Program-made: the position numbers and the translations under genes
The notes under the pieces: generated by a model
Database searches by the model: none
Seen by the model: only the letters and a program-made list of their open reading frames with translations
Told to the model about the DNA's origin: nothing
Shown: piece after piece, positions 1 to 29,792 of the stretch
How the letters are laid out: every line of letters starts with the position of its first letter
How positions within the stretch are numbered: position 1 is the first letter of the stretch
Virus record (IMG/VR): IMGVR_UViG_3300011339_000381
Location: 1 to 29,792 of that record
Length of the DNA: 29,792 nucleotides
Strand: one strand, 5' to 3'
From: a virus
Lineage: Duplodnaviria > Caudoviricetes

Positions 1-26
1 TCCATGCTTTGTGTTATTGTTTTCAT
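1..26 (-). CDS. 5' end of a hypothetical protein running off the window (MKTITQSM...)
   Basis: ATG at 26-24 overlaps the TGA of ORF 23..379 (ATGA coupling); the frame is open to position 1. Confidence 0.5.
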
Positions 27-379
27 AGTTCTTTATACTTTAAGTTTCTGTCTGTGTAGAAATGGCTAGGGTTTGAACAATGCTTGTTGCCACAGGACAT
101 TTTGATGGCTAAATGATCTATGGGTTCGCCATGTAGTTCCATATACAATAAGCGATTGCTTTGTGTCATTTGGCGTTCTTCATTTTTGTAAGCACCAAAG
201 ATATTGCCGTGGTCATTGCTACTGCCAATCCAAGCCCAGCACTTATCTATGTCTGTTTTGACTATGCGTTTGTGCAGTAGTTCTGTATCCCACGACCAAT
301 TGCCAATTCGATGTGTGATATTTCTTTTTGGACCTGGGCTGTATCCCTTTGGTCTTCCAATTGGTTTCTTTTCTTTCAT
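23..379 (-). CDS. His-Me finger/HNH-like zinc-binding protein with N-terminal AT-hook-like motif, probably nuclease-dead
   Basis: CWAWIG...NRLLYMELHG...SCGNKHCSNPSHF matches the phage HNH pattern CWxWxG...HR...H.C.N..C.NP.HL; N-terminal KKPIGRPKG; SD GAAAGG upstream. Confidence 0.7.
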   Translation of the reverse strand: MKEKKPIGRPKGYSPGPKRNITHRIGNWSWDTELLHKRIVKTDIDKCWAWIGSSNDHGNIFGAYKNEERQMTQSNRLLYMELHGEPIDHLAIKMSCGNKHCSNPSHFYTDRNLKYKEL

Positions 380-401
380 TATTTGCCTTTCGTGTTATGT
401 G

Positions 402-407
402 TATTTA
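402..407 (-). promoter_or_regulatory. TAAATA late-type promoter upstream of the HNH-like gene
   Basis: ACATAAATAC on the minus strand in the 380-416 intergenic gap; same core as the other sites. Confidence 0.5.
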
Positions 408-416
408 TGTAATAAT

Positions 417-671
417 TCATAATGAATTTAAATCTATGTATTTTATAGATTCTGCTGGAATACCCATTTCTTTTAATGTTTGTTCTTGTTCATAGGTAAT
501 CCATTGTAACCATTTTTTATGATTACAGCAATACAATCCTCTATGAACATCATTTTTACTACTTTTAATTAATAAACTACAATGTTCATGTTCTTTGTTT
601 GTAAGAGTAATATTAAGTAATTTAATCTTATCTGCGTTCCAACCGCTAACTTTTTTGTGTGAAATATACAT
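417..671 (-). CDS. Hypothetical protein, 84 aa (Cys/His cluster HRGLYCCNHKKWLQW)
   Basis: ORF track; SD AGAAAGG upstream. Confidence 0.7.
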   Translation of the reverse strand: MYISHKKVSGWNADKIKLLNITLTNKEHEHCSLLIKSSKNDVHRGLYCCNHKKWLQWITYEQEQTLKEMGIPAESIKYIDLNSL

Positions 672-685
672 TTCTATGCCTTTCT

Positions 686-715
686 AAAAGAAGTAATACA
701 CAAGGGTATATTACT
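686..715 (-). terminator. Hairpin just after the polymerase-like gene (terminator or origin-type stem-loop)
   Basis: Minus strand AGUAAUAUAC-CCUU-GUGUAUUACU (10 bp, one G-U), then UCUUUU. Confidence 0.4.
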
Positions 716-727
716 ATGTGTTTTCCT

Positions 728-1840
728 TCAAAGTATTTCTAAATCCAATTCTATATCAAATCCAGTTTTAGTCCTAACAAAATTCCTTAAAGAAATTTGA
801 TCTACTTCATTTTCACATACCCAACCATCATGTTCTGTAAAGAACTTGTTATTGGTTTCTGTCAAATAATCAGTAATAGCACTAAGAACTCGCATCTCCA
901 AAGCAAAATACAAATTCCATTTCTGTTTACCTGTTATAGCACAAGTTCTTTGTTGACCTGTTTTAGTTGTATAAGTTCTTTTTTGTAATGTGGGTTTGAT
1001 GTAATCCCACATAATTTTAATTTCATCACGAAGTCCTGAAATAAATGGATCTTGTTTTAAGTAATGAATTCTCGCAATATCTCCTTGTAATAATTGATAG
1101 ATATCACTGTCTTCATGTAGTCCTAATCTAGCACCTGCAAAAAGGGCATTGATTATTTCTTTGGCAAGTTCAGGAGTTATCTCTGCTCTTTGTGCCAATT
1201 CATTTCTTACTTGAGTTCTGTCTTTGAGATATGCTTGTATATTTGGTAACCACAAATCCATGGGTCCTTGTAGCCATAATGCTCTTTTGTTGTTTTGGGG
1301 TCCTACTTGTTTTATTGAATCAAGCACTTCTGGTATTTGTTGGCTATGTTGTAATAGTAATCTAGGAGCACAACATTGAATGTCATATTGATATTTTAAA
1401 TTACTATCGCTGAATACTTTACGCTTTACTTCTCGTCTTACTCGTTGTAATGGATGCCAATTTCTATTTGATTTATTTTTATATTTGAATACCTTAGTGC
1501 TGAGTTCTTCGTTAAATTCTTCTTTGGCCCAATCAACAGCATTGACTTGTAATACACATGTAGACATTGAGCCAGTTTGTAAACTACTAACTCCTTGTGG
1601 ATTTAATTTATATTTCTTACTAACATGACTTAGACTGCTGTAATGCTGATCAGTGCAAATCAATAATGTATCTCTTAGATATTTTGATAATGGATTACTG
1701 CTAATACCAAAATATCGGTCTATATAACGAGTGCTCCAACTGCGTTCTTTAGTTTCGCTAAAACAAGCACAGGCAAATCCAATGGCTCGTTTAATTCGTC
1801 TTGCTACTCTAGGATCATTAAAGTTTGGTGTGTAAGTCAT
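728..1840 (-). CDS. Stand-alone superfamily-A polymerase-like protein (TV-Pol-like; candidate primase/replication initiator) with N-terminal putative DNA-binding domain
   Basis: Motifs in order: SNRNWHPLQ...KRKVF (GR/NLQ region), YDIQCCAP (motif A, D153), AKEIINALFAG (motif B-like, K227), FTEHDG (motif C, H337-D338). No exonuclease or helicase domain. Confidence 0.7.
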   Translation of the reverse strand: MTYTPNFNDPRVARRIKRAIGFACACFSETKERSWSTRYIDRYFGISSNPLSKYLRDTLLICTDQHYSSLSHVSKKYKLNPQGVSSLQTGSMSTCVLQVNAVDWAKEEFNEELSTKVFKYKNKSNRNWHPLQRVRREVKRKVFSDSNLKYQYDIQCCAPRLLLQHSQQIPEVLDSIKQVGPQNNKRALWLQGPMDLWLPNIQAYLKDRTQVRNELAQRAEITPELAKEIINALFAGARLGLHEDSDIYQLLQGDIARIHYLKQDPFISGLRDEIKIMWDYIKPTLQKRTYTTKTGQQRTCAITGKQKWNLYFALEMRVLSAITDYLTETNNKFFTEHDGWVCENEVDQISLRNFVRTKTGFDIELDLEIL

Positions 1841-2262
1841 TTTTTACCGCCAAACAACTTATCAAAGTCAGGTGTAGTGGATTTTTTCATGCCCTGTTCT
1901 TCAAATACTATTCTTGGTATTTCGTAGATGTCACTCATTAATTGACTGAGTTCTTCAATACCATCACACTGTCTTGGACTTAGGTCTCTGCGTTTTGGGT
2001 CTTGCTCTAACTTATCAAGTATACCTTGTGCAAAACTTTTTGGTGTGTTATGCTCATTGTTTACCTGTGGCTGGCGTGGCAGTTTATCATTGGGTTTATT
2101 AAACCATTGTTTGAACTCTGGTCTTGGATCTGCGTTTTCCAAACAGAGATAACCTAGCATAACGGTTTTGAGCCAATGCTGGTCTTCAAATTTAACTGTG
2201 CGTAGCGTGTCTTTAGTGTTAACACCTACTCGCTTTTTGTAAGTGATAGTTTCTTTTGTCAT
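1837..2262 (-). CDS. Hypothetical protein, 141 aa, translationally coupled to the polymerase-like gene
   Basis: ORF track; ATGA overlap at 1837-1840; AGAAAGAAAG upstream of the start. Confidence 0.8.
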   Translation of the reverse strand: MTKETITYKKRVGVNTKDTLRTVKFEDQHWLKTVMLGYLCLENADPRPEFKQWFNKPNDKLPRQPQVNNEHNTPKSFAQGILDKLEQDPKRRDLSPRQCDGIEELSQLMSDIYEIPRIVFEEQGMKKSTTPDFDKLFGGKK

Positions 2263-2311
2263 AAGTCTTTCTTTCTATAAAAATGTATTTGCCAAATACT
2301 TGTGTTAAATG

Positions 2312-2349
2312 TATTTATGTATTATAGTCTATTTCTTAGAGTTAGTCAA
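2312..2349 (-). promoter_or_regulatory. Sigma70 promoter with a nested TAAATA element for the 141-aa/polymerase operon
   Basis: TTGACT (2349-2344), 17 nt, TATAAT (2326-2321), then TAAATA (2317-2312). Confidence 0.8.
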
Positions 2350-2363
2350 CAGAAAATTTAGCC

Positions 2364-2395
2364 AAAAAAAAAGCACCAAATAAATGGTGCTTTTT
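2364..2395 (-). terminator. Intrinsic terminator, potentially bidirectional
   Basis: AAAAAGCACCA-UUUAUU-UGGUGC followed by a U9 tract on the minus strand. Confidence 0.8.
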
Positions 2396-2496
2396 AATCT
2401 AGCATTGCGCTAGAATGTAGGGGCTTTTTGAGGCTTCATATACTTTGGCAAATAACGAGAAAGGAATGTCTTACGACATACAACACTTGCCCCTAC
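2364..2496 (-). ncRNA. Candidate structured small RNA 1 (about 133 nt)
   Basis: Begins 4-5 nt after TAAATA (2506-2501). Closing stem UGUAGGGGC/GCCCCUACA (2497-2489 with 2424-2416), GNRA hairpin AUGUC-GUAA-GACAU, second hairpin CUAGC/GCUAG, intrinsic terminator; no minus-strand ORF. Confidence 0.65.
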
Positions 2497-2503
2497 AATG
2501 TAT

Positions 2504-2674
2504 TTAGTTTAATTCTTCTAACTTTCTTTGCCGCAGAAGTATTTCTTTTTGAAGTTCGTGGCGTAGTTCTTCATCAGTCATTTCAGCACGAACTATCTTA
2601 ATGGCTTCAGCAATCTCCATACCAGTGTATAAACGATACATTTCTCGTATCTGTGTTAAGCAGTCTTGGTTCAT
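2504..2674 (-). CDS. Hypothetical protein, 56 aa (MNQDCLTQIREMYRLYTG...KLEELN); not in the ORF track
   Basis: Manual translation; ATGA overlap with the upstream ORF; GGAG upstream; its stop lies inside the TAAATA motif. Confidence 0.7.
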   Translation of the reverse strand: MNQDCLTQIREMYRLYTGMEIAEAIKIVRAEMTDEELRHELQKEILLRQRKLEELN

Positions 2675-2835
2675 CCAATCTCCACAGAATTAATTTTAAT
2701 GGTTTGGTTCTTTGGTGCTGGAACTTCTTCTAAGAAAAGTTTTTTAGCAATCTCAGCATTGGGCACCGTTGTAATCACATACTGTTTACAGCGTTGTGCT
2801 GGTAGTAGTGTGTAAGTAATGATGTAGTCGTTCAT
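2671..2835 (-). CDS. Hypothetical protein, 54 aa
   Basis: Start re-assigned to ATG 2835, which follows AGGA and the upstream stop. Confidence 0.65.
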   Translation of the reverse strand: MNDYIITYTLLPAQRCKQYVITTVPNAEIAKKLFLEEVPAPKNQTIKINSVEIG

Positions 2836-2836
2836 T

Positions 2837-3118
2837 TTATTTTCCTGAACAATAAACAATTTTCACAGCATCATAGTCACTGACATACTTGGCCAATTCG
2901 CCCTTGCCCATTCTGTGAGACTGCATTTGAATTGCCATGCGGCTTGTATTCACTGCGGTAGTGTCCCAGCGATGTTTATCCATGCATTGATCCAATTCAC
3001 TAGGTGCTTTGGCTACAACAGGCTGTGGTTCTTTTTTAATTATAGGTAAAGCAATAACCAAACCAATAATAGCACCAAATACTATTATTGCAACCGTGCC
3101 TTTAGTTTCTGTTTTCAT
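2837..3118 (-). CDS. Small membrane-anchored/exported protein, 93 aa
   Basis: Start re-assigned to ATG 3118 (SD GAGGA); N-terminal hydrophobic helix VAIIVFGAIIGLVIALPII; two Cys in the soluble part. Confidence 0.75.
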   Translation of the reverse strand: MKTETKGTVAIIVFGAIIGLVIALPIIKKEPQPVVAKAPSELDQCMDKHRWDTTAVNTSRMAIQMQSHRMGKGELAKYVSDYDAVKIVYCSGK

Positions 3119-3173
3119 AATAAATCCTCTGTGTGTGTTAAGTGTGTTATGTTCTACGCTGAACATAGTAAAT

Positions 3174-3202
3174 ATTATACTACGTTCAGCATTTTAAGTC
3201 AA
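3174..3202 (-). promoter_or_regulatory. Sigma70 early promoter
   Basis: TTGACT-N17-TATAAT. Confidence 0.85.
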
Positions 3203-3203
3203 T

Positions 3204-3500
3204 TTATGCAGGAACTTTGCCTACCATATATTTTGCAGGGACCTGCTGTTTGATAGATGATTTCATATATGAATAATATTGCTTTTCGGTTTTGAAGCAA
3301 TCAATATTACAATTCAAACTCAAATCAAAGTTAATCATAAAACCAGTATCGGTAATGTCCCATCCTGTAAAATATGGACGATCAATATAATGATTATCAA
3401 TCCAGCGATAAATGCCAGATTCTGTTAAATCAGTATCAATAAACAGATCAGCGGTGCCATCTGTATTAATGTCTGCTTTGACGAGGTTAATGTAAGCCAT
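3204..3500 (-). CDS. Hypothetical early protein, 98 aa
   Basis: ORF track; SD AGGAG; has its own promoter. Confidence 0.8.
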   Translation of the reverse strand: MAYINLVKADINTDGTADLFIDTDLTESGIYRWIDNHYIDRPYFTGWDITDTGFMINFDLSLNCNIDCFKTEKQYYSYMKSSIKQQVPAKYMVGKVPA

Positions 3501-3563
3501 TTTGTAATCTCCTGATTAAAGTTAAGTTATACAGAACAGCACCTTACTGCCCTGTATGTATGT

Positions 3564-3592
3564 ATTATAACACCGAATTCAATTAGTGTCAA
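3564..3592 (-). promoter_or_regulatory. Consensus sigma70 early promoter with extended -10
   Basis: TTGACA-N17-TATAAT with TGt immediately before the -10. Confidence 0.9.
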
Positions 3593-3844
3593 TTAAATGC
3601 AACAATCAAGAACCATCTTGTAGTCAGCGAATGAGCAAGGCTTGCCCGCCCAATGTTTAGACAAGATATCTTTAATAAATTGGCGATTCAATATACGCTC
3701 TAATCTATCTGCTTGGTCATTCAATACACGACCAATGACAATCTGGCCCACCATCATACTCATAAACAATGCAGGGTCTTGATTGAAGATTTCTTCGCTC
3801 ATAATTACATCATCGCCGTTGGGCACTATTACTTTATTAGCCAT
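3593..3844 (-). CDS. Hypothetical early protein, 83 aa
   Basis: ORF track; SD AAGGAG; has its own promoter. Confidence 0.8.
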   Translation of the reverse strand: MANKVIVPNGDDVIMSEEIFNQDPALFMSMMVGQIVIGRVLNDQADRLERILNRQFIKDILSKHWAGKPCSFADYKMVLDCCI

Positions 3845-3877
3845 TTAGTTCTCCTTGAACTTGTTGTTGAAGTAGTT

Positions 3878-3906
3878 ATTATAACATCAAAACTAATTTA
3901 GGCCAA
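3878..3906 (-). promoter_or_regulatory. Sigma70 early promoter with extended -10
   Basis: TTGGCC-N17-TATAAT with TGt before the -10. Confidence 0.75.
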
Positions 3907-3908
3907 TT

Positions 3909-3943
3909 AAAAAAACCTGCCATAGCCATGCCGCAAACGCAGG
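3909..3943 (-). terminator. Possible terminator insulating the early promoter
   Basis: CCUGC...GCAGG followed by U7; the loop is large (18 nt). Confidence 0.35.
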
Positions 3944-3948
3944 AAAAG

Positions 3949-3966
3949 TGTTGTGTTTTTACAACA
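3949..3966. promoter_or_regulatory. Palindromic operator-like site TGTTGT-N6-ACAACA
   Basis: Perfect 6-bp arms about 43 nt upstream of the -35 of the first early promoter. Confidence 0.5.
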
Positions 3967-4067
3967 TTTTCGTATTTTAGTCTAATTTGCACCGTCTGGG
4001 GGTCTACATACTACTAGTGTATTAATAATACTAAATTATACCATAGTAATTTCGTATTAGTTGACAC

Positions 4068-4103
4068 AAAAGAAAGCCCGGGAAATATGCCTAAAACCCG
4101 GGC
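4068..4103 (-). terminator. Intrinsic terminator ending the late region and sRNA 2
   Basis: 7-bp GC stem, 14-nt loop, UUUCUUUU. Confidence 0.75.
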
Positions 4104-4151
4104 AGTCTCATTTTCAAGGATATACTCAAAGCCTGGTCAAAAACTTTAAGC
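4068..4151 (-). ncRNA. Candidate small RNA 2 (about 84 nt)
   Basis: Starts 5 nt after TAAATA (4162-4157) at the first base of stem GCUUAAAG/CUUUGAGU; linker contains UCCUUGAA; ends in a GCCCGGG/CCCGGGC stem plus UUUCUUUU. Confidence 0.55.
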
Positions 4152-4159
4152 ACTAGTAT

Positions 4160-4663
4160 TTATGTAAACTCTCCTTGTGGCATGTTGTCCCTGGGCTTGC
4201 CCAACGTAGGAGTAATATCTATTTCAAACTTAGTTTGTAGTTCTTCATAGTAGCCCATGGTAAACAATCGTTCTTCTGCGGTTTGTTCTACGGCACAGGC
4301 TCTAGTGTGTAGAAGTGTGCGTTGAGTTCTAAGTTTGCTGGGTCTGCGTGGCACAGCCCAACATTGTTCAAATGGCAAAGGATCAGCCCATGCCAAAAAC
4401 TCTTGAAGTTTTTCATCGGGCACATAGTAAACTGTCCACCAACTATTTGATTTTTTATCTTGATAAAATACTTGATCTTCTATTACGGGACAGTCCCATG
4501 GTAGTGCATTAAGCACAGCATAGTTGTAGTTGTCTGGTTCAGGTAAACTGTAATCAGTTATAGTAGTTAAAGGTCTAGTCCAACCAATGTGTTTTGCTAT
4601 TGCGATCCTAGGATCGGTGATGGTAATGTTTCTAGGCATTACCCATTTAGAGTCTCTTTTCAT
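4160..4663 (-). CDS. Hypothetical protein, 167 aa, possibly leaderless
   Basis: ORF track; CTAAGTA-GTAGT-ATG upstream with no SD. Confidence 0.75.
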   Translation of the reverse strand: MKRDSKWVMPRNITITDPRIAIAKHIGWTRPLTTITDYSLPEPDNYNYAVLNALPWDCPVIEDQVFYQDKKSNSWWTVYYVPDEKLQEFLAWADPLPFEQCWAVPRRPSKLRTQRTLLHTRACAVEQTAEERLFTMGYYEELQTKFEIDITPTLGKPRDNMPQGEFT

Positions 4664-4671
4664 ACTACTAC

Positions 4672-4944
4672 TTAGTGGGTAATAATATATCCTATTACAG
4701 CCAAAATAGACGCTGTAATTGTGCCTATTGTAGCAGTTAACTGTATGAACCGAGAATTACTTTGTTTTTCCAATAACAATTTAATGTCACTGAAACCTGC
4801 CTGCATCTGTGCTTTGAGAGCGGAAAGGTCACTTTCCACTTTGTTAAGTCTTGTTTCTAAAGCATCGAACTTATCTTCAATACCCTTGTAACGAATGGCG
4901 CATATTTCTACATGCGTGGCTAGATCTCGTTCTTCTTGACTCAT
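4672..4944 (-). CDS. Coiled-coil protein with C-terminal transmembrane helix; holin/XhlA-like
   Basis: Heptad repeat (IEDKFDALETRLNKVESDL), C-terminal hydrophobic helix, position after the tail fibres. Confidence 0.55.
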   Translation of the reverse strand: MSQEERDLATHVEICAIRYKGIEDKFDALETRLNKVESDLSALKAQMQAGFSDIKLLLEKQSNSRFIQLTATIGTITASILAVIGYIITH

Positions 4945-4945
4945 T

Positions 4946-7927
4946 TTACGCTCCTACTGGCACTACCGTTAAAATAACACTGGGGATTGCTGGTATAGGT
5001 GCCGCTGCCGCAACATAGTCTAATAAGACATTGGTATCATTAGCCGCCCAAGCAAGTTCATAGTAATCACCTGCTGAGGCACTGACAATATAATTCCAGG
5101 CTGCCATAATTCTATCACCGTTGCCAGCAATTCTGGTATCACCTGCTGAATCGGCTACTGCTGTGCCATTCTTCTTTAACCAAATAAATGCGTTGTGTGC
5201 TCCACCTGTTGTTTGATTTAACTGAGCACTGAACTGAATGTTATATATGCCAGCATTAGCCATAGTAATACGACTGAGTGTTGTGCCATTAGTGACAATA
5301 CTAATGCCATTGCTGATACCTGTGTTATTAAATGACATTAAGTTTTCTGCGTTGGCCACAGGATTAGTTTGATCCTGTGTGCTGTATGCTTCAATGTATT
5401 GTCTGCCATAACTAATCTGCCCGCCAACTAATGGATTACCTGCTGTGTTTGTCAATGTGGCTGTTGTGCCATTCAATACCAAATAATTATTACCAGCACT
5501 ACTTTCCAAAGTAATAGTATCACTGCTTATAGCAGCCACAGTTTTAGTTAAGTTTAGTAAGTTAGTGCCATCACTGTGTTGAAACAAGTTTTGGTCACTG
5601 TTGTATTGTGCCAATGTATTGCTTAAACTACTTCTTATACTGACAGTATTTGTGCCAGTGTTAGTAGTTAAAACTTCAAATACATTACCGCTAACACTGG
5701 TAGTATAATCTTCTGTAGTTTTAAATCTAACAATACCAGTGCCACTAGTTGTGCTTGTTCCAATAGCACCTGTTTGACCATTTACTTGAATTTTAAATAT
5801 TTCGTCATTGAGTTTTAATGGTGCTCTACGATTTGTTACTACACTTTTTCTTGAAGTAGTAACAGTCATACTGTTACCACTGCCCTTTAAACCATAGTCA
5901 TCTGGACCTGCAACCATGGCCACAGGTGTGCCACTGCTACCTAATAATACACCTGCTGTTTGGAATGTAGATGCTATTGTGTAAGTTCCAATACCGCCTG
6001 CTGTATAAAAATTGATAGCAGTTGCTGCCAATGGTGCTGTTAAATTGTTGCTGAGTGTAATAGTTGTTCCACTGATAGTAATAACAAATGTATTAGCAGG
6101 AATACCAGCGGCAACAACGAATTGTCCTTCATCAATACCAGTAGCACTAGCCACAGTAATTGTTGGTGTGCCACTTGTGCCAGTAGCAGTTGTAGTTGCT
6201 ATGGCTGCACTAGTTGCTGTTTGTTGACTTTGAATAAAATATGGAGTAGTATTGCTTAATGCTGTGGCACGAATTAATTGGCCGCCACCTGCGGCACCAG
6301 CGTTTGTAGTTCCATATAGCACACCACTGCTTACTGCTGTAACAGTTAATGTGTTACCAGCGGCACCTGCGCCATTGTCAATATAGCCTGTAAAACTACA
6401 AGTATCTTGATTGGTAACTCCAGATATACTTAAACTTAAACTTGGTATTTGAAATGTGCCACCACCTCTGCCTTTATAAACAATATTACCAGCAGTATTA
6501 ACAAAAGTATTATCACCAGCATCAATATTACCTGTGATCCAGTTTAATTGACTGTTGATTGGAACTGTAACAGTATTCACTGAAGTAGTTGATGGAGCGC
6601 TTTGTCCAGTGAGAAAACTAACTTGTCTACTTGTAGCACTGAATTTATTGCCAGGTGGTGTTGTTAAAAATAAAAACCTACCACCACCTGCTGTAGTGCC
6701 AACACCTGTAATAGTTGTTGAACTAACTGCTGGAGGATTTGTTCCAACACCATTGTAATTTATTGATACTGTATAAGTTCCAGCACCACCAAATGTGTTT
6801 GTGCCATATGCTGTAATAGTTGTGCCAGCAACAATGCCTGTGCCAGTTAATAATTGTCCAACATGAATTGCACCGCTGGTAACTGCTGACACAGTCATAG
6901 TAGTTCCACTGATACTACCTGTAAATACACTGGTTTCAAAGGCAGCGGCTTCTGCTGTTTGTGCTACTAAACCTGTTTGTAATCCAACACCGTTTTCACT
7001 ACTCCATCTACTACCATCATAATAACCACCAGCCATAGTGCCCACACTTGCATTAGCGGCATTAACTGCTGTAGGTGTTACTCTAGTTCCACGGCTAGAT
7101 TCTAAAACAAAGTTAGCAACACCAATAGTATTGCCTGTAGCATTATTGCCGCTGTTTAGTCCGTATTCTCTAACTACAACACGACCGAGTCTATTTGTTG
7201 TAGAATTATCAAAGAAACCTGCTACTGCACTTTGTGTAGAACTTAGATTGGTGTTGAAAACTAATACATCACCATTACTATCTATTGGTTTACCGCCACC
7301 TGTTATTGTTTTAATTGTGCGTTGTCCGCCACCTGCGGCATATAATACGCCACCTGATGAATATGCTGTTGTTGTAATATTAGCATAACTTACTGAAGTG
7401 TTTGTTACTGCTGTTACTACAACTGTGCCATTATAACCAGAAGGAGTTATACCTACTACTATAATAGTTTCACCAACTACAAATGGAATAAACCCTGGAT
7501 CTGTAAATGTTATTGTTGCTGTGGTTCCATTACCACTGGCACCGGTTACAGTATAAACACCACCTACTTGCATGTTGTTATTGACTCTGACTTCACCAGT
7601 CATAGATGTTAATGAATCGTCAATGTATAGAACGGCTTGTCCAGAAGTAGCATTACCACCTGTTGATGTCATCCTAACATCAAAGTCTGGACTACCTGCA
7701 CTACTGTGAAAATCGATGTATGGACTGCCTGCTATTGCTCTACCAGGCTTACCAATTTCAATCTTACCATTATCGCCTGGACCTGCTTCAATAACTACTT
7801 GTCCATCTTCACCACTGTCAGTGGTAACACTGCCAGAAGTAACAATATCACCTGTGGTAGCATCTATTGTTGCTACAGTATCGCCTACTGCGAGACCAAA
7901 TTTTACTTTAAATTTTTCGTTTGCCAT
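4946..7927 (-). CDS. Tail fibre/receptor-binding structural protein, 993 aa
   Basis: G/T/S/A-rich; PYIDFH...DFDVR fibre motif; repeated small beta modules ([12 protein letters not shown]...G.YTV); C-terminal C1q/TNF-like beta domain ([11 protein letters not shown]...WLKKNG...WNY...GDYYEL). Confidence 0.8.
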
Positions 7928-7947
7928 AATTCACACAATCCTTATGT

Positions 7948-10863
7948 TTAATCTAAACTAATTCTGGCTACTGTAAATGTAGTTGAATTAGAACTTATTG
8001 GGTTAGCAAGAATAGAAGTTACTCCGCCTGTGCCCGTTACTGTAAATGTCGCTAATGCTACACTTGAATACATTTCAGCATATGTAGTTAAGAATCCAGT
8101 AGTTCCGCTACGGAACGCTAATGCTTCTAACATATGCACTTCACCTGTGACATTGTCAATAATTTTGATAATTGCTTTTTGACTTACTCTTGTAGTGCCA
8201 CTTATTTGCACAGGGGTTCCTGCTACAGTTGTTGTAGTTGTCTGCGTATTGTAAGTAGATATACTATCTACAATATAACTGTCTGCATTAACATCATTAT
8301 TAACTAATAAATCATAGCCAATAGTTGTAGTGCCGCTAACAGTTGAACCAATATTGGTAGCAGTTGCCGCACCACCTATGTTTAATGTAGTTGCTGTGGC
8401 GTTTAATAAATTAAATGTTGTTTGCGTAGTAGTAAGGTCATTGCCGTTTACTGCTAAGTCATTAGGTAAAGTAGCACCTGTGCTATCAAATTCAGCAACC
8501 AATGTATTAGTTGAACCATTGTCAATACTTGTGCGTAATTCTATTTGCGGAACTGTTGCGCTATAAACACCAACTACACTAGCATATTGATTTGATTGTC
8601 CAGCACTACCGCTTGGAGGTGCTTGTGTATCACTGACAACTTGGAATGATAGTGCAACACCTGCTCCGTCAGCATAAGTTCCAACGCCCGGTGTGCTAGG
8701 TGCCGCATTGCTATAATCTTTGCGTAGATATAATGATGTATTAAATCCTGCTATTGGACTTAATGGACGATAAACAAATGCATTTCGTTCAAGGGAATCA
8801 GTTGTAATAACTCTATTCTCATTGATCCATTCGCCATTTAAGTATGACAACAACTGACCATTGTAAAATGGTGCTGTTAAATCAGCATTGATAAAGTCAT
8901 ACCATGTTGTGCCGTCAGCACTCCATTCAAAACTATCAGTGGTTTTATTCCAACGAATGGCAGCATTGACAGCACCTAAACGACCAAAAGTTAAATCTAC
9001 ATCAACATCTGCTTTGTCGCTGTTTAGTGTAATATTATCACCAACAGTTAAATTGTTAGGAATACTTGTGTCACCGACATTGTCTAACAATATAAATTCA
9101 TTAACTACTGTGCCATTACCACCATACCAAGGCACACCAGTGCCTGGACTTGCTCCATTATATTGACGCACATAAATTTGTCCTCCACTGTTGGTGAGTC
9201 CAGAATTATCACCTGTGGCAATTTCTAAATAACCTTCATCATCTGCTGTGCTGCCTGCACCAATAAACCAAGGATCGTTTTGGCTACTTCTGCCTCTAAT
9301 ACCATATTGAGGATTAACATCTGCTGATTGCTCTTCAAATGTTATAAATGGCTGTGTTGCCGCTATGGCTTGACCATTTAAGTTTATATTACCACCATTA
9401 ACAGTTAAGTCATGTTCAATAGTAGTTACACCAGTTGTGGCACCAATATTAACTGCTGTAGCCGCACCAAAAGCGTCAATTGTTAATGCGTTAGTGTCAA
9501 ACACTCTAGCCGCTGTCTTTGTTGTTGTTATATCTGCTACTACACCAGTGTTGTCACCATTAACTGCTAGATCGCCTTTGACCACTGTAGTAGCACTTCT
9601 AATTGTTGTTGTGCCCGCACCTGCTACAGCACCATCTACACCAATGGTTATATTAGTGGCTGCACCAAATGCATTTACAGTAGTTGCCACTGTGTCAAAT
9701 ACTTCTTGAGTTGCATTAATGCCCACTAATTCCTCAGATTTAATAACAACTTGACTACCACCGGTTGGACTACCAATGTTAACTGCTGTAGTAGCACCAT
9801 TACCAAGGTTAATTGTAGTTGCTACAGTATTGAATACATTTTGTGTTGCAGCAATGCCCAATAATTCTGATGATTTAACAACAACTTTACTACCACCTGT
9901 TGGACTACCTAAATTAAGTTCTGTGTTTGCACCATTACCAATATTAACTGTGGTTGCTGTGGCATTGAATAAACTTGCAGTTGTTTGCGTAGTAGAAATG
10001 TCACCACCATTAACTGCTAGATCTCCTGGCAATGTTGCCTGTGCTGAAGTAAAATTACCAACTGAAACAAATGGACCAGTAGTATTGTTATTGATATTAG
10101 TATTAAGCGAAATGGATGGAGTAGCCGCATCCCAATATGCATTTATTTGTCCGATTTGATTTACTACTTGGCTATTACTTTGTAATTGTAATCCTATACC
10201 AACACCATCATTGGTAGTGTAAGCAGTAGCACCATAATTCTTACGCAAGAATAAAGCACTATTAGGACCAGCGCCGCTGTTGTTATATTGTAAAACAAAT
10301 CTATCATTTGCTGACGCTGATGTAATTGTGTTATTAGCAGTCCAAGCACTACCATTCCAATACAATACTTGACCCTGTGCTGTGCCATCTGGAATGTTAT
10401 CTGCCACAGTTGAAATTGTAATTGTGTTAGCATCTGTTCTAACAATGCTCATGTTAGTGCCTGCGGCAAACTTAACACTATCAGTAAAACCTGCTGTGTT
10501 AGCCAATGTTAGGTTAGCACCACCTGTGGCTGTTGTTGCACTAATGTTATAATCAGCACCAGGAATAGCACTGACATCACTCCAATACAAATTGCCGTTA
10601 CCGTCTGTGGCTAAAACTTGGAATGTTGTGCCGTCTGGACTTGGAAATGTATAGTTTGGTAAACTCAGTGTGCTTTGTAGTGTTACTTCACCTACAAGCA
10701 ATGTGTTGCCTTGAACAGTTAAGTTACCGCCTACATTCAAATTTCCTGTGACGCTGCCTGCTCCTGCATTGGGAACACTTAGTCCTGAGGCGTTATACAG
10801 AGTGGTAAAGTTACTTGAACTTACTTCACCCGTATTCACCGTTGATTCATATAAACTTGGCAT
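7948..10863 (-). CDS. Tail fibre/structural protein, 971 aa, with internal repeats
   Basis: QVLATDGNGNLYW motif; repeated DLAVNG.D..TT.TT..LFN..ATT.NIG units; located directly after the adaptor. Confidence 0.8.
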   Translation of the reverse strand: MPSLYESTVNTGEVSSSNFTTLYNASGLSVPNAGAGSVTGNLNVGGNLTVQGNTLLVGEVTLQSTLSLPNYTFPSPDGTTFQVLATDGNGNLYWSDVSAIPGADYNISATTATGGANLTLANTAGFTDSVKFAAGTNMSIVRTDANTITISTVADNIPDGTAQGQVLYWNGSAWTANNTITSASANDRFVLQYNNSGAGPNSALFLRKNYGATAYTTNDGVGIGLQLQSNSQVVNQIGQINAYWDAATPSISLNTNINNNTTGPFVSVGNFTSAQATLPGDLAVNGGDISTTQTTASLFNATATTVNIGNGANTELNLGSPTGGSKVVVKSSELLGIAATQNVFNTVATTINLGNGATTAVNIGSPTGGSQVVIKSEELVGINATQEVFDTVATTVNAFGAATNITIGVDGAVAGAGTTTIRSATTVVKGDLAVNGDNTGVVADITTTKTAARVFDTNALTIDAFGAATAVNIGATTGVTTIEHDLTVNGGNINLNGQAIAATQPFITFEEQSADVNPQYGIRGRSSQNDPWFIGAGSTADDEGYLEIATGDNSGLTNSGGQIYVRQYNGASPGTGVPWYGGNGTVVNEFILLDNVGDTSIPNNLTVGDNITLNSDKADVDVDLTFGRLGAVNAAIRWNKTTDSFEWSADGTTWYDFINADLTAPFYNGQLLSYLNGEWINENRVITTDSLERNAFVYRPLSPIAGFNTSLYLRKDYSNAAPSTPGVGTYADGAGVALSFQVVSDTQAPPSGSAGQSNQYASVVGVYSATVPQIELRTSIDNGSTNTLVAEFDSTGATLPNDLAVNGNDLTTTQTTFNLLNATATTLNIGGAATATNIGSTVSGTTTIGYDLLVNNDVNADSYIVDSISTYNTQTTTTTVAGTPVQISGTTRVSQKAIIKIIDNVTGEVHMLEALAFRSGTTGFLTTYAEMYSSVALATFTVTGTGGVTSILANPISSNSTTFTVARISLD

Positions 10864-10874
10864 TGTTGTCGTCC

Positions 10875-12077
10875 TTACTTAATGTTATATTGGCGATACT
10901 GTCTTGGTTGCCAAATGCTGGATAATCTAGTGTGTCCGCCACTCCATTTACCCAAGTTGTTTTGATCCGTTACAGCATCCCAAGCAAGTCTAAACTTTGT
11001 TTCATAAGTGCCTGCATCTGCTTCATTGTGACGCTTGATATAGTATTCGCGCAGAGTTGAGTAAATGTAACCTTCTGGCCAAGTTTGTAATACTGGATTT
11101 GTTTGAGTGTTTAAGTCTGTTAGTTTGATGTTGGTAATATTACCTGTTGTTGGTATTGTGCCACCTGTGACTGTTACTGTTAATTGTGTTGAACTATCTA
11201 CACTAACAACGGTGATAATACCGCCGTTGCTGATAGTTCCAGTGCCGTCTACTGCTGTTAGTCTATCACCACTGACTACACCAGCAGTATCTACTAAGTT
11301 AGTAAGAACCACTGTCCAAGGACTTGACGCACCAGTTACTGAAAATACTGTGCCTGTAGCACTGACTAAAATATCTGCTACTGGGCTAAACAAGATTGGC
11401 CATGCTTTGTAGTAATACATGTTAATCAAGTCACCTGCAGAAGCATATGGTAAAAACTTATACTTCTGTGCTACTTCACTGAACTTGCCGCGAATAACTG
11501 CGGGCACATTAACTGGACTTAGATACAACTGAGCAATCATGCCCTGTGTAATAATATCTCTGTCACCAATACGGTCATAGACAATCCATGGACCTGTTTG
11601 ACTGCTTGCGCCTTCACCTGGAGGACTTTGGAATACTACTTCGCCACTTACTGTGGCTGTGTTAACAGCACTTAGTGTTATTACTAATCCAGTAACACTG
11701 ACAATAGTAGCACCCGGAGCAATACCAGTGCCTGTGACTAAAAATCCTGCGCCTAATGGTCTACTTGTTGCGGCTGCTAGTGTAATAGTTGATTGACCAC
11801 TTGTGCCTGTTGCTGTTGCTGTAGTTAGATATTGAATACCTTGTTTGAAAAACAAGATTGGTTTATTCATATCACCAGGAATTGGAATACCACCCTCAGC
11901 ATCTACAACACCAATGTATTGTGGATCATAAGGATCACTACGCAATGCTGGTAACTCAATGTTACGCATTGATAACTCACCAAGGAAAATACATTGCTTG
12001 ATTTCTGCTGTGTTTGTGCTGCCTGTAAAGTCTTTGATATAATCTACAAGCGCATCGGCTGTGGGAACGGTAAACAT
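10875..12077 (-). CDS. Head-tail adaptor (podovirus tail tubular A-like) with two inserted beta domains
   Basis: N-terminal helices (LVDYIKDF...IFLGELSMRN), YY-W motif, C-terminal TNPVLQTWPEGYIYSTLREYY helix; two genes after the capsid gene. Confidence 0.65.
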   Translation of the reverse strand: MFTVPTADALVDYIKDFTGSTNTAEIKQCIFLGELSMRNIELPALRSDPYDPQYIGVVDAEGGIPIPGDMNKPILFFKQGIQYLTTATATGTSGQSTITLAAATSRPLGAGFLVTGTGIAPGATIVSVTGLVITLSAVNTATVSGEVVFQSPPGEGASSQTGPWIVYDRIGDRDIITQGMIAQLYLSPVNVPAVIRGKFSEVAQKYKFLPYASAGDLINMYYYKAWPILFSPVADILVSATGTVFSVTGASSPWTVVLTNLVDTAGVVSGDRLTAVDGTGTISNGGIITVVSVDSSTQLTVTVTGGTIPTTGNITNIKLTDLNTQTNPVLQTWPEGYIYSTLREYYIKRHNEADAGTYETKFRLAWDAVTDQNNLGKWSGGHTRLSSIWQPRQYRQYNIK

Positions 12078-12080
12078 GGA

Positions 12081-12662
12081 TTAATGTCCTCTAAAATATT
12101 TTTTCTCACCCTTTTTAGTTGGGTAAGCAACTGCAACTGGAATAGGTAGTTTACCACCTGGGTAGCAAACATACTCTGGGTATTCTGTTTCAACTACACG
12201 ATAAAACTGCGCTTTAAGTGTTCTGTCATTTTTAAGTGCATTCCATGGAATACCATCAAAGTATTGATCACTGATACGAACTGCAATAACTGTGGGCAAG
12301 TCCATCCATTTGAATGATAACTTGCCATCATCGCCTATTGGTGCCATTGGATCTGGAACACCTGCTTCAGCGGCAGTTCTATAGTTTCTAACTGCTTGTT
12401 TAATTGCTTCTGTGTTTTGCTGTTCTCGTTTGATGTAAAACTTACCATCTTCACGACCAGTAGTAACAATGATATTACCACTTTTGTTTGCGGCTGTTCT
12501 TGTCCAATCGCCTTTCATACTGCGATACAAGTCATCGTTTTGAAGTAGTTTGTCTGCCACGCCATTGTGGCTGGTAACAACACCGCCATGATCCTGGCGG
12601 TAATAGTTTAAGTCTTTTTCTGGATCGCTGTCGTCCAGATATTCAGGTTGATTGTTGCTCAT
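12081..12662 (-). CDS. Post-capsid hypothetical virion-assembly protein, 193 aa, probably leaderless
   Basis: ORF track; TAAATA-ATACT-ATG with no SD; lies between capsid and adaptor. Confidence 0.75.
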   Translation of the reverse strand: MSNNQPEYLDDSDPEKDLNYYRQDHGGVVTSHNGVADKLLQNDDLYRSMKGDWTRTAANKSGNIIVTTGREDGKFYIKREQQNTEAIKQAVRNYRTAAEAGVPDPMAPIGDDGKLSFKWMDLPTVIAVRISDQYFDGIPWNALKNDRTLKAQFYRVVETEYPEYVCYPGGKLPIPVAVAYPTKKGEKKYFRGH

Positions 12663-12679
12663 AGTATTATTTAGCGTTT
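12661..12679 (-). promoter_or_regulatory. Late-type promoter AAACGCTAAATAATACTAT
   Basis: Identical 19-mer at 12661, 17784 and 23263. Confidence 0.8.
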
Positions 12680-12691
12680 CTAAAGTCAGTA

Positions 12692-12715
12692 GAAAAGGCT
12701 CCGAAGAGCCTTTTC
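12692..12715 (-). terminator. Intrinsic terminator after the major capsid gene
   Basis: GAAAAGGCUC-UUCG-GAGCCUUUUC with a cUUCGg tetraloop. Confidence 0.85.
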
Positions 12716-12739
12716 ATATTACATTAATTCAATTAAGAA

Positions 12740-13918
12740 TTAAGGAGTAACATCACCAGGGCCGATGTTAGTGCGGCTTACATAAGCGGCATTACGAGCA
12801 CCAGGTAAAGCACTTTGTGCGGCTGTGCCAGCAACGATGTTGTTTAGAACACCTACGCCTGCTGGGTTACGAACAATCAAAGTTCCTTCCATGATGAACT
12901 GATCTAAACTAGCATCAGCATTACTGAATACTTCGTTGTTAGGACCTAGGTCACGCAAACTACCCCACTGAACAACATCTTCATTCAAGAAGTAAATTGC
13001 GTTAGCGTTTACAGAATCCATTATCCAACTGTCGAATATCTCATAAGTGTAGTTGAAGTCGCCTTCATAAGTTTGAATTGTGTCACCACGAGCAGAATCA
13101 ACACGGTTGATACCACGACTCTGAGGCATGTTGTCACTTAGACTTGTGCGTAGGCTAGTAGGAGCAACTACTGTGCGGATTTTTGCGTTGTAACGCTGTT
13201 CAGCAACTGTTACCAACTGCTTGTATAGCGCAGGGCTAAACAATTGGTTAGTAAATGAACCGCTTAGGAAAGAACTTCCGTTTGCGTAAACGCGGAAAGC
13301 GTTACTTGCTTGAACTGCCACATCGGTGTCTTCATTGTTAACAAAAGTGTCAACACCAGTTAGTGAACCAGAACCTGCGGCTGGGTTAATAGAAATAGTG
13401 CCAGCGAATGCGTTCAATGAACCCATACGACGACCAGTTTGACCTGCTGGTAGACCAGAGGCTGTTCCTGTTTGACCAGCATACTTTGTGCCGATTTGGT
13501 CTGCGCGAACTAATTGTAGTTCCACATCAAACATCAATTCAATCAATTGCTTGACTTCTTGATATGCTTGTGGATCACCACCAGCCTGCATAACTGCGCG
13601 AGCAGTTCCAGAACTAGCAATAGTTGTGCTGAAAATCTGTGTGTAGTTACCTAAGTTGTAACGACTGTTAGATTCTGCGTTTGCTGTAGAAACAGCGGCA
13701 CCTTCAACCTGTGCTTGAACGCCAGGTGTGCGATAAATGTCATCAGTCCACAATGGTAATGTGCTGTTAACTTTACGCTTTTTACTCATACACATGTTTA
13801 GAACAGGTGTATCATCTTTAACGCGATTGGACACATCTAGGTCCAAATCTTTGACAACGATATCCGCACCGTATGCTGTGGTTCCGTTACCAATTTGACT
13901 TGTTGTAATTTCTGCCAT
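12740..13918 (-). CDS. Major capsid protein (SU10/DUF5309-like, HK97 fold)
   Basis: DTP...W.DD...VEGA...NYTQIF...SGT...D.E...RRMG...EGTLIVRNP pattern; follows the scaffold; strong SD and downstream terminator. Confidence 0.9.
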   Translation of the reverse strand: MAEITTSQIGNGTTAYGADIVVKDLDLDVSNRVKDDTPVLNMCMSKKRKVNSTLPLWTDDIYRTPGVQAQVEGAAVSTANAESNSRYNLGNYTQIFSTTIASSGTARAVMQAGGDPQAYQEVKQLIELMFDVELQLVRADQIGTKYAGQTGTASGLPAGQTGRRMGSLNAFAGTISINPAAGSGSLTGVDTFVNNEDTDVAVQASNAFRVYANGSSFLSGSFTNQLFSPALYKQLVTVAEQRYNAKIRTVVAPTSLRTSLSDNMPQSRGINRVDSARGDTIQTYEGDFNYTYEIFDSWIMDSVNANAIYFLNEDVVQWGSLRDLGPNNEVFSNADASLDQFIMEGTLIVRNPAGVGVLNNIVAGTAAQSALPGARNAAYVSRTNIGPGDVTP

Positions 13919-13935
13919 GTTAGGCTCCTATAAAA

Positions 13936-15090
13936 TTATTTCCTACCGCCTCGAATACTCTGTAGTCGTTGCATTAGTAGGTTGTCACCGGCTTTTTTAT
14001 CACCGGACTTGGCTTGTTCACGAAGTTTCTCAATGTTATCATTTGAACCTTTGTTAGTGTTGGAACTTCCTTTGCGACTTGTTAACTGCGCCATACTTGC
14101 ACCAGCAGTTTTAGTTGAGGGCTTATCGCGATAGCGTAATCCATCTCTAACCAAACTTAACAATGCCTCATCGCCTGCGATAAGATCAATGTTTGGAATA
14201 CCAGGCACTACTTCGCGTCTTGAGCCAGGATATGCTTTTTCAATCTTCTCACGAAGTTCGTTGTATACATACTCGTTTTTTAGTTCCTTATCCTGGAAAT
14301 TTTTACGAGCAGTAGTCAAAGCCTCACCTACTTGCTGACTGCGAATTTGTTTGAACTGTTCTACGGCAGGCTGCAAACGATTAATGCTCTTTTGTTGCTG
14401 TCGTATATACTGTTCATTCTGTGCCATGTTTGCTTGGATCCTTGCGATATCCGCAGGGTTCGTCGCACGAGCCAACTGTTGTTGAAATGTATTTTGATAA
14501 TTTTGTGTTTTAACAATTTCATCAAATGCTTTTTTCAACTTGGGTTGAACCGTAAATTCCATTGCTAGCGTAAGTTGATCTTGGCGTTGTTTTGCTTCAT
14601 TAACATATTCGTCAAATTCTGCTCGTTCCACTTTCAACTGTCTTGCTTCTTCGTGTATTGCTGATCCTTGACCAAGAATAGATGCGGCTTTCTTAGCATC
14701 GATAACAACTTCTTTGCCATTCTTCATAAATTTGAATTTGGCATTTGGGTTCGATTCCGCGAACTCAATAAAGTCAATTAACTCATCTGCTGTAGAATTA
14801 CTAGTGTCAGTGCTTACCTCTTCAGGGGCGGCTGCTTCGTAATTGTCGCTGTCATAATCTTCGTTGTTGGTATCACCAACTTCGGCTCCTTCATTGGGCG
14901 CCACAGAGGCTGAATCTGCTGCCGCATCATCTACTCCTGTTGCAGTTTGTTCGGTTTGCTGTCTAATTAGGTTACGCTGTGTGTTTTCACGCATAGCGGT
15001 CATTTTAGACGCAATACTATCCAAACTTGGGACTGCACTTTGATTAGTGACCGCACCTGTATCGGTGTTAGGACTTATCGTTGTTTCCAT
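13936..15090 (-). CDS. Capsid scaffolding protein
   Basis: Acidic disordered N-terminus, KNGKEVVI beta hairpin, long coiled coil, C-terminal AKSGD helix pair; directly upstream of the capsid gene. Confidence 0.8.
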   Translation of the reverse strand: METTISPNTDTGAVTNQSAVPSLDSIASKMTAMRENTQRNLIRQQTEQTATGVDDAAADSASVAPNEGAEVGDTNNEDYDSDNYEAAAPEEVSTDTSNSTADELIDFIEFAESNPNAKFKFMKNGKEVVIDAKKAASILGQGSAIHEEARQLKVERAEFDEYVNEAKQRQDQLTLAMEFTVQPKLKKAFDEIVKTQNYQNTFQQQLARATNPADIARIQANMAQNEQYIRQQQKSINRLQPAVEQFKQIRSQQVGEALTTARKNFQDKELKNEYVYNELREKIEKAYPGSRREVVPGIPNIDLIAGDEALLSLVRDGLRYRDKPSTKTAGASMAQLTSRKGSSNTNKGSNDNIEKLREQAKSGDKKAGDNLLMQRLQSIRGGRK

Positions 15091-15102
15091 TTATTTTCCT
15101 TA

Positions 15103-15444
15103 TTAAGTATTGGGCACTTGTTCAGTGTTACCAATACGGTTTTTTAAGTAAACAGCCCTCTTTAGGCTATTCACAAAATCATCAATGCCTGTTAACTCAT
15201 TGCTTATGGCAACTCGTCTAGCATTGTCGTCTGGTTGATGACTGCGAATGGACGCTAATTCATCAGCGAGACTAAACTTAAAATGATGAACAAACATTGC
15301 TAAATCTTTGTTCTTCAATAATGCTTCAGCAAGACTACCATAGTGTCTAACTTGGTCTTTTTGACTTGTTGTTAGTTTACTGGGTTGACTCAAGTCAACT
15401 GTTAGTCTGCTGTTGTAAAAATCTATCGTATTATTATCTATCAT
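15103..15444 (-). CDS. Small helical protein between portal and scaffold
   Basis: ORF track; AEALLKN motif and position are typical of this slot. Confidence 0.75.
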   Translation of the reverse strand: MIDNNTIDFYNSRLTVDLSQPSKLTTSQKDQVRHYGSLAEALLKNKDLAMFVHHFKFSLADELASIRSHQPDDNARRVAISNELTGIDDFVNSLKRAVYLKNRIGNTEQVPNT

Positions 15445-15464
15445 ATGCTATTCTATTATGTGTT

Positions 15465-15475
15465 TATTTAGCGTT
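15465..15475 (-). promoter_or_regulatory. Late-type promoter AACGCTAAATA for the scaffold/capsid unit
   Basis: Exact 11-mer overlapping the portal stop codon. Confidence 0.75.
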
Positions 15476-17765
15476 ATGAATAAACCTTTGGCTCGCCCAT
15501 GGCCATGGCCATAAAGTCAAGTTGCGACTCAGCATCCTCACCAGCAACTTCTGCGGCAATCTGTTGTGCTCTAACCTGTGCCAATTCAGCATCAGCCAAA
15601 TACTTCTTGTCTTGTGCGTTAGGTTGTTTGTTCTTTTGTGCTTCTTGTGCTTGTGCCATCATCTTAGCAATTTCTTCATCGCTAGGCAAGTAAACATCAC
15701 AGTCTTTGACACTTAAAGTATACAATGTATCAGCATAAGGCTTTTTAATTTTCTTATACATCTCAGGTGTCATAACACCTTGTTGAACCATGTTTTGAAC
15801 AGTTTGCATTAGTCCAGTTTGACACTTTTGAATAATTTGTAATCTGTTTAGTGCGTTTTCTTCACTCATCATACCTAGAGCAAGTTCTAAATTTAATTGC
15901 TTACGGTCTGTCATTGAAGTCATTTCATCCCATGACACATAGTCCATGAACTCTGGCTTCTTGTCTGTTCTACAAGTGCCTGCTAATTTCTTAACACCAA
16001 AGTCGTCACCGTATTGAATCAATGTGCGCCATATCAAATACAATGATTCTTTTAATCCTTCTGCGGCATTACGAACTGTGTTGTCTTGAATGATTTGGTT
16101 TGGTGTCAATGCCATTTGTAGTTTAACACCTGAATTACCAGCACTCATAACTTCTGGATTGAATACATCCTGAGGTGTAGTCATACCAATCATGGCCATA
16201 GTATCTTTTTGTATGCGATTCATACTTGTTTCCAAGAAGTTTAAGTTACCACTTGGAGGAGGAATTTGGTAAATGTCTTTGGCTGGATCAAACTTTGAAT
16301 CTAAAATAAAGATAGCGGCTTCGCCATCCTGTAACATTTCAAAGTCTAACTTGTCTGGCTTAACACCAATACGAGGAGTTGCTGTTAGCAAGCCCAATTG
16401 AATTTCAGCACGAGCAGCCGATGTTGAATATTCCTGCATTGGAATAACTGACTCAGCAATACTCATTCCGTAGAAGTTGCCTGGCAGTGGTTTTGGACAC
16501 ATGTTAGCCACAGGAATAAATTCTACTTCTCTGGCACTGATAATATATGAACCACTGTAGATTAATTCTACTAGTTCCATTTCACCATCACCATCAATGT
16601 CATACTTGTTCCATACTGTGACAATACTAACTTGTCTTGAATCTGGATCTGCTGAAGCGGCACTACTAACTGGAATACCCATAACTGGCACTGAATCACG
16701 AGCGTGAATAGCCAAGTTGTTTAATACGCTACCTGCTTGATACGCACCATTCATGTTGTATTCAGCAAACTGTCTAAAGTTTTCTAAGTCACCATTTAAG
16801 TCTGGATATAACTCAACTGCTTCTTGAATAGTCATTGGATCATAGTAACCACAGAATGGTTGATCCTTCATTTCAGGCACAGTAGGATCGCAGATCCAAT
16901 AGTGTTGAGCAATAGGGTGAAACTTGATGTTAATGTTGTAGCCAGTTACTTTATATTTGGCTTTGTAAATTGTGTTGCGAGACATTGCTGAAGCAATGAT
17001 TTCTTCTTGACCAGTGACTTGGCTGTTTAATACTTGTGCTTGTCCTGAAGCCAATTCTGCGTAGTTGTCTTCGTCATCCATGTTACGCATACTTTCAATA
17101 TGCTTGTCCATTAACTCATTGCTGAGTTCTTGTTTTTGTGCTTCCAATAATTGTTTGATCTCAGCCATGGCCTTGTCCATCATTACATTTATTTGGCGTT
17201 TGCTCTGTCGTAATGTTGTTAGTCCTGATTCAGCGGCTTGTAGTTCAAATGCTTTTAGTTGTTCATTGGTGCCCTGTGTTTCTACATAACGAGTAACAAG
17301 TTCACGCACTGGCTTGATCATCATCATACCATTCTTGTGCATACAAGCATCCATGACCCAACGCTCTAGAATAAAGTGAGGATCATTCATTTGGTTAACA
17401 ACTTTGCTGACCATGTTAGTTGCTTGTCTTGCGGCTTCTTCGTCAAACTCACCATCTGCTACGAATTCAAAGTTGATTTCGCCATTGGGCATAAGTCCTT
17501 TGGCAATAACTGCTGTGGCATAATCAACGATGGGTTTAACAGTGGGGTGAATATAGTCAATGCCGTTTACAGGAGCAGTTGAATCTGTAACTGCTAGACA
17601 GAGGTAGTGGTAATCGCTGGCTCTGTTAACAGCGTTCTTTGTGCCTAAATAGCGCAAGTAACTTGCCATTTTGACATCCATTTGATTTTTCATACGCACA
17701 AAAGTAGCATTAATCTTTTTGTTTTGATTAATGTCTTGCACGGGAATATTTTTAATATCTAGCAT
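15474..17765 (-). CDS. Portal protein (podovirus/P22-like)
   Basis: 763 aa after TerL; DEEAARQAT, DAC...NG..., YDIDGDGE.E, P.P..FYG.SIAE...Q motifs; Q-rich C-terminal helix. Confidence 0.9.
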   Translation of the reverse strand: MLDIKNIPVQDINQNKKINATFVRMKNQMDVKMASYLRYLGTKNAVNRASDYHYLCLAVTDSTAPVNGIDYIHPTVKPIVDYATAVIAKGLMPNGEINFEFVADGEFDEEAARQATNMVSKVVNQMNDPHFILERWVMDACMHKNGMMMIKPVRELVTRYVETQGTNEQLKAFELQAAESGLTTLRQSKRQINVMMDKAMAEIKQLLEAQKQELSNELMDKHIESMRNMDDEDNYAELASGQAQVLNSQVTGQEEIIASAMSRNTIYKAKYKVTGYNINIKFHPIAQHYWICDPTVPEMKDQPFCGYYDPMTIQEAVELYPDLNGDLENFRQFAEYNMNGAYQAGSVLNNLAIHARDSVPVMGIPVSSAASADPDSRQVSIVTVWNKYDIDGDGEMELVELIYSGSYIISAREVEFIPVANMCPKPLPGNFYGMSIAESVIPMQEYSTSAARAEIQLGLLTATPRIGVKPDKLDFEMLQDGEAAIFILDSKFDPAKDIYQIPPPSGNLNFLETSMNRIQKDTMAMIGMTTPQDVFNPEVMSAGNSGVKLQMALTPNQIIQDNTVRNAAEGLKESLYLIWRTLIQYGDDFGVKKLAGTCRTDKKPEFMDYVSWDEMTSMTDRKQLNLELALGMMSEENALNRLQIIQKCQTGLMQTVQNMVQQGVMTPEMYKKIKKPYADTLYTLSVKDCDVYLPSDEEIAKMMAQAQEAQKNKQPNAQDKKYLADAELAQVRAQQIAAEVAGEDAESQLDFMAMAMGEPKVYS

Positions 17766-17783
17766 TGTTGTTTAGCCCTTTAG

Positions 17784-17802
17784 ATAGTATTATTTAGCGT
17801 TT
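17784..17802 (-). promoter_or_regulatory. Late-type promoter upstream of the portal gene
   Basis: 19-mer AAACGCTAAATAATACTAT overlapping the stop of the 48-aa ORF. Confidence 0.8.
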
Positions 17803-17936
17803 TCTTTAGTAGGCTCTTTAGGCTCTTTAGGCTCTTTAGGCTTTTCTTCCTTATGATCCCGCTTGCCAAATATAGCGTCCCAGTTGTCGCGTATCTTTTT
17901 GACATCTTCTCGACGACGATTGCTGCCTTTACTCAT
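17790..17936 (-). CDS. Small basic protein, 48 aa (MSKGSNRRREDVKKIRDNWDAIFGK...KEPKEPKEP); not in the ORF track
   Basis: Manual translation; ATGA overlap with the upstream ORF; GGAG upstream; KGS..R...NWD.IFGK resembles a recurrent small phage protein. Confidence 0.75.
   Translation of the reverse strand: MSKGSNRRREDVKKIRDNWDAIFGKRDHKEEKPKEPKEPKEPTKENAK
17811..17842. repeat. 9-bp tandem repeat AGGCTCTTT, 3.5 copies (encodes KEP repeats)
   Basis: Read directly from the sequence. Confidence 0.9.
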
Positions 17937-18151
17937 TGTAAATCTCCGGGTAATATTATTCTAGGACGATTTAGTTCATCCTGTAAGTTGCAGGCATGGC
18001 ATACAACATGTTCTGCGTCCTCATCATCTAGTTCATAGACTGTGTGAGGAGTCATTGCTGTCATTGCGGCTATTTCAAATGCTCGGCTGTGCTTTTCACA
18101 CAGGATCATTGTGTTTTCTTCTATTGCACATATAAATTTAGGCTGGGTCAT
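17933..18151 (-). CDS. Hypothetical Zn-finger-like protein, 72 aa
   Basis: Start re-assigned to ATG 18151; LCEKH and CHAC motifs. Confidence 0.65.
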   Translation of the reverse strand: MTQPKFICAIEENTMILCEKHSRAFEIAAMTAMTPHTVYELDDEDAEHVVCHACNLQDELNRPRIILPGDLQ

Positions 18152-19748
18152 GTGGTTTCTTCCATGCTGGTTTATTACTGTAATCTTTGATGACATATCT
18201 GTCACGCTGTGCTCTCATTCTGTCTGCTGGTGTTTTATTATCCCAGGGCTCGGCGATTCCTTGTAAGCAAGCCAACAAAGCATACCTTGCTGAGTCTATG
18301 CAATCATCGGGGTCGCTGAAACGACCTTTTTCATCTACGAAATAATTCTGTGCTTCATTAATGAAGTTGGTGCAATTCTCATTGACCATTAAACTACCTA
18401 CTTCTAACATTTGTCGCATTTGGTTGATACCATATGCTTTGTGGTTAGTAATGCGACCTTGATTGTCGGCGGGATTCATAATTGCTTTTTCATAAACATT
18501 AAGTTCGTATTGTTCGAATAGTTCTCTAATACTATTACTGCTCATAGTGTATCTTCCTTGTGTGCTGGCATCAGCAGGTAATACAATAGGAGTGCCAAAT
18601 ACTTCTGGACGAAGCAAGTGATTTATATATTGAGTGGGCACAGCCTCTTCAATTCCTTGAACAACTATTTGTCTGTGTAGAAAAGCAGTTCGTTCATATG
18701 GATCCCAATACATTAATGATATCACCGTTTTATCATTTACTAAACCCAAGTCCAGTGCTATAACTCTATGTATGTTCATCATACGAGTAAAGTCATATTC
18801 ACCAGATTTATACAATGGCCAGTTGCCCAATTGGAATACTGCGCCTTTGCCCATAACTGGTTTACCAGCAATACGGGCTTCTCGTTCATGTGGTAGATAA
18901 TCTTTTTCTAACTGTCGTCTTGTAGCGGCAAGTAGAAATGGTTCTCCCCATGGACTATACTCTGGAACATCATCCCATGACACACGAATGTATTCATAGC
19001 CTTCTTCGTTGTTCCAAAACTTACTTACAAGTCCGTTAAGACCCTTGAGCGGTGTAAACGAACATAGAACTTTACCCTGCGTGGTAGCAGTTCGCGTAAC
19101 AATCTCACTGAAAAAGTCGTCGGGTGGTTGTTCATCAAATACTGCTAGGTTAAGTTTGAAACCTTGGAGTTGGCGAACTTCCTGAGTGTAGTTAGCAAAT
19201 AGTAGATAACTATTGCTACCACTAGTATGTTTAATTTCACAGCCAATGTTATTAGCACCATCATTACGCATAGTGTCAGTGACAATGCAATTACGAGGTA
19301 TAGCACCTGTGCCAAGATTTTCTGTAATTTTAACATCCTGTGTTCCTAGTAATTCATTTTGTAATACCAATGCGACCTGACTCCAACCCTCTCCGGCTAC
19401 CATGGCAGTGATAGGTGTTGTGAATCTATAACCTTCCCACCAATCCGGATATAATCCAGTTAAGTGCATGGCAGTTTCATAACAAGTGCTAACTGTTTTA
19501 CCAACCCTGTTGGCAGCAAGTATTCCTCTACGATCACTACCACCTGTTTTGAAAAACTGCTTTTGATGTTCAAACGGTCTAAAGTATTTAAGTTGATTGA
19601 ACTTCATATCGTCGGCTACTACAATACTTAAATCCATTAACTGTGTTTTTAATGGACCAGGTATTGTTTTAATTGCTTCAATGGTTAGATCATGTTCATC
19701 TACTGCCCAACGCAATGCTCTGGACATTAATACATCATTGCCCAGCAT
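18138..19748 (-). CDS. terL: Terminase large subunit (P22 gp2-like)
   Basis: Walker A AANRVGKT, Walker B LAVFDE, SFTP coupling motif, nuclease motifs ALDLG and DDCIDSARY. Confidence 0.95.
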   Translation of the reverse strand: MLGNDVLMSRALRWAVDEHDLTIEAIKTIPGPLKTQLMDLSIVVADDMKFNQLKYFRPFEHQKQFFKTGGSDRRGILAANRVGKTVSTCYETAMHLTGLYPDWWEGYRFTTPITAMVAGEGWSQVALVLQNELLGTQDVKITENLGTGAIPRNCIVTDTMRNDGANNIGCEIKHTSGSNSYLLFANYTQEVRQLQGFKLNLAVFDEQPPDDFFSEIVTRTATTQGKVLCSFTPLKGLNGLVSKFWNNEEGYEYIRVSWDDVPEYSPWGEPFLLAATRRQLEKDYLPHEREARIAGKPVMGKGAVFQLGNWPLYKSGEYDFTRMMNIHRVIALDLGLVNDKTVISLMYWDPYERTAFLHRQIVVQGIEEAVPTQYINHLLRPEVFGTPIVLPADASTQGRYTMSSNSIRELFEQYELNVYEKAIMNPADNQGRITNHKAYGINQMRQMLEVGSLMVNENCTNFINEAQNYFVDEKGRFSDPDDCIDSARYALLACLQGIAEPWDNKTPADRMRAQRDRYVIKDYSNKPAWKKPHDPA

Positions 19749-19954
19749 TACATTTGCCTTAGTTTATTGGCTGCTAGTTTTGTTTGAAGATAATCAACAA
19801 ACTGTTCAATTTCTTCTGTGCAGAGAATCAAATGTATGTTTAGATCTTCTTCATCATCTGTGTTTAATCTAAAATGTAGTTCAAACTCGTCAGGACCAGT
19901 CCAAACTCCGCCTATGTCTACTGCGCTTGTTTCATTATGAGTTAGGTTAAACAT
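19748..19954 (-). CDS. Hypothetical acidic protein, 68 aa
   Basis: ORF track; stop overlaps the terL start. Confidence 0.7.
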   Translation of the reverse strand: MFNLTHNETSAVDIGGVWTGPDEFELHFRLNTDDEEDLNIHLILCTEEIEQFVDYLQTKLAANKLRQM

Positions 19955-20258
19955 TGTTTAATCTTTCTTTAACAGTATAAATGTCTAATATTGCTCTAGC
20001 CATGTGTGCTAGTTCGTCAGGGTGCATCTTCCAAGTAGTTGGACTGTCTAAGTCTACACCATCACGCTTGTCTAATCCTGCTTGTAAGCGTTCTGTTAAC
20101 AAGCGTAGTATGTGTTCTAATTGGCCGGGAAACTTTTCAGCAAAAGCCACTCTATGTGACGCATTGACTTTTTGCATTATCATTGTGTCACTGACTTTTG
20201 CCTGCTCAGTAGCGCGACGGATTTCTGCGTCGCGGGCTGTCATTTGTCTAAGTCCCAA
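19947..20258 (-). CDS. Hypothetical helical protein, about 100 aa (start uncertain; ATG at 20243 is plausible)
   Basis: ORF track; overlaps both neighbours. Confidence 0.7.
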   Translation of the reverse strand: MGLRQMTARDAEIRRATEQAKVSDTMIMQKVNASHRVAFAEKFPGQLEHILRLLTERLQAGLDKRDGVDLDSPTTWKMHPDELAHMARAILDIYTVKERLNNV

Positions 20259-21037
20259 ACATTGGTAAGAACATTATCACCAAGACTGATAAACTCTCTG
20301 TCAATCCATGTGTCCCATTGATTGCTGTTGTTTACTTTGAAACTCTGCATCAGCGCACGAAGTTTACGACCCTGTGGTGTTAATGTGCCATCATTGCGAA
20401 CAACTGTTTGTTCACCTGTTCTTGGATCAACCCATTTGATAATCTCAGGACGCTCACGACCATACTTGTCTAGTTTGATACCATGTGGGCGTTGATCAAT
20501 TGGTCCAACGATTTCATAACTGATTTCACCTGTTTTGTATTTGCGAAAGTATACACTTACTTTCTTATCCTGCATTCTATATTCAAAGTCAGTGTGTGGG
20601 ATAGCGTTGCTGACAAAGATGTTTTGCATTTGATTTGAGTCTGGTAAATGCTTGTCTCTGGTTGGCACTGGTTTTAATTCTTCTACTGGAACTAGTTCAG
20701 TTCTATCAATGTATGGATTGTCTCCGCCTAAGAACTTTGGGTCAACTTCTTCACCATTTAATACATCCATGGCTACTTGATACTTTAGTTTATTGGCACG
20801 ACCTTTTAAGTTTAGGACAATCCCCGTTTCATCAAATACAAATCTCTCAAGTTCTTTGGCCGTGGGAAAGTCAGTCATTAGACCTTCTAAATCAAAGTCA
20901 GCATTGCTAGTTGACTTAGGCACTATGCCAGCAACTTGTTCGGCTACTTCAATTATTTCTTCGGATGTTGGGGATGCAGATTCGTCCCAGGGATTCTCCA
21001 CCTGTGCTGTTGCAGGTGGACTTAGTTTTTTGCTCAT
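20240..21037 (-). CDS. Hypothetical protein, 265 aa
   Basis: ORF track; SD AAGGA; acidic N-terminus followed by a globular region. Confidence 0.85.
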   Translation of the reverse strand: MSKKLSPPATAQVENPWDESASPTSEEIIEVAEQVAGIVPKSTSNADFDLEGLMTDFPTAKELERFVFDETGIVLNLKGRANKLKYQVAMDVLNGEEVDPKFLGGDNPYIDRTELVPVEELKPVPTRDKHLPDSNQMQNIFVSNAIPHTDFEYRMQDKKVSVYFRKYKTGEISYEIVGPIDQRPHGIKLDKYGRERPEIIKWVDPRTGEQTVVRNDGTLTPQGRKLRALMQSFKVNNSNQWDTWIDREFISLGDNVLTNVWDLDK

Positions 21038-21063
21038 TTCTATTCCTTAATTTTCTATGCTAT

Positions 21064-21094
21064 AGTAAGACTATTGTCCTACTGTGTTATTTAG
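21064..21094 (-). promoter_or_regulatory. Late-type promoter CTAAATA followed by a 5' leader hairpin
   Basis: CTAAATA at 21094-21088, then AGUAGGAC-AAUA-GUCUUACU. Confidence 0.6.
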
Positions 21095-21240
21095 TATGGA
21101 CTGGTAGCACCTAGAGCACCTGTTCTACTATTTGTAGATCTAGGTGTGCTCTTTGGCTTAACTGGTTTGCGTGGTGCTGGTGGTTTAATCATCTTTGGCT
21201 CTTTTGCTGGGGCTTTATGCTTGGGCTTAGCCTTGGACAT
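21091..21240 (-). CDS. Lys/Pro-rich basic peptide, 49 aa (MSKAKPKHKAPAKEPK...); not in the ORF track
   Basis: Manual translation; fills the gap between two minus-strand genes; its stop lies inside TAAATA. Confidence 0.55.
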   Translation of the reverse strand: MSKAKPKHKAPAKEPKMIKPPAPRKPVKPKSTPRSTNSRTGALGATSPY

Positions 21241-21250
21241 TATGGGTTTT

Positions 21251-21670
21251 TTAGTAGGCATCAAAACTTATACCTTTACCGCCTTTGCCGCCACCCGGAG
21301 TGTATCCACCACCGCCGCCGCTACCTGGATATTGTCCGCCAGGCATTTGCATCTTTTCAATTTGACTAAATGCTTCATTCATACCATCAATACTTTTACG
21401 CATTTGTTGATAGTATTGCTGATTGTCTTGACCTTGTGGCATTTGGCCCATGGGCGGTTGTTGGTAACCTGGTTGCGGATCATCAATTTCAAGGGCTGGT
21501 CCACTCCAATAGCCAGGCTCTGGCATTTTAAATTCACCCGTTTGTGGTCCAAACAAATTATTGCCAATCACATTAGCACCAATGGTGCCTAGGTTACTGC
21601 CACCTGTCATGCGATTAACACCAGGGGCAATAACATCGTTTAACATGCCACCAAAGAATGCTGATCCCAT
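21251..21670 (-). CDS. Gly/Gln/Pro-rich hypothetical protein, 139 aa
   Basis: ORF track; tightly packed with neighbours. Confidence 0.7.
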   Translation of the reverse strand: MGSAFFGGMLNDVIAPGVNRMTGGSNLGTIGANVIGNNLFGPQTGEFKMPEPGYWSGPALEIDDPQPGYQQPPMGQMPQGQDNQQYYQQMRKSIDGMNEAFSQIEKMQMPGGQYPGSGGGGGYTPGGGKGGKGISFDAY

Positions 21671-21672
21671 GA

Positions 21673-21960
21673 TTACTTCTTATACTTACTTGGTAACTTG
21701 CTACCATTAGCAGTTGGGTTAGCAGCCTTACCTGTTTTTTCATGCAAGCCTTCTAATGCTGGATTAGTTTTACCTGCTTGTCCGCGTCCACGCATTTCAA
21801 GTGCGTCTGTGATCATACTGGCTAACTTAGACTTCTCACCTGAACTTGCGCTTTTCTCTGCTACATATGTGTCACGCTTTTTCATTGTGCCAGCATTGCC
21901 TGTAGTAGGTCCACGCTTTTGGTTAATCTCTTTGTTACCTTGTGGGTTAGTTGATTTCAT
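21673..21960 (-). CDS. Basic disordered protein, 95 aa (RGPTxGN motif)
   Basis: ORF track; SD AAGGA. Confidence 0.75.
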   Translation of the reverse strand: MKSTNPQGNKEINQKRGPTTGNAGTMKKRDTYVAEKSASSGEKSKLASMITDALEMRGRGQAGKTNPALEGLHEKTGKAANPTANGSKLPSKYKK

Positions 21961-21972
21961 TTTGTTTTCCTT

Positions 21973-22494
21973 TTATACTAATTGTATTGGTGGTAATTCT
22001 TGTAATATCACTCTTACATTTGATATTTGTGCAGGACAACTAAATGTATCGCTACCTGCTGGCGGAAATACAACTAATTTAACTTCAGTGGCTCCTGCTT
22101 CATGTGTTGGAATAAACATAGTTTGCAATGGAGTATTAACTGCGGCAATATCTCCTGAAGCAGTTGTATTTGGTAATACTGCTCCTGTAGAATCGCACCA
22201 TGCATAAGTTGCTCCTGCTACATTACAATTCAATGTTGCTGATAATATGTATGGAATATTGGCATCGTATAAATTAAATCCAGCAAATGGTTGTCCTTCA
22301 ACGGGTCCTTCTGGAATAATACTTGTGCCATTAGATTCATTAATGTTATAAAACAATACATCTGTTGCGCCGAGTCCTTGATAAAATGGAACTCCATCTA
22401 CGCCTTCTCTCCAACTATCAGTATATTCTACAGTAAATAAATTTTGTGTTTCAGTATTTGGAGTTGCTGATACAACTGCTATAATGTTTGCCAT
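21973..22494 (-). CDS. Beta-rich hypothetical protein, 173 aa, possibly a virion-surface protein
   Basis: ORF track; SD AAGGA; acidic, strand-rich composition. Confidence 0.75.
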   Translation of the reverse strand: MANIIAVVSATPNTETQNLFTVEYTDSWREGVDGVPFYQGLGATDVLFYNINESNGTSIIPEGPVEGQPFAGFNLYDANIPYILSATLNCNVAGATYAWCDSTGAVLPNTTASGDIAAVNTPLQTMFIPTHEAGATEVKLVVFPPAGSDTFSCPAQISNVRVILQELPPIQLV

Positions 22495-22506
22495 AATATT
22501 TTTCCT

Positions 22507-22842
22507 TTATCCTACTAATGTTACTGGGGTAACATATACTGCTACCGAACTGGCTGCGCTGGCTGCATAATAAACTGTTTGAAAGGCTTTACTACCTATC
22601 ACTTGAATAAATTCTGTTTGGCCTGGACCAATTACTGTGCCTGCTGTGGCCACTGATAAAACTGTTAACTGTGCGTTAAAAAACACAGGAACTGTTGCGC
22701 TGGTGTTTGTTACCTTTAAGAACAATGGTGTTTGTCCGCCACTTAAATTGCCAGTTACTTCTGCTGTAGTAACATCACCAGTTGCTGGTGTTGAATCAGC
22801 GGTTACTGTAATTACTGGACCGGCTAATTGATATGCGCTCAT
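22507..22842 (-). CDS. Small beta-sandwich protein, 111 aa, capsid decoration/spike-like
   Basis: A/T/V-rich; LKVTN....VFF...VIGPGQTEFI...VYVTP pattern. Confidence 0.55.
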   Translation of the reverse strand: MSAYQLAGPVITVTADSTPATGDVTTAEVTGNLSGGQTPLFLKVTNTSATVPVFFNAQLTVLSVATAGTVIGPGQTEFIQVIGSKAFQTVYYAASAASSVAVYVTPVTLVG

Positions 22843-23228
22843 CGTTGATTCCCTTTAGTTGGACCACGACCCATGTTGATACTGTTTTCGTTGCCCTTGT
22901 AATTTTGTGTGGCTTTTGGATCCCATGCTCTTGTAGTAGCAAAGCGTCCACCACCGCTGGTGCGAACTTGTTCACCACGATTGATGTTGTCACGCACTGA
23001 ACCTTGTGCTGGTAATGTTGGCACTACTCTAGCATCTGGATATGTTCCATTGTCATCACTTTTGTTACCAACTGTTGGTCCACGACCTTTGTTGATTAAC
23101 GCATCGCTGTTAGTTTTCATGTGATGATTGCCAGCGAATCTGTTTGTGCCGCGGCTATAACCTGGACTACTTGTTCCAGTGGCTGCGTTAAAACCAGAAG
23201 TTGCTTTTTGATCTCTTGCTTCTTTCAT
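22839..23228 (-). CDS. Basic disordered protein, 129 aa (two GRGPTxGN motifs)
   Basis: ORF track; SD AAGGA. Confidence 0.75.
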   Translation of the reverse strand: MKEARDQKATSGFNAATGTSSPGYSRGTNRFAGNHHMKTNSDALINKGRGPTVGNKSDDNGTYPDARVVPTLPAQGSVRDNINRGEQVRTSGGGRFATTRAWDPKATQNYKGNENSINMGRGPTKGNQR

Positions 23229-23262
23229 TTTAGTTTCCTTTTTTTGCTAGCCTCTTAACGGC

Positions 23263-23281
23263 ATAGTATTATTTAGCGTTT
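23263..23281 (-). promoter_or_regulatory. Late-type promoter AAACGCTAAATAATACTAT
   Basis: Third exact copy of the 19-mer; overlaps the stop of the TerS-like gene. Confidence 0.8.
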
Positions 23282-23622
23282 TCTAAGCCAGCCAATTTAG
23301 ACAATGCGTCGGCGAATGCTAGTTTTTTGGCTTCAACAGCGTCTGCGCTGTCTGTTACTTCAATCTTTGCCAATGTATTCATTACTTTGTTTAGGATCAA
23401 ATTGTGATACTTTAGCAACAACTGTTTGTCATGACTGTCTCTGGCTGCTAAAAAGTCTTGAACTAATATTGTTTCGTAGTCCTGTCCTCGAGTTTGACTT
23501 TGAACTTGTGCTAACAAACCTTCGATTGTTATGTGGCTCTTACTGCCAGGCTTACGCCCAGCACCAGGACGGGCACCGCCGTTCTTGCCTTTTTTCTTTT
23601 CTATTGTTTCTGTCTTTTCCAT
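23269..23622 (-). CDS. Putative terminase small subunit
   Basis: N-terminal GGARPGAGRKPGS motif common in TerS-like proteins; helical body and KIEVT strand; first gene of the packaging region. Confidence 0.6.
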   Translation of the reverse strand: MEKTETIEKKKGKNGGARPGAGRKPGSKSHITIEGLLAQVQSQTRGQDYETILVQDFLAARDSHDKQLLLKYHNLILNKVMNTLAKIEVTDSADAVEAKKLAFADALSKLAGLENAK

Positions 23623-23627
23623 ACTAT

Positions 23628-23656
23628 TATTTATTTGTATTTTATTAAGTTAAATA
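23628..23656. promoter_or_regulatory. Divergent pair of TAAATA elements
   Basis: Minus strand TAAATA(23633-23628)-ATAGT-ATG for the TerS-like gene; plus strand TAAATA at 23651-23656 ahead of the GNAT gene. Confidence 0.6.
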
Positions 23657-23676
23657 CTTGATTGAAAGGAATCGCA

Positions 23677-24216
23677 ATGCATTATACTTGGACAAAATGT
23701 AGCACCGCCGACAGCGGAGACTTAATGGCACTTAGCCTAATGGTTGAGTTCGAAGTCAATAAAATATTCAACTTTAATCCTAATGTTCTAGCACATAACA
23801 TCGTGTTAGGCTTGGTAAATCAATTTTATACTGGCAGTAGTGATCTTATCTGTGGCGTTAGAGACAAAGATAATAAACTAATGGCTTATACATGGGCTAA
23901 GACCGGAGAACAAACCATATGGAGCACCGAACAAGTCATGAGCATCCGCATGGCGCATGTTGATCCTACACTTAGTTCACGCACACGCATAAAATTACTA
24001 GAGGATATGTTAGATATTTGGACTCGTTTCGCACAACTAACTAACACACCTGTTATTGCCAGTAGCACATTACGCAATGAGCAACAGGCATTTCTAAAAC
24101 TACACCAACGACGCGGTTATATCATTAAAGGTAGCACCGCATACTTAAGAGTAGACTTATCACATAAGCCTACTACGCTATTTGATAACCCGACACAAGC
24201 CACTCCTGCCAATTAG
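23677..24216 (+). CDS. GNAT-family acetyltransferase-like protein; the only credible plus-strand gene
   Basis: Start re-assigned to ATG 23677 (SD GAAAGGA); GNAT-like order LMAYTWA...MAHVDPTLSSRTR...AFLKLHQRRGY. Confidence 0.7.
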   Translation: MHYTWTKCSTADSGDLMALSLMVEFEVNKIFNFNPNVLAHNIVLGLVNQFYTGSSDLICGVRDKDNKLMAYTWAKTGEQTIWSTEQVMSIRMAHVDPTLSSRTRIKLLEDMLDIWTRFAQLTNTPVIASSTLRNEQQAFLKLHQRRGYIIKGSTAYLRVDLSHKPTTLFDNPTQATPAN

Positions 24217-24280
24217 TTGATACCTAGAGTAGAAACAGGCAAAATAACTCTAGTTCTTGATGGGGTTCCGACCTGTTAAC
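24150..24280 (-). ncRNA. Candidate pseudoknotted RNA 3' of dps, antisense to the GNAT 3' end
   Basis: Four nested or crossing helices plus an 11-bp hairpin; several G-U pairs form only on the minus strand. Confidence 0.5.
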
Positions 24281-24281
24281 T

Positions 24282-24716
24282 TTAATCTTCTAATGTAGAT
24301 TTCAACATCCATATGAACTTAGCCAATGCTAAGATTCTATCCTGGGCGTAATTGGCAATCTCTTTATGTTCTTCTTCATCTGCTACTGTCATCAGTTCTT
24401 CATAGCAGTCTTTTAATGTTACTAAGTCATCATAGACTCTGCTTAACAATACATCAGCCTTACCTTCAATGATATCAGTGGTAATCTCACTGGTATCTAA
24501 TACACCATATATGTCACAGGGCATGAACTCATCTATACTGCGTAGTAATTCACCTATAACATCAATTTGATCTTGTAAATCTTCGTAGATACCGCCAAGC
24601 AATGTGTGATCACTTTGGAAATTGCGTCCCACTATGTTTACATGTGCTACATGGCTGCGAAAATACGCAACAAAGTTATCGTTGAATACTTGTGTTAGTT
24701 GTAATGCTGTGGTCAT
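24282..24716 (-). CDS. dps: Dps/ferritin-like protein
   Basis: HVAHVNIVGRNFQSDH...YE...DVIGE matches the Dps signature H..HWN..G..F...H...Y......D..AE; C-terminal KFIWMLKS. Confidence 0.9.
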   Translation of the reverse strand: MTTALQLTQVFNDNFVAYFRSHVAHVNIVGRNFQSDHTLLGGIYEDLQDQIDVIGELLRSIDEFMPCDIYGVLDTSEITTDIIEGKADVLLSRVYDDLVTLKDCYEELMTVADEEEHKEIANYAQDRILALAKFIWMLKSTLED

Positions 24717-25537
24717 TGTGCCATCCTTTTCTTTTCTTCTTCTTGTCTCTTCAAGTAATCTCTATATGCGTTGATAGCACCTGTGCCAGCACCTACTGCT
24801 GTGCCTAATATTGGGAATGGGCTTGCGGCTGCTCCAACACCGGCAATACCAGCGCCTAAGTAGTCGCCTTGCTTGGCTCTATCATATGCATCATAAGCAT
24901 TTAATACTGTGCCTGCGCCTGGTAAAACACGCCCTGCCATTTTACCAACATTACCCATCATACCTGCGCCTGGCAAGTTTTGAATCTTATTGGCAGCGGC
25001 TGCTTGCACTCTACTAGACATGCTCGCTGGCTGTGTAGCAGGATTAACTGGCCCCATTGGAGCAGTCGGAGTTGCGCCTGCCATTGATCCAGGACCGGGA
25101 ACAACTGGACCAACCTTGCCTGGCATATTGCCTGCTTGTGCTGCCATCTTAGCATCAAAGCGTTTCTGGATACCTGCTTGTCTTATTTTTTCTGCTTCTA
25201 ATTCTTTGGCTTTGCCGCTTTTATACATTGCACCAGCACCTAACGCACCGGCACCTAAACCACCTAATGCTACCTTGCCAGCATTTTCTGCCAGCACTAC
25301 AGGAGCCACAGTAGCAAGATCGCTGATTATATTACTTTCTCTTGCTCCAGTTGGAACACCTGCGGCTTCTGCTTGACTTAATGTGTCACTGGGTTTGGTA
25401 ACATCGATCTCTGGCAATGATTGATCTGTAGTCTGTGTAGGAGCATTACCTAGACTTGGTTGATTGGCAGCAAAGTCTCGGATATCATCATCTGTATATC
25501 CTGCGGCTTTTAATTTTTCAATTTGTTCTTGATTCAT
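24713..25537 (-). CDS. Putative internal virion/ejection protein, 274 aa
   Basis: LKAAGYTDDDI N-terminus; Gly/Ala-rich hydrophobic glycine-zipper segments; follows the transglycosylase gene. Confidence 0.55.
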   Translation of the reverse strand: MNQEQIEKLKAAGYTDDDIRDFAANQPSLGNAPTQTTDQSLPEIDVTKPSDTLSQAEAAGVPTGARESNIISDLATVAPVVLAENAGKVALGGLGAGALGAGAMYKSGKAKELEAEKIRQAGIQKRFDAKMAAQAGNMPGKVGPVVPGPGSMAGATPTAPMGPVNPATQPASMSSRVQAAAANKIQNLPGAGMMGNVGKMAGRVLPGAGTVLNAYDAYDRAKQGDYLGAGIAGVGAAASPFPILGTAVGAGTGAINAYRDYLKRQEEEKKRMAQ

Positions 25538-25538
25538 A

Positions 25539-28187
25539 TTATTGTCCTATTACTGCTGCCATGGCCGCTCTGCGAGCATTTGCTGTTTGGTAATTCCACT
25601 TGTTAGTGGCCGCATCATACTGTGGAGCAGGGTATGCTTCAAACGCACGGAACACGCGATCTCTATATGCTTTAATTGCTTCTGGACTTGCAGTTGATGC
25701 TGGAGCCTTACCCATAACATCGAATCTGGCTTTGGCAATTGCTTGATATTCTTTAAGACGCATGGCTTCTTGTTTTTGCCACGCTGAATTAAATTCGCTG
25801 GTAGTTTTAATCTGCGGATTGTCTTGCAAAAATGCTTGCTTACTGGCTGCTAAGTCGCCGTTGAACTGACTGCGATGTAAACCAGCCATAGCGGCATAAG
25901 CAGGTATGCGATCCACATTACCCACATTGGCCTCTTTGTTGGCACGCTGTTCAGCATCACTAACTGCACCAGGGCCGGCATTGGCACGCAGAGTTTTAGC
26001 GTTAACCACTGTGTTCAAGTTAACAAATTCTTGTAATGCGCCTTGTTCACTTTCAGTTAGTTTGTTCATTACTTGGCCTAGGTCATCGGCAAGTTGTTTC
26101 TTTTCTTCGGCACCATACGCACCACTGACAGCATTAATCATAATGCGGCGGGCTTGATCATATTGAGTGCCTTGTCCATTTAGAATGTTAACAACACTTG
26201 GATTGCGTTTTACAATATCTAACTGTTGACGACGAGCATTAGATACTGCTTGTCCATCACTACTTGTTTGTCCAACTGCTGGCTTAGTTTCTTTAACATA
26301 TTCTTTTTGTTCTGTAGTCTGAACTTCACTGGCTGATTCACGGGCAAGTTTATTTTCTGCGTCTATGCGCTTCTGTGCGTCAGGTGTAATACGCCCTGTA
26401 ACACTTGTGCCTGGCGCAACTGGCGCTACTGCTGTAGGTGCTTGTCCTGCAACCGGAGTAGGAGCAACTGGTGCTGTAACTTTGCCTGCTTGTGGTGCAG
26501 CCGCTGGTGCTTGTCCGGGTTGTTGTCTTTGTGGTGCTTGTCCAATGTCAGGACGATCAATACCCATGCGACTTAGTTCATCATCTGTTAAGTCTGGCTC
26601 ACCACGGTTAATAGCGGCTTGTCTAAAGTCAGCAACTGCTTTGAGTTTACTGTCATAATCGAGTTTTCTAATACTGTTGGCAAAACTTGTAGCATCGTTT
26701 TCACGCTTGAATGCTTGCTTGCGTTCATCTGCTGTTTGACCAGCAACATCACGCACACGAGTTAACTTAGTTGGATCACCTTTATATACTTCACCAGTAA
26801 CAATGTTCTTAGTAACAAGATTACCTTGTTTATCACTTTGGCTACGATAAATGTTGCCTTCTTTATCTTGGAACTGTTCAGCACTTGTGCTTACTTCACG
26901 CTTGCTGCCACCTTGACCCACAGCATTGACTAATTCTTCTGCTGATAACTTCTTACCAGTTTCAGAACTATAGCCTTCTAATGGTGTGCCATTGGCAGCA
27001 ACTTTGACCATATACGCTTTACCATCTGCACCTGTTACAGTTTTCTCTGTGCCCAAACCTAGTTTAGCACCTTCTGCTTGTGCTAGACCTTTTGCGCCAA
27101 TGGCAGCATAAAAGATTGCTTTGACCCACGATCCGCCTGTGGTCTTTTCACGCATGGCTTTAGCCAATTCAGTTTCACTCATTGAACTAACTTTTTCCTG
27201 TGCGTTCTGCATTTCACGCTGTTGTGTAATCAAGTCTGCGGCACGGTTACGAGCACGATCCTTCATCCAATCTGGAGCATCACTGTCTGTGCTCAACTTC
27301 ATTAATGCGTTAGGATCATTTTGATCGTTTTGATAACGCTCTATGTATGGTTTACTTTCACCTTGTGTCTGTGCCATACCTGGAACACGAATGCCTTGAC
27401 CAGCATTACCACCTTCCATAGCAGGTTGTGCTTGTGCGGCTTCTGGACTAATGGGTTCTAATTTTGGCTTTTGTGTTGGCATACCACCTTGTTCGCCTTG
27501 AACTAAGTTAGTAGCACCACTGGCTGGAGCGGCTTGTCCGCCTAAGCGTTGATCTACAATGCGTTTAACATTCTCAACACCACCATTGGCACGAGCAGCC
27601 GCTTCACTGATCTGTCCTGTTTTAAGATAATCACTGAGTCCTTTAGCACCTAAGAAATGAGCAGCCGCTAAATTGTTTTGTGTAGGCTCAACACCATATG
27701 CTTGTAAGTATTTTGCGTTTTGCTGTGTATAAGCATTTTGAGCAGCCGTTTGTTGTTCTGGTGTAGCCTGTGTAATGTCTGCGGGTAAACTAGGATCAGC
27801 ACGACGAGCATCTTCATAGCCCGCTGTAGTCATTCCATATGTGCCGTATGCACTACCTTTACTTCTGTCATGATAACCAATGTCAGGACGAGCACCTGAT
27901 TCTTGTTGTGCTATACTGGCATTATAATCTGTAGGTGCTACTGGTTGTATTTTACCAGCAGGTATTTCTCTTGTAGACTTTACTGTGCGACTACCATCAC
28001 CATATTCAACTATTTCTTCTTTACGACTTACTTCACTGGCAAGTTCACTTTGTTCTTTTTGTGCTCGCTCTAATTCACGACGCAGTTCTTCTTTGCGCTT
28101 TTCTTCTTCTTCAAAGTCATAAGGACTTACAGGCTGACTATAACTTTCGTCGTAGCCTGTGTAGTTACCCATTTCATCATATGCCAT
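25539..28187 (-). CDS. Ejection protein with lysozyme-like/lytic transglycosylase domain, 882 aa
   Basis: IAQQESG (catalytic Glu)...SAYGTYGM...AAHFLGAKG at about aa 88-215; the rest is A/Q-rich and helical. Confidence 0.8.
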   Translation of the reverse strand: MAYDEMGNYTGYDESYSQPVSPYDFEEEEKRKEELRRELERAQKEQSELASEVSRKEEIVEYGDGSRTVKSTREIPAGKIQPVAPTDYNASIAQQESGARPDIGYHDRSKGSAYGTYGMTTAGYEDARRADPSLPADITQATPEQQTAAQNAYTQQNAKYLQAYGVEPTQNNLAAAHFLGAKGLSDYLKTGQISEAAARANGGVENVKRIVDQRLGGQAAPASGATNLVQGEQGGMPTQKPKLEPISPEAAQAQPAMEGGNAGQGIRVPGMAQTQGESKPYIERYQNDQNDPNALMKLSTDSDAPDWMKDRARNRAADLITQQREMQNAQEKVSSMSETELAKAMREKTTGGSWVKAIFYAAIGAKGLAQAEGAKLGLGTEKTVTGADGKAYMVKVAANGTPLEGYSSETGKKLSAEELVNAVGQGGSKREVSTSAEQFQDKEGNIYRSQSDKQGNLVTKNIVTGEVYKGDPTKLTRVRDVAGQTADERKQAFKRENDATSFANSIRKLDYDSKLKAVADFRQAAINRGEPDLTDDELSRMGIDRPDIGQAPQRQQPGQAPAAAPQAGKVTAPVAPTPVAGQAPTAVAPVAPGTSVTGRITPDAQKRIDAENKLARESASEVQTTEQKEYVKETKPAVGQTSSDGQAVSNARRQQLDIVKRNPSVVNILNGQGTQYDQARRIMINAVSGAYGAEEKKQLADDLGQVMNKLTESEQGALQEFVNLNTVVNAKTLRANAGPGAVSDAEQRANKEANVGNVDRIPAYAAMAGLHRSQFNGDLAASKQAFLQDNPQIKTTSEFNSAWQKQEAMRLKEYQAIAKARFDVMGKAPASTASPEAIKAYRDRVFRAFEAYPAPQYDAATNKWNYQTANARRAAMAAVIGQ

Positions 28188-28197
28188 GTTTTATTCC

Positions 28198-28926
28198 TTA
28201 TGCAAATAAGCCGATAATATCTTTTAGGCCTGGATTCTTCGTTTCAGTTGTGCCCTGCTGTCCTGGATACTGTGGAGTATACAATTGACTTGGTGTTAGA
28301 CCCAGCATCTTACCTTTTTGGCTCATCCAATCCATTGGACGCTCTGCGGCACCTAACTGTGTGCTCTTGGCGCCTAGGCCACCTTGTAAGTAGTTTCCAC
28401 CAAGTTGTCCTAGGCTTTGTCCTGCTTGTAATCGTTGTTGATTTAAGTCACGCATAACACCTGCGGCTGCCTGCATCTGTGCGGCTTGGTTAGCACCTGC
28501 GGCCTGTGCGCCTGCCAGTGCTTGTCTGCTTGAACCTAACTGCCCTGCTCCACCAAACTGTGCGCCTTGGTTAGCCATGTTCTGCATATACTGACCTTGA
28601 ATAGGATTCATTGCGGCAGCAAACTGCTCTTGTCCAAACTTAGGATCAAAGAACTGACTAAGACCACTTACACCTGTTCTTGCGGCACTTTCGCCTGTTT
28701 CACCTAGTGTTTGTCCAACTTGTCCAGCATAGCCAGCAAGTCCTTGAGCAGCCTTGGTCATACCTGGCAATGCTTCGTCATAGGTTCTACCTACATCTTT
28801 TTGATAGTCTTTCCATGCAGGCATGGTTACATCTTTTTTGAACTTTAGTGTTTCAGCAATGTCTTCCGTCATGCCTGGCACATAGTTTACATCTTTTTCT
28901 GTTGATCCTTTTAAGATATCACTCAT
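28198..28926 (-). CDS. Pilot/DNA-injection-type protein, 242 aa
   Basis: Q/A/G-rich helices, GQLGSSRQ motif, C-terminal GTT...PGL..IIG; upstream of the transglycosylase-bearing protein. Confidence 0.6.
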   Translation of the reverse strand: MSDILKGSTEKDVNYVPGMTEDIAETLKFKKDVTMPAWKDYQKDVGRTYDEALPGMTKAAQGLAGYAGQVGQTLGETGESAARTGVSGLSQFFDPKFGQEQFAAAMNPIQGQYMQNMANQGAQFGGAGQLGSSRQALAGAQAAGANQAAQMQAAAGVMRDLNQQRLQAGQSLGQLGGNYLQGGLGAKSTQLGAAERPMDWMSQKGKMLGLTPSQLYTPQYPGQQGTTETKNPGLKDIIGLFA

Positions 28927-28947
28927 AGTAGTCGTCCTTTAATCTAA

Positions 28948-28958
28948 TATTTAGCGTT
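28948..28958 (-). promoter_or_regulatory. Late-type promoter AACGCTAAATA
   Basis: Exact 11-mer in the 28927-28961 gap. Confidence 0.75.
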
Positions 28959-28961
28959 ATT

Positions 28962-29792
28962 TTACGCTAGGCCTTTGCTCTTTAAGAATGCTTGAGCCGC
29001 TACAGGATCTAACATTTGTAAGTATGCTTGCTCGCCAGGCGTTAAACTTGCTGTATTTGGTTGGCCATTAATGATACTCATTGCTTGTTGCATGGTCATT
29101 GGCTCTCCAAATGTTTGTAATCCCCATGCTGTCTTAGGAGCATCAGGAACATCATTCCATTTATTGGCATCAAACTTACTGCCAGTTTGTAGCGCACGGT
29201 CGCCCCAGAAAAACTTGCTTTGAGCATCATTGGTTGTTTTGTAAAATGGTGTAGTTTCAATCATACCTGGATTTAGATACTTGCCGCCGCCTGTTTGTGG
29301 TCCTGGCACAACCGGCTTTATTGGAGGATTTACAGGAGGAACTACTACGCCATCTCCGCCACCGCCATCGCCTCCTCCACCATCTCCACCATCTGTATCT
29401 CCGGCATCATCGCCATCATCTGAATCATCACCGTCGTCACTGTCATCACCATCATCCGAATCATCCGAATCATCACCATCATCAGCATCTGCATCTGCAT
29501 CTGAGTCTGCATCGGCATCTGAGTCTGCGTCACTATCGGCGTCAGCATCTGAGTCAGCATCTGCGTCAGCATCGGCATCAGCATCCGCGTCTGAGTCAGC
29601 ATCAGCATCAGCATCTCTATCAGCGTCACTATCGCTATCACTATCGGCGCCAGCATCCGCATCAGAATCTCCGCCTATGCCACCATCGGCATCACCTGCG
29701 TCACCTGCGTCACCTGCGTCACCTGCGTCACCTGCGTCACCTGCGTCTCCACCAGCACCTCCACCTGCGTCACCTGCGCCTCCACCAGCCCC
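28962..29792 (-). CDS. C-terminal part (276 aa visible) of an Asp-rich repeat protein; 5' end lies outside the window
   Basis: The frame of track ORF 28962..29309 stays open to 29792 and encodes (GDA)n, (DA/DS)n, (DDS/DDG)n, GDGGG and a Pro-rich linker before the globular C-terminus. Confidence 0.8.
29349..29792. repeat. Low-complexity coding repeats, including TCACCTGCG x6 (29692-29745) and degenerate 6-bp GCATCN units
   Basis: Read directly from the sequence. Confidence 0.9.

Follow-up and report, generated by a model that had tools for sequence, protein, structure and literature searches.

The 29,792-nt window analysed here (positions 1 to 29,792 of IMGVR_UViG_3300011339_000381; Duplodnaviria, Caudoviricetes) carries two small-RNA genes, RNA 1 and RNA 2, whose carriers form a group of small uncultured aquatic phages of 30-40 kb. 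Comparison across relatives places RNA 1, a folded and conserved small-RNA gene, in an undescribed family. The explanation that we favour, and hold to be fairly probable, is that a loop and a variable arm of RNA 1, complementary to leaders of the phage's own DNA-handling genes, likely repress translation once a TAAATA-reading polymerase is active; RNA 2 would be another conserved small RNA, and its target probably lies elsewhere than in the adjacent gene. RNA 1 likely turns down the DNA-handling genes, because it matches their leaders and changes in step with them.

Table 1 Features at and around the two small-RNA loci of the window
Feature	Position	Strand	Remarks
167-aa conserved gene, function unassigned	4160-4663	-	Stop overlaps RNA 2 TAAATA; family in 18 of 21 records
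TAAATA box of RNA 2 (putative promoter)	4157-4162	-	Overlaps stop of 167-aa gene
RNA 2	4068-4151	-	5' end predicted
RNA 2 5' hairpin	4153-4122	-	Loop GACCA in the window, GGCCA/GCCA in the family
RNA 2 UAUCCU linker	4122-4113	-	Contains UCCUUGAA (4120-4113)
RNA 2 intrinsic terminator	4109-4068	-	Predicted fold
Sigma70-type promoter, 83-aa gene	3878-3906	-	Without TAAATA
83-aa gene SD region, UUCAAGGA	3852-3859	-	8-bp match to RNA 2; chance level, not conserved
83-aa gene	3844-3593	-	Adjoins RNA 2 downstream
56-aa gene	2504-2674	-	Stop overlaps RNA 1 TAAATA; family in 7 of 21 records
TAAATA box of RNA 1 (putative promoter)	2501-2506	-	Overlaps stop of 56-aa gene
RNA 1	2364-2496	-	Folded small-RNA gene
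RNA 1 closing stem	2497-2489/2424-2416	-	Fold
RNA 1 GNRA hairpin	2479-2466	-	Fold
RNA 1 variable anti-SD arm	about 2466-2458	-	Predicted to pair with leader SD region
RNA 1 constant core with GCCA loop	2454-2444	-	Complement at 2296-2286
RNA 1 GCAA hairpin	2413-2399	-	Fold
RNA 1 terminator	2395-2364	-	Terminator-like hairpin 2395-2368
Sigma70-type promoter, 141-aa/polymerase-like operon	2321-2349	-	11 of 12 matches
Second TAAATA, in 141-aa leader	2312-2317	-	Directly behind -10 box
Target leader 1	2263-2299	-	GGC-loop hairpin (2299-2285), then AGAAAG SD region (AGAAAG at 2276-2271 and 2272-2267)
141-aa gene, function unassigned	1837-2262	-	In relatives, other genes take its place behind this cassette
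370-aa protein, family-A polymerase-like fold	728-1840	-	Predicted structure
Target leader 2 (HNH-like gene)	377-407	-	TAAATA 407-402; GGCAAAUA immediately 5' of AUG
118-aa HNH-endonuclease-like gene	23-379	-	PHROGs E 9e-9; family in 17 of 21 records

The 37 ORFs of the window include capsid, portal, terminase and tail-fibre genes. Satellites of the PLE, PICI and P4 kinds have no virion genes of their own or are integrated; here virion genes are present, and genome contigs searched for an integrated form gave no clear prophage. The 370-aa protein was modelled at a pLDDT of 91.8 with T7 and Pol I polymerases as its best Foldseek matches (E 2e-4, TM about 0.4), and had no match in the PDB by sequence. 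The 167-aa protein matched nothing in Pfam or PHROG; Atlas searches with it and with the 141-aa protein gave leads only.

The RNA 1 family comprises at least 20 loci, namely those among at least 146 core occurrences that passed a promoter-plus-stem filter (one weak chance locus, L146, was removed and L263 added); this size is a lower bound, the pattern scan having covered 30 of 64 parts. The closing stem shows two-sided changes in 8 of 9 pairs, and its covariation score was reached by none of 500 shuffles. No two-sided change was seen in the inner core hairpin; the invariance of the core stems partly from selection, since the loci were chosen by the core motif. RNA 1 has what is generally expected of a trans-encoded small RNA, that is, a putative promoter of its own, no ORF, an intrinsic terminator and a conserved structure. 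Rfam covariance models run on the window gave only Atu_At1, away from both RNAs, at E <= 1, and only one tRNA at gathering score in 12 homologue loci. Searches of cultured phages for an RNA 1 homologue returned short matches only, and the RNA 1 model had no match in five jumbo-phage records or in ten records scored as RNA-1-negative. An exact 15-mer scan was discarded as a route to further members, 55 of its 56 matches being unrelated judging by their flanks. Some further units are RNA-1-like but differ in their cores.

In the window each unit follows a gene stop and has a terminator at its end, and both could therefore be mere terminators or stabilising 3' ends of the upstream mRNAs, with anti-SD stretches arising by chance. 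We regard this as very improbable: several relatives show the unit with a TAAATA of its own that follows a distinct terminator further upstream, it is found behind different upstream genes, and it retains loop sequences superfluous in a terminator. The overlap of TAAATA with a gene stop, given in the original prediction as part of the layout, does occur twice in the window but is incidental, the box standing free after a terminator in at least 6 of 19 RNA 2 loci.

The constant loop of RNA 1, UAUUUGCC, is complementary to GGCAAAU in the leader behind it at 14 of 18 loci; the motif is absent from the remaining first downstream leaders (4/18). It precedes at least five unrelated gene families. 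Outside coding sequence, GGCAAAT occurs 16 times in 11 records with RNA 1 versus 3 times in 10 records without it (binomial p 0.0035), a difference to be read with the facts that 6 of the 16 are one HNH leader of possibly single origin, that 5 of the 11 RNA 1 records lack the motif there, and that 3 of 11 control motifs lean the same way (11 versus 5, 10 versus 4, 7 versus 0).

Pairing was also stronger with the adjacent leader than with those of other loci. Across 18 loci in 11 groups, whole RNA 1 paired with its own leader at -21.4 kcal/mol versus -18.0 with foreign leaders (p median 0.002), and its variable 5' arm alone at -12.7 versus -10.2 kcal/mol (p median 0.0025, maximum 0.012), in a grouping made by eye whose related genomes do not count as independent. 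The 3' arm showed no such covariation with its own leader (p 0.77), and in the raw own/foreign energy matrix the own leader seldom ranked first. Energies were computed with custom ViennaRNA scripts instead of IntaRNA and leave loop-loop pairing out of account. When all starts of a genome were ranked with accessibility, allowing two starts per ORF, the gene next to RNA 1 took ranks 3, 2, 1, 3, 3, 9, 1, 3, 7 and 1 of 26-40 starts in 10 of the 11 records (p 1e-5, assuming independence). Without accessibility the 141-aa gene of the window ranked 28 of 37, probably owing to a wrong start choice; with it, leader 1 rose to third rank. For the RNA-1-like units with other cores, next-gene ranks were 1, 13, 3, 2, 25 and 9. 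One variant locus (G012) has a differing core and a matching change in its leader, with 14 of 15 positions pairing and a rank of 1 of 30, and at L113 and L080 the predicted pairing extends over 18-19 nt with one bulge. Seed and target of RNA 1 therefore vary together by the own-versus-foreign test, the start ranking and the G012 variant.

Of all sites in the window, RNA 1 is predicted to pair best with the start of the HNH-like gene (387-377), which the original prediction overlooked (-13.4 versus -7.7 for leader 1); its 9-bp match was reached by 72 of 2000 shuffles.

The covarying stem, recurring complement, own-leader preference and high rank together support the original prediction that RNA 1 targets the leader of the 141-aa/polymerase operon. 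The coordinates it gave, for the boxes (4162-4157, 2506-2501), UCCUUGAA, UUCAAGGA, the RNA 1 core, its complement and AGAAAG, are all correct. The complementarity to the initiation region is real as well, but RNA 1 core and target are not simply unpaired, because both lie in hairpins: the core occupies a weak hairpin's loop, and the target is itself a hairpin (2299-2285), of a kind present in only some leaders.

That target is a perfect odd palindrome and self-complementary, and it lies just 3' of a promoter, as operators do. GGCAAATA/TATTTGCC could accordingly be a DNA operator or a protein-binding RNA motif in two orientations, the complementarity being a by-product. We find this highly unlikely. 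In most leaders just a half site is present, its flanks unrelated, and the orientation is fixed, with TATTTGCC always in the RNA and GGCAAAT always in the leader. The variable arm, moreover, covaries with the SD independently of the motif, and the enclosing stem covaries with G-U pairs.

RNA 2 is a conserved family of 19 loci. TAAATA lies 5 nt upstream of its 5' stem in 18 of the 19 homologues and 4 nt in one. A MAFFT alignment gave no consensus fold for RNA 2, and its stems were compared in a table anchored on TAAATA with the register assumed. The original prediction had both RNAs silence the gene directly downstream, as a paired late-to-early switch. For RNA 2, the UAUCCU linker is anti-SD-like in all homologues, and in the window the 83-aa gene is its best start (rank 1 of 37, -6.0 kcal/mol). 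Against this, its own adjacent leader paired no better than foreign ones (11 loci, 7 groups; p median 0.62, or 0.46 with the hairpin), and the adjacent-gene ranks were scattered at 1, 6, 42, 37, 6, 15 and 21 of 28-42 starts, a mean rank quantile of 0.52. Seed and target are uncoupled at two loci, L008 keeping the RNA 2 seed where the adjacent target is absent, and L095 keeping the target leader behind a different linker.

Seed-target covariation and pairing against shuffled controls, two of the checks put forward with the original prediction, both separate the two RNAs. Covariation was found for RNA 1 (p about 0.003 for the arm) but not for RNA 2 (p about 0.6). Among 2000 dinucleotide shuffles of the leader, the 11-bp match of RNA 1 to leader 1 was reached by 2, but the 8-bp match of RNA 2 to the 83-aa SD by 196 of 2000 and is therefore not beyond chance. 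The repeated layout stands insofar as TAAATA at a stop, a structured unit, a terminator and a sigma70-type box occur in both places, but the two are not equivalent, because about 160 nt of other hairpins separate the RNA 2 terminator from the next promoter. The predicted targeting of the 83-aa gene was not supported, the target of RNA 2 is probably not the adjacent gene, and a switch formed by both RNAs appears quite unlikely.

The RNAs could instead act mainly on host mRNAs or on those of a co-infecting jumbo phage, with the matches to own leaders secondary. A core that stays constant, as in RNA 1, would suggest such a constraint from outside; the loop of RNA 2 could pair with AUG-GC starts, present in 179 of 1678 ORFs of five jumbo records; and SviR has separate seeds for satellite and helper mRNAs, as described in the available portion of the preprint (10.1101/2022.04.08.487710). 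No jumbo gene family, however, exceeded shuffled seeds as an RNA 2 target (best z -2.06 versus -1.5 to -2.4 in 12 shuffles) in these five records, which are not known helpers. A helper-target search for RNA 1 likewise gave nothing above shuffles; a protease start matching its core was present in 1 of 7 jumbo orthologues, and the RNA 1 arm tracks its own leader. We rate cross-genome control as the main role of both RNAs as rather unlikely. Two further candidates for RNA 2 were dropped: a 389-aa virion gene as target (AGGAU SD in 4 of 4 orthologues, AUG-GC in just 2 of 4), and its loop as a GGCC kissing dimer, the palindrome being missing in the window, L008, L090, L091 and L071.

The late-to-early direction of the circuit would hold only in part. 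Target leaders of RNA 1 do have a sigma70-type box, but TAAATA is there too, in 18 of 18 leaders examined by sequence, so the 141-aa operon is probably not an exclusively early one. The distance from TAAATA to the ATG is 5 nt in 39 of 53 close cases, an offset equal to that of the RNA 5' stems. It heads a common 86-aa gene in 55 of 56 jumbo loci, and likewise in PA5oct and Atu_ph07. No sigma factor was found among the 37 window ORFs or the 53 proteins of two complete relatives. The 370-aa protein is an unlikely reader of the box, having no family that reaches 4 of the 21 records, and no TAAATA-reading factor was found in the jumbo records examined. Since TAAATA heads a jumbo-phage gene and no sigma was found in the 30-40 kb phages, the trigger for the RNAs may come from a co-infecting jumbo phage, much as ICP1 induces SviR. 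Our literature search found no account of TAAATA phage late promoters and no description of RNA 1 or RNA 2 among phage and satellite sRNA papers; subscription journals, bioRxiv supplements and large candidate-RNA catalogues fell outside its scope and could list them.

In our favoured explanation, host sigma70 could transcribe the operon behind RNA 1 immediately and TAAATA would drive it at a later stage, while RNA 1 has TAAATA only. The GCCA loop would first contact GGCA, often in a leader hairpin loop, where a kissing contact may form; the variable arm, which covaries with the leader, would next pair over the SD or start codon and block ribosome loading. One RNA 1 is predicted to serve several leaders per genome, that of the HNH-like gene included. 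The reader of TAAATA would likely come, though we hold this with less confidence, from a co-infecting jumbo phage. RNA 2, with its anti-SD and anti-AUG-GC sequences, may address an mRNA outside this genome, or many mRNAs loosely. More tentatively still, these 30-40 kb phages may build their own virions yet use a late transcription factor borrowed from a 300-500 kb jumbo phage that co-infects the cell. The TAAATA-driven RNAs would then turn helper arrival into a translational switch: by means of co-evolving seed-leader pairs, RNA 1 would close the phage's own waiting or replication programme, and start codons of the helper or host would be the sites of RNA 2 action.

Non-overlapping antisense control has known precedents. 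The CI RNA of P4, a small structured satellite-phage RNA, pairs with non-overlapping leader sites; it is cut from the leader under control, causes termination and maintains immunity, whereas RNA 1 has a terminator of its own, which lies upstream of the promoter of its putative target. C4 of P1/P7 is cut from a longer transcript by RNase P. The available parts of two C4 papers (PMC8198154, PMC2864571) describe this antisense RNA (Rfam RF01695) as encoded just upstream of the genes it controls, with a closing stem round inner hairpins and hairpin targets (a1b1), within a c4-icd-ant operon that serves lysogeny. In outline RNA 1 resembles this, lying just upstream of its putative target genes with a covarying closing stem that would surround inner hairpins, but it carries a promoter box and a terminator of its own, its core differs and icd/ant genes are absent. 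The C4 models RF01695, c4-2 and c4-a1b1 had no match in the window or 12 homologue loci; no antirepressor or icd family occurs among the 37 window ORFs, and a terminator separates RNA 1 from the target promoter.

T4 has late promoters TATAAATA, which resemble TAAATA, and encodes its own late sigma. In its early shut-off, as the accessible text of PMC3014915 has it, the protein nuclease RegB inactivates early messages at the SD. Early messages would be hit at the SD here too, but by an RNA as the proposed agent, and searches of the window and two relatives gave no sigma.

SviR, of the Vibrio cholerae satellite PLE, is an intergenic sRNA with its own promoter and terminator that is induced by the helper phage ICP1, peaks late and pairs with 5' UTRs of several own operons, one reporter being lowered in a seed-dependent manner (available portion of bioRxiv 10.1101/2022.04.08.487710). 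RNA 1 and RNA 2 share the intergenic position and an own putative promoter box and terminator, and RNA 1 also the predicted pairing with own leaders; helper dependence and helper targets are conjectural for the RNAs here. They differ in size and setting, SviR having 160-300 nt on an integrated satellite and the RNAs here 85-130 nt on elements that themselves encode terminase, portal, capsid and tail proteins.

Few phage sRNAs have known targets on their own genome, and the examples found, C4 and SviR, serve lysogeny or satellite conflict. RNA 1 is a compact family in which an RNA-target code can be read from natural variation, and is therefore directly testable with reporters; it also points to a broader set of TAAATA-driven RNAs in this phage group. 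If the box were read by a jumbo-phage factor, virion-complete phages would depend on another phage for transcription only, an unusual form of parasitism that would be common enough for many aquatic metagenome records. A host search matched two MAG contigs of different phyla and was uninformative on the host; the four DNA sequencing runs mapped to the window showed strain variants only.

Loci related to RNA 1, the small RNA predicted ahead of the operon of the 141-aa gene and the 370-aa polymerase-like gene, were gathered through the 167-aa, 56-aa and 370-aa proteins and by pattern scans. An upstream TAA[AG]TA and an enclosing stem accompanied 20 of at least 146 occurrences of its core, UAUUUGCCAAA; we removed the weakest locus (L146) and added another (L263), giving at least 20 loci including the window. 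The original prediction, whose quoted positions were all correct, held that RNA 1 and RNA 2 are late small RNAs, each antisense to the start region of the next early gene. For RNA 1, this gained comparative support. The closing stem has two-sided changes in eight of nine pairs among 19 aligned sequences, and its covariation score was reached by 0 of 500 shuffles. The core, constant partly because it served to pick the loci, folds weakly into a hairpin that has a GCCA loop and shows no two-sided change. Among 32 related records, a covariance model detected a single copy in 15; it had no match in five jumbo records (phages of 300–500 kb). Neither RNA unit matched Rfam, and no description of either was found in the literature searched.

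RNA 1 is followed by a terminator, then by a sigma70-type promoter, another TAAATA (in 18 of the 18 loci whose sequence was displayed) and the leader of a gene that belongs to one of at least five families. GGCAAA or a close variant is present in 14 of 18 of these leaders and often lies in the loop of a hairpin, the stem of which differs from locus to locus. Non-coding copies of GGCAAAT number 16 in the 11 records that have RNA 1 and three in the 10 that lack it (p 0.0035), although three control motifs were also skewed to RNA 1 records and six of the 16 copies represent one HNH leader. The 11-bp match of RNA 1 to the 141-aa leader was reached by two of 2000 dinucleotide shuffles.

A variable stretch 5′ of the core pairs with its own leader, at the Shine-Dalgarno site (SD) or the start; the pairing spans 10 bp in loci L102, L113, L118, L181 and L188, and L115 has 11 bp. 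Taken alone, this 5′ arm paired at −12.7 kcal/mol with its own leader versus −10.2 kcal/mol with foreign ones (median p 0.0025; one locus per group, 11 groups); the 3′ arm had no such preference (p 0.77). In record G012 core and leader are both altered, yet 14 of 15 positions pair and the gene ranks first of 30. The seed thus co-varies with its leader. With accessibility costs included, the gene after RNA 1 ranked 1–9 among 26–40 starts (mean quantile 0.096; 10 of 11 records, where called). A separate scan for TAAATA-started units recovered RNAs that are built alike but have other cores, and for six of these the next gene ranked 1, 13, 3, 2, 25 and 9 (p 0.009). Candidates of this kind occur in G008, G009, G012, G018, G019, G021 and G030, with up to three in a genome; a G008 candidate is complementary over 15 bp to the SD region of a distant gene. 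In the window the next gene is only third for RNA 1 (−7.7), behind an HNH-like gene (−13.4); the predicted duplex with the latter takes in its start codon. In six records an HNH start comes first or second in the ranking, and RNA 1 gains the HNH-like gene as a second predicted target.

On these sequence comparisons, RNA 1 most likely limits both the polymerase-like operon and the HNH-like gene by loop docking and arm zipping. It would build up only while TAAATA is active; its GCCA loop would dock on leader GGCA, and the variable arm would then zip across the SD or AUG, limiting translation of both targets. Because the target leaders also bear TAAATA, the circuit would cap output besides ending the early phase. 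RNA 1 shares with C4 (PMC8198154, PMC2864571) a position upstream of its targets, a closing stem and, in some leaders, hairpin targets, but by Rfam model and gene context it falls outside that family. SviR (bioRxiv 10.1101/2022.04.08.487710) is late and helper-induced and acts on several leaders of its own satellite. RNA 1 may likewise be late and helper-induced and act on several leaders of its own phage. This phage is not a classical satellite.

RNA 2, too, forms a family and appears to be a real RNA. Its 5-bp basal stem is complete in 19 loci, with several pair types at positions 3–5; the loop carries GGCCA or GCCA in most of them, followed by a CCU/CCC linker (mostly UAUCCU) and the terminator. 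The promoter box is free-standing in at least six loci. Its supposed target, the SD of the adjacent 83-aa gene, did not hold up: the 8-bp match was reached by 196 of 2000 dinucleotide shuffles, own-leader and foreign-leader pairing were equal (p 0.62), and next-gene ranks were uniform (quantile 0.52). RNA and leader are uncoupled in two loci. At L008 RNA 2 is nearly identical but the next gene has a different SD, and the sole UUCAAGGA on that strand of the record is away from any start; at L095 the 83-aa leader is the same and the linker differs. The second half of the proposed circuit therefore keeps its RNA, with a target that is wrong or unproven. Loop and linker are complementary to AUG-GC and AGGAU respectively, in antiparallel order, and so suggest a start-site binder. 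In five jumbo records no gene family stood above shuffled seeds as an RNA 2 target.

The window minus strand has 12 TAAATA, 11 at gene starts or ends (judged by eye) and one within the terminase gene. Across 714 ORFs in 21 related records, the gap from box to ATG was exactly 5 nt in 39 of 53 close cases, and the 5′ stems of both RNAs begin at about the same offset. Given this shared offset, the simplest reading is a promoter from which transcription would begin at +6. In five jumbo records the spacing peaks at 4–5 nt (60 of 82). The window's sole clear plus-strand gene also carries TAAATA, and its SD has, by eye, a 9-nt complement to the anti-SD arm of RNA 1; the start ranking covered no plus-strand starts.

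Which factor recognises TAAATA? A search for sigma factors gave none among 37 window ORFs, nor among 53 proteins from two complete relatives, which make up 30 of 32 and 23 of 36 of their listed proteins below 420 aa. A candidate link to helper transcription is an 86-aa gene of unassigned function, which 15 of 21 records carry, all eight complete ones included; its position falls beyond the window end. All 14 cultured matches are jumbo phages, such as Atu_ph07 and PA5oct, in both of which it alone among the 24 or 25 genes listed has TAAATA within 45 nt upstream. TAAATA precedes it in 55 of 56 distinct large-phage loci, and it starts AUG-GC in 56 of 56. For PA5oct, the available part of the published account reports transcription by host RNA polymerase and only sigma70-like motifs. 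A sigma domain search matched three of 14 jumbo records. The small phages may depend on a jumbo helper for the factor, and the reader is possibly instead a divergent small-phage factor or host sigma. Records with two unrelated virion-gene sets (21 records) share the TAAATA system together with the 167-aa, HNH-like and 86-aa genes, so the regulatory core seems, from gene content, to predate the structural module.

Positions of the features discussed (window coordinates unless a locus handle is given)
Feature	Position	Strand	Remark
370-aa protein	728-1840	-	
Variable region with RNA 1 and RNA 2	between structural genes and 370-aa protein		
Early promoter-leader cassettes	3597-3555, 3912-3872, 3214-3139		repeated
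Nested AT-rich inverted repeats	4067-3906	-	RNA 2 terminator to next promoter
Site noted at the 184-aa plus-strand gene	23651-23662	+	184 aa
Structured element directly after Dps-like gene	24181-24290	-	weak Rfam Atu_At1 match, E 0.045
86-aa gene	L270:16946-17206 and 14 other records		small phages
86-aa gene	L311/L312:8001-8294		
Apparently split major capsid gene	L270:386-3005		complete record G007

As a virus record the window is linear and 83% complete, and almost every gene lies on its minus strand. It carries SU10-type capsid and portal, terminase, tail-fibre-like, Dps-like and HNH-like genes; its sequence is present in metagenome runs including riverine and freshwater ones. The predicted model of the 370-aa protein resembles family-A DNA polymerases, of a short form; it had no Pfam or PHROG match, and its homologues numbered 491 in metagenomes, with none found in cultured phages. 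The repeated early cassettes are exchange points, across which relatives' contigs join with different genes in between. The inverted repeats, possibly an origin or protein-binding site, have a similar palindrome 3′ of the terminator in many relatives. The element after the Dps-like gene, recognisable at nine of 13 Dps loci, has no TAAATA before it; its 5′ segment and hairpin loop co-change by eye, pseudoknot-like. In G007 the major capsid gene appears to be in two pieces, of 127 and 262 aa, which both match PHROGs and are separated by about 270 nt, a possible intron or frameshift.

Follow-up and report, generated by a model that had tools for sequence, protein, structure and literature searches.

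Few phage small RNAs (sRNAs) have known targets. The c4 and CI RNAs are encoded upstream of, and co-directional with, their targets, and a second target site is located upstream of the RNA in the same transcript. The plasmid copy-number antisense RNAs CopA of R1 and RNAI of ColE2 initiate pairing with the leader of a replication gene through their loops; these RNAs are transcribed from the strand opposite their target and are fully complementary to it. As far as the accessible part of the source describes them, c4 and CI are RNase P substrates that are cut from precursors (PMC5499578), and c4 of P1 and P7 (Rfam RF01695) is, in the available part of its description (PMC12197685), a small, structured RNA with exposed segments that pair with mRNA of the phage itself around the ribosome binding site (RBS), a description that also suits the RNA predicted here; CI of the satellite phage P4 has the same mode of working. 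In addition, SviR, which is encoded by the Vibrio cholerae satellite PLE, is induced by the helper ICP1 and targets both genomes, according to the part of the preprint available to us (bioRxiv 10.1101/2022.04.08.487710).

The locus described here is located in a 29.8-kb piece of an uncultured tailed phage (i.e., the whole stretch of DNA analyzed, referred to as the window), which encodes an SU10-type capsid and portal as well as a terminase, and carries nearly all of its genes on the minus strand. The segment of interest sits between a 56-aa ORF (2674-2504) and an operon of 141-aa, 370-aa, 84-aa, and HNH genes; gene starts were called by a simple purpose-written script. Upstream of this segment, a sigma-70 site (3202-3174) is followed by genes of 93, 54, and 56 aa that run in the same direction as the RNA. 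This site is one of three sigma-70-type promoters identified here (3906-3878, 3592-3564, and 3202-3174), one of which is a perfect consensus; each precedes a small gene without assigned function, and this block is swapped for other genes in L130, the corresponding locus of the near-twin phage G009. Separately, a structured non-coding stretch at 4030-4150 (minus strand; fold z -2.26) lies behind a TAAATA at 4162 and may represent a terminator region or another small RNA, and the window end (29340-29792) consists of low-complexity coding repeats of Asp, Ala, Gly, and Ser.

We consider it probable that the segment 2497-2364 specifies a phage-encoded, trans-acting antisense RNA that has its own predicted TAAATA promoter and terminator, and that would pair with the leader of the operon encoding the 141-aa and PolA-fold proteins as well as with the HNH gene start, likely lowering translation (Table 1). 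The elements of this reading that can be taken from the sequences themselves are the fold, the promoter-like boxes, the terminator, the complementarity, and the co-variation across phages.

Table 1. Coordinates of the predicted RNA, its parts, its candidate targets, and neighboring features in the window.
Feature	Position	Strand	Basis or remark
Predicted small RNA, ~133 nt	2364..2497	-	5' end near 2496-2495; fold -46.2 kcal/mol, z -6.12
TAAATA box, predicted RNA promoter	2501..2506	-	Its TAA doubles as the 56-aa ORF stop codon
Closing stem, 9 bp, encloses pairing domain	2497-2489 with 2424-2416	-	Predicted fold
GUAA-capped hairpin	2466..2479	-	Complementary to 2265-2257 across the 141-aa start codon
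Open anti-Shine-Dalgarno stretch	2458..2467	-	Predicted unpaired
Seed hairpin, GCCA loop (2449-2446)	2441..2458	-	Complementary to 2296-2286 and 387-376
Second hairpin, GCAAU loop	2398..2414	-	Predicted fold
Intrinsic terminator, 11-bp stem + U9	2364..2395 (stem 2395-2368)	-	Sequence
Predicted operon promoters	2312..2349	-	Sigma-70 type TTGACT-17-TATAAT (2349-2321) and TAAATA (2317-2312)
Main predicted target, 141-aa leader and start	2257..2296	-	Three colinear helices, 2296-2286, 2276-2271, and 2265-2257 (11+6+9 bp)
141-aa gene	1837..2262	-	First gene of the operon; no family in Pfam, PHROGs, or NCBIfam
370-aa protein	728..1840	-	N-terminal domain and PolA-superfamily polymerase domain; predicted replication protein
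7-bp SD-type match before ORF 417-671	679..685	-	Not supported as specific target
Second predicted target, HNH gene start	376..407	-	Site 387-376, 12 bp, one G-U; own TAAATA 407-402
9-bp SD-type match before 23677 gene	23664..23672	+	Not supported as specific target

With regard to structure, the predicted fold of 2364-2506 on the minus strand has an energy of -46.4 kcal/mol and beats 200 of 200 shuffles (z -6.21), while the plus strand reaches a z of -4.80. An earlier note on this DNA, made by a model from the letters and their open reading frames, had described a multi-stem RNA; the closing stem, the GUAA hairpin (2479-2466), the second hairpin (2414-2398), and the U9 terminator that it listed are all in place on the minus strand, and the Rfam and folding checks that it had suggested yielded the shuffle result above and no Rfam match. 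Of the long unpaired stretch that the note had proposed, by contrast, only AUUCCUUUC is predicted to be open, while UAUUUGCCAAAGUA is predicted to form the hairpin with the GCCA loop. Within the window, no Rfam model matched the RNA at E <= 5, and searches of 19 and of 13 loci yielded nothing that reached the gathering score; a search of five genomes with RF01695 (C4) was negative throughout, with the controls also silent, and is thus uninformative, and ARAGORN called neither a tRNA nor a tmRNA. A 96% identical copy of the RNA is present in L130, where the GUAA loop reads GCAA, which keeps the GNRA type and introduces one mismatch to the target, and where the terminator stem survives one C-G to U-G change; the stems, whose conservation in relatives the earlier note had treated as decisive, are kept.

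A second structured element (24181-24290, minus strand), located between two convergent genes and also found at L134:2052-2156, matched Rfam Atu_At1 with 34 bits here and 41.1 bits in G002 (gathering score 60); comparison of G000, G002, and G009 reveals that one of its stems carries compensatory changes, and its own fold is no better than shuffles. As this element and the RNA have UUAUUUUGCC in common only in this genome, they were treated as separate.

The RNA element is real and is part of a family without an Rfam entry. Members have a common layout, which comprises a TAAATA box, a G six bases on, a closing stem starting there, a terminator, a leader, and the PolA-fold operon. Loci were gathered via the 370-aa protein and via a 20-nt motif; a stem-based search yielded 17 hits, and a search that used only TAAATA, non-coding sequence, and a terminator yielded 43 distinct hits. 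A closing stem of at least 8 bp is present in 26 of 33 curated loci (five of which were chosen by stem or by eye), as compared to 7.9% of shuffles and 6.4% of control sites, and in 29 of the 43 unfiltered hits. TCCT occurs in 32 and GCAAT in 18 of the 43 detected RNAs; GCAAU-capped hairpins recur in the family, frequently on the terminator, and may represent a stable fold or a protein-binding loop. RNAs of this kind were found in at least three phage clusters that have few proteins in common. When 12 of them were aligned directly, the TAAATA box alone was invariant, and no covariance model was therefore built; since the family RNAs do not align, membership rests on layout and not on shown homology. 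An alignable sub-family of eight members nevertheless shows double changes in 5 of 13 closing-stem pairs, all outside the pattern-fixed columns, and its covariation exceeds that of all 500 column shuffles; this control takes no account of relatedness, and columns 2-8 are pattern-fixed in most rows. Among nine related RNA pairs, 276 base pairs were unchanged, 33 survived through a double change and 22 through a single change, and 40 were broken.

Pattern scans identified 19 viral loci, all with the TAAATA-stem-terminator layout by inspection and only two with the polymerase within 2.5 kb, as well as 119 loci in prokaryote genomes, none of them with the polymerase within 2.5 kb; the prokaryotic loci resemble what we take to be REP-type repeats. 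A search of the literature, mainly of openly accessible papers, yielded no account of this RNA or of these phages. The catalogue of candidate viral RNAs in PMC10690425 may hold part of the family, and a search by term of three of its supplements found no member. As the family keeps its layout and function while its sequence turns over past alignment, alignment-based RNA searches would tend to miss it.

The proposed function is supported by the predicted pairing of each RNA with its own downstream leader. Own pairs formed stronger best helices than foreign pairs (-16.9 versus -12.7 kcal/mol; n=28), a difference matched by 0 of 100,000 permutations; the same count of 0 was obtained with two helices and with duplexfold, whereas an opposite-strand RNA control was not significant (17,542 of 100,000). 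The 28 RNA-leader pairs, some of which are mutually related, represent the 43 hits minus 8 doubtful ones, 2 duplicates, 5 near-duplicates, and 4 with a convergent next gene, plus 4 added from other searches. Leaving out the four pairs that had been noticed first (n=24) or restoring the eight dropped hits (n=32) again gave 0 of 100,000; by themselves, these eight hits show no significant own-leader pairing. Only 8 of the 28 RNAs ranked their own leader first. The window pair ranked 1 of 28 in both directions by best helix, and 11 and 2 of 28 by whole-RNA duplexfold. Furthermore, a seed common to all members would be invisible to a test of own versus foreign leaders.

TAAATA is found within the final 60 nt of 19 of the 28 leaders, and in 19 of these 19 the best helix falls inside the part predicted to be transcribed (73% for foreign RNAs); in 23 of 28 cases, where half would be expected, the best helix has four open RNA bases. 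Genes further downstream show weaker own-pairing (20 of 20,000 by mean and 615 of 20,000 by best helix; 22 loci, 133 genes), and upstream genes show no such effect (23 loci, 103 genes). When every start in whole genomes was scored, this RNA placed its own genome third of 15; the rank of the own genome lay between 2 and 9 of 15 in six polymerase-bearing genomes, and between 1 and 14 in nine genomes without the polymerase. Given these ranks, no single site is proof, and support comes from position together with the family, in which every member supplies a natural seed-target pair.

Within the window, the 141-aa leader and the HNH start rank first and second among 39 called starts, as they do among 35 in G009. 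The minus strand contains the 8-mer GGCAAATA at just two places, both downstream of the RNA, namely 2293 (in the 141-aa leader) and 387 (at the HNH start). The duplex with the 141-aa leader is the best of 7409 sliding windows (-26.1 versus -24.9 for the next), with the segment chosen after the fact. RNAcofold gives a net value of about -1 kcal/mol for the RNA and this leader because the closing stem must open, and the program is unable to model pairing inside a closed loop; a 26-bp duplex inside such a loop is topologically hard. For the 24-nt stretch, the HNH site is the best minus-strand helix and the 141-aa leader the third, the second lying within a coding region. The HNH site keeps 10 Watson-Crick pairs in L130/G009 even though its distance to the ATG has changed. 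An operator reading of the near-palindrome at 2299-2285 was also considered and was weakened, as one symmetry base is lost in L130 yet 10 bp of pairing persist there, and the HNH site lacks a palindrome.

The earlier note had suggested that one RNA coordinates the replication-side operon and may act on several genes, a proposal that holds for the 141-aa leader and for the HNH start, where the 12-bp match across the start codon is present as described and the gene is HNH by PHROGs, but not for the other two genes. The 7-bp match before ORF 417-671 does exist, but is indistinguishable as a target from generic Shine-Dalgarno (SD) matches; in a single case, L028, a 64% identical homologue of this ORF pairs at its start codon with that phage's own RNA. 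Likewise, the 9-bp match before the 23677 gene exists, but it drops to 7 bp in G009 despite the 96% identical RNA and reads as a generic SD match; the name GNAT that had been given to this gene found no support in Pfam, PHROGs, or NCBIfam. The caution against SD-only matches expressed in the same note was well placed, since 7 of 36 window leaders match the anti-SD stretch over at least 7 bases.

The TAAATA sequence is, presumably, a T4-type late promoter box. In the window, CTAAATA occurs at 7 minus-strand sites, every one of them before a gene or the RNA. Across 16 genomes, TAAATA ends exactly 5 nt before the ATG at 14 of 614 called starts, as compared to at most 4 at each neighboring spacing, which places the +1 at the sixth base after the box; with this spacing (e.g., at 12673 and 23633 in the window), some late mRNAs would be leaderless. 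G is the sixth base in 26 of 33 curated RNA loci and 33 of the 43 unfiltered hits, versus 36 of 141 other TAAATA sites. As the sixth base in the window is T and the fifth is G, the start of the RNA is given as two positions.

What we infer from these features is that the RNA is transcribed, where its 5' end lies, that it pairs in the cell, and in which direction it acts. The RNA would be made from the TAAATA box along with the structural genes and, since both use the same box, would accumulate at the onset of late transcription and brake the replication-side genes. The closing stem may protect the RNA, while the GCCA loop and the open anti-SD stretch would nucleate pairing, which could then spread toward the SD and start codon and block ribosome loading. 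The result would be lower translation of the 141-aa gene, which comes first on the replication side, and of the HNH gene; the polymerase would be affected, if at all, through translational coupling with the 141-aa gene, whose stop codon overlaps the 370-aa gene start (1840-1837).

An alternative that we consider unlikely is that the conserved GCCA(U) loop does the main job on a shared target, i.e., the AUGGC starts of many genes (own structural genes, host genes, or genes of a co-infecting T4-like phage) or a protein, with own-leader pairing as a secondary feedback. Of 48 family RNAs, 28 contain GCCA[UA] (control 5-mers, 4-12 of 48), which is unpaired in 24 of the 28, and AUGGC begins many structural genes. 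In the eight-member sub-family (L149, L150, L151, L160, L164, L166, L157, and L021), a GCCAUA loop is invariant and the genomes show no clear own site; the next gene is often not co-directional, and several members then show more conserved, structured-looking non-coding sequence. This alternative is also consistent with a PHROGs scan of 131 ORFs of 75-700 aa in four complete relatives, which found no sigma factor, helicase, or integrase. However, the loop sequence in the window, GCCAA, has its match in the leader, 24-34 nt ahead of the ATG, rather than in an AUGGC, and the strong co-variation of RNAs with their own leaders requires no outside target.

A bolder reading, doubtful but worth stating, combines these observations with antisense control of the own operon: the 30-40 kb phages, which use the TAAATA box and in which no sigma factor was detected, may be self-packaging parasites of T4-like giant phages, in which late machinery of the helper would switch the RNA on via TAAATA, the RNA would brake the replication operon via phage-specific seeds, and the GCCA(U) loop would pair with AUGGC starts of leaderless late mRNAs, including those of the helper. 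Helper dependence is a lead only, since the PHROGs scan covered only ORFs of 75-700 aa that span no boundary, and many ORFs could be assigned to no family.

A second alternative accepts the pairing and assigns it another outcome, i.e., activation or stabilization of the target, or early termination as with P4 CI, in place of a block of translation. In 7 of 19 leaders, one of the two best helices begins at a position from -3 to +1 relative to the predicted start of the transcript, and the strongest helix of the window on the 141-aa leader is upstream of the SD. We regard these outcomes as very unlikely, given that the best helix reaches into the SD/start region in 20 of 28 cases and that the window leader holds little structure to relieve (-2.4 kcal/mol).

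The segment could also be no more than the tail of the upstream operon, comprising its 3' untranslated region and terminator, with matches that arose by chance or through an old inverted duplication. At 25 of 33 loci, among them the one in the window, the RNA directly follows the end of a co-directional ORF, and the TAA of the box is the upstream stop codon in 8 of 33 loci as well as here; moreover, the site energies fall within the best chance matches in foreign genomes, and G-U use favors the RNA strands mildly (12 versus 8), a bias that leaves room for an inverted-duplication origin read at the DNA level. The fixed G at the sixth base, the stem beginning there, and the strand-specific own-leader pairing all argue against this explanation, as do the 8 of 33 loci that have no upstream co-directional ORF near the box, and we judge it highly improbable. 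The concern raised in the earlier note, that the region is simply the 3' untranslated end of the 56-aa gene and has no 5' end of its own, thus does not apply across the family, but read-through from the upstream operon may be an added source of the RNA in this phage.

For the 141-aa protein, encoded by the first gene of the operon that the predicted antisense RNA would control, no confirmed relative was identified in the viral scan; homologues are present in L089 and L052 by local comparison, and Atlas matches are leads only. The model of the 370-aa protein has a pLDDT of 90.8, and residues 109-370 match PolA-family structures (Z 11.7, rmsd 3.7, 214 aligned; VIA-align), with virophage replication proteins among its best viral fold matches; the N-terminal domain is winged-helix-like by secondary structure only. 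The protein has 491 homologues, a superfamily-A palm with two conserved aspartates, and invariant D153 and H337-D338-G339 residues; it matched nothing in Pfam, PHROGs, or NCBIfam, and nothing by tblastn against 50,697 cultured phage records. As far as TV-Pol is described in the accessible part of its report (PMC2579912), the two have a minimal superfamily-A polymerase domain in common, but the 370-aa protein has an extra N-terminal domain, and no D5-type helicase was detected in four complete relatives. A 10-nt minus-strand motif in the linker between the two domains (1549-1558) is repeated just past the stop codon (693-702), and an exact repeat of at least 12 nt (up to 66) between the polymerase gene and its 3' flank was found in 47 of 83 loci versus 5 of 83 for the control; this repeat is a possible origin or initiator-binding site. 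A 422-aa ORF of G013 (-9227 in coordinates of the oriented record) matches the polymerase profile weakly (E 3e-5) in a genome otherwise without it, and is possibly a distant replacement.

The alternative proposed in the earlier note, in which the 370-aa protein would use the RNA as primer, template, or cofactor, draws on the polymerase fold of that protein and on the location of most curated RNAs within ~2.5 kb upstream of its gene, but the loci were fetched through that gene, and RNA and enzyme neither vary nor occur together, as L001, whose protein is 89% identical, lacks a similar RNA, L130 combines a 43% identical protein with nearly the same RNA and the same leader before a different first gene, and five records that are at least 93% complete show the RNA layout and no protein-profile match (one with a weak local match, E 3e-5), so that, with the RNA traveling with the leader and not with the protein, we give this role almost no credence. 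Similarly, in L089 the homologue of the 141-aa gene stands behind another leader, which is accompanied by a matching other RNA.

Taken as an antisense RNA, the element can be compared directly to the systems introduced above. As in c4 and CI, the exposed segments are, by computation, complementary to the leader and RBS of a co-directional downstream mRNA. In contrast to c4 and CI, the stem begins at the predicted +1, which suggests a primary 5' end, and there is no sign of an RNase P precursor; GGCAAATA, as the equivalent of a second target site, is absent from the minus strand upstream of the RNA. The predicted target here is a polymerase-fold operon rather than an antirepressor or immunity operon of a temperate phage, and PHROGs detected no repressor, antirepressor, or integrase families, most small ORFs, including the 141-aa gene, having no family. 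The promoter is, furthermore, of the TAAATA type. With no Rfam match, no upstream site, and no sign of an RNase P precursor, the RNA is not filed as a member of c4 or CI.

CopA and RNAI differ in another way, as the RNA described here is co-directional with its target, is encoded apart from it without overlap, and is only partially complementary to it. SviR, as described in the available part of the preprint (bioRxiv 10.1101/2022.04.08.487710), resembles it in being an sRNA that acts in trans, is encoded by a small element, and has a promoter and a terminator of its own as well as several targets, whereas the phages here encode their own capsid, portal, and terminase; SviR could serve as a model for the reading of these phages as parasites of T4-like helpers. 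In at least three clusters of small phages, the family would link a T4-type late promoter to control of an uncharacterized polymerase-fold operon, which raises the question of the source of the factor that reads TAAATA in such phages. Overall, the comparison of these sequences suggests that the RNA is likely a phage antisense sRNA that works in a manner similar to c4 and CI, but represents a distinct variant, with a TAAATA promoter and a polymerase-fold operon as its target.

Follow-up and report, generated by a model that had tools for sequence, protein, structure and literature searches.

What is the short stretch of DNA that separates a phage dps gene from its convergent neighbour, and what might it be doing there? 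The window, that is, the whole stretch of 29,792 nucleotides analysed here, is a virus record of 29.8 kb whose genes include a terminase and SU10-type portal and capsid genes. Its main genes are encoded on the minus strand. The stop codon of a dps/ferritin-like gene (24282–24716, minus strand; PF00210, E = 3.9e-9; phrog_3636, E = 3.5e-24) ends one base before a 94-base sequence (24187–24280, minus strand), into which the last 10 codons of a convergent, GNAT-like ORF (23677–24216, plus strand) run in antisense, an overlap of 30 nt. A sequence-only reading had proposed that a new, doubly pseudoknotted RNA lies here, either ribozyme-like, nuclease-resistant or regulating in antisense. Below we argue that the 94 bases are predicted to form a conserved RNA with a double-pseudoknot fold, and that covariation together with a score of 34 bits on RF02496 points to a phage form of the At1 family that lacks the outer closing stem, P0.

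Homologues support a double-pseudoknot fold

Taken on its own, the window says little about structure. The minimum free energy of the element has a z-score of 0.44 (128 of 200 shuffles fold equally well), single-sequence folding of both strands does no better than shuffles, and four disjoint helices of 8, 7, 7 and 5 bp, the set from which the sequence-only reading had built its fold, are allowed by 139 of 1000 dinucleotide shuffles. Single-sequence evidence for the fold is not beyond chance; it is the homologues that decide.

A pattern scan of viral contigs listed at least 119 loci, with about 240 stretches estimated. On an alignment of 89 distinct phage sequences, including the window and loci found through their flanking proteins, the fold described below pairs 94.7% of cells compared with 66.8% after shuffling, where the counts for the first pseudoknot, PK1, are biased because the filter demanded PK1 pairing. 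For a held-out test, a model built from the nested helices only was run on 100 of the at least 120 metagenome loci recovered with a PK1-free pattern, yielding 64 hits, 63 of them distinct and all picked without pseudoknot information. Across these 63 copies, which are not wholly independent (some samples are common to the collections, and the model itself fitted the nested helices), 98.4% of cells pair versus 73.5% in shuffles and 34–50% in slid controls.

Read 5' to 3' on the minus strand, the helices follow the order PK1, P1a, P1b, P2, PK1', P2', P3, PK2, P3', PK2', P1b', P1a'. Two pseudoknots are backed by covariation. PK1 joins 7 nt of the 5' leader (24271–24277) to 24240–24234 within the U-rich loop of P2; 99.5% of its cells are paired in the held-out sequences, with compensatory change in six of the seven pairs, and at all 16 element-bearing dps loci the five bases that follow the 5' YAA pair fully with five U-rich loop bases. 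PK2 comprises just 2 bp, between 24216–24215 in the P3 loop and 24204–24203 (24203–24216 overall), and crosses P3; both pairs show compensatory change and are 100% paired. P1a (24263–24267 with 24191–24187), P1b (24256–24259 with 24199–24196) and the P2 hairpin (24224–24253, 16-nt loop) are compensatory at every pair (5/5, 4/4 and 6/6, respectively). P3 (24208–24223) consists of G24223–C24208, a 2-nt bulge and then 24220–24219 with 24210–24209. It is 97.7% paired in the held-out set, where the G–C pair is A–U in 2 of 63 and only one pair is compensatory; covariation is weak here, and P3 appears largely conserved.

Parts of the earlier fold survive this comparison. Its strands occur on the minus strand where they had been placed and are complementary as described, AUCAA does recur three times, and two of its helices, equivalent to P1a and P2, covary at every pair among homologues. 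The remaining two, which joined 24276–24269 to 24202–24195 and 24244–24238 to 24210–24204, fare no better than chance: 60.0% of their cells are paired against 60.5% when shuffled, a score that is reached by 450 of 500 shuffles. The 5' strand of the first of these actually pairs with 24240–24234 in the P2 loop. The call of a doubly pseudoknotted RNA was therefore right in the number of pseudoknots and wrong in topology, the 7-bp PK1 having been missed, as had P1b. Similarly, the minus strand was chosen correctly but not for the right reason, the general presence of G–U pairs, since it is the alternation between G–C and G–U in P1b that fixes the strand. What is left of the second rejected helix, UUU (24243–24241) opposite AGR (24207–24205), is compatible in 63 of 63 held-out copies, varies on one side only, and has U at the R position in At1. 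As for an 11-bp hairpin (24150–24174, minus strand) that had been appended to the RNA, it lies outside it, inside the GNAT-like coding sequence, and is formed by just 4 of 14 sequences, those of the window and the three relatives nearest to it, all of which are at least 94% identical in protein.

Among the 89 phage copies there are 36 different PK1 cores, and the junction bases are invariant; every helix-length stretch of the RNA is paired intramolecularly. Judged from these alignments, the conserved feature is a shape and not a seed, in that helices change freely and junctions are fixed. Elements that are otherwise near-identical can carry a wholly different PK1, as seen when the window (24277–24271) is set against L001/L014, L004 and L005. 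The L014 element is closer to that of L002 than to the window's, a pattern suggestive of swapping between phages.

The RNA is optional at the dps/GNAT-like junction

Searches with the flanking proteins returned 13 viral loci for the GNAT-like protein and 39 for Dps, two sets that overlap and include near-duplicates. The element is present at 10 of the former and 16 of the latter, leaving 3 and 23 loci, respectively, without it; where it is missing, dps usually ends directly against the next gene. On a dps tree of 61 rows, of which 39 have the RNA (a number inflated by pattern hits) and 22 do not, at least 12 changes are required, five of them forced by well-supported branches. The two most distant rows both carry the RNA, and gain and loss are indistinguishable. 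The RNA is thus optional, and dispensable, at this junction. Two loci (L037, L043) lack the GNAT-like gene along with the RNA, and dps there runs straight up to its next same-strand neighbour. At another (L078), a 319-aa gene sits between dps and the RNA, which then follows the stop of that gene.

The name GNAT is a lead only. The ORF itself has no Pfam or PHROG hit; one homologue (L061) hits the acetyltransferase family phrog_1249, and ESM Atlas neighbours include GNAT clusters. The protein model has a pLDDT of 82.5, and the best sequence hit to a solved structure has an E-value of 0.053. Within a block of minus-strand genes, the ORF is the only clear one on the plus strand. The C-terminal tail of its product, which varies in length among homologues, reads the RNA in antisense and is seen again in distant homologues whose genes overlap the RNA. 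Elsewhere in the window, a protein of 370 aa that matches nothing in Pfam or PHROG (728–1840) lies near an HNH-like ORF with PHROG hits (23–379). Three blastn queries gave no real match among cultured phages, and among capsid relatives from a named host the nearest share only 26–29% identity, too little to assign a host.

A divergent phage variant of a catalogued family

No Rfam family reaches gathering level within the window, in agreement with the earlier remark that the topology does not match HDV, pistol, hammerhead or fluoride RNAs. The RNA had also been called new, and in this respect the proposal does not stand. RF02496 (Atu_At1) matches the window over its full length (model positions 1–108) with 34 bits and E-values of 4.5e-4 and 1.1e-5 in two runs, a significant match that is seen in none of 14 control genomes but falls below the gathering threshold of 60 bits. 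Seven other phage loci score between 39.9 and 91.2 bits, three of them above the cut-off, and all 13 bacterial loci tested, from a PK1-filtered set, score 68–111 bits. Because phage copies bridge the gap to the bacterial scores, we place the window, by score, at the far end of a continuum, as a divergent phage variant of RF02496 rather than a threshold member. The core helices P1a, P1b, P2 and P3 and the invariant loop motifs are present in the window; the outer stem P0 and a stress promoter of its own are absent.

The family's namesake, At1 (pAT_55271R), is encoded on the At plasmid of Agrobacterium fabrum C58, 51 nt before ligD, and its 5' end lies 10–13 nt before the fold. It has the same order of P1a, P1b, P2 with a U-rich loop of 15–16 nt, and P3, shares the invariant motifs with the window and also has PK1. 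The nested consensus that cmscan prints for RF02496, a printout silent on any pseudoknots in the curated Rfam entry, draws a small 5' hairpin where covariation backs the 7-bp PK1. Unlike At1, the copy in the window has neither P0 nor an RpoE2-type promoter; it follows a stop codon, and its P3 contains a 2-nt bulge. At1 was described as 113 nt by sequencing and 115 on a blot, strongest at high density (PMC3384568), and as 118 nt by RACE and ~140 nt on a blot, with RPKM levels of 45 (log phase), 866 (stationary phase) and 3597 (AB medium) (PMC3738593).

At1-related sequence is found on 199 plasmid records, many of which are Ti plasmids. Ti2 of pTiC58 (173670–173783; L294:2171–2284, also L295:2004–2104) reaches 80.5 bits with RF02496 and 41.5 bits with our own model, by which we take it to be a paralogue of At1, and partial hits like that of Ti2 occur on many Ti plasmids. 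Ti2 keeps P0, P1, P2 and PK1; it differs from At1 in a remodelled 3' module (P3/PK2), in control through a vir box and in heading the atu6155-virK transcript. Ti2 is the most abundant Ti-plasmid transcript, depends on VirA/VirG and exceeds its downstream mRNA by far (PMC3384568). The literature searched gave no function or pseudoknot for At1 and no link from At1 to Ti2 or to phages, and the text on Ti2 in PMC3384568 makes no such connection between the two RNAs either.

A scan of bacterial genomes listed at least 120 loci (about 210 estimated), mostly in Rhizobiales, and 95 matches passed the PK1 filter. Within the order around one Rhizobium, the RNA is present in 9 of 101 genomes (33 candidates scored per genome); a scan of 151 genomes from the order to which a Caenimonas bin belongs, run without a positive control, found no copy. 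Full copies outside Alphaproteobacteria come from a Gracilibacteria bin (L244, upstream of an aspartyl-tRNA-synthetase-like gene) and a Bacteroidetes bin (L278), where bin contamination is possible. In the case of L205 and L221, a contig labelled Bacillus subtilis has a copy that, like its neighbours, is nearly identical to that of Pseudochrobactrum, likely a mislabelled or contaminated assembly.

Phage stop codons versus bacterial promoters

Phage and bacterial copies are found in different surroundings. On viral contigs, 73 of 88 copies begin from -8 to +2 relative to the stop of an open frame that is 60 or more codons long, compared with 3.4% at random positions. The same is true of 37 of 51 metagenomic copies and of 4 of 62 bacterial ones. 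Viral copies usually face a convergent gene, with two (L068, L112) located between same-strand genes. The genes upstream fall into six or more unrelated kinds, including dps, lysozymes, a chitinase-type lysin, a spanin-like gene, ribonucleotide reductase and a tail adaptor, with dps and one spanin-like gene dominating. Closeness to stop codons may reflect nothing but compact phage genomes: most same-strand genes in the window lie within 40 nt of each other, packing so tight that a promoter would not fit between the gene and the RNA. A promoter scan around the element found 4 sites where 4.7 were expected.

The bacterial neighbours are likewise unrelated (ligD, Ku, gltX, PRC-barrel, DUF892 and others). 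A same-strand gene follows right behind the RNA in 33 of 89 bacterial copies, versus 22% at control positions, and none is called there in the other 56. The general-stress consensus of RpoE2/EcfG, GGAAC-N18/19-TT (PMC3738161), precedes 42 of the 62 bacterial copies with enough flank and 0 of 88 viral copies, while a looser pattern is found at 64 of 95 bacterial copies and in 12 of 2026 control windows. The mapped start of At1 lies 11 nt after a perfect GGAAC-N18-TT site (L293:2662–2811), and At1 is likely to be under a general-stress promoter. One fold is, on this evidence, placed under different controls, RpoE2/EcfG in bacteria and VirA/VirG in the case of Ti2 (PMC3384568). A closing stem, defined as a flank duplex of -6 kcal/mol or below, is present in all 62 bacterial copies, in 8 of the 73 viral copies next to a stop codon and in 10 of the remaining 15 viral ones, a comparison confounded by G+C content. 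In one Mesorhizobium bin (L236) the RNA lies between ligD and ku. We considered a specific link to Ku/LigD and rejected it: At1 and L236 have such neighbours, and the scan of 102 bacterial neighbour proteins turned up no others.

What might the RNA do?

Our preferred, if tentative, reading is that this is a stable RNA recognised by its shape and acting in trans on a host protein. In the phage, the 94 bases would likely be transcribed as the tail of the dps message and be left over as a stable product when that message decays; the leftover RNA would then probably bind and titrate a host protein through its shape, as a decoy. Nuclease resistance, which the sequence-only reading had also entertained, is plausible. 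Abundant accumulation at full length is known for the relatives At1 and Ti2 (PMC3384568, PMC3738593). In favour of a trans-acting RNA, it is shape and not a seed that is conserved, neighbours are unrelated and controls differ, At1 is found at full length, At1 and Ti2 are missing from a list of Hfq-enriched ncRNAs, and there is one copy per genome (in five of five virus records). Against it, the RNA is missing from 23 of 39 dps loci, and deletion of Ti2 left tumour formation unchanged, a result given in PMC3384568 as data not shown. No partner protein or co-occurring gene was found. In addition, both At1 and Ti2 lead longer transcripts that run on into ligD and atu6155-virK, which a role in cis would fit equally well. 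Ti2, with its changed 3' module, may work differently.

A role in cis could be that of an end protector, the leading alternative, if a somewhat unlikely one. Here the knot would block exonucleases and stabilise its own message, at the 3' end in phages and at the 5' end in bacteria, and free RNA would be leftover. The tie to same-strand stop codons in viral and metagenomic copies, the convergent gene that the RNA usually faces and the continuation of At1 and Ti2 into downstream genes are all as this model would have it. However, the many bacterial copies with no same-strand gene called behind them have nothing to protect, the two phage copies between same-strand genes are awkward, and a single fold would have to act at both ends. 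A ribozyme, self-cleaving or conditionally active, that severs the late transcript of the phage at the boundary between genes would also be compact, doubly pseudoknotted and rich in invariant junction bases, and small ribozymes typically resemble the element in size and place. Yet the helix order is unlike that of HDV-like ribozymes, the partner of the 5' strand here lying inside the P2 loop, and no ribozyme family (HDV-like, pistol, twister, hammerhead, hatchet) appears among the Rfam hits. Exoribonuclease-resistant RNAs (xrRNAs) and HDV-like ribozymes are, like the element, small double pseudoknots with the 5' end tied into the core; the element differs from them in helix order and has no Rfam hit to either. 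Furthermore, At1 and Ti2 are reported as single full-length species from a promoter, and At1 survives terminator exonuclease (PMC3384568, Table 2; PMC3738593, Table 4), which disfavours the ribozyme-like RNA suggested earlier and makes cleavage improbable. The accumulation of full-length At1 and the absence of At1 and Ti2, relatives rather than the phage copy itself, from the Hfq-enriched plasmid ncRNAs (Table S6 of PMC4201532) argue against self-cleavage and against antisense control alike.

Antisense control of the GNAT-like message, as originally proposed, or an Hfq-type sRNA with its seed in the U-rich loop is more doubtful still. The 30-nt overlap in the window invites such a model, and so does the fact that PK1 differs more than P2 in the 44 closest sequence pairs (1.16 versus 0.39 of 5 positions), as a specificity element might. 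But the overlap ranges from about 0 to 34 nt across loci and is not conserved, the RNA lies beside unrelated genes elsewhere and is itself missing from some loci that have the GNAT-like gene, the loop bases, where they vary, always stay matched to the 5' strand of the same molecule, and the excess of PK1 changes fades in more distant pairs (1.69 versus 1.27, then 2.13 versus 2.19), none of these pairs being independent. There is only a slim chance that we are dealing with a riboswitch-like ligand sensor that controls a downstream gene: a double pseudoknot can resemble a pocket, At1 and Ti2 occupy 5'-leader positions before ligD and atu6155-virK, and Ti2 RNA far exceeds its downstream mRNA (PMC3384568), but the genes downstream do not belong to a common pathway, most phage copies have a convergent gene as their neighbour, and no expression platform was seen. 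A selfish insertion element or a stop-codon readthrough signal, finally, seems far-fetched. Clean presence or absence at one junction and starts tied to stop codons would suit such readings; one copy per genome and no transposase among the scanned neighbours speak against the former, and we rejected the latter on variable stop-to-fold spacing (-8 to +2) and on the next stops, which come after 0–70 codons and after one codon in the window. We also rejected a tRNA-elbow mimic of the Y RNA kind, which would need an unpaired D-loop GG to touch a T-loop UUC, since the invariant GG fits P3 pairing and the element has no tRNA or Y RNA match in Rfam. There were 0 tRNA genes in 28 loci scanned, and one tRNA lies near the L262 copy.

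Implications

The family itself is catalogued (RF02496), and since 2012 At1 and Ti2 have stood as abundant orphan sRNAs. What is added here is a held-out covariation test of both pseudoknots, a stop-codon form without P0, optional presence at one junction, the link between Ti2 and At1, and the Hfq check. This connects At1 with Ti2, and both with numerous phage copies; the family gains a covariation-backed double-pseudoknot structure of which there are many natural variants, and At1 a likely general-stress promoter. The old question of what At1 and Ti2 do is now directly testable, in culturable rhizobia and in vitro with the 94-nt RNA.

Beyond the preferred reading of a stable, trans-acting RNA, one might imagine a broader scenario, which we regard as rather unlikely, in which mobile elements share an RNA tool: a single nuclease-resisting double-pseudoknot fold that neutralises a conserved host protein, either a ribonuclease or a defence effector, and whose changing 7-bp kissing helix sets specificity or oligomer identity. 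Its carriers would be freshwater phages, rhizobial plasmids and stress islands, and Ti plasmids, the latter in the form of VirG-induced Ti2. If true, this would define a new class of RNA decoy common to phage infection, general stress and T-DNA transfer.
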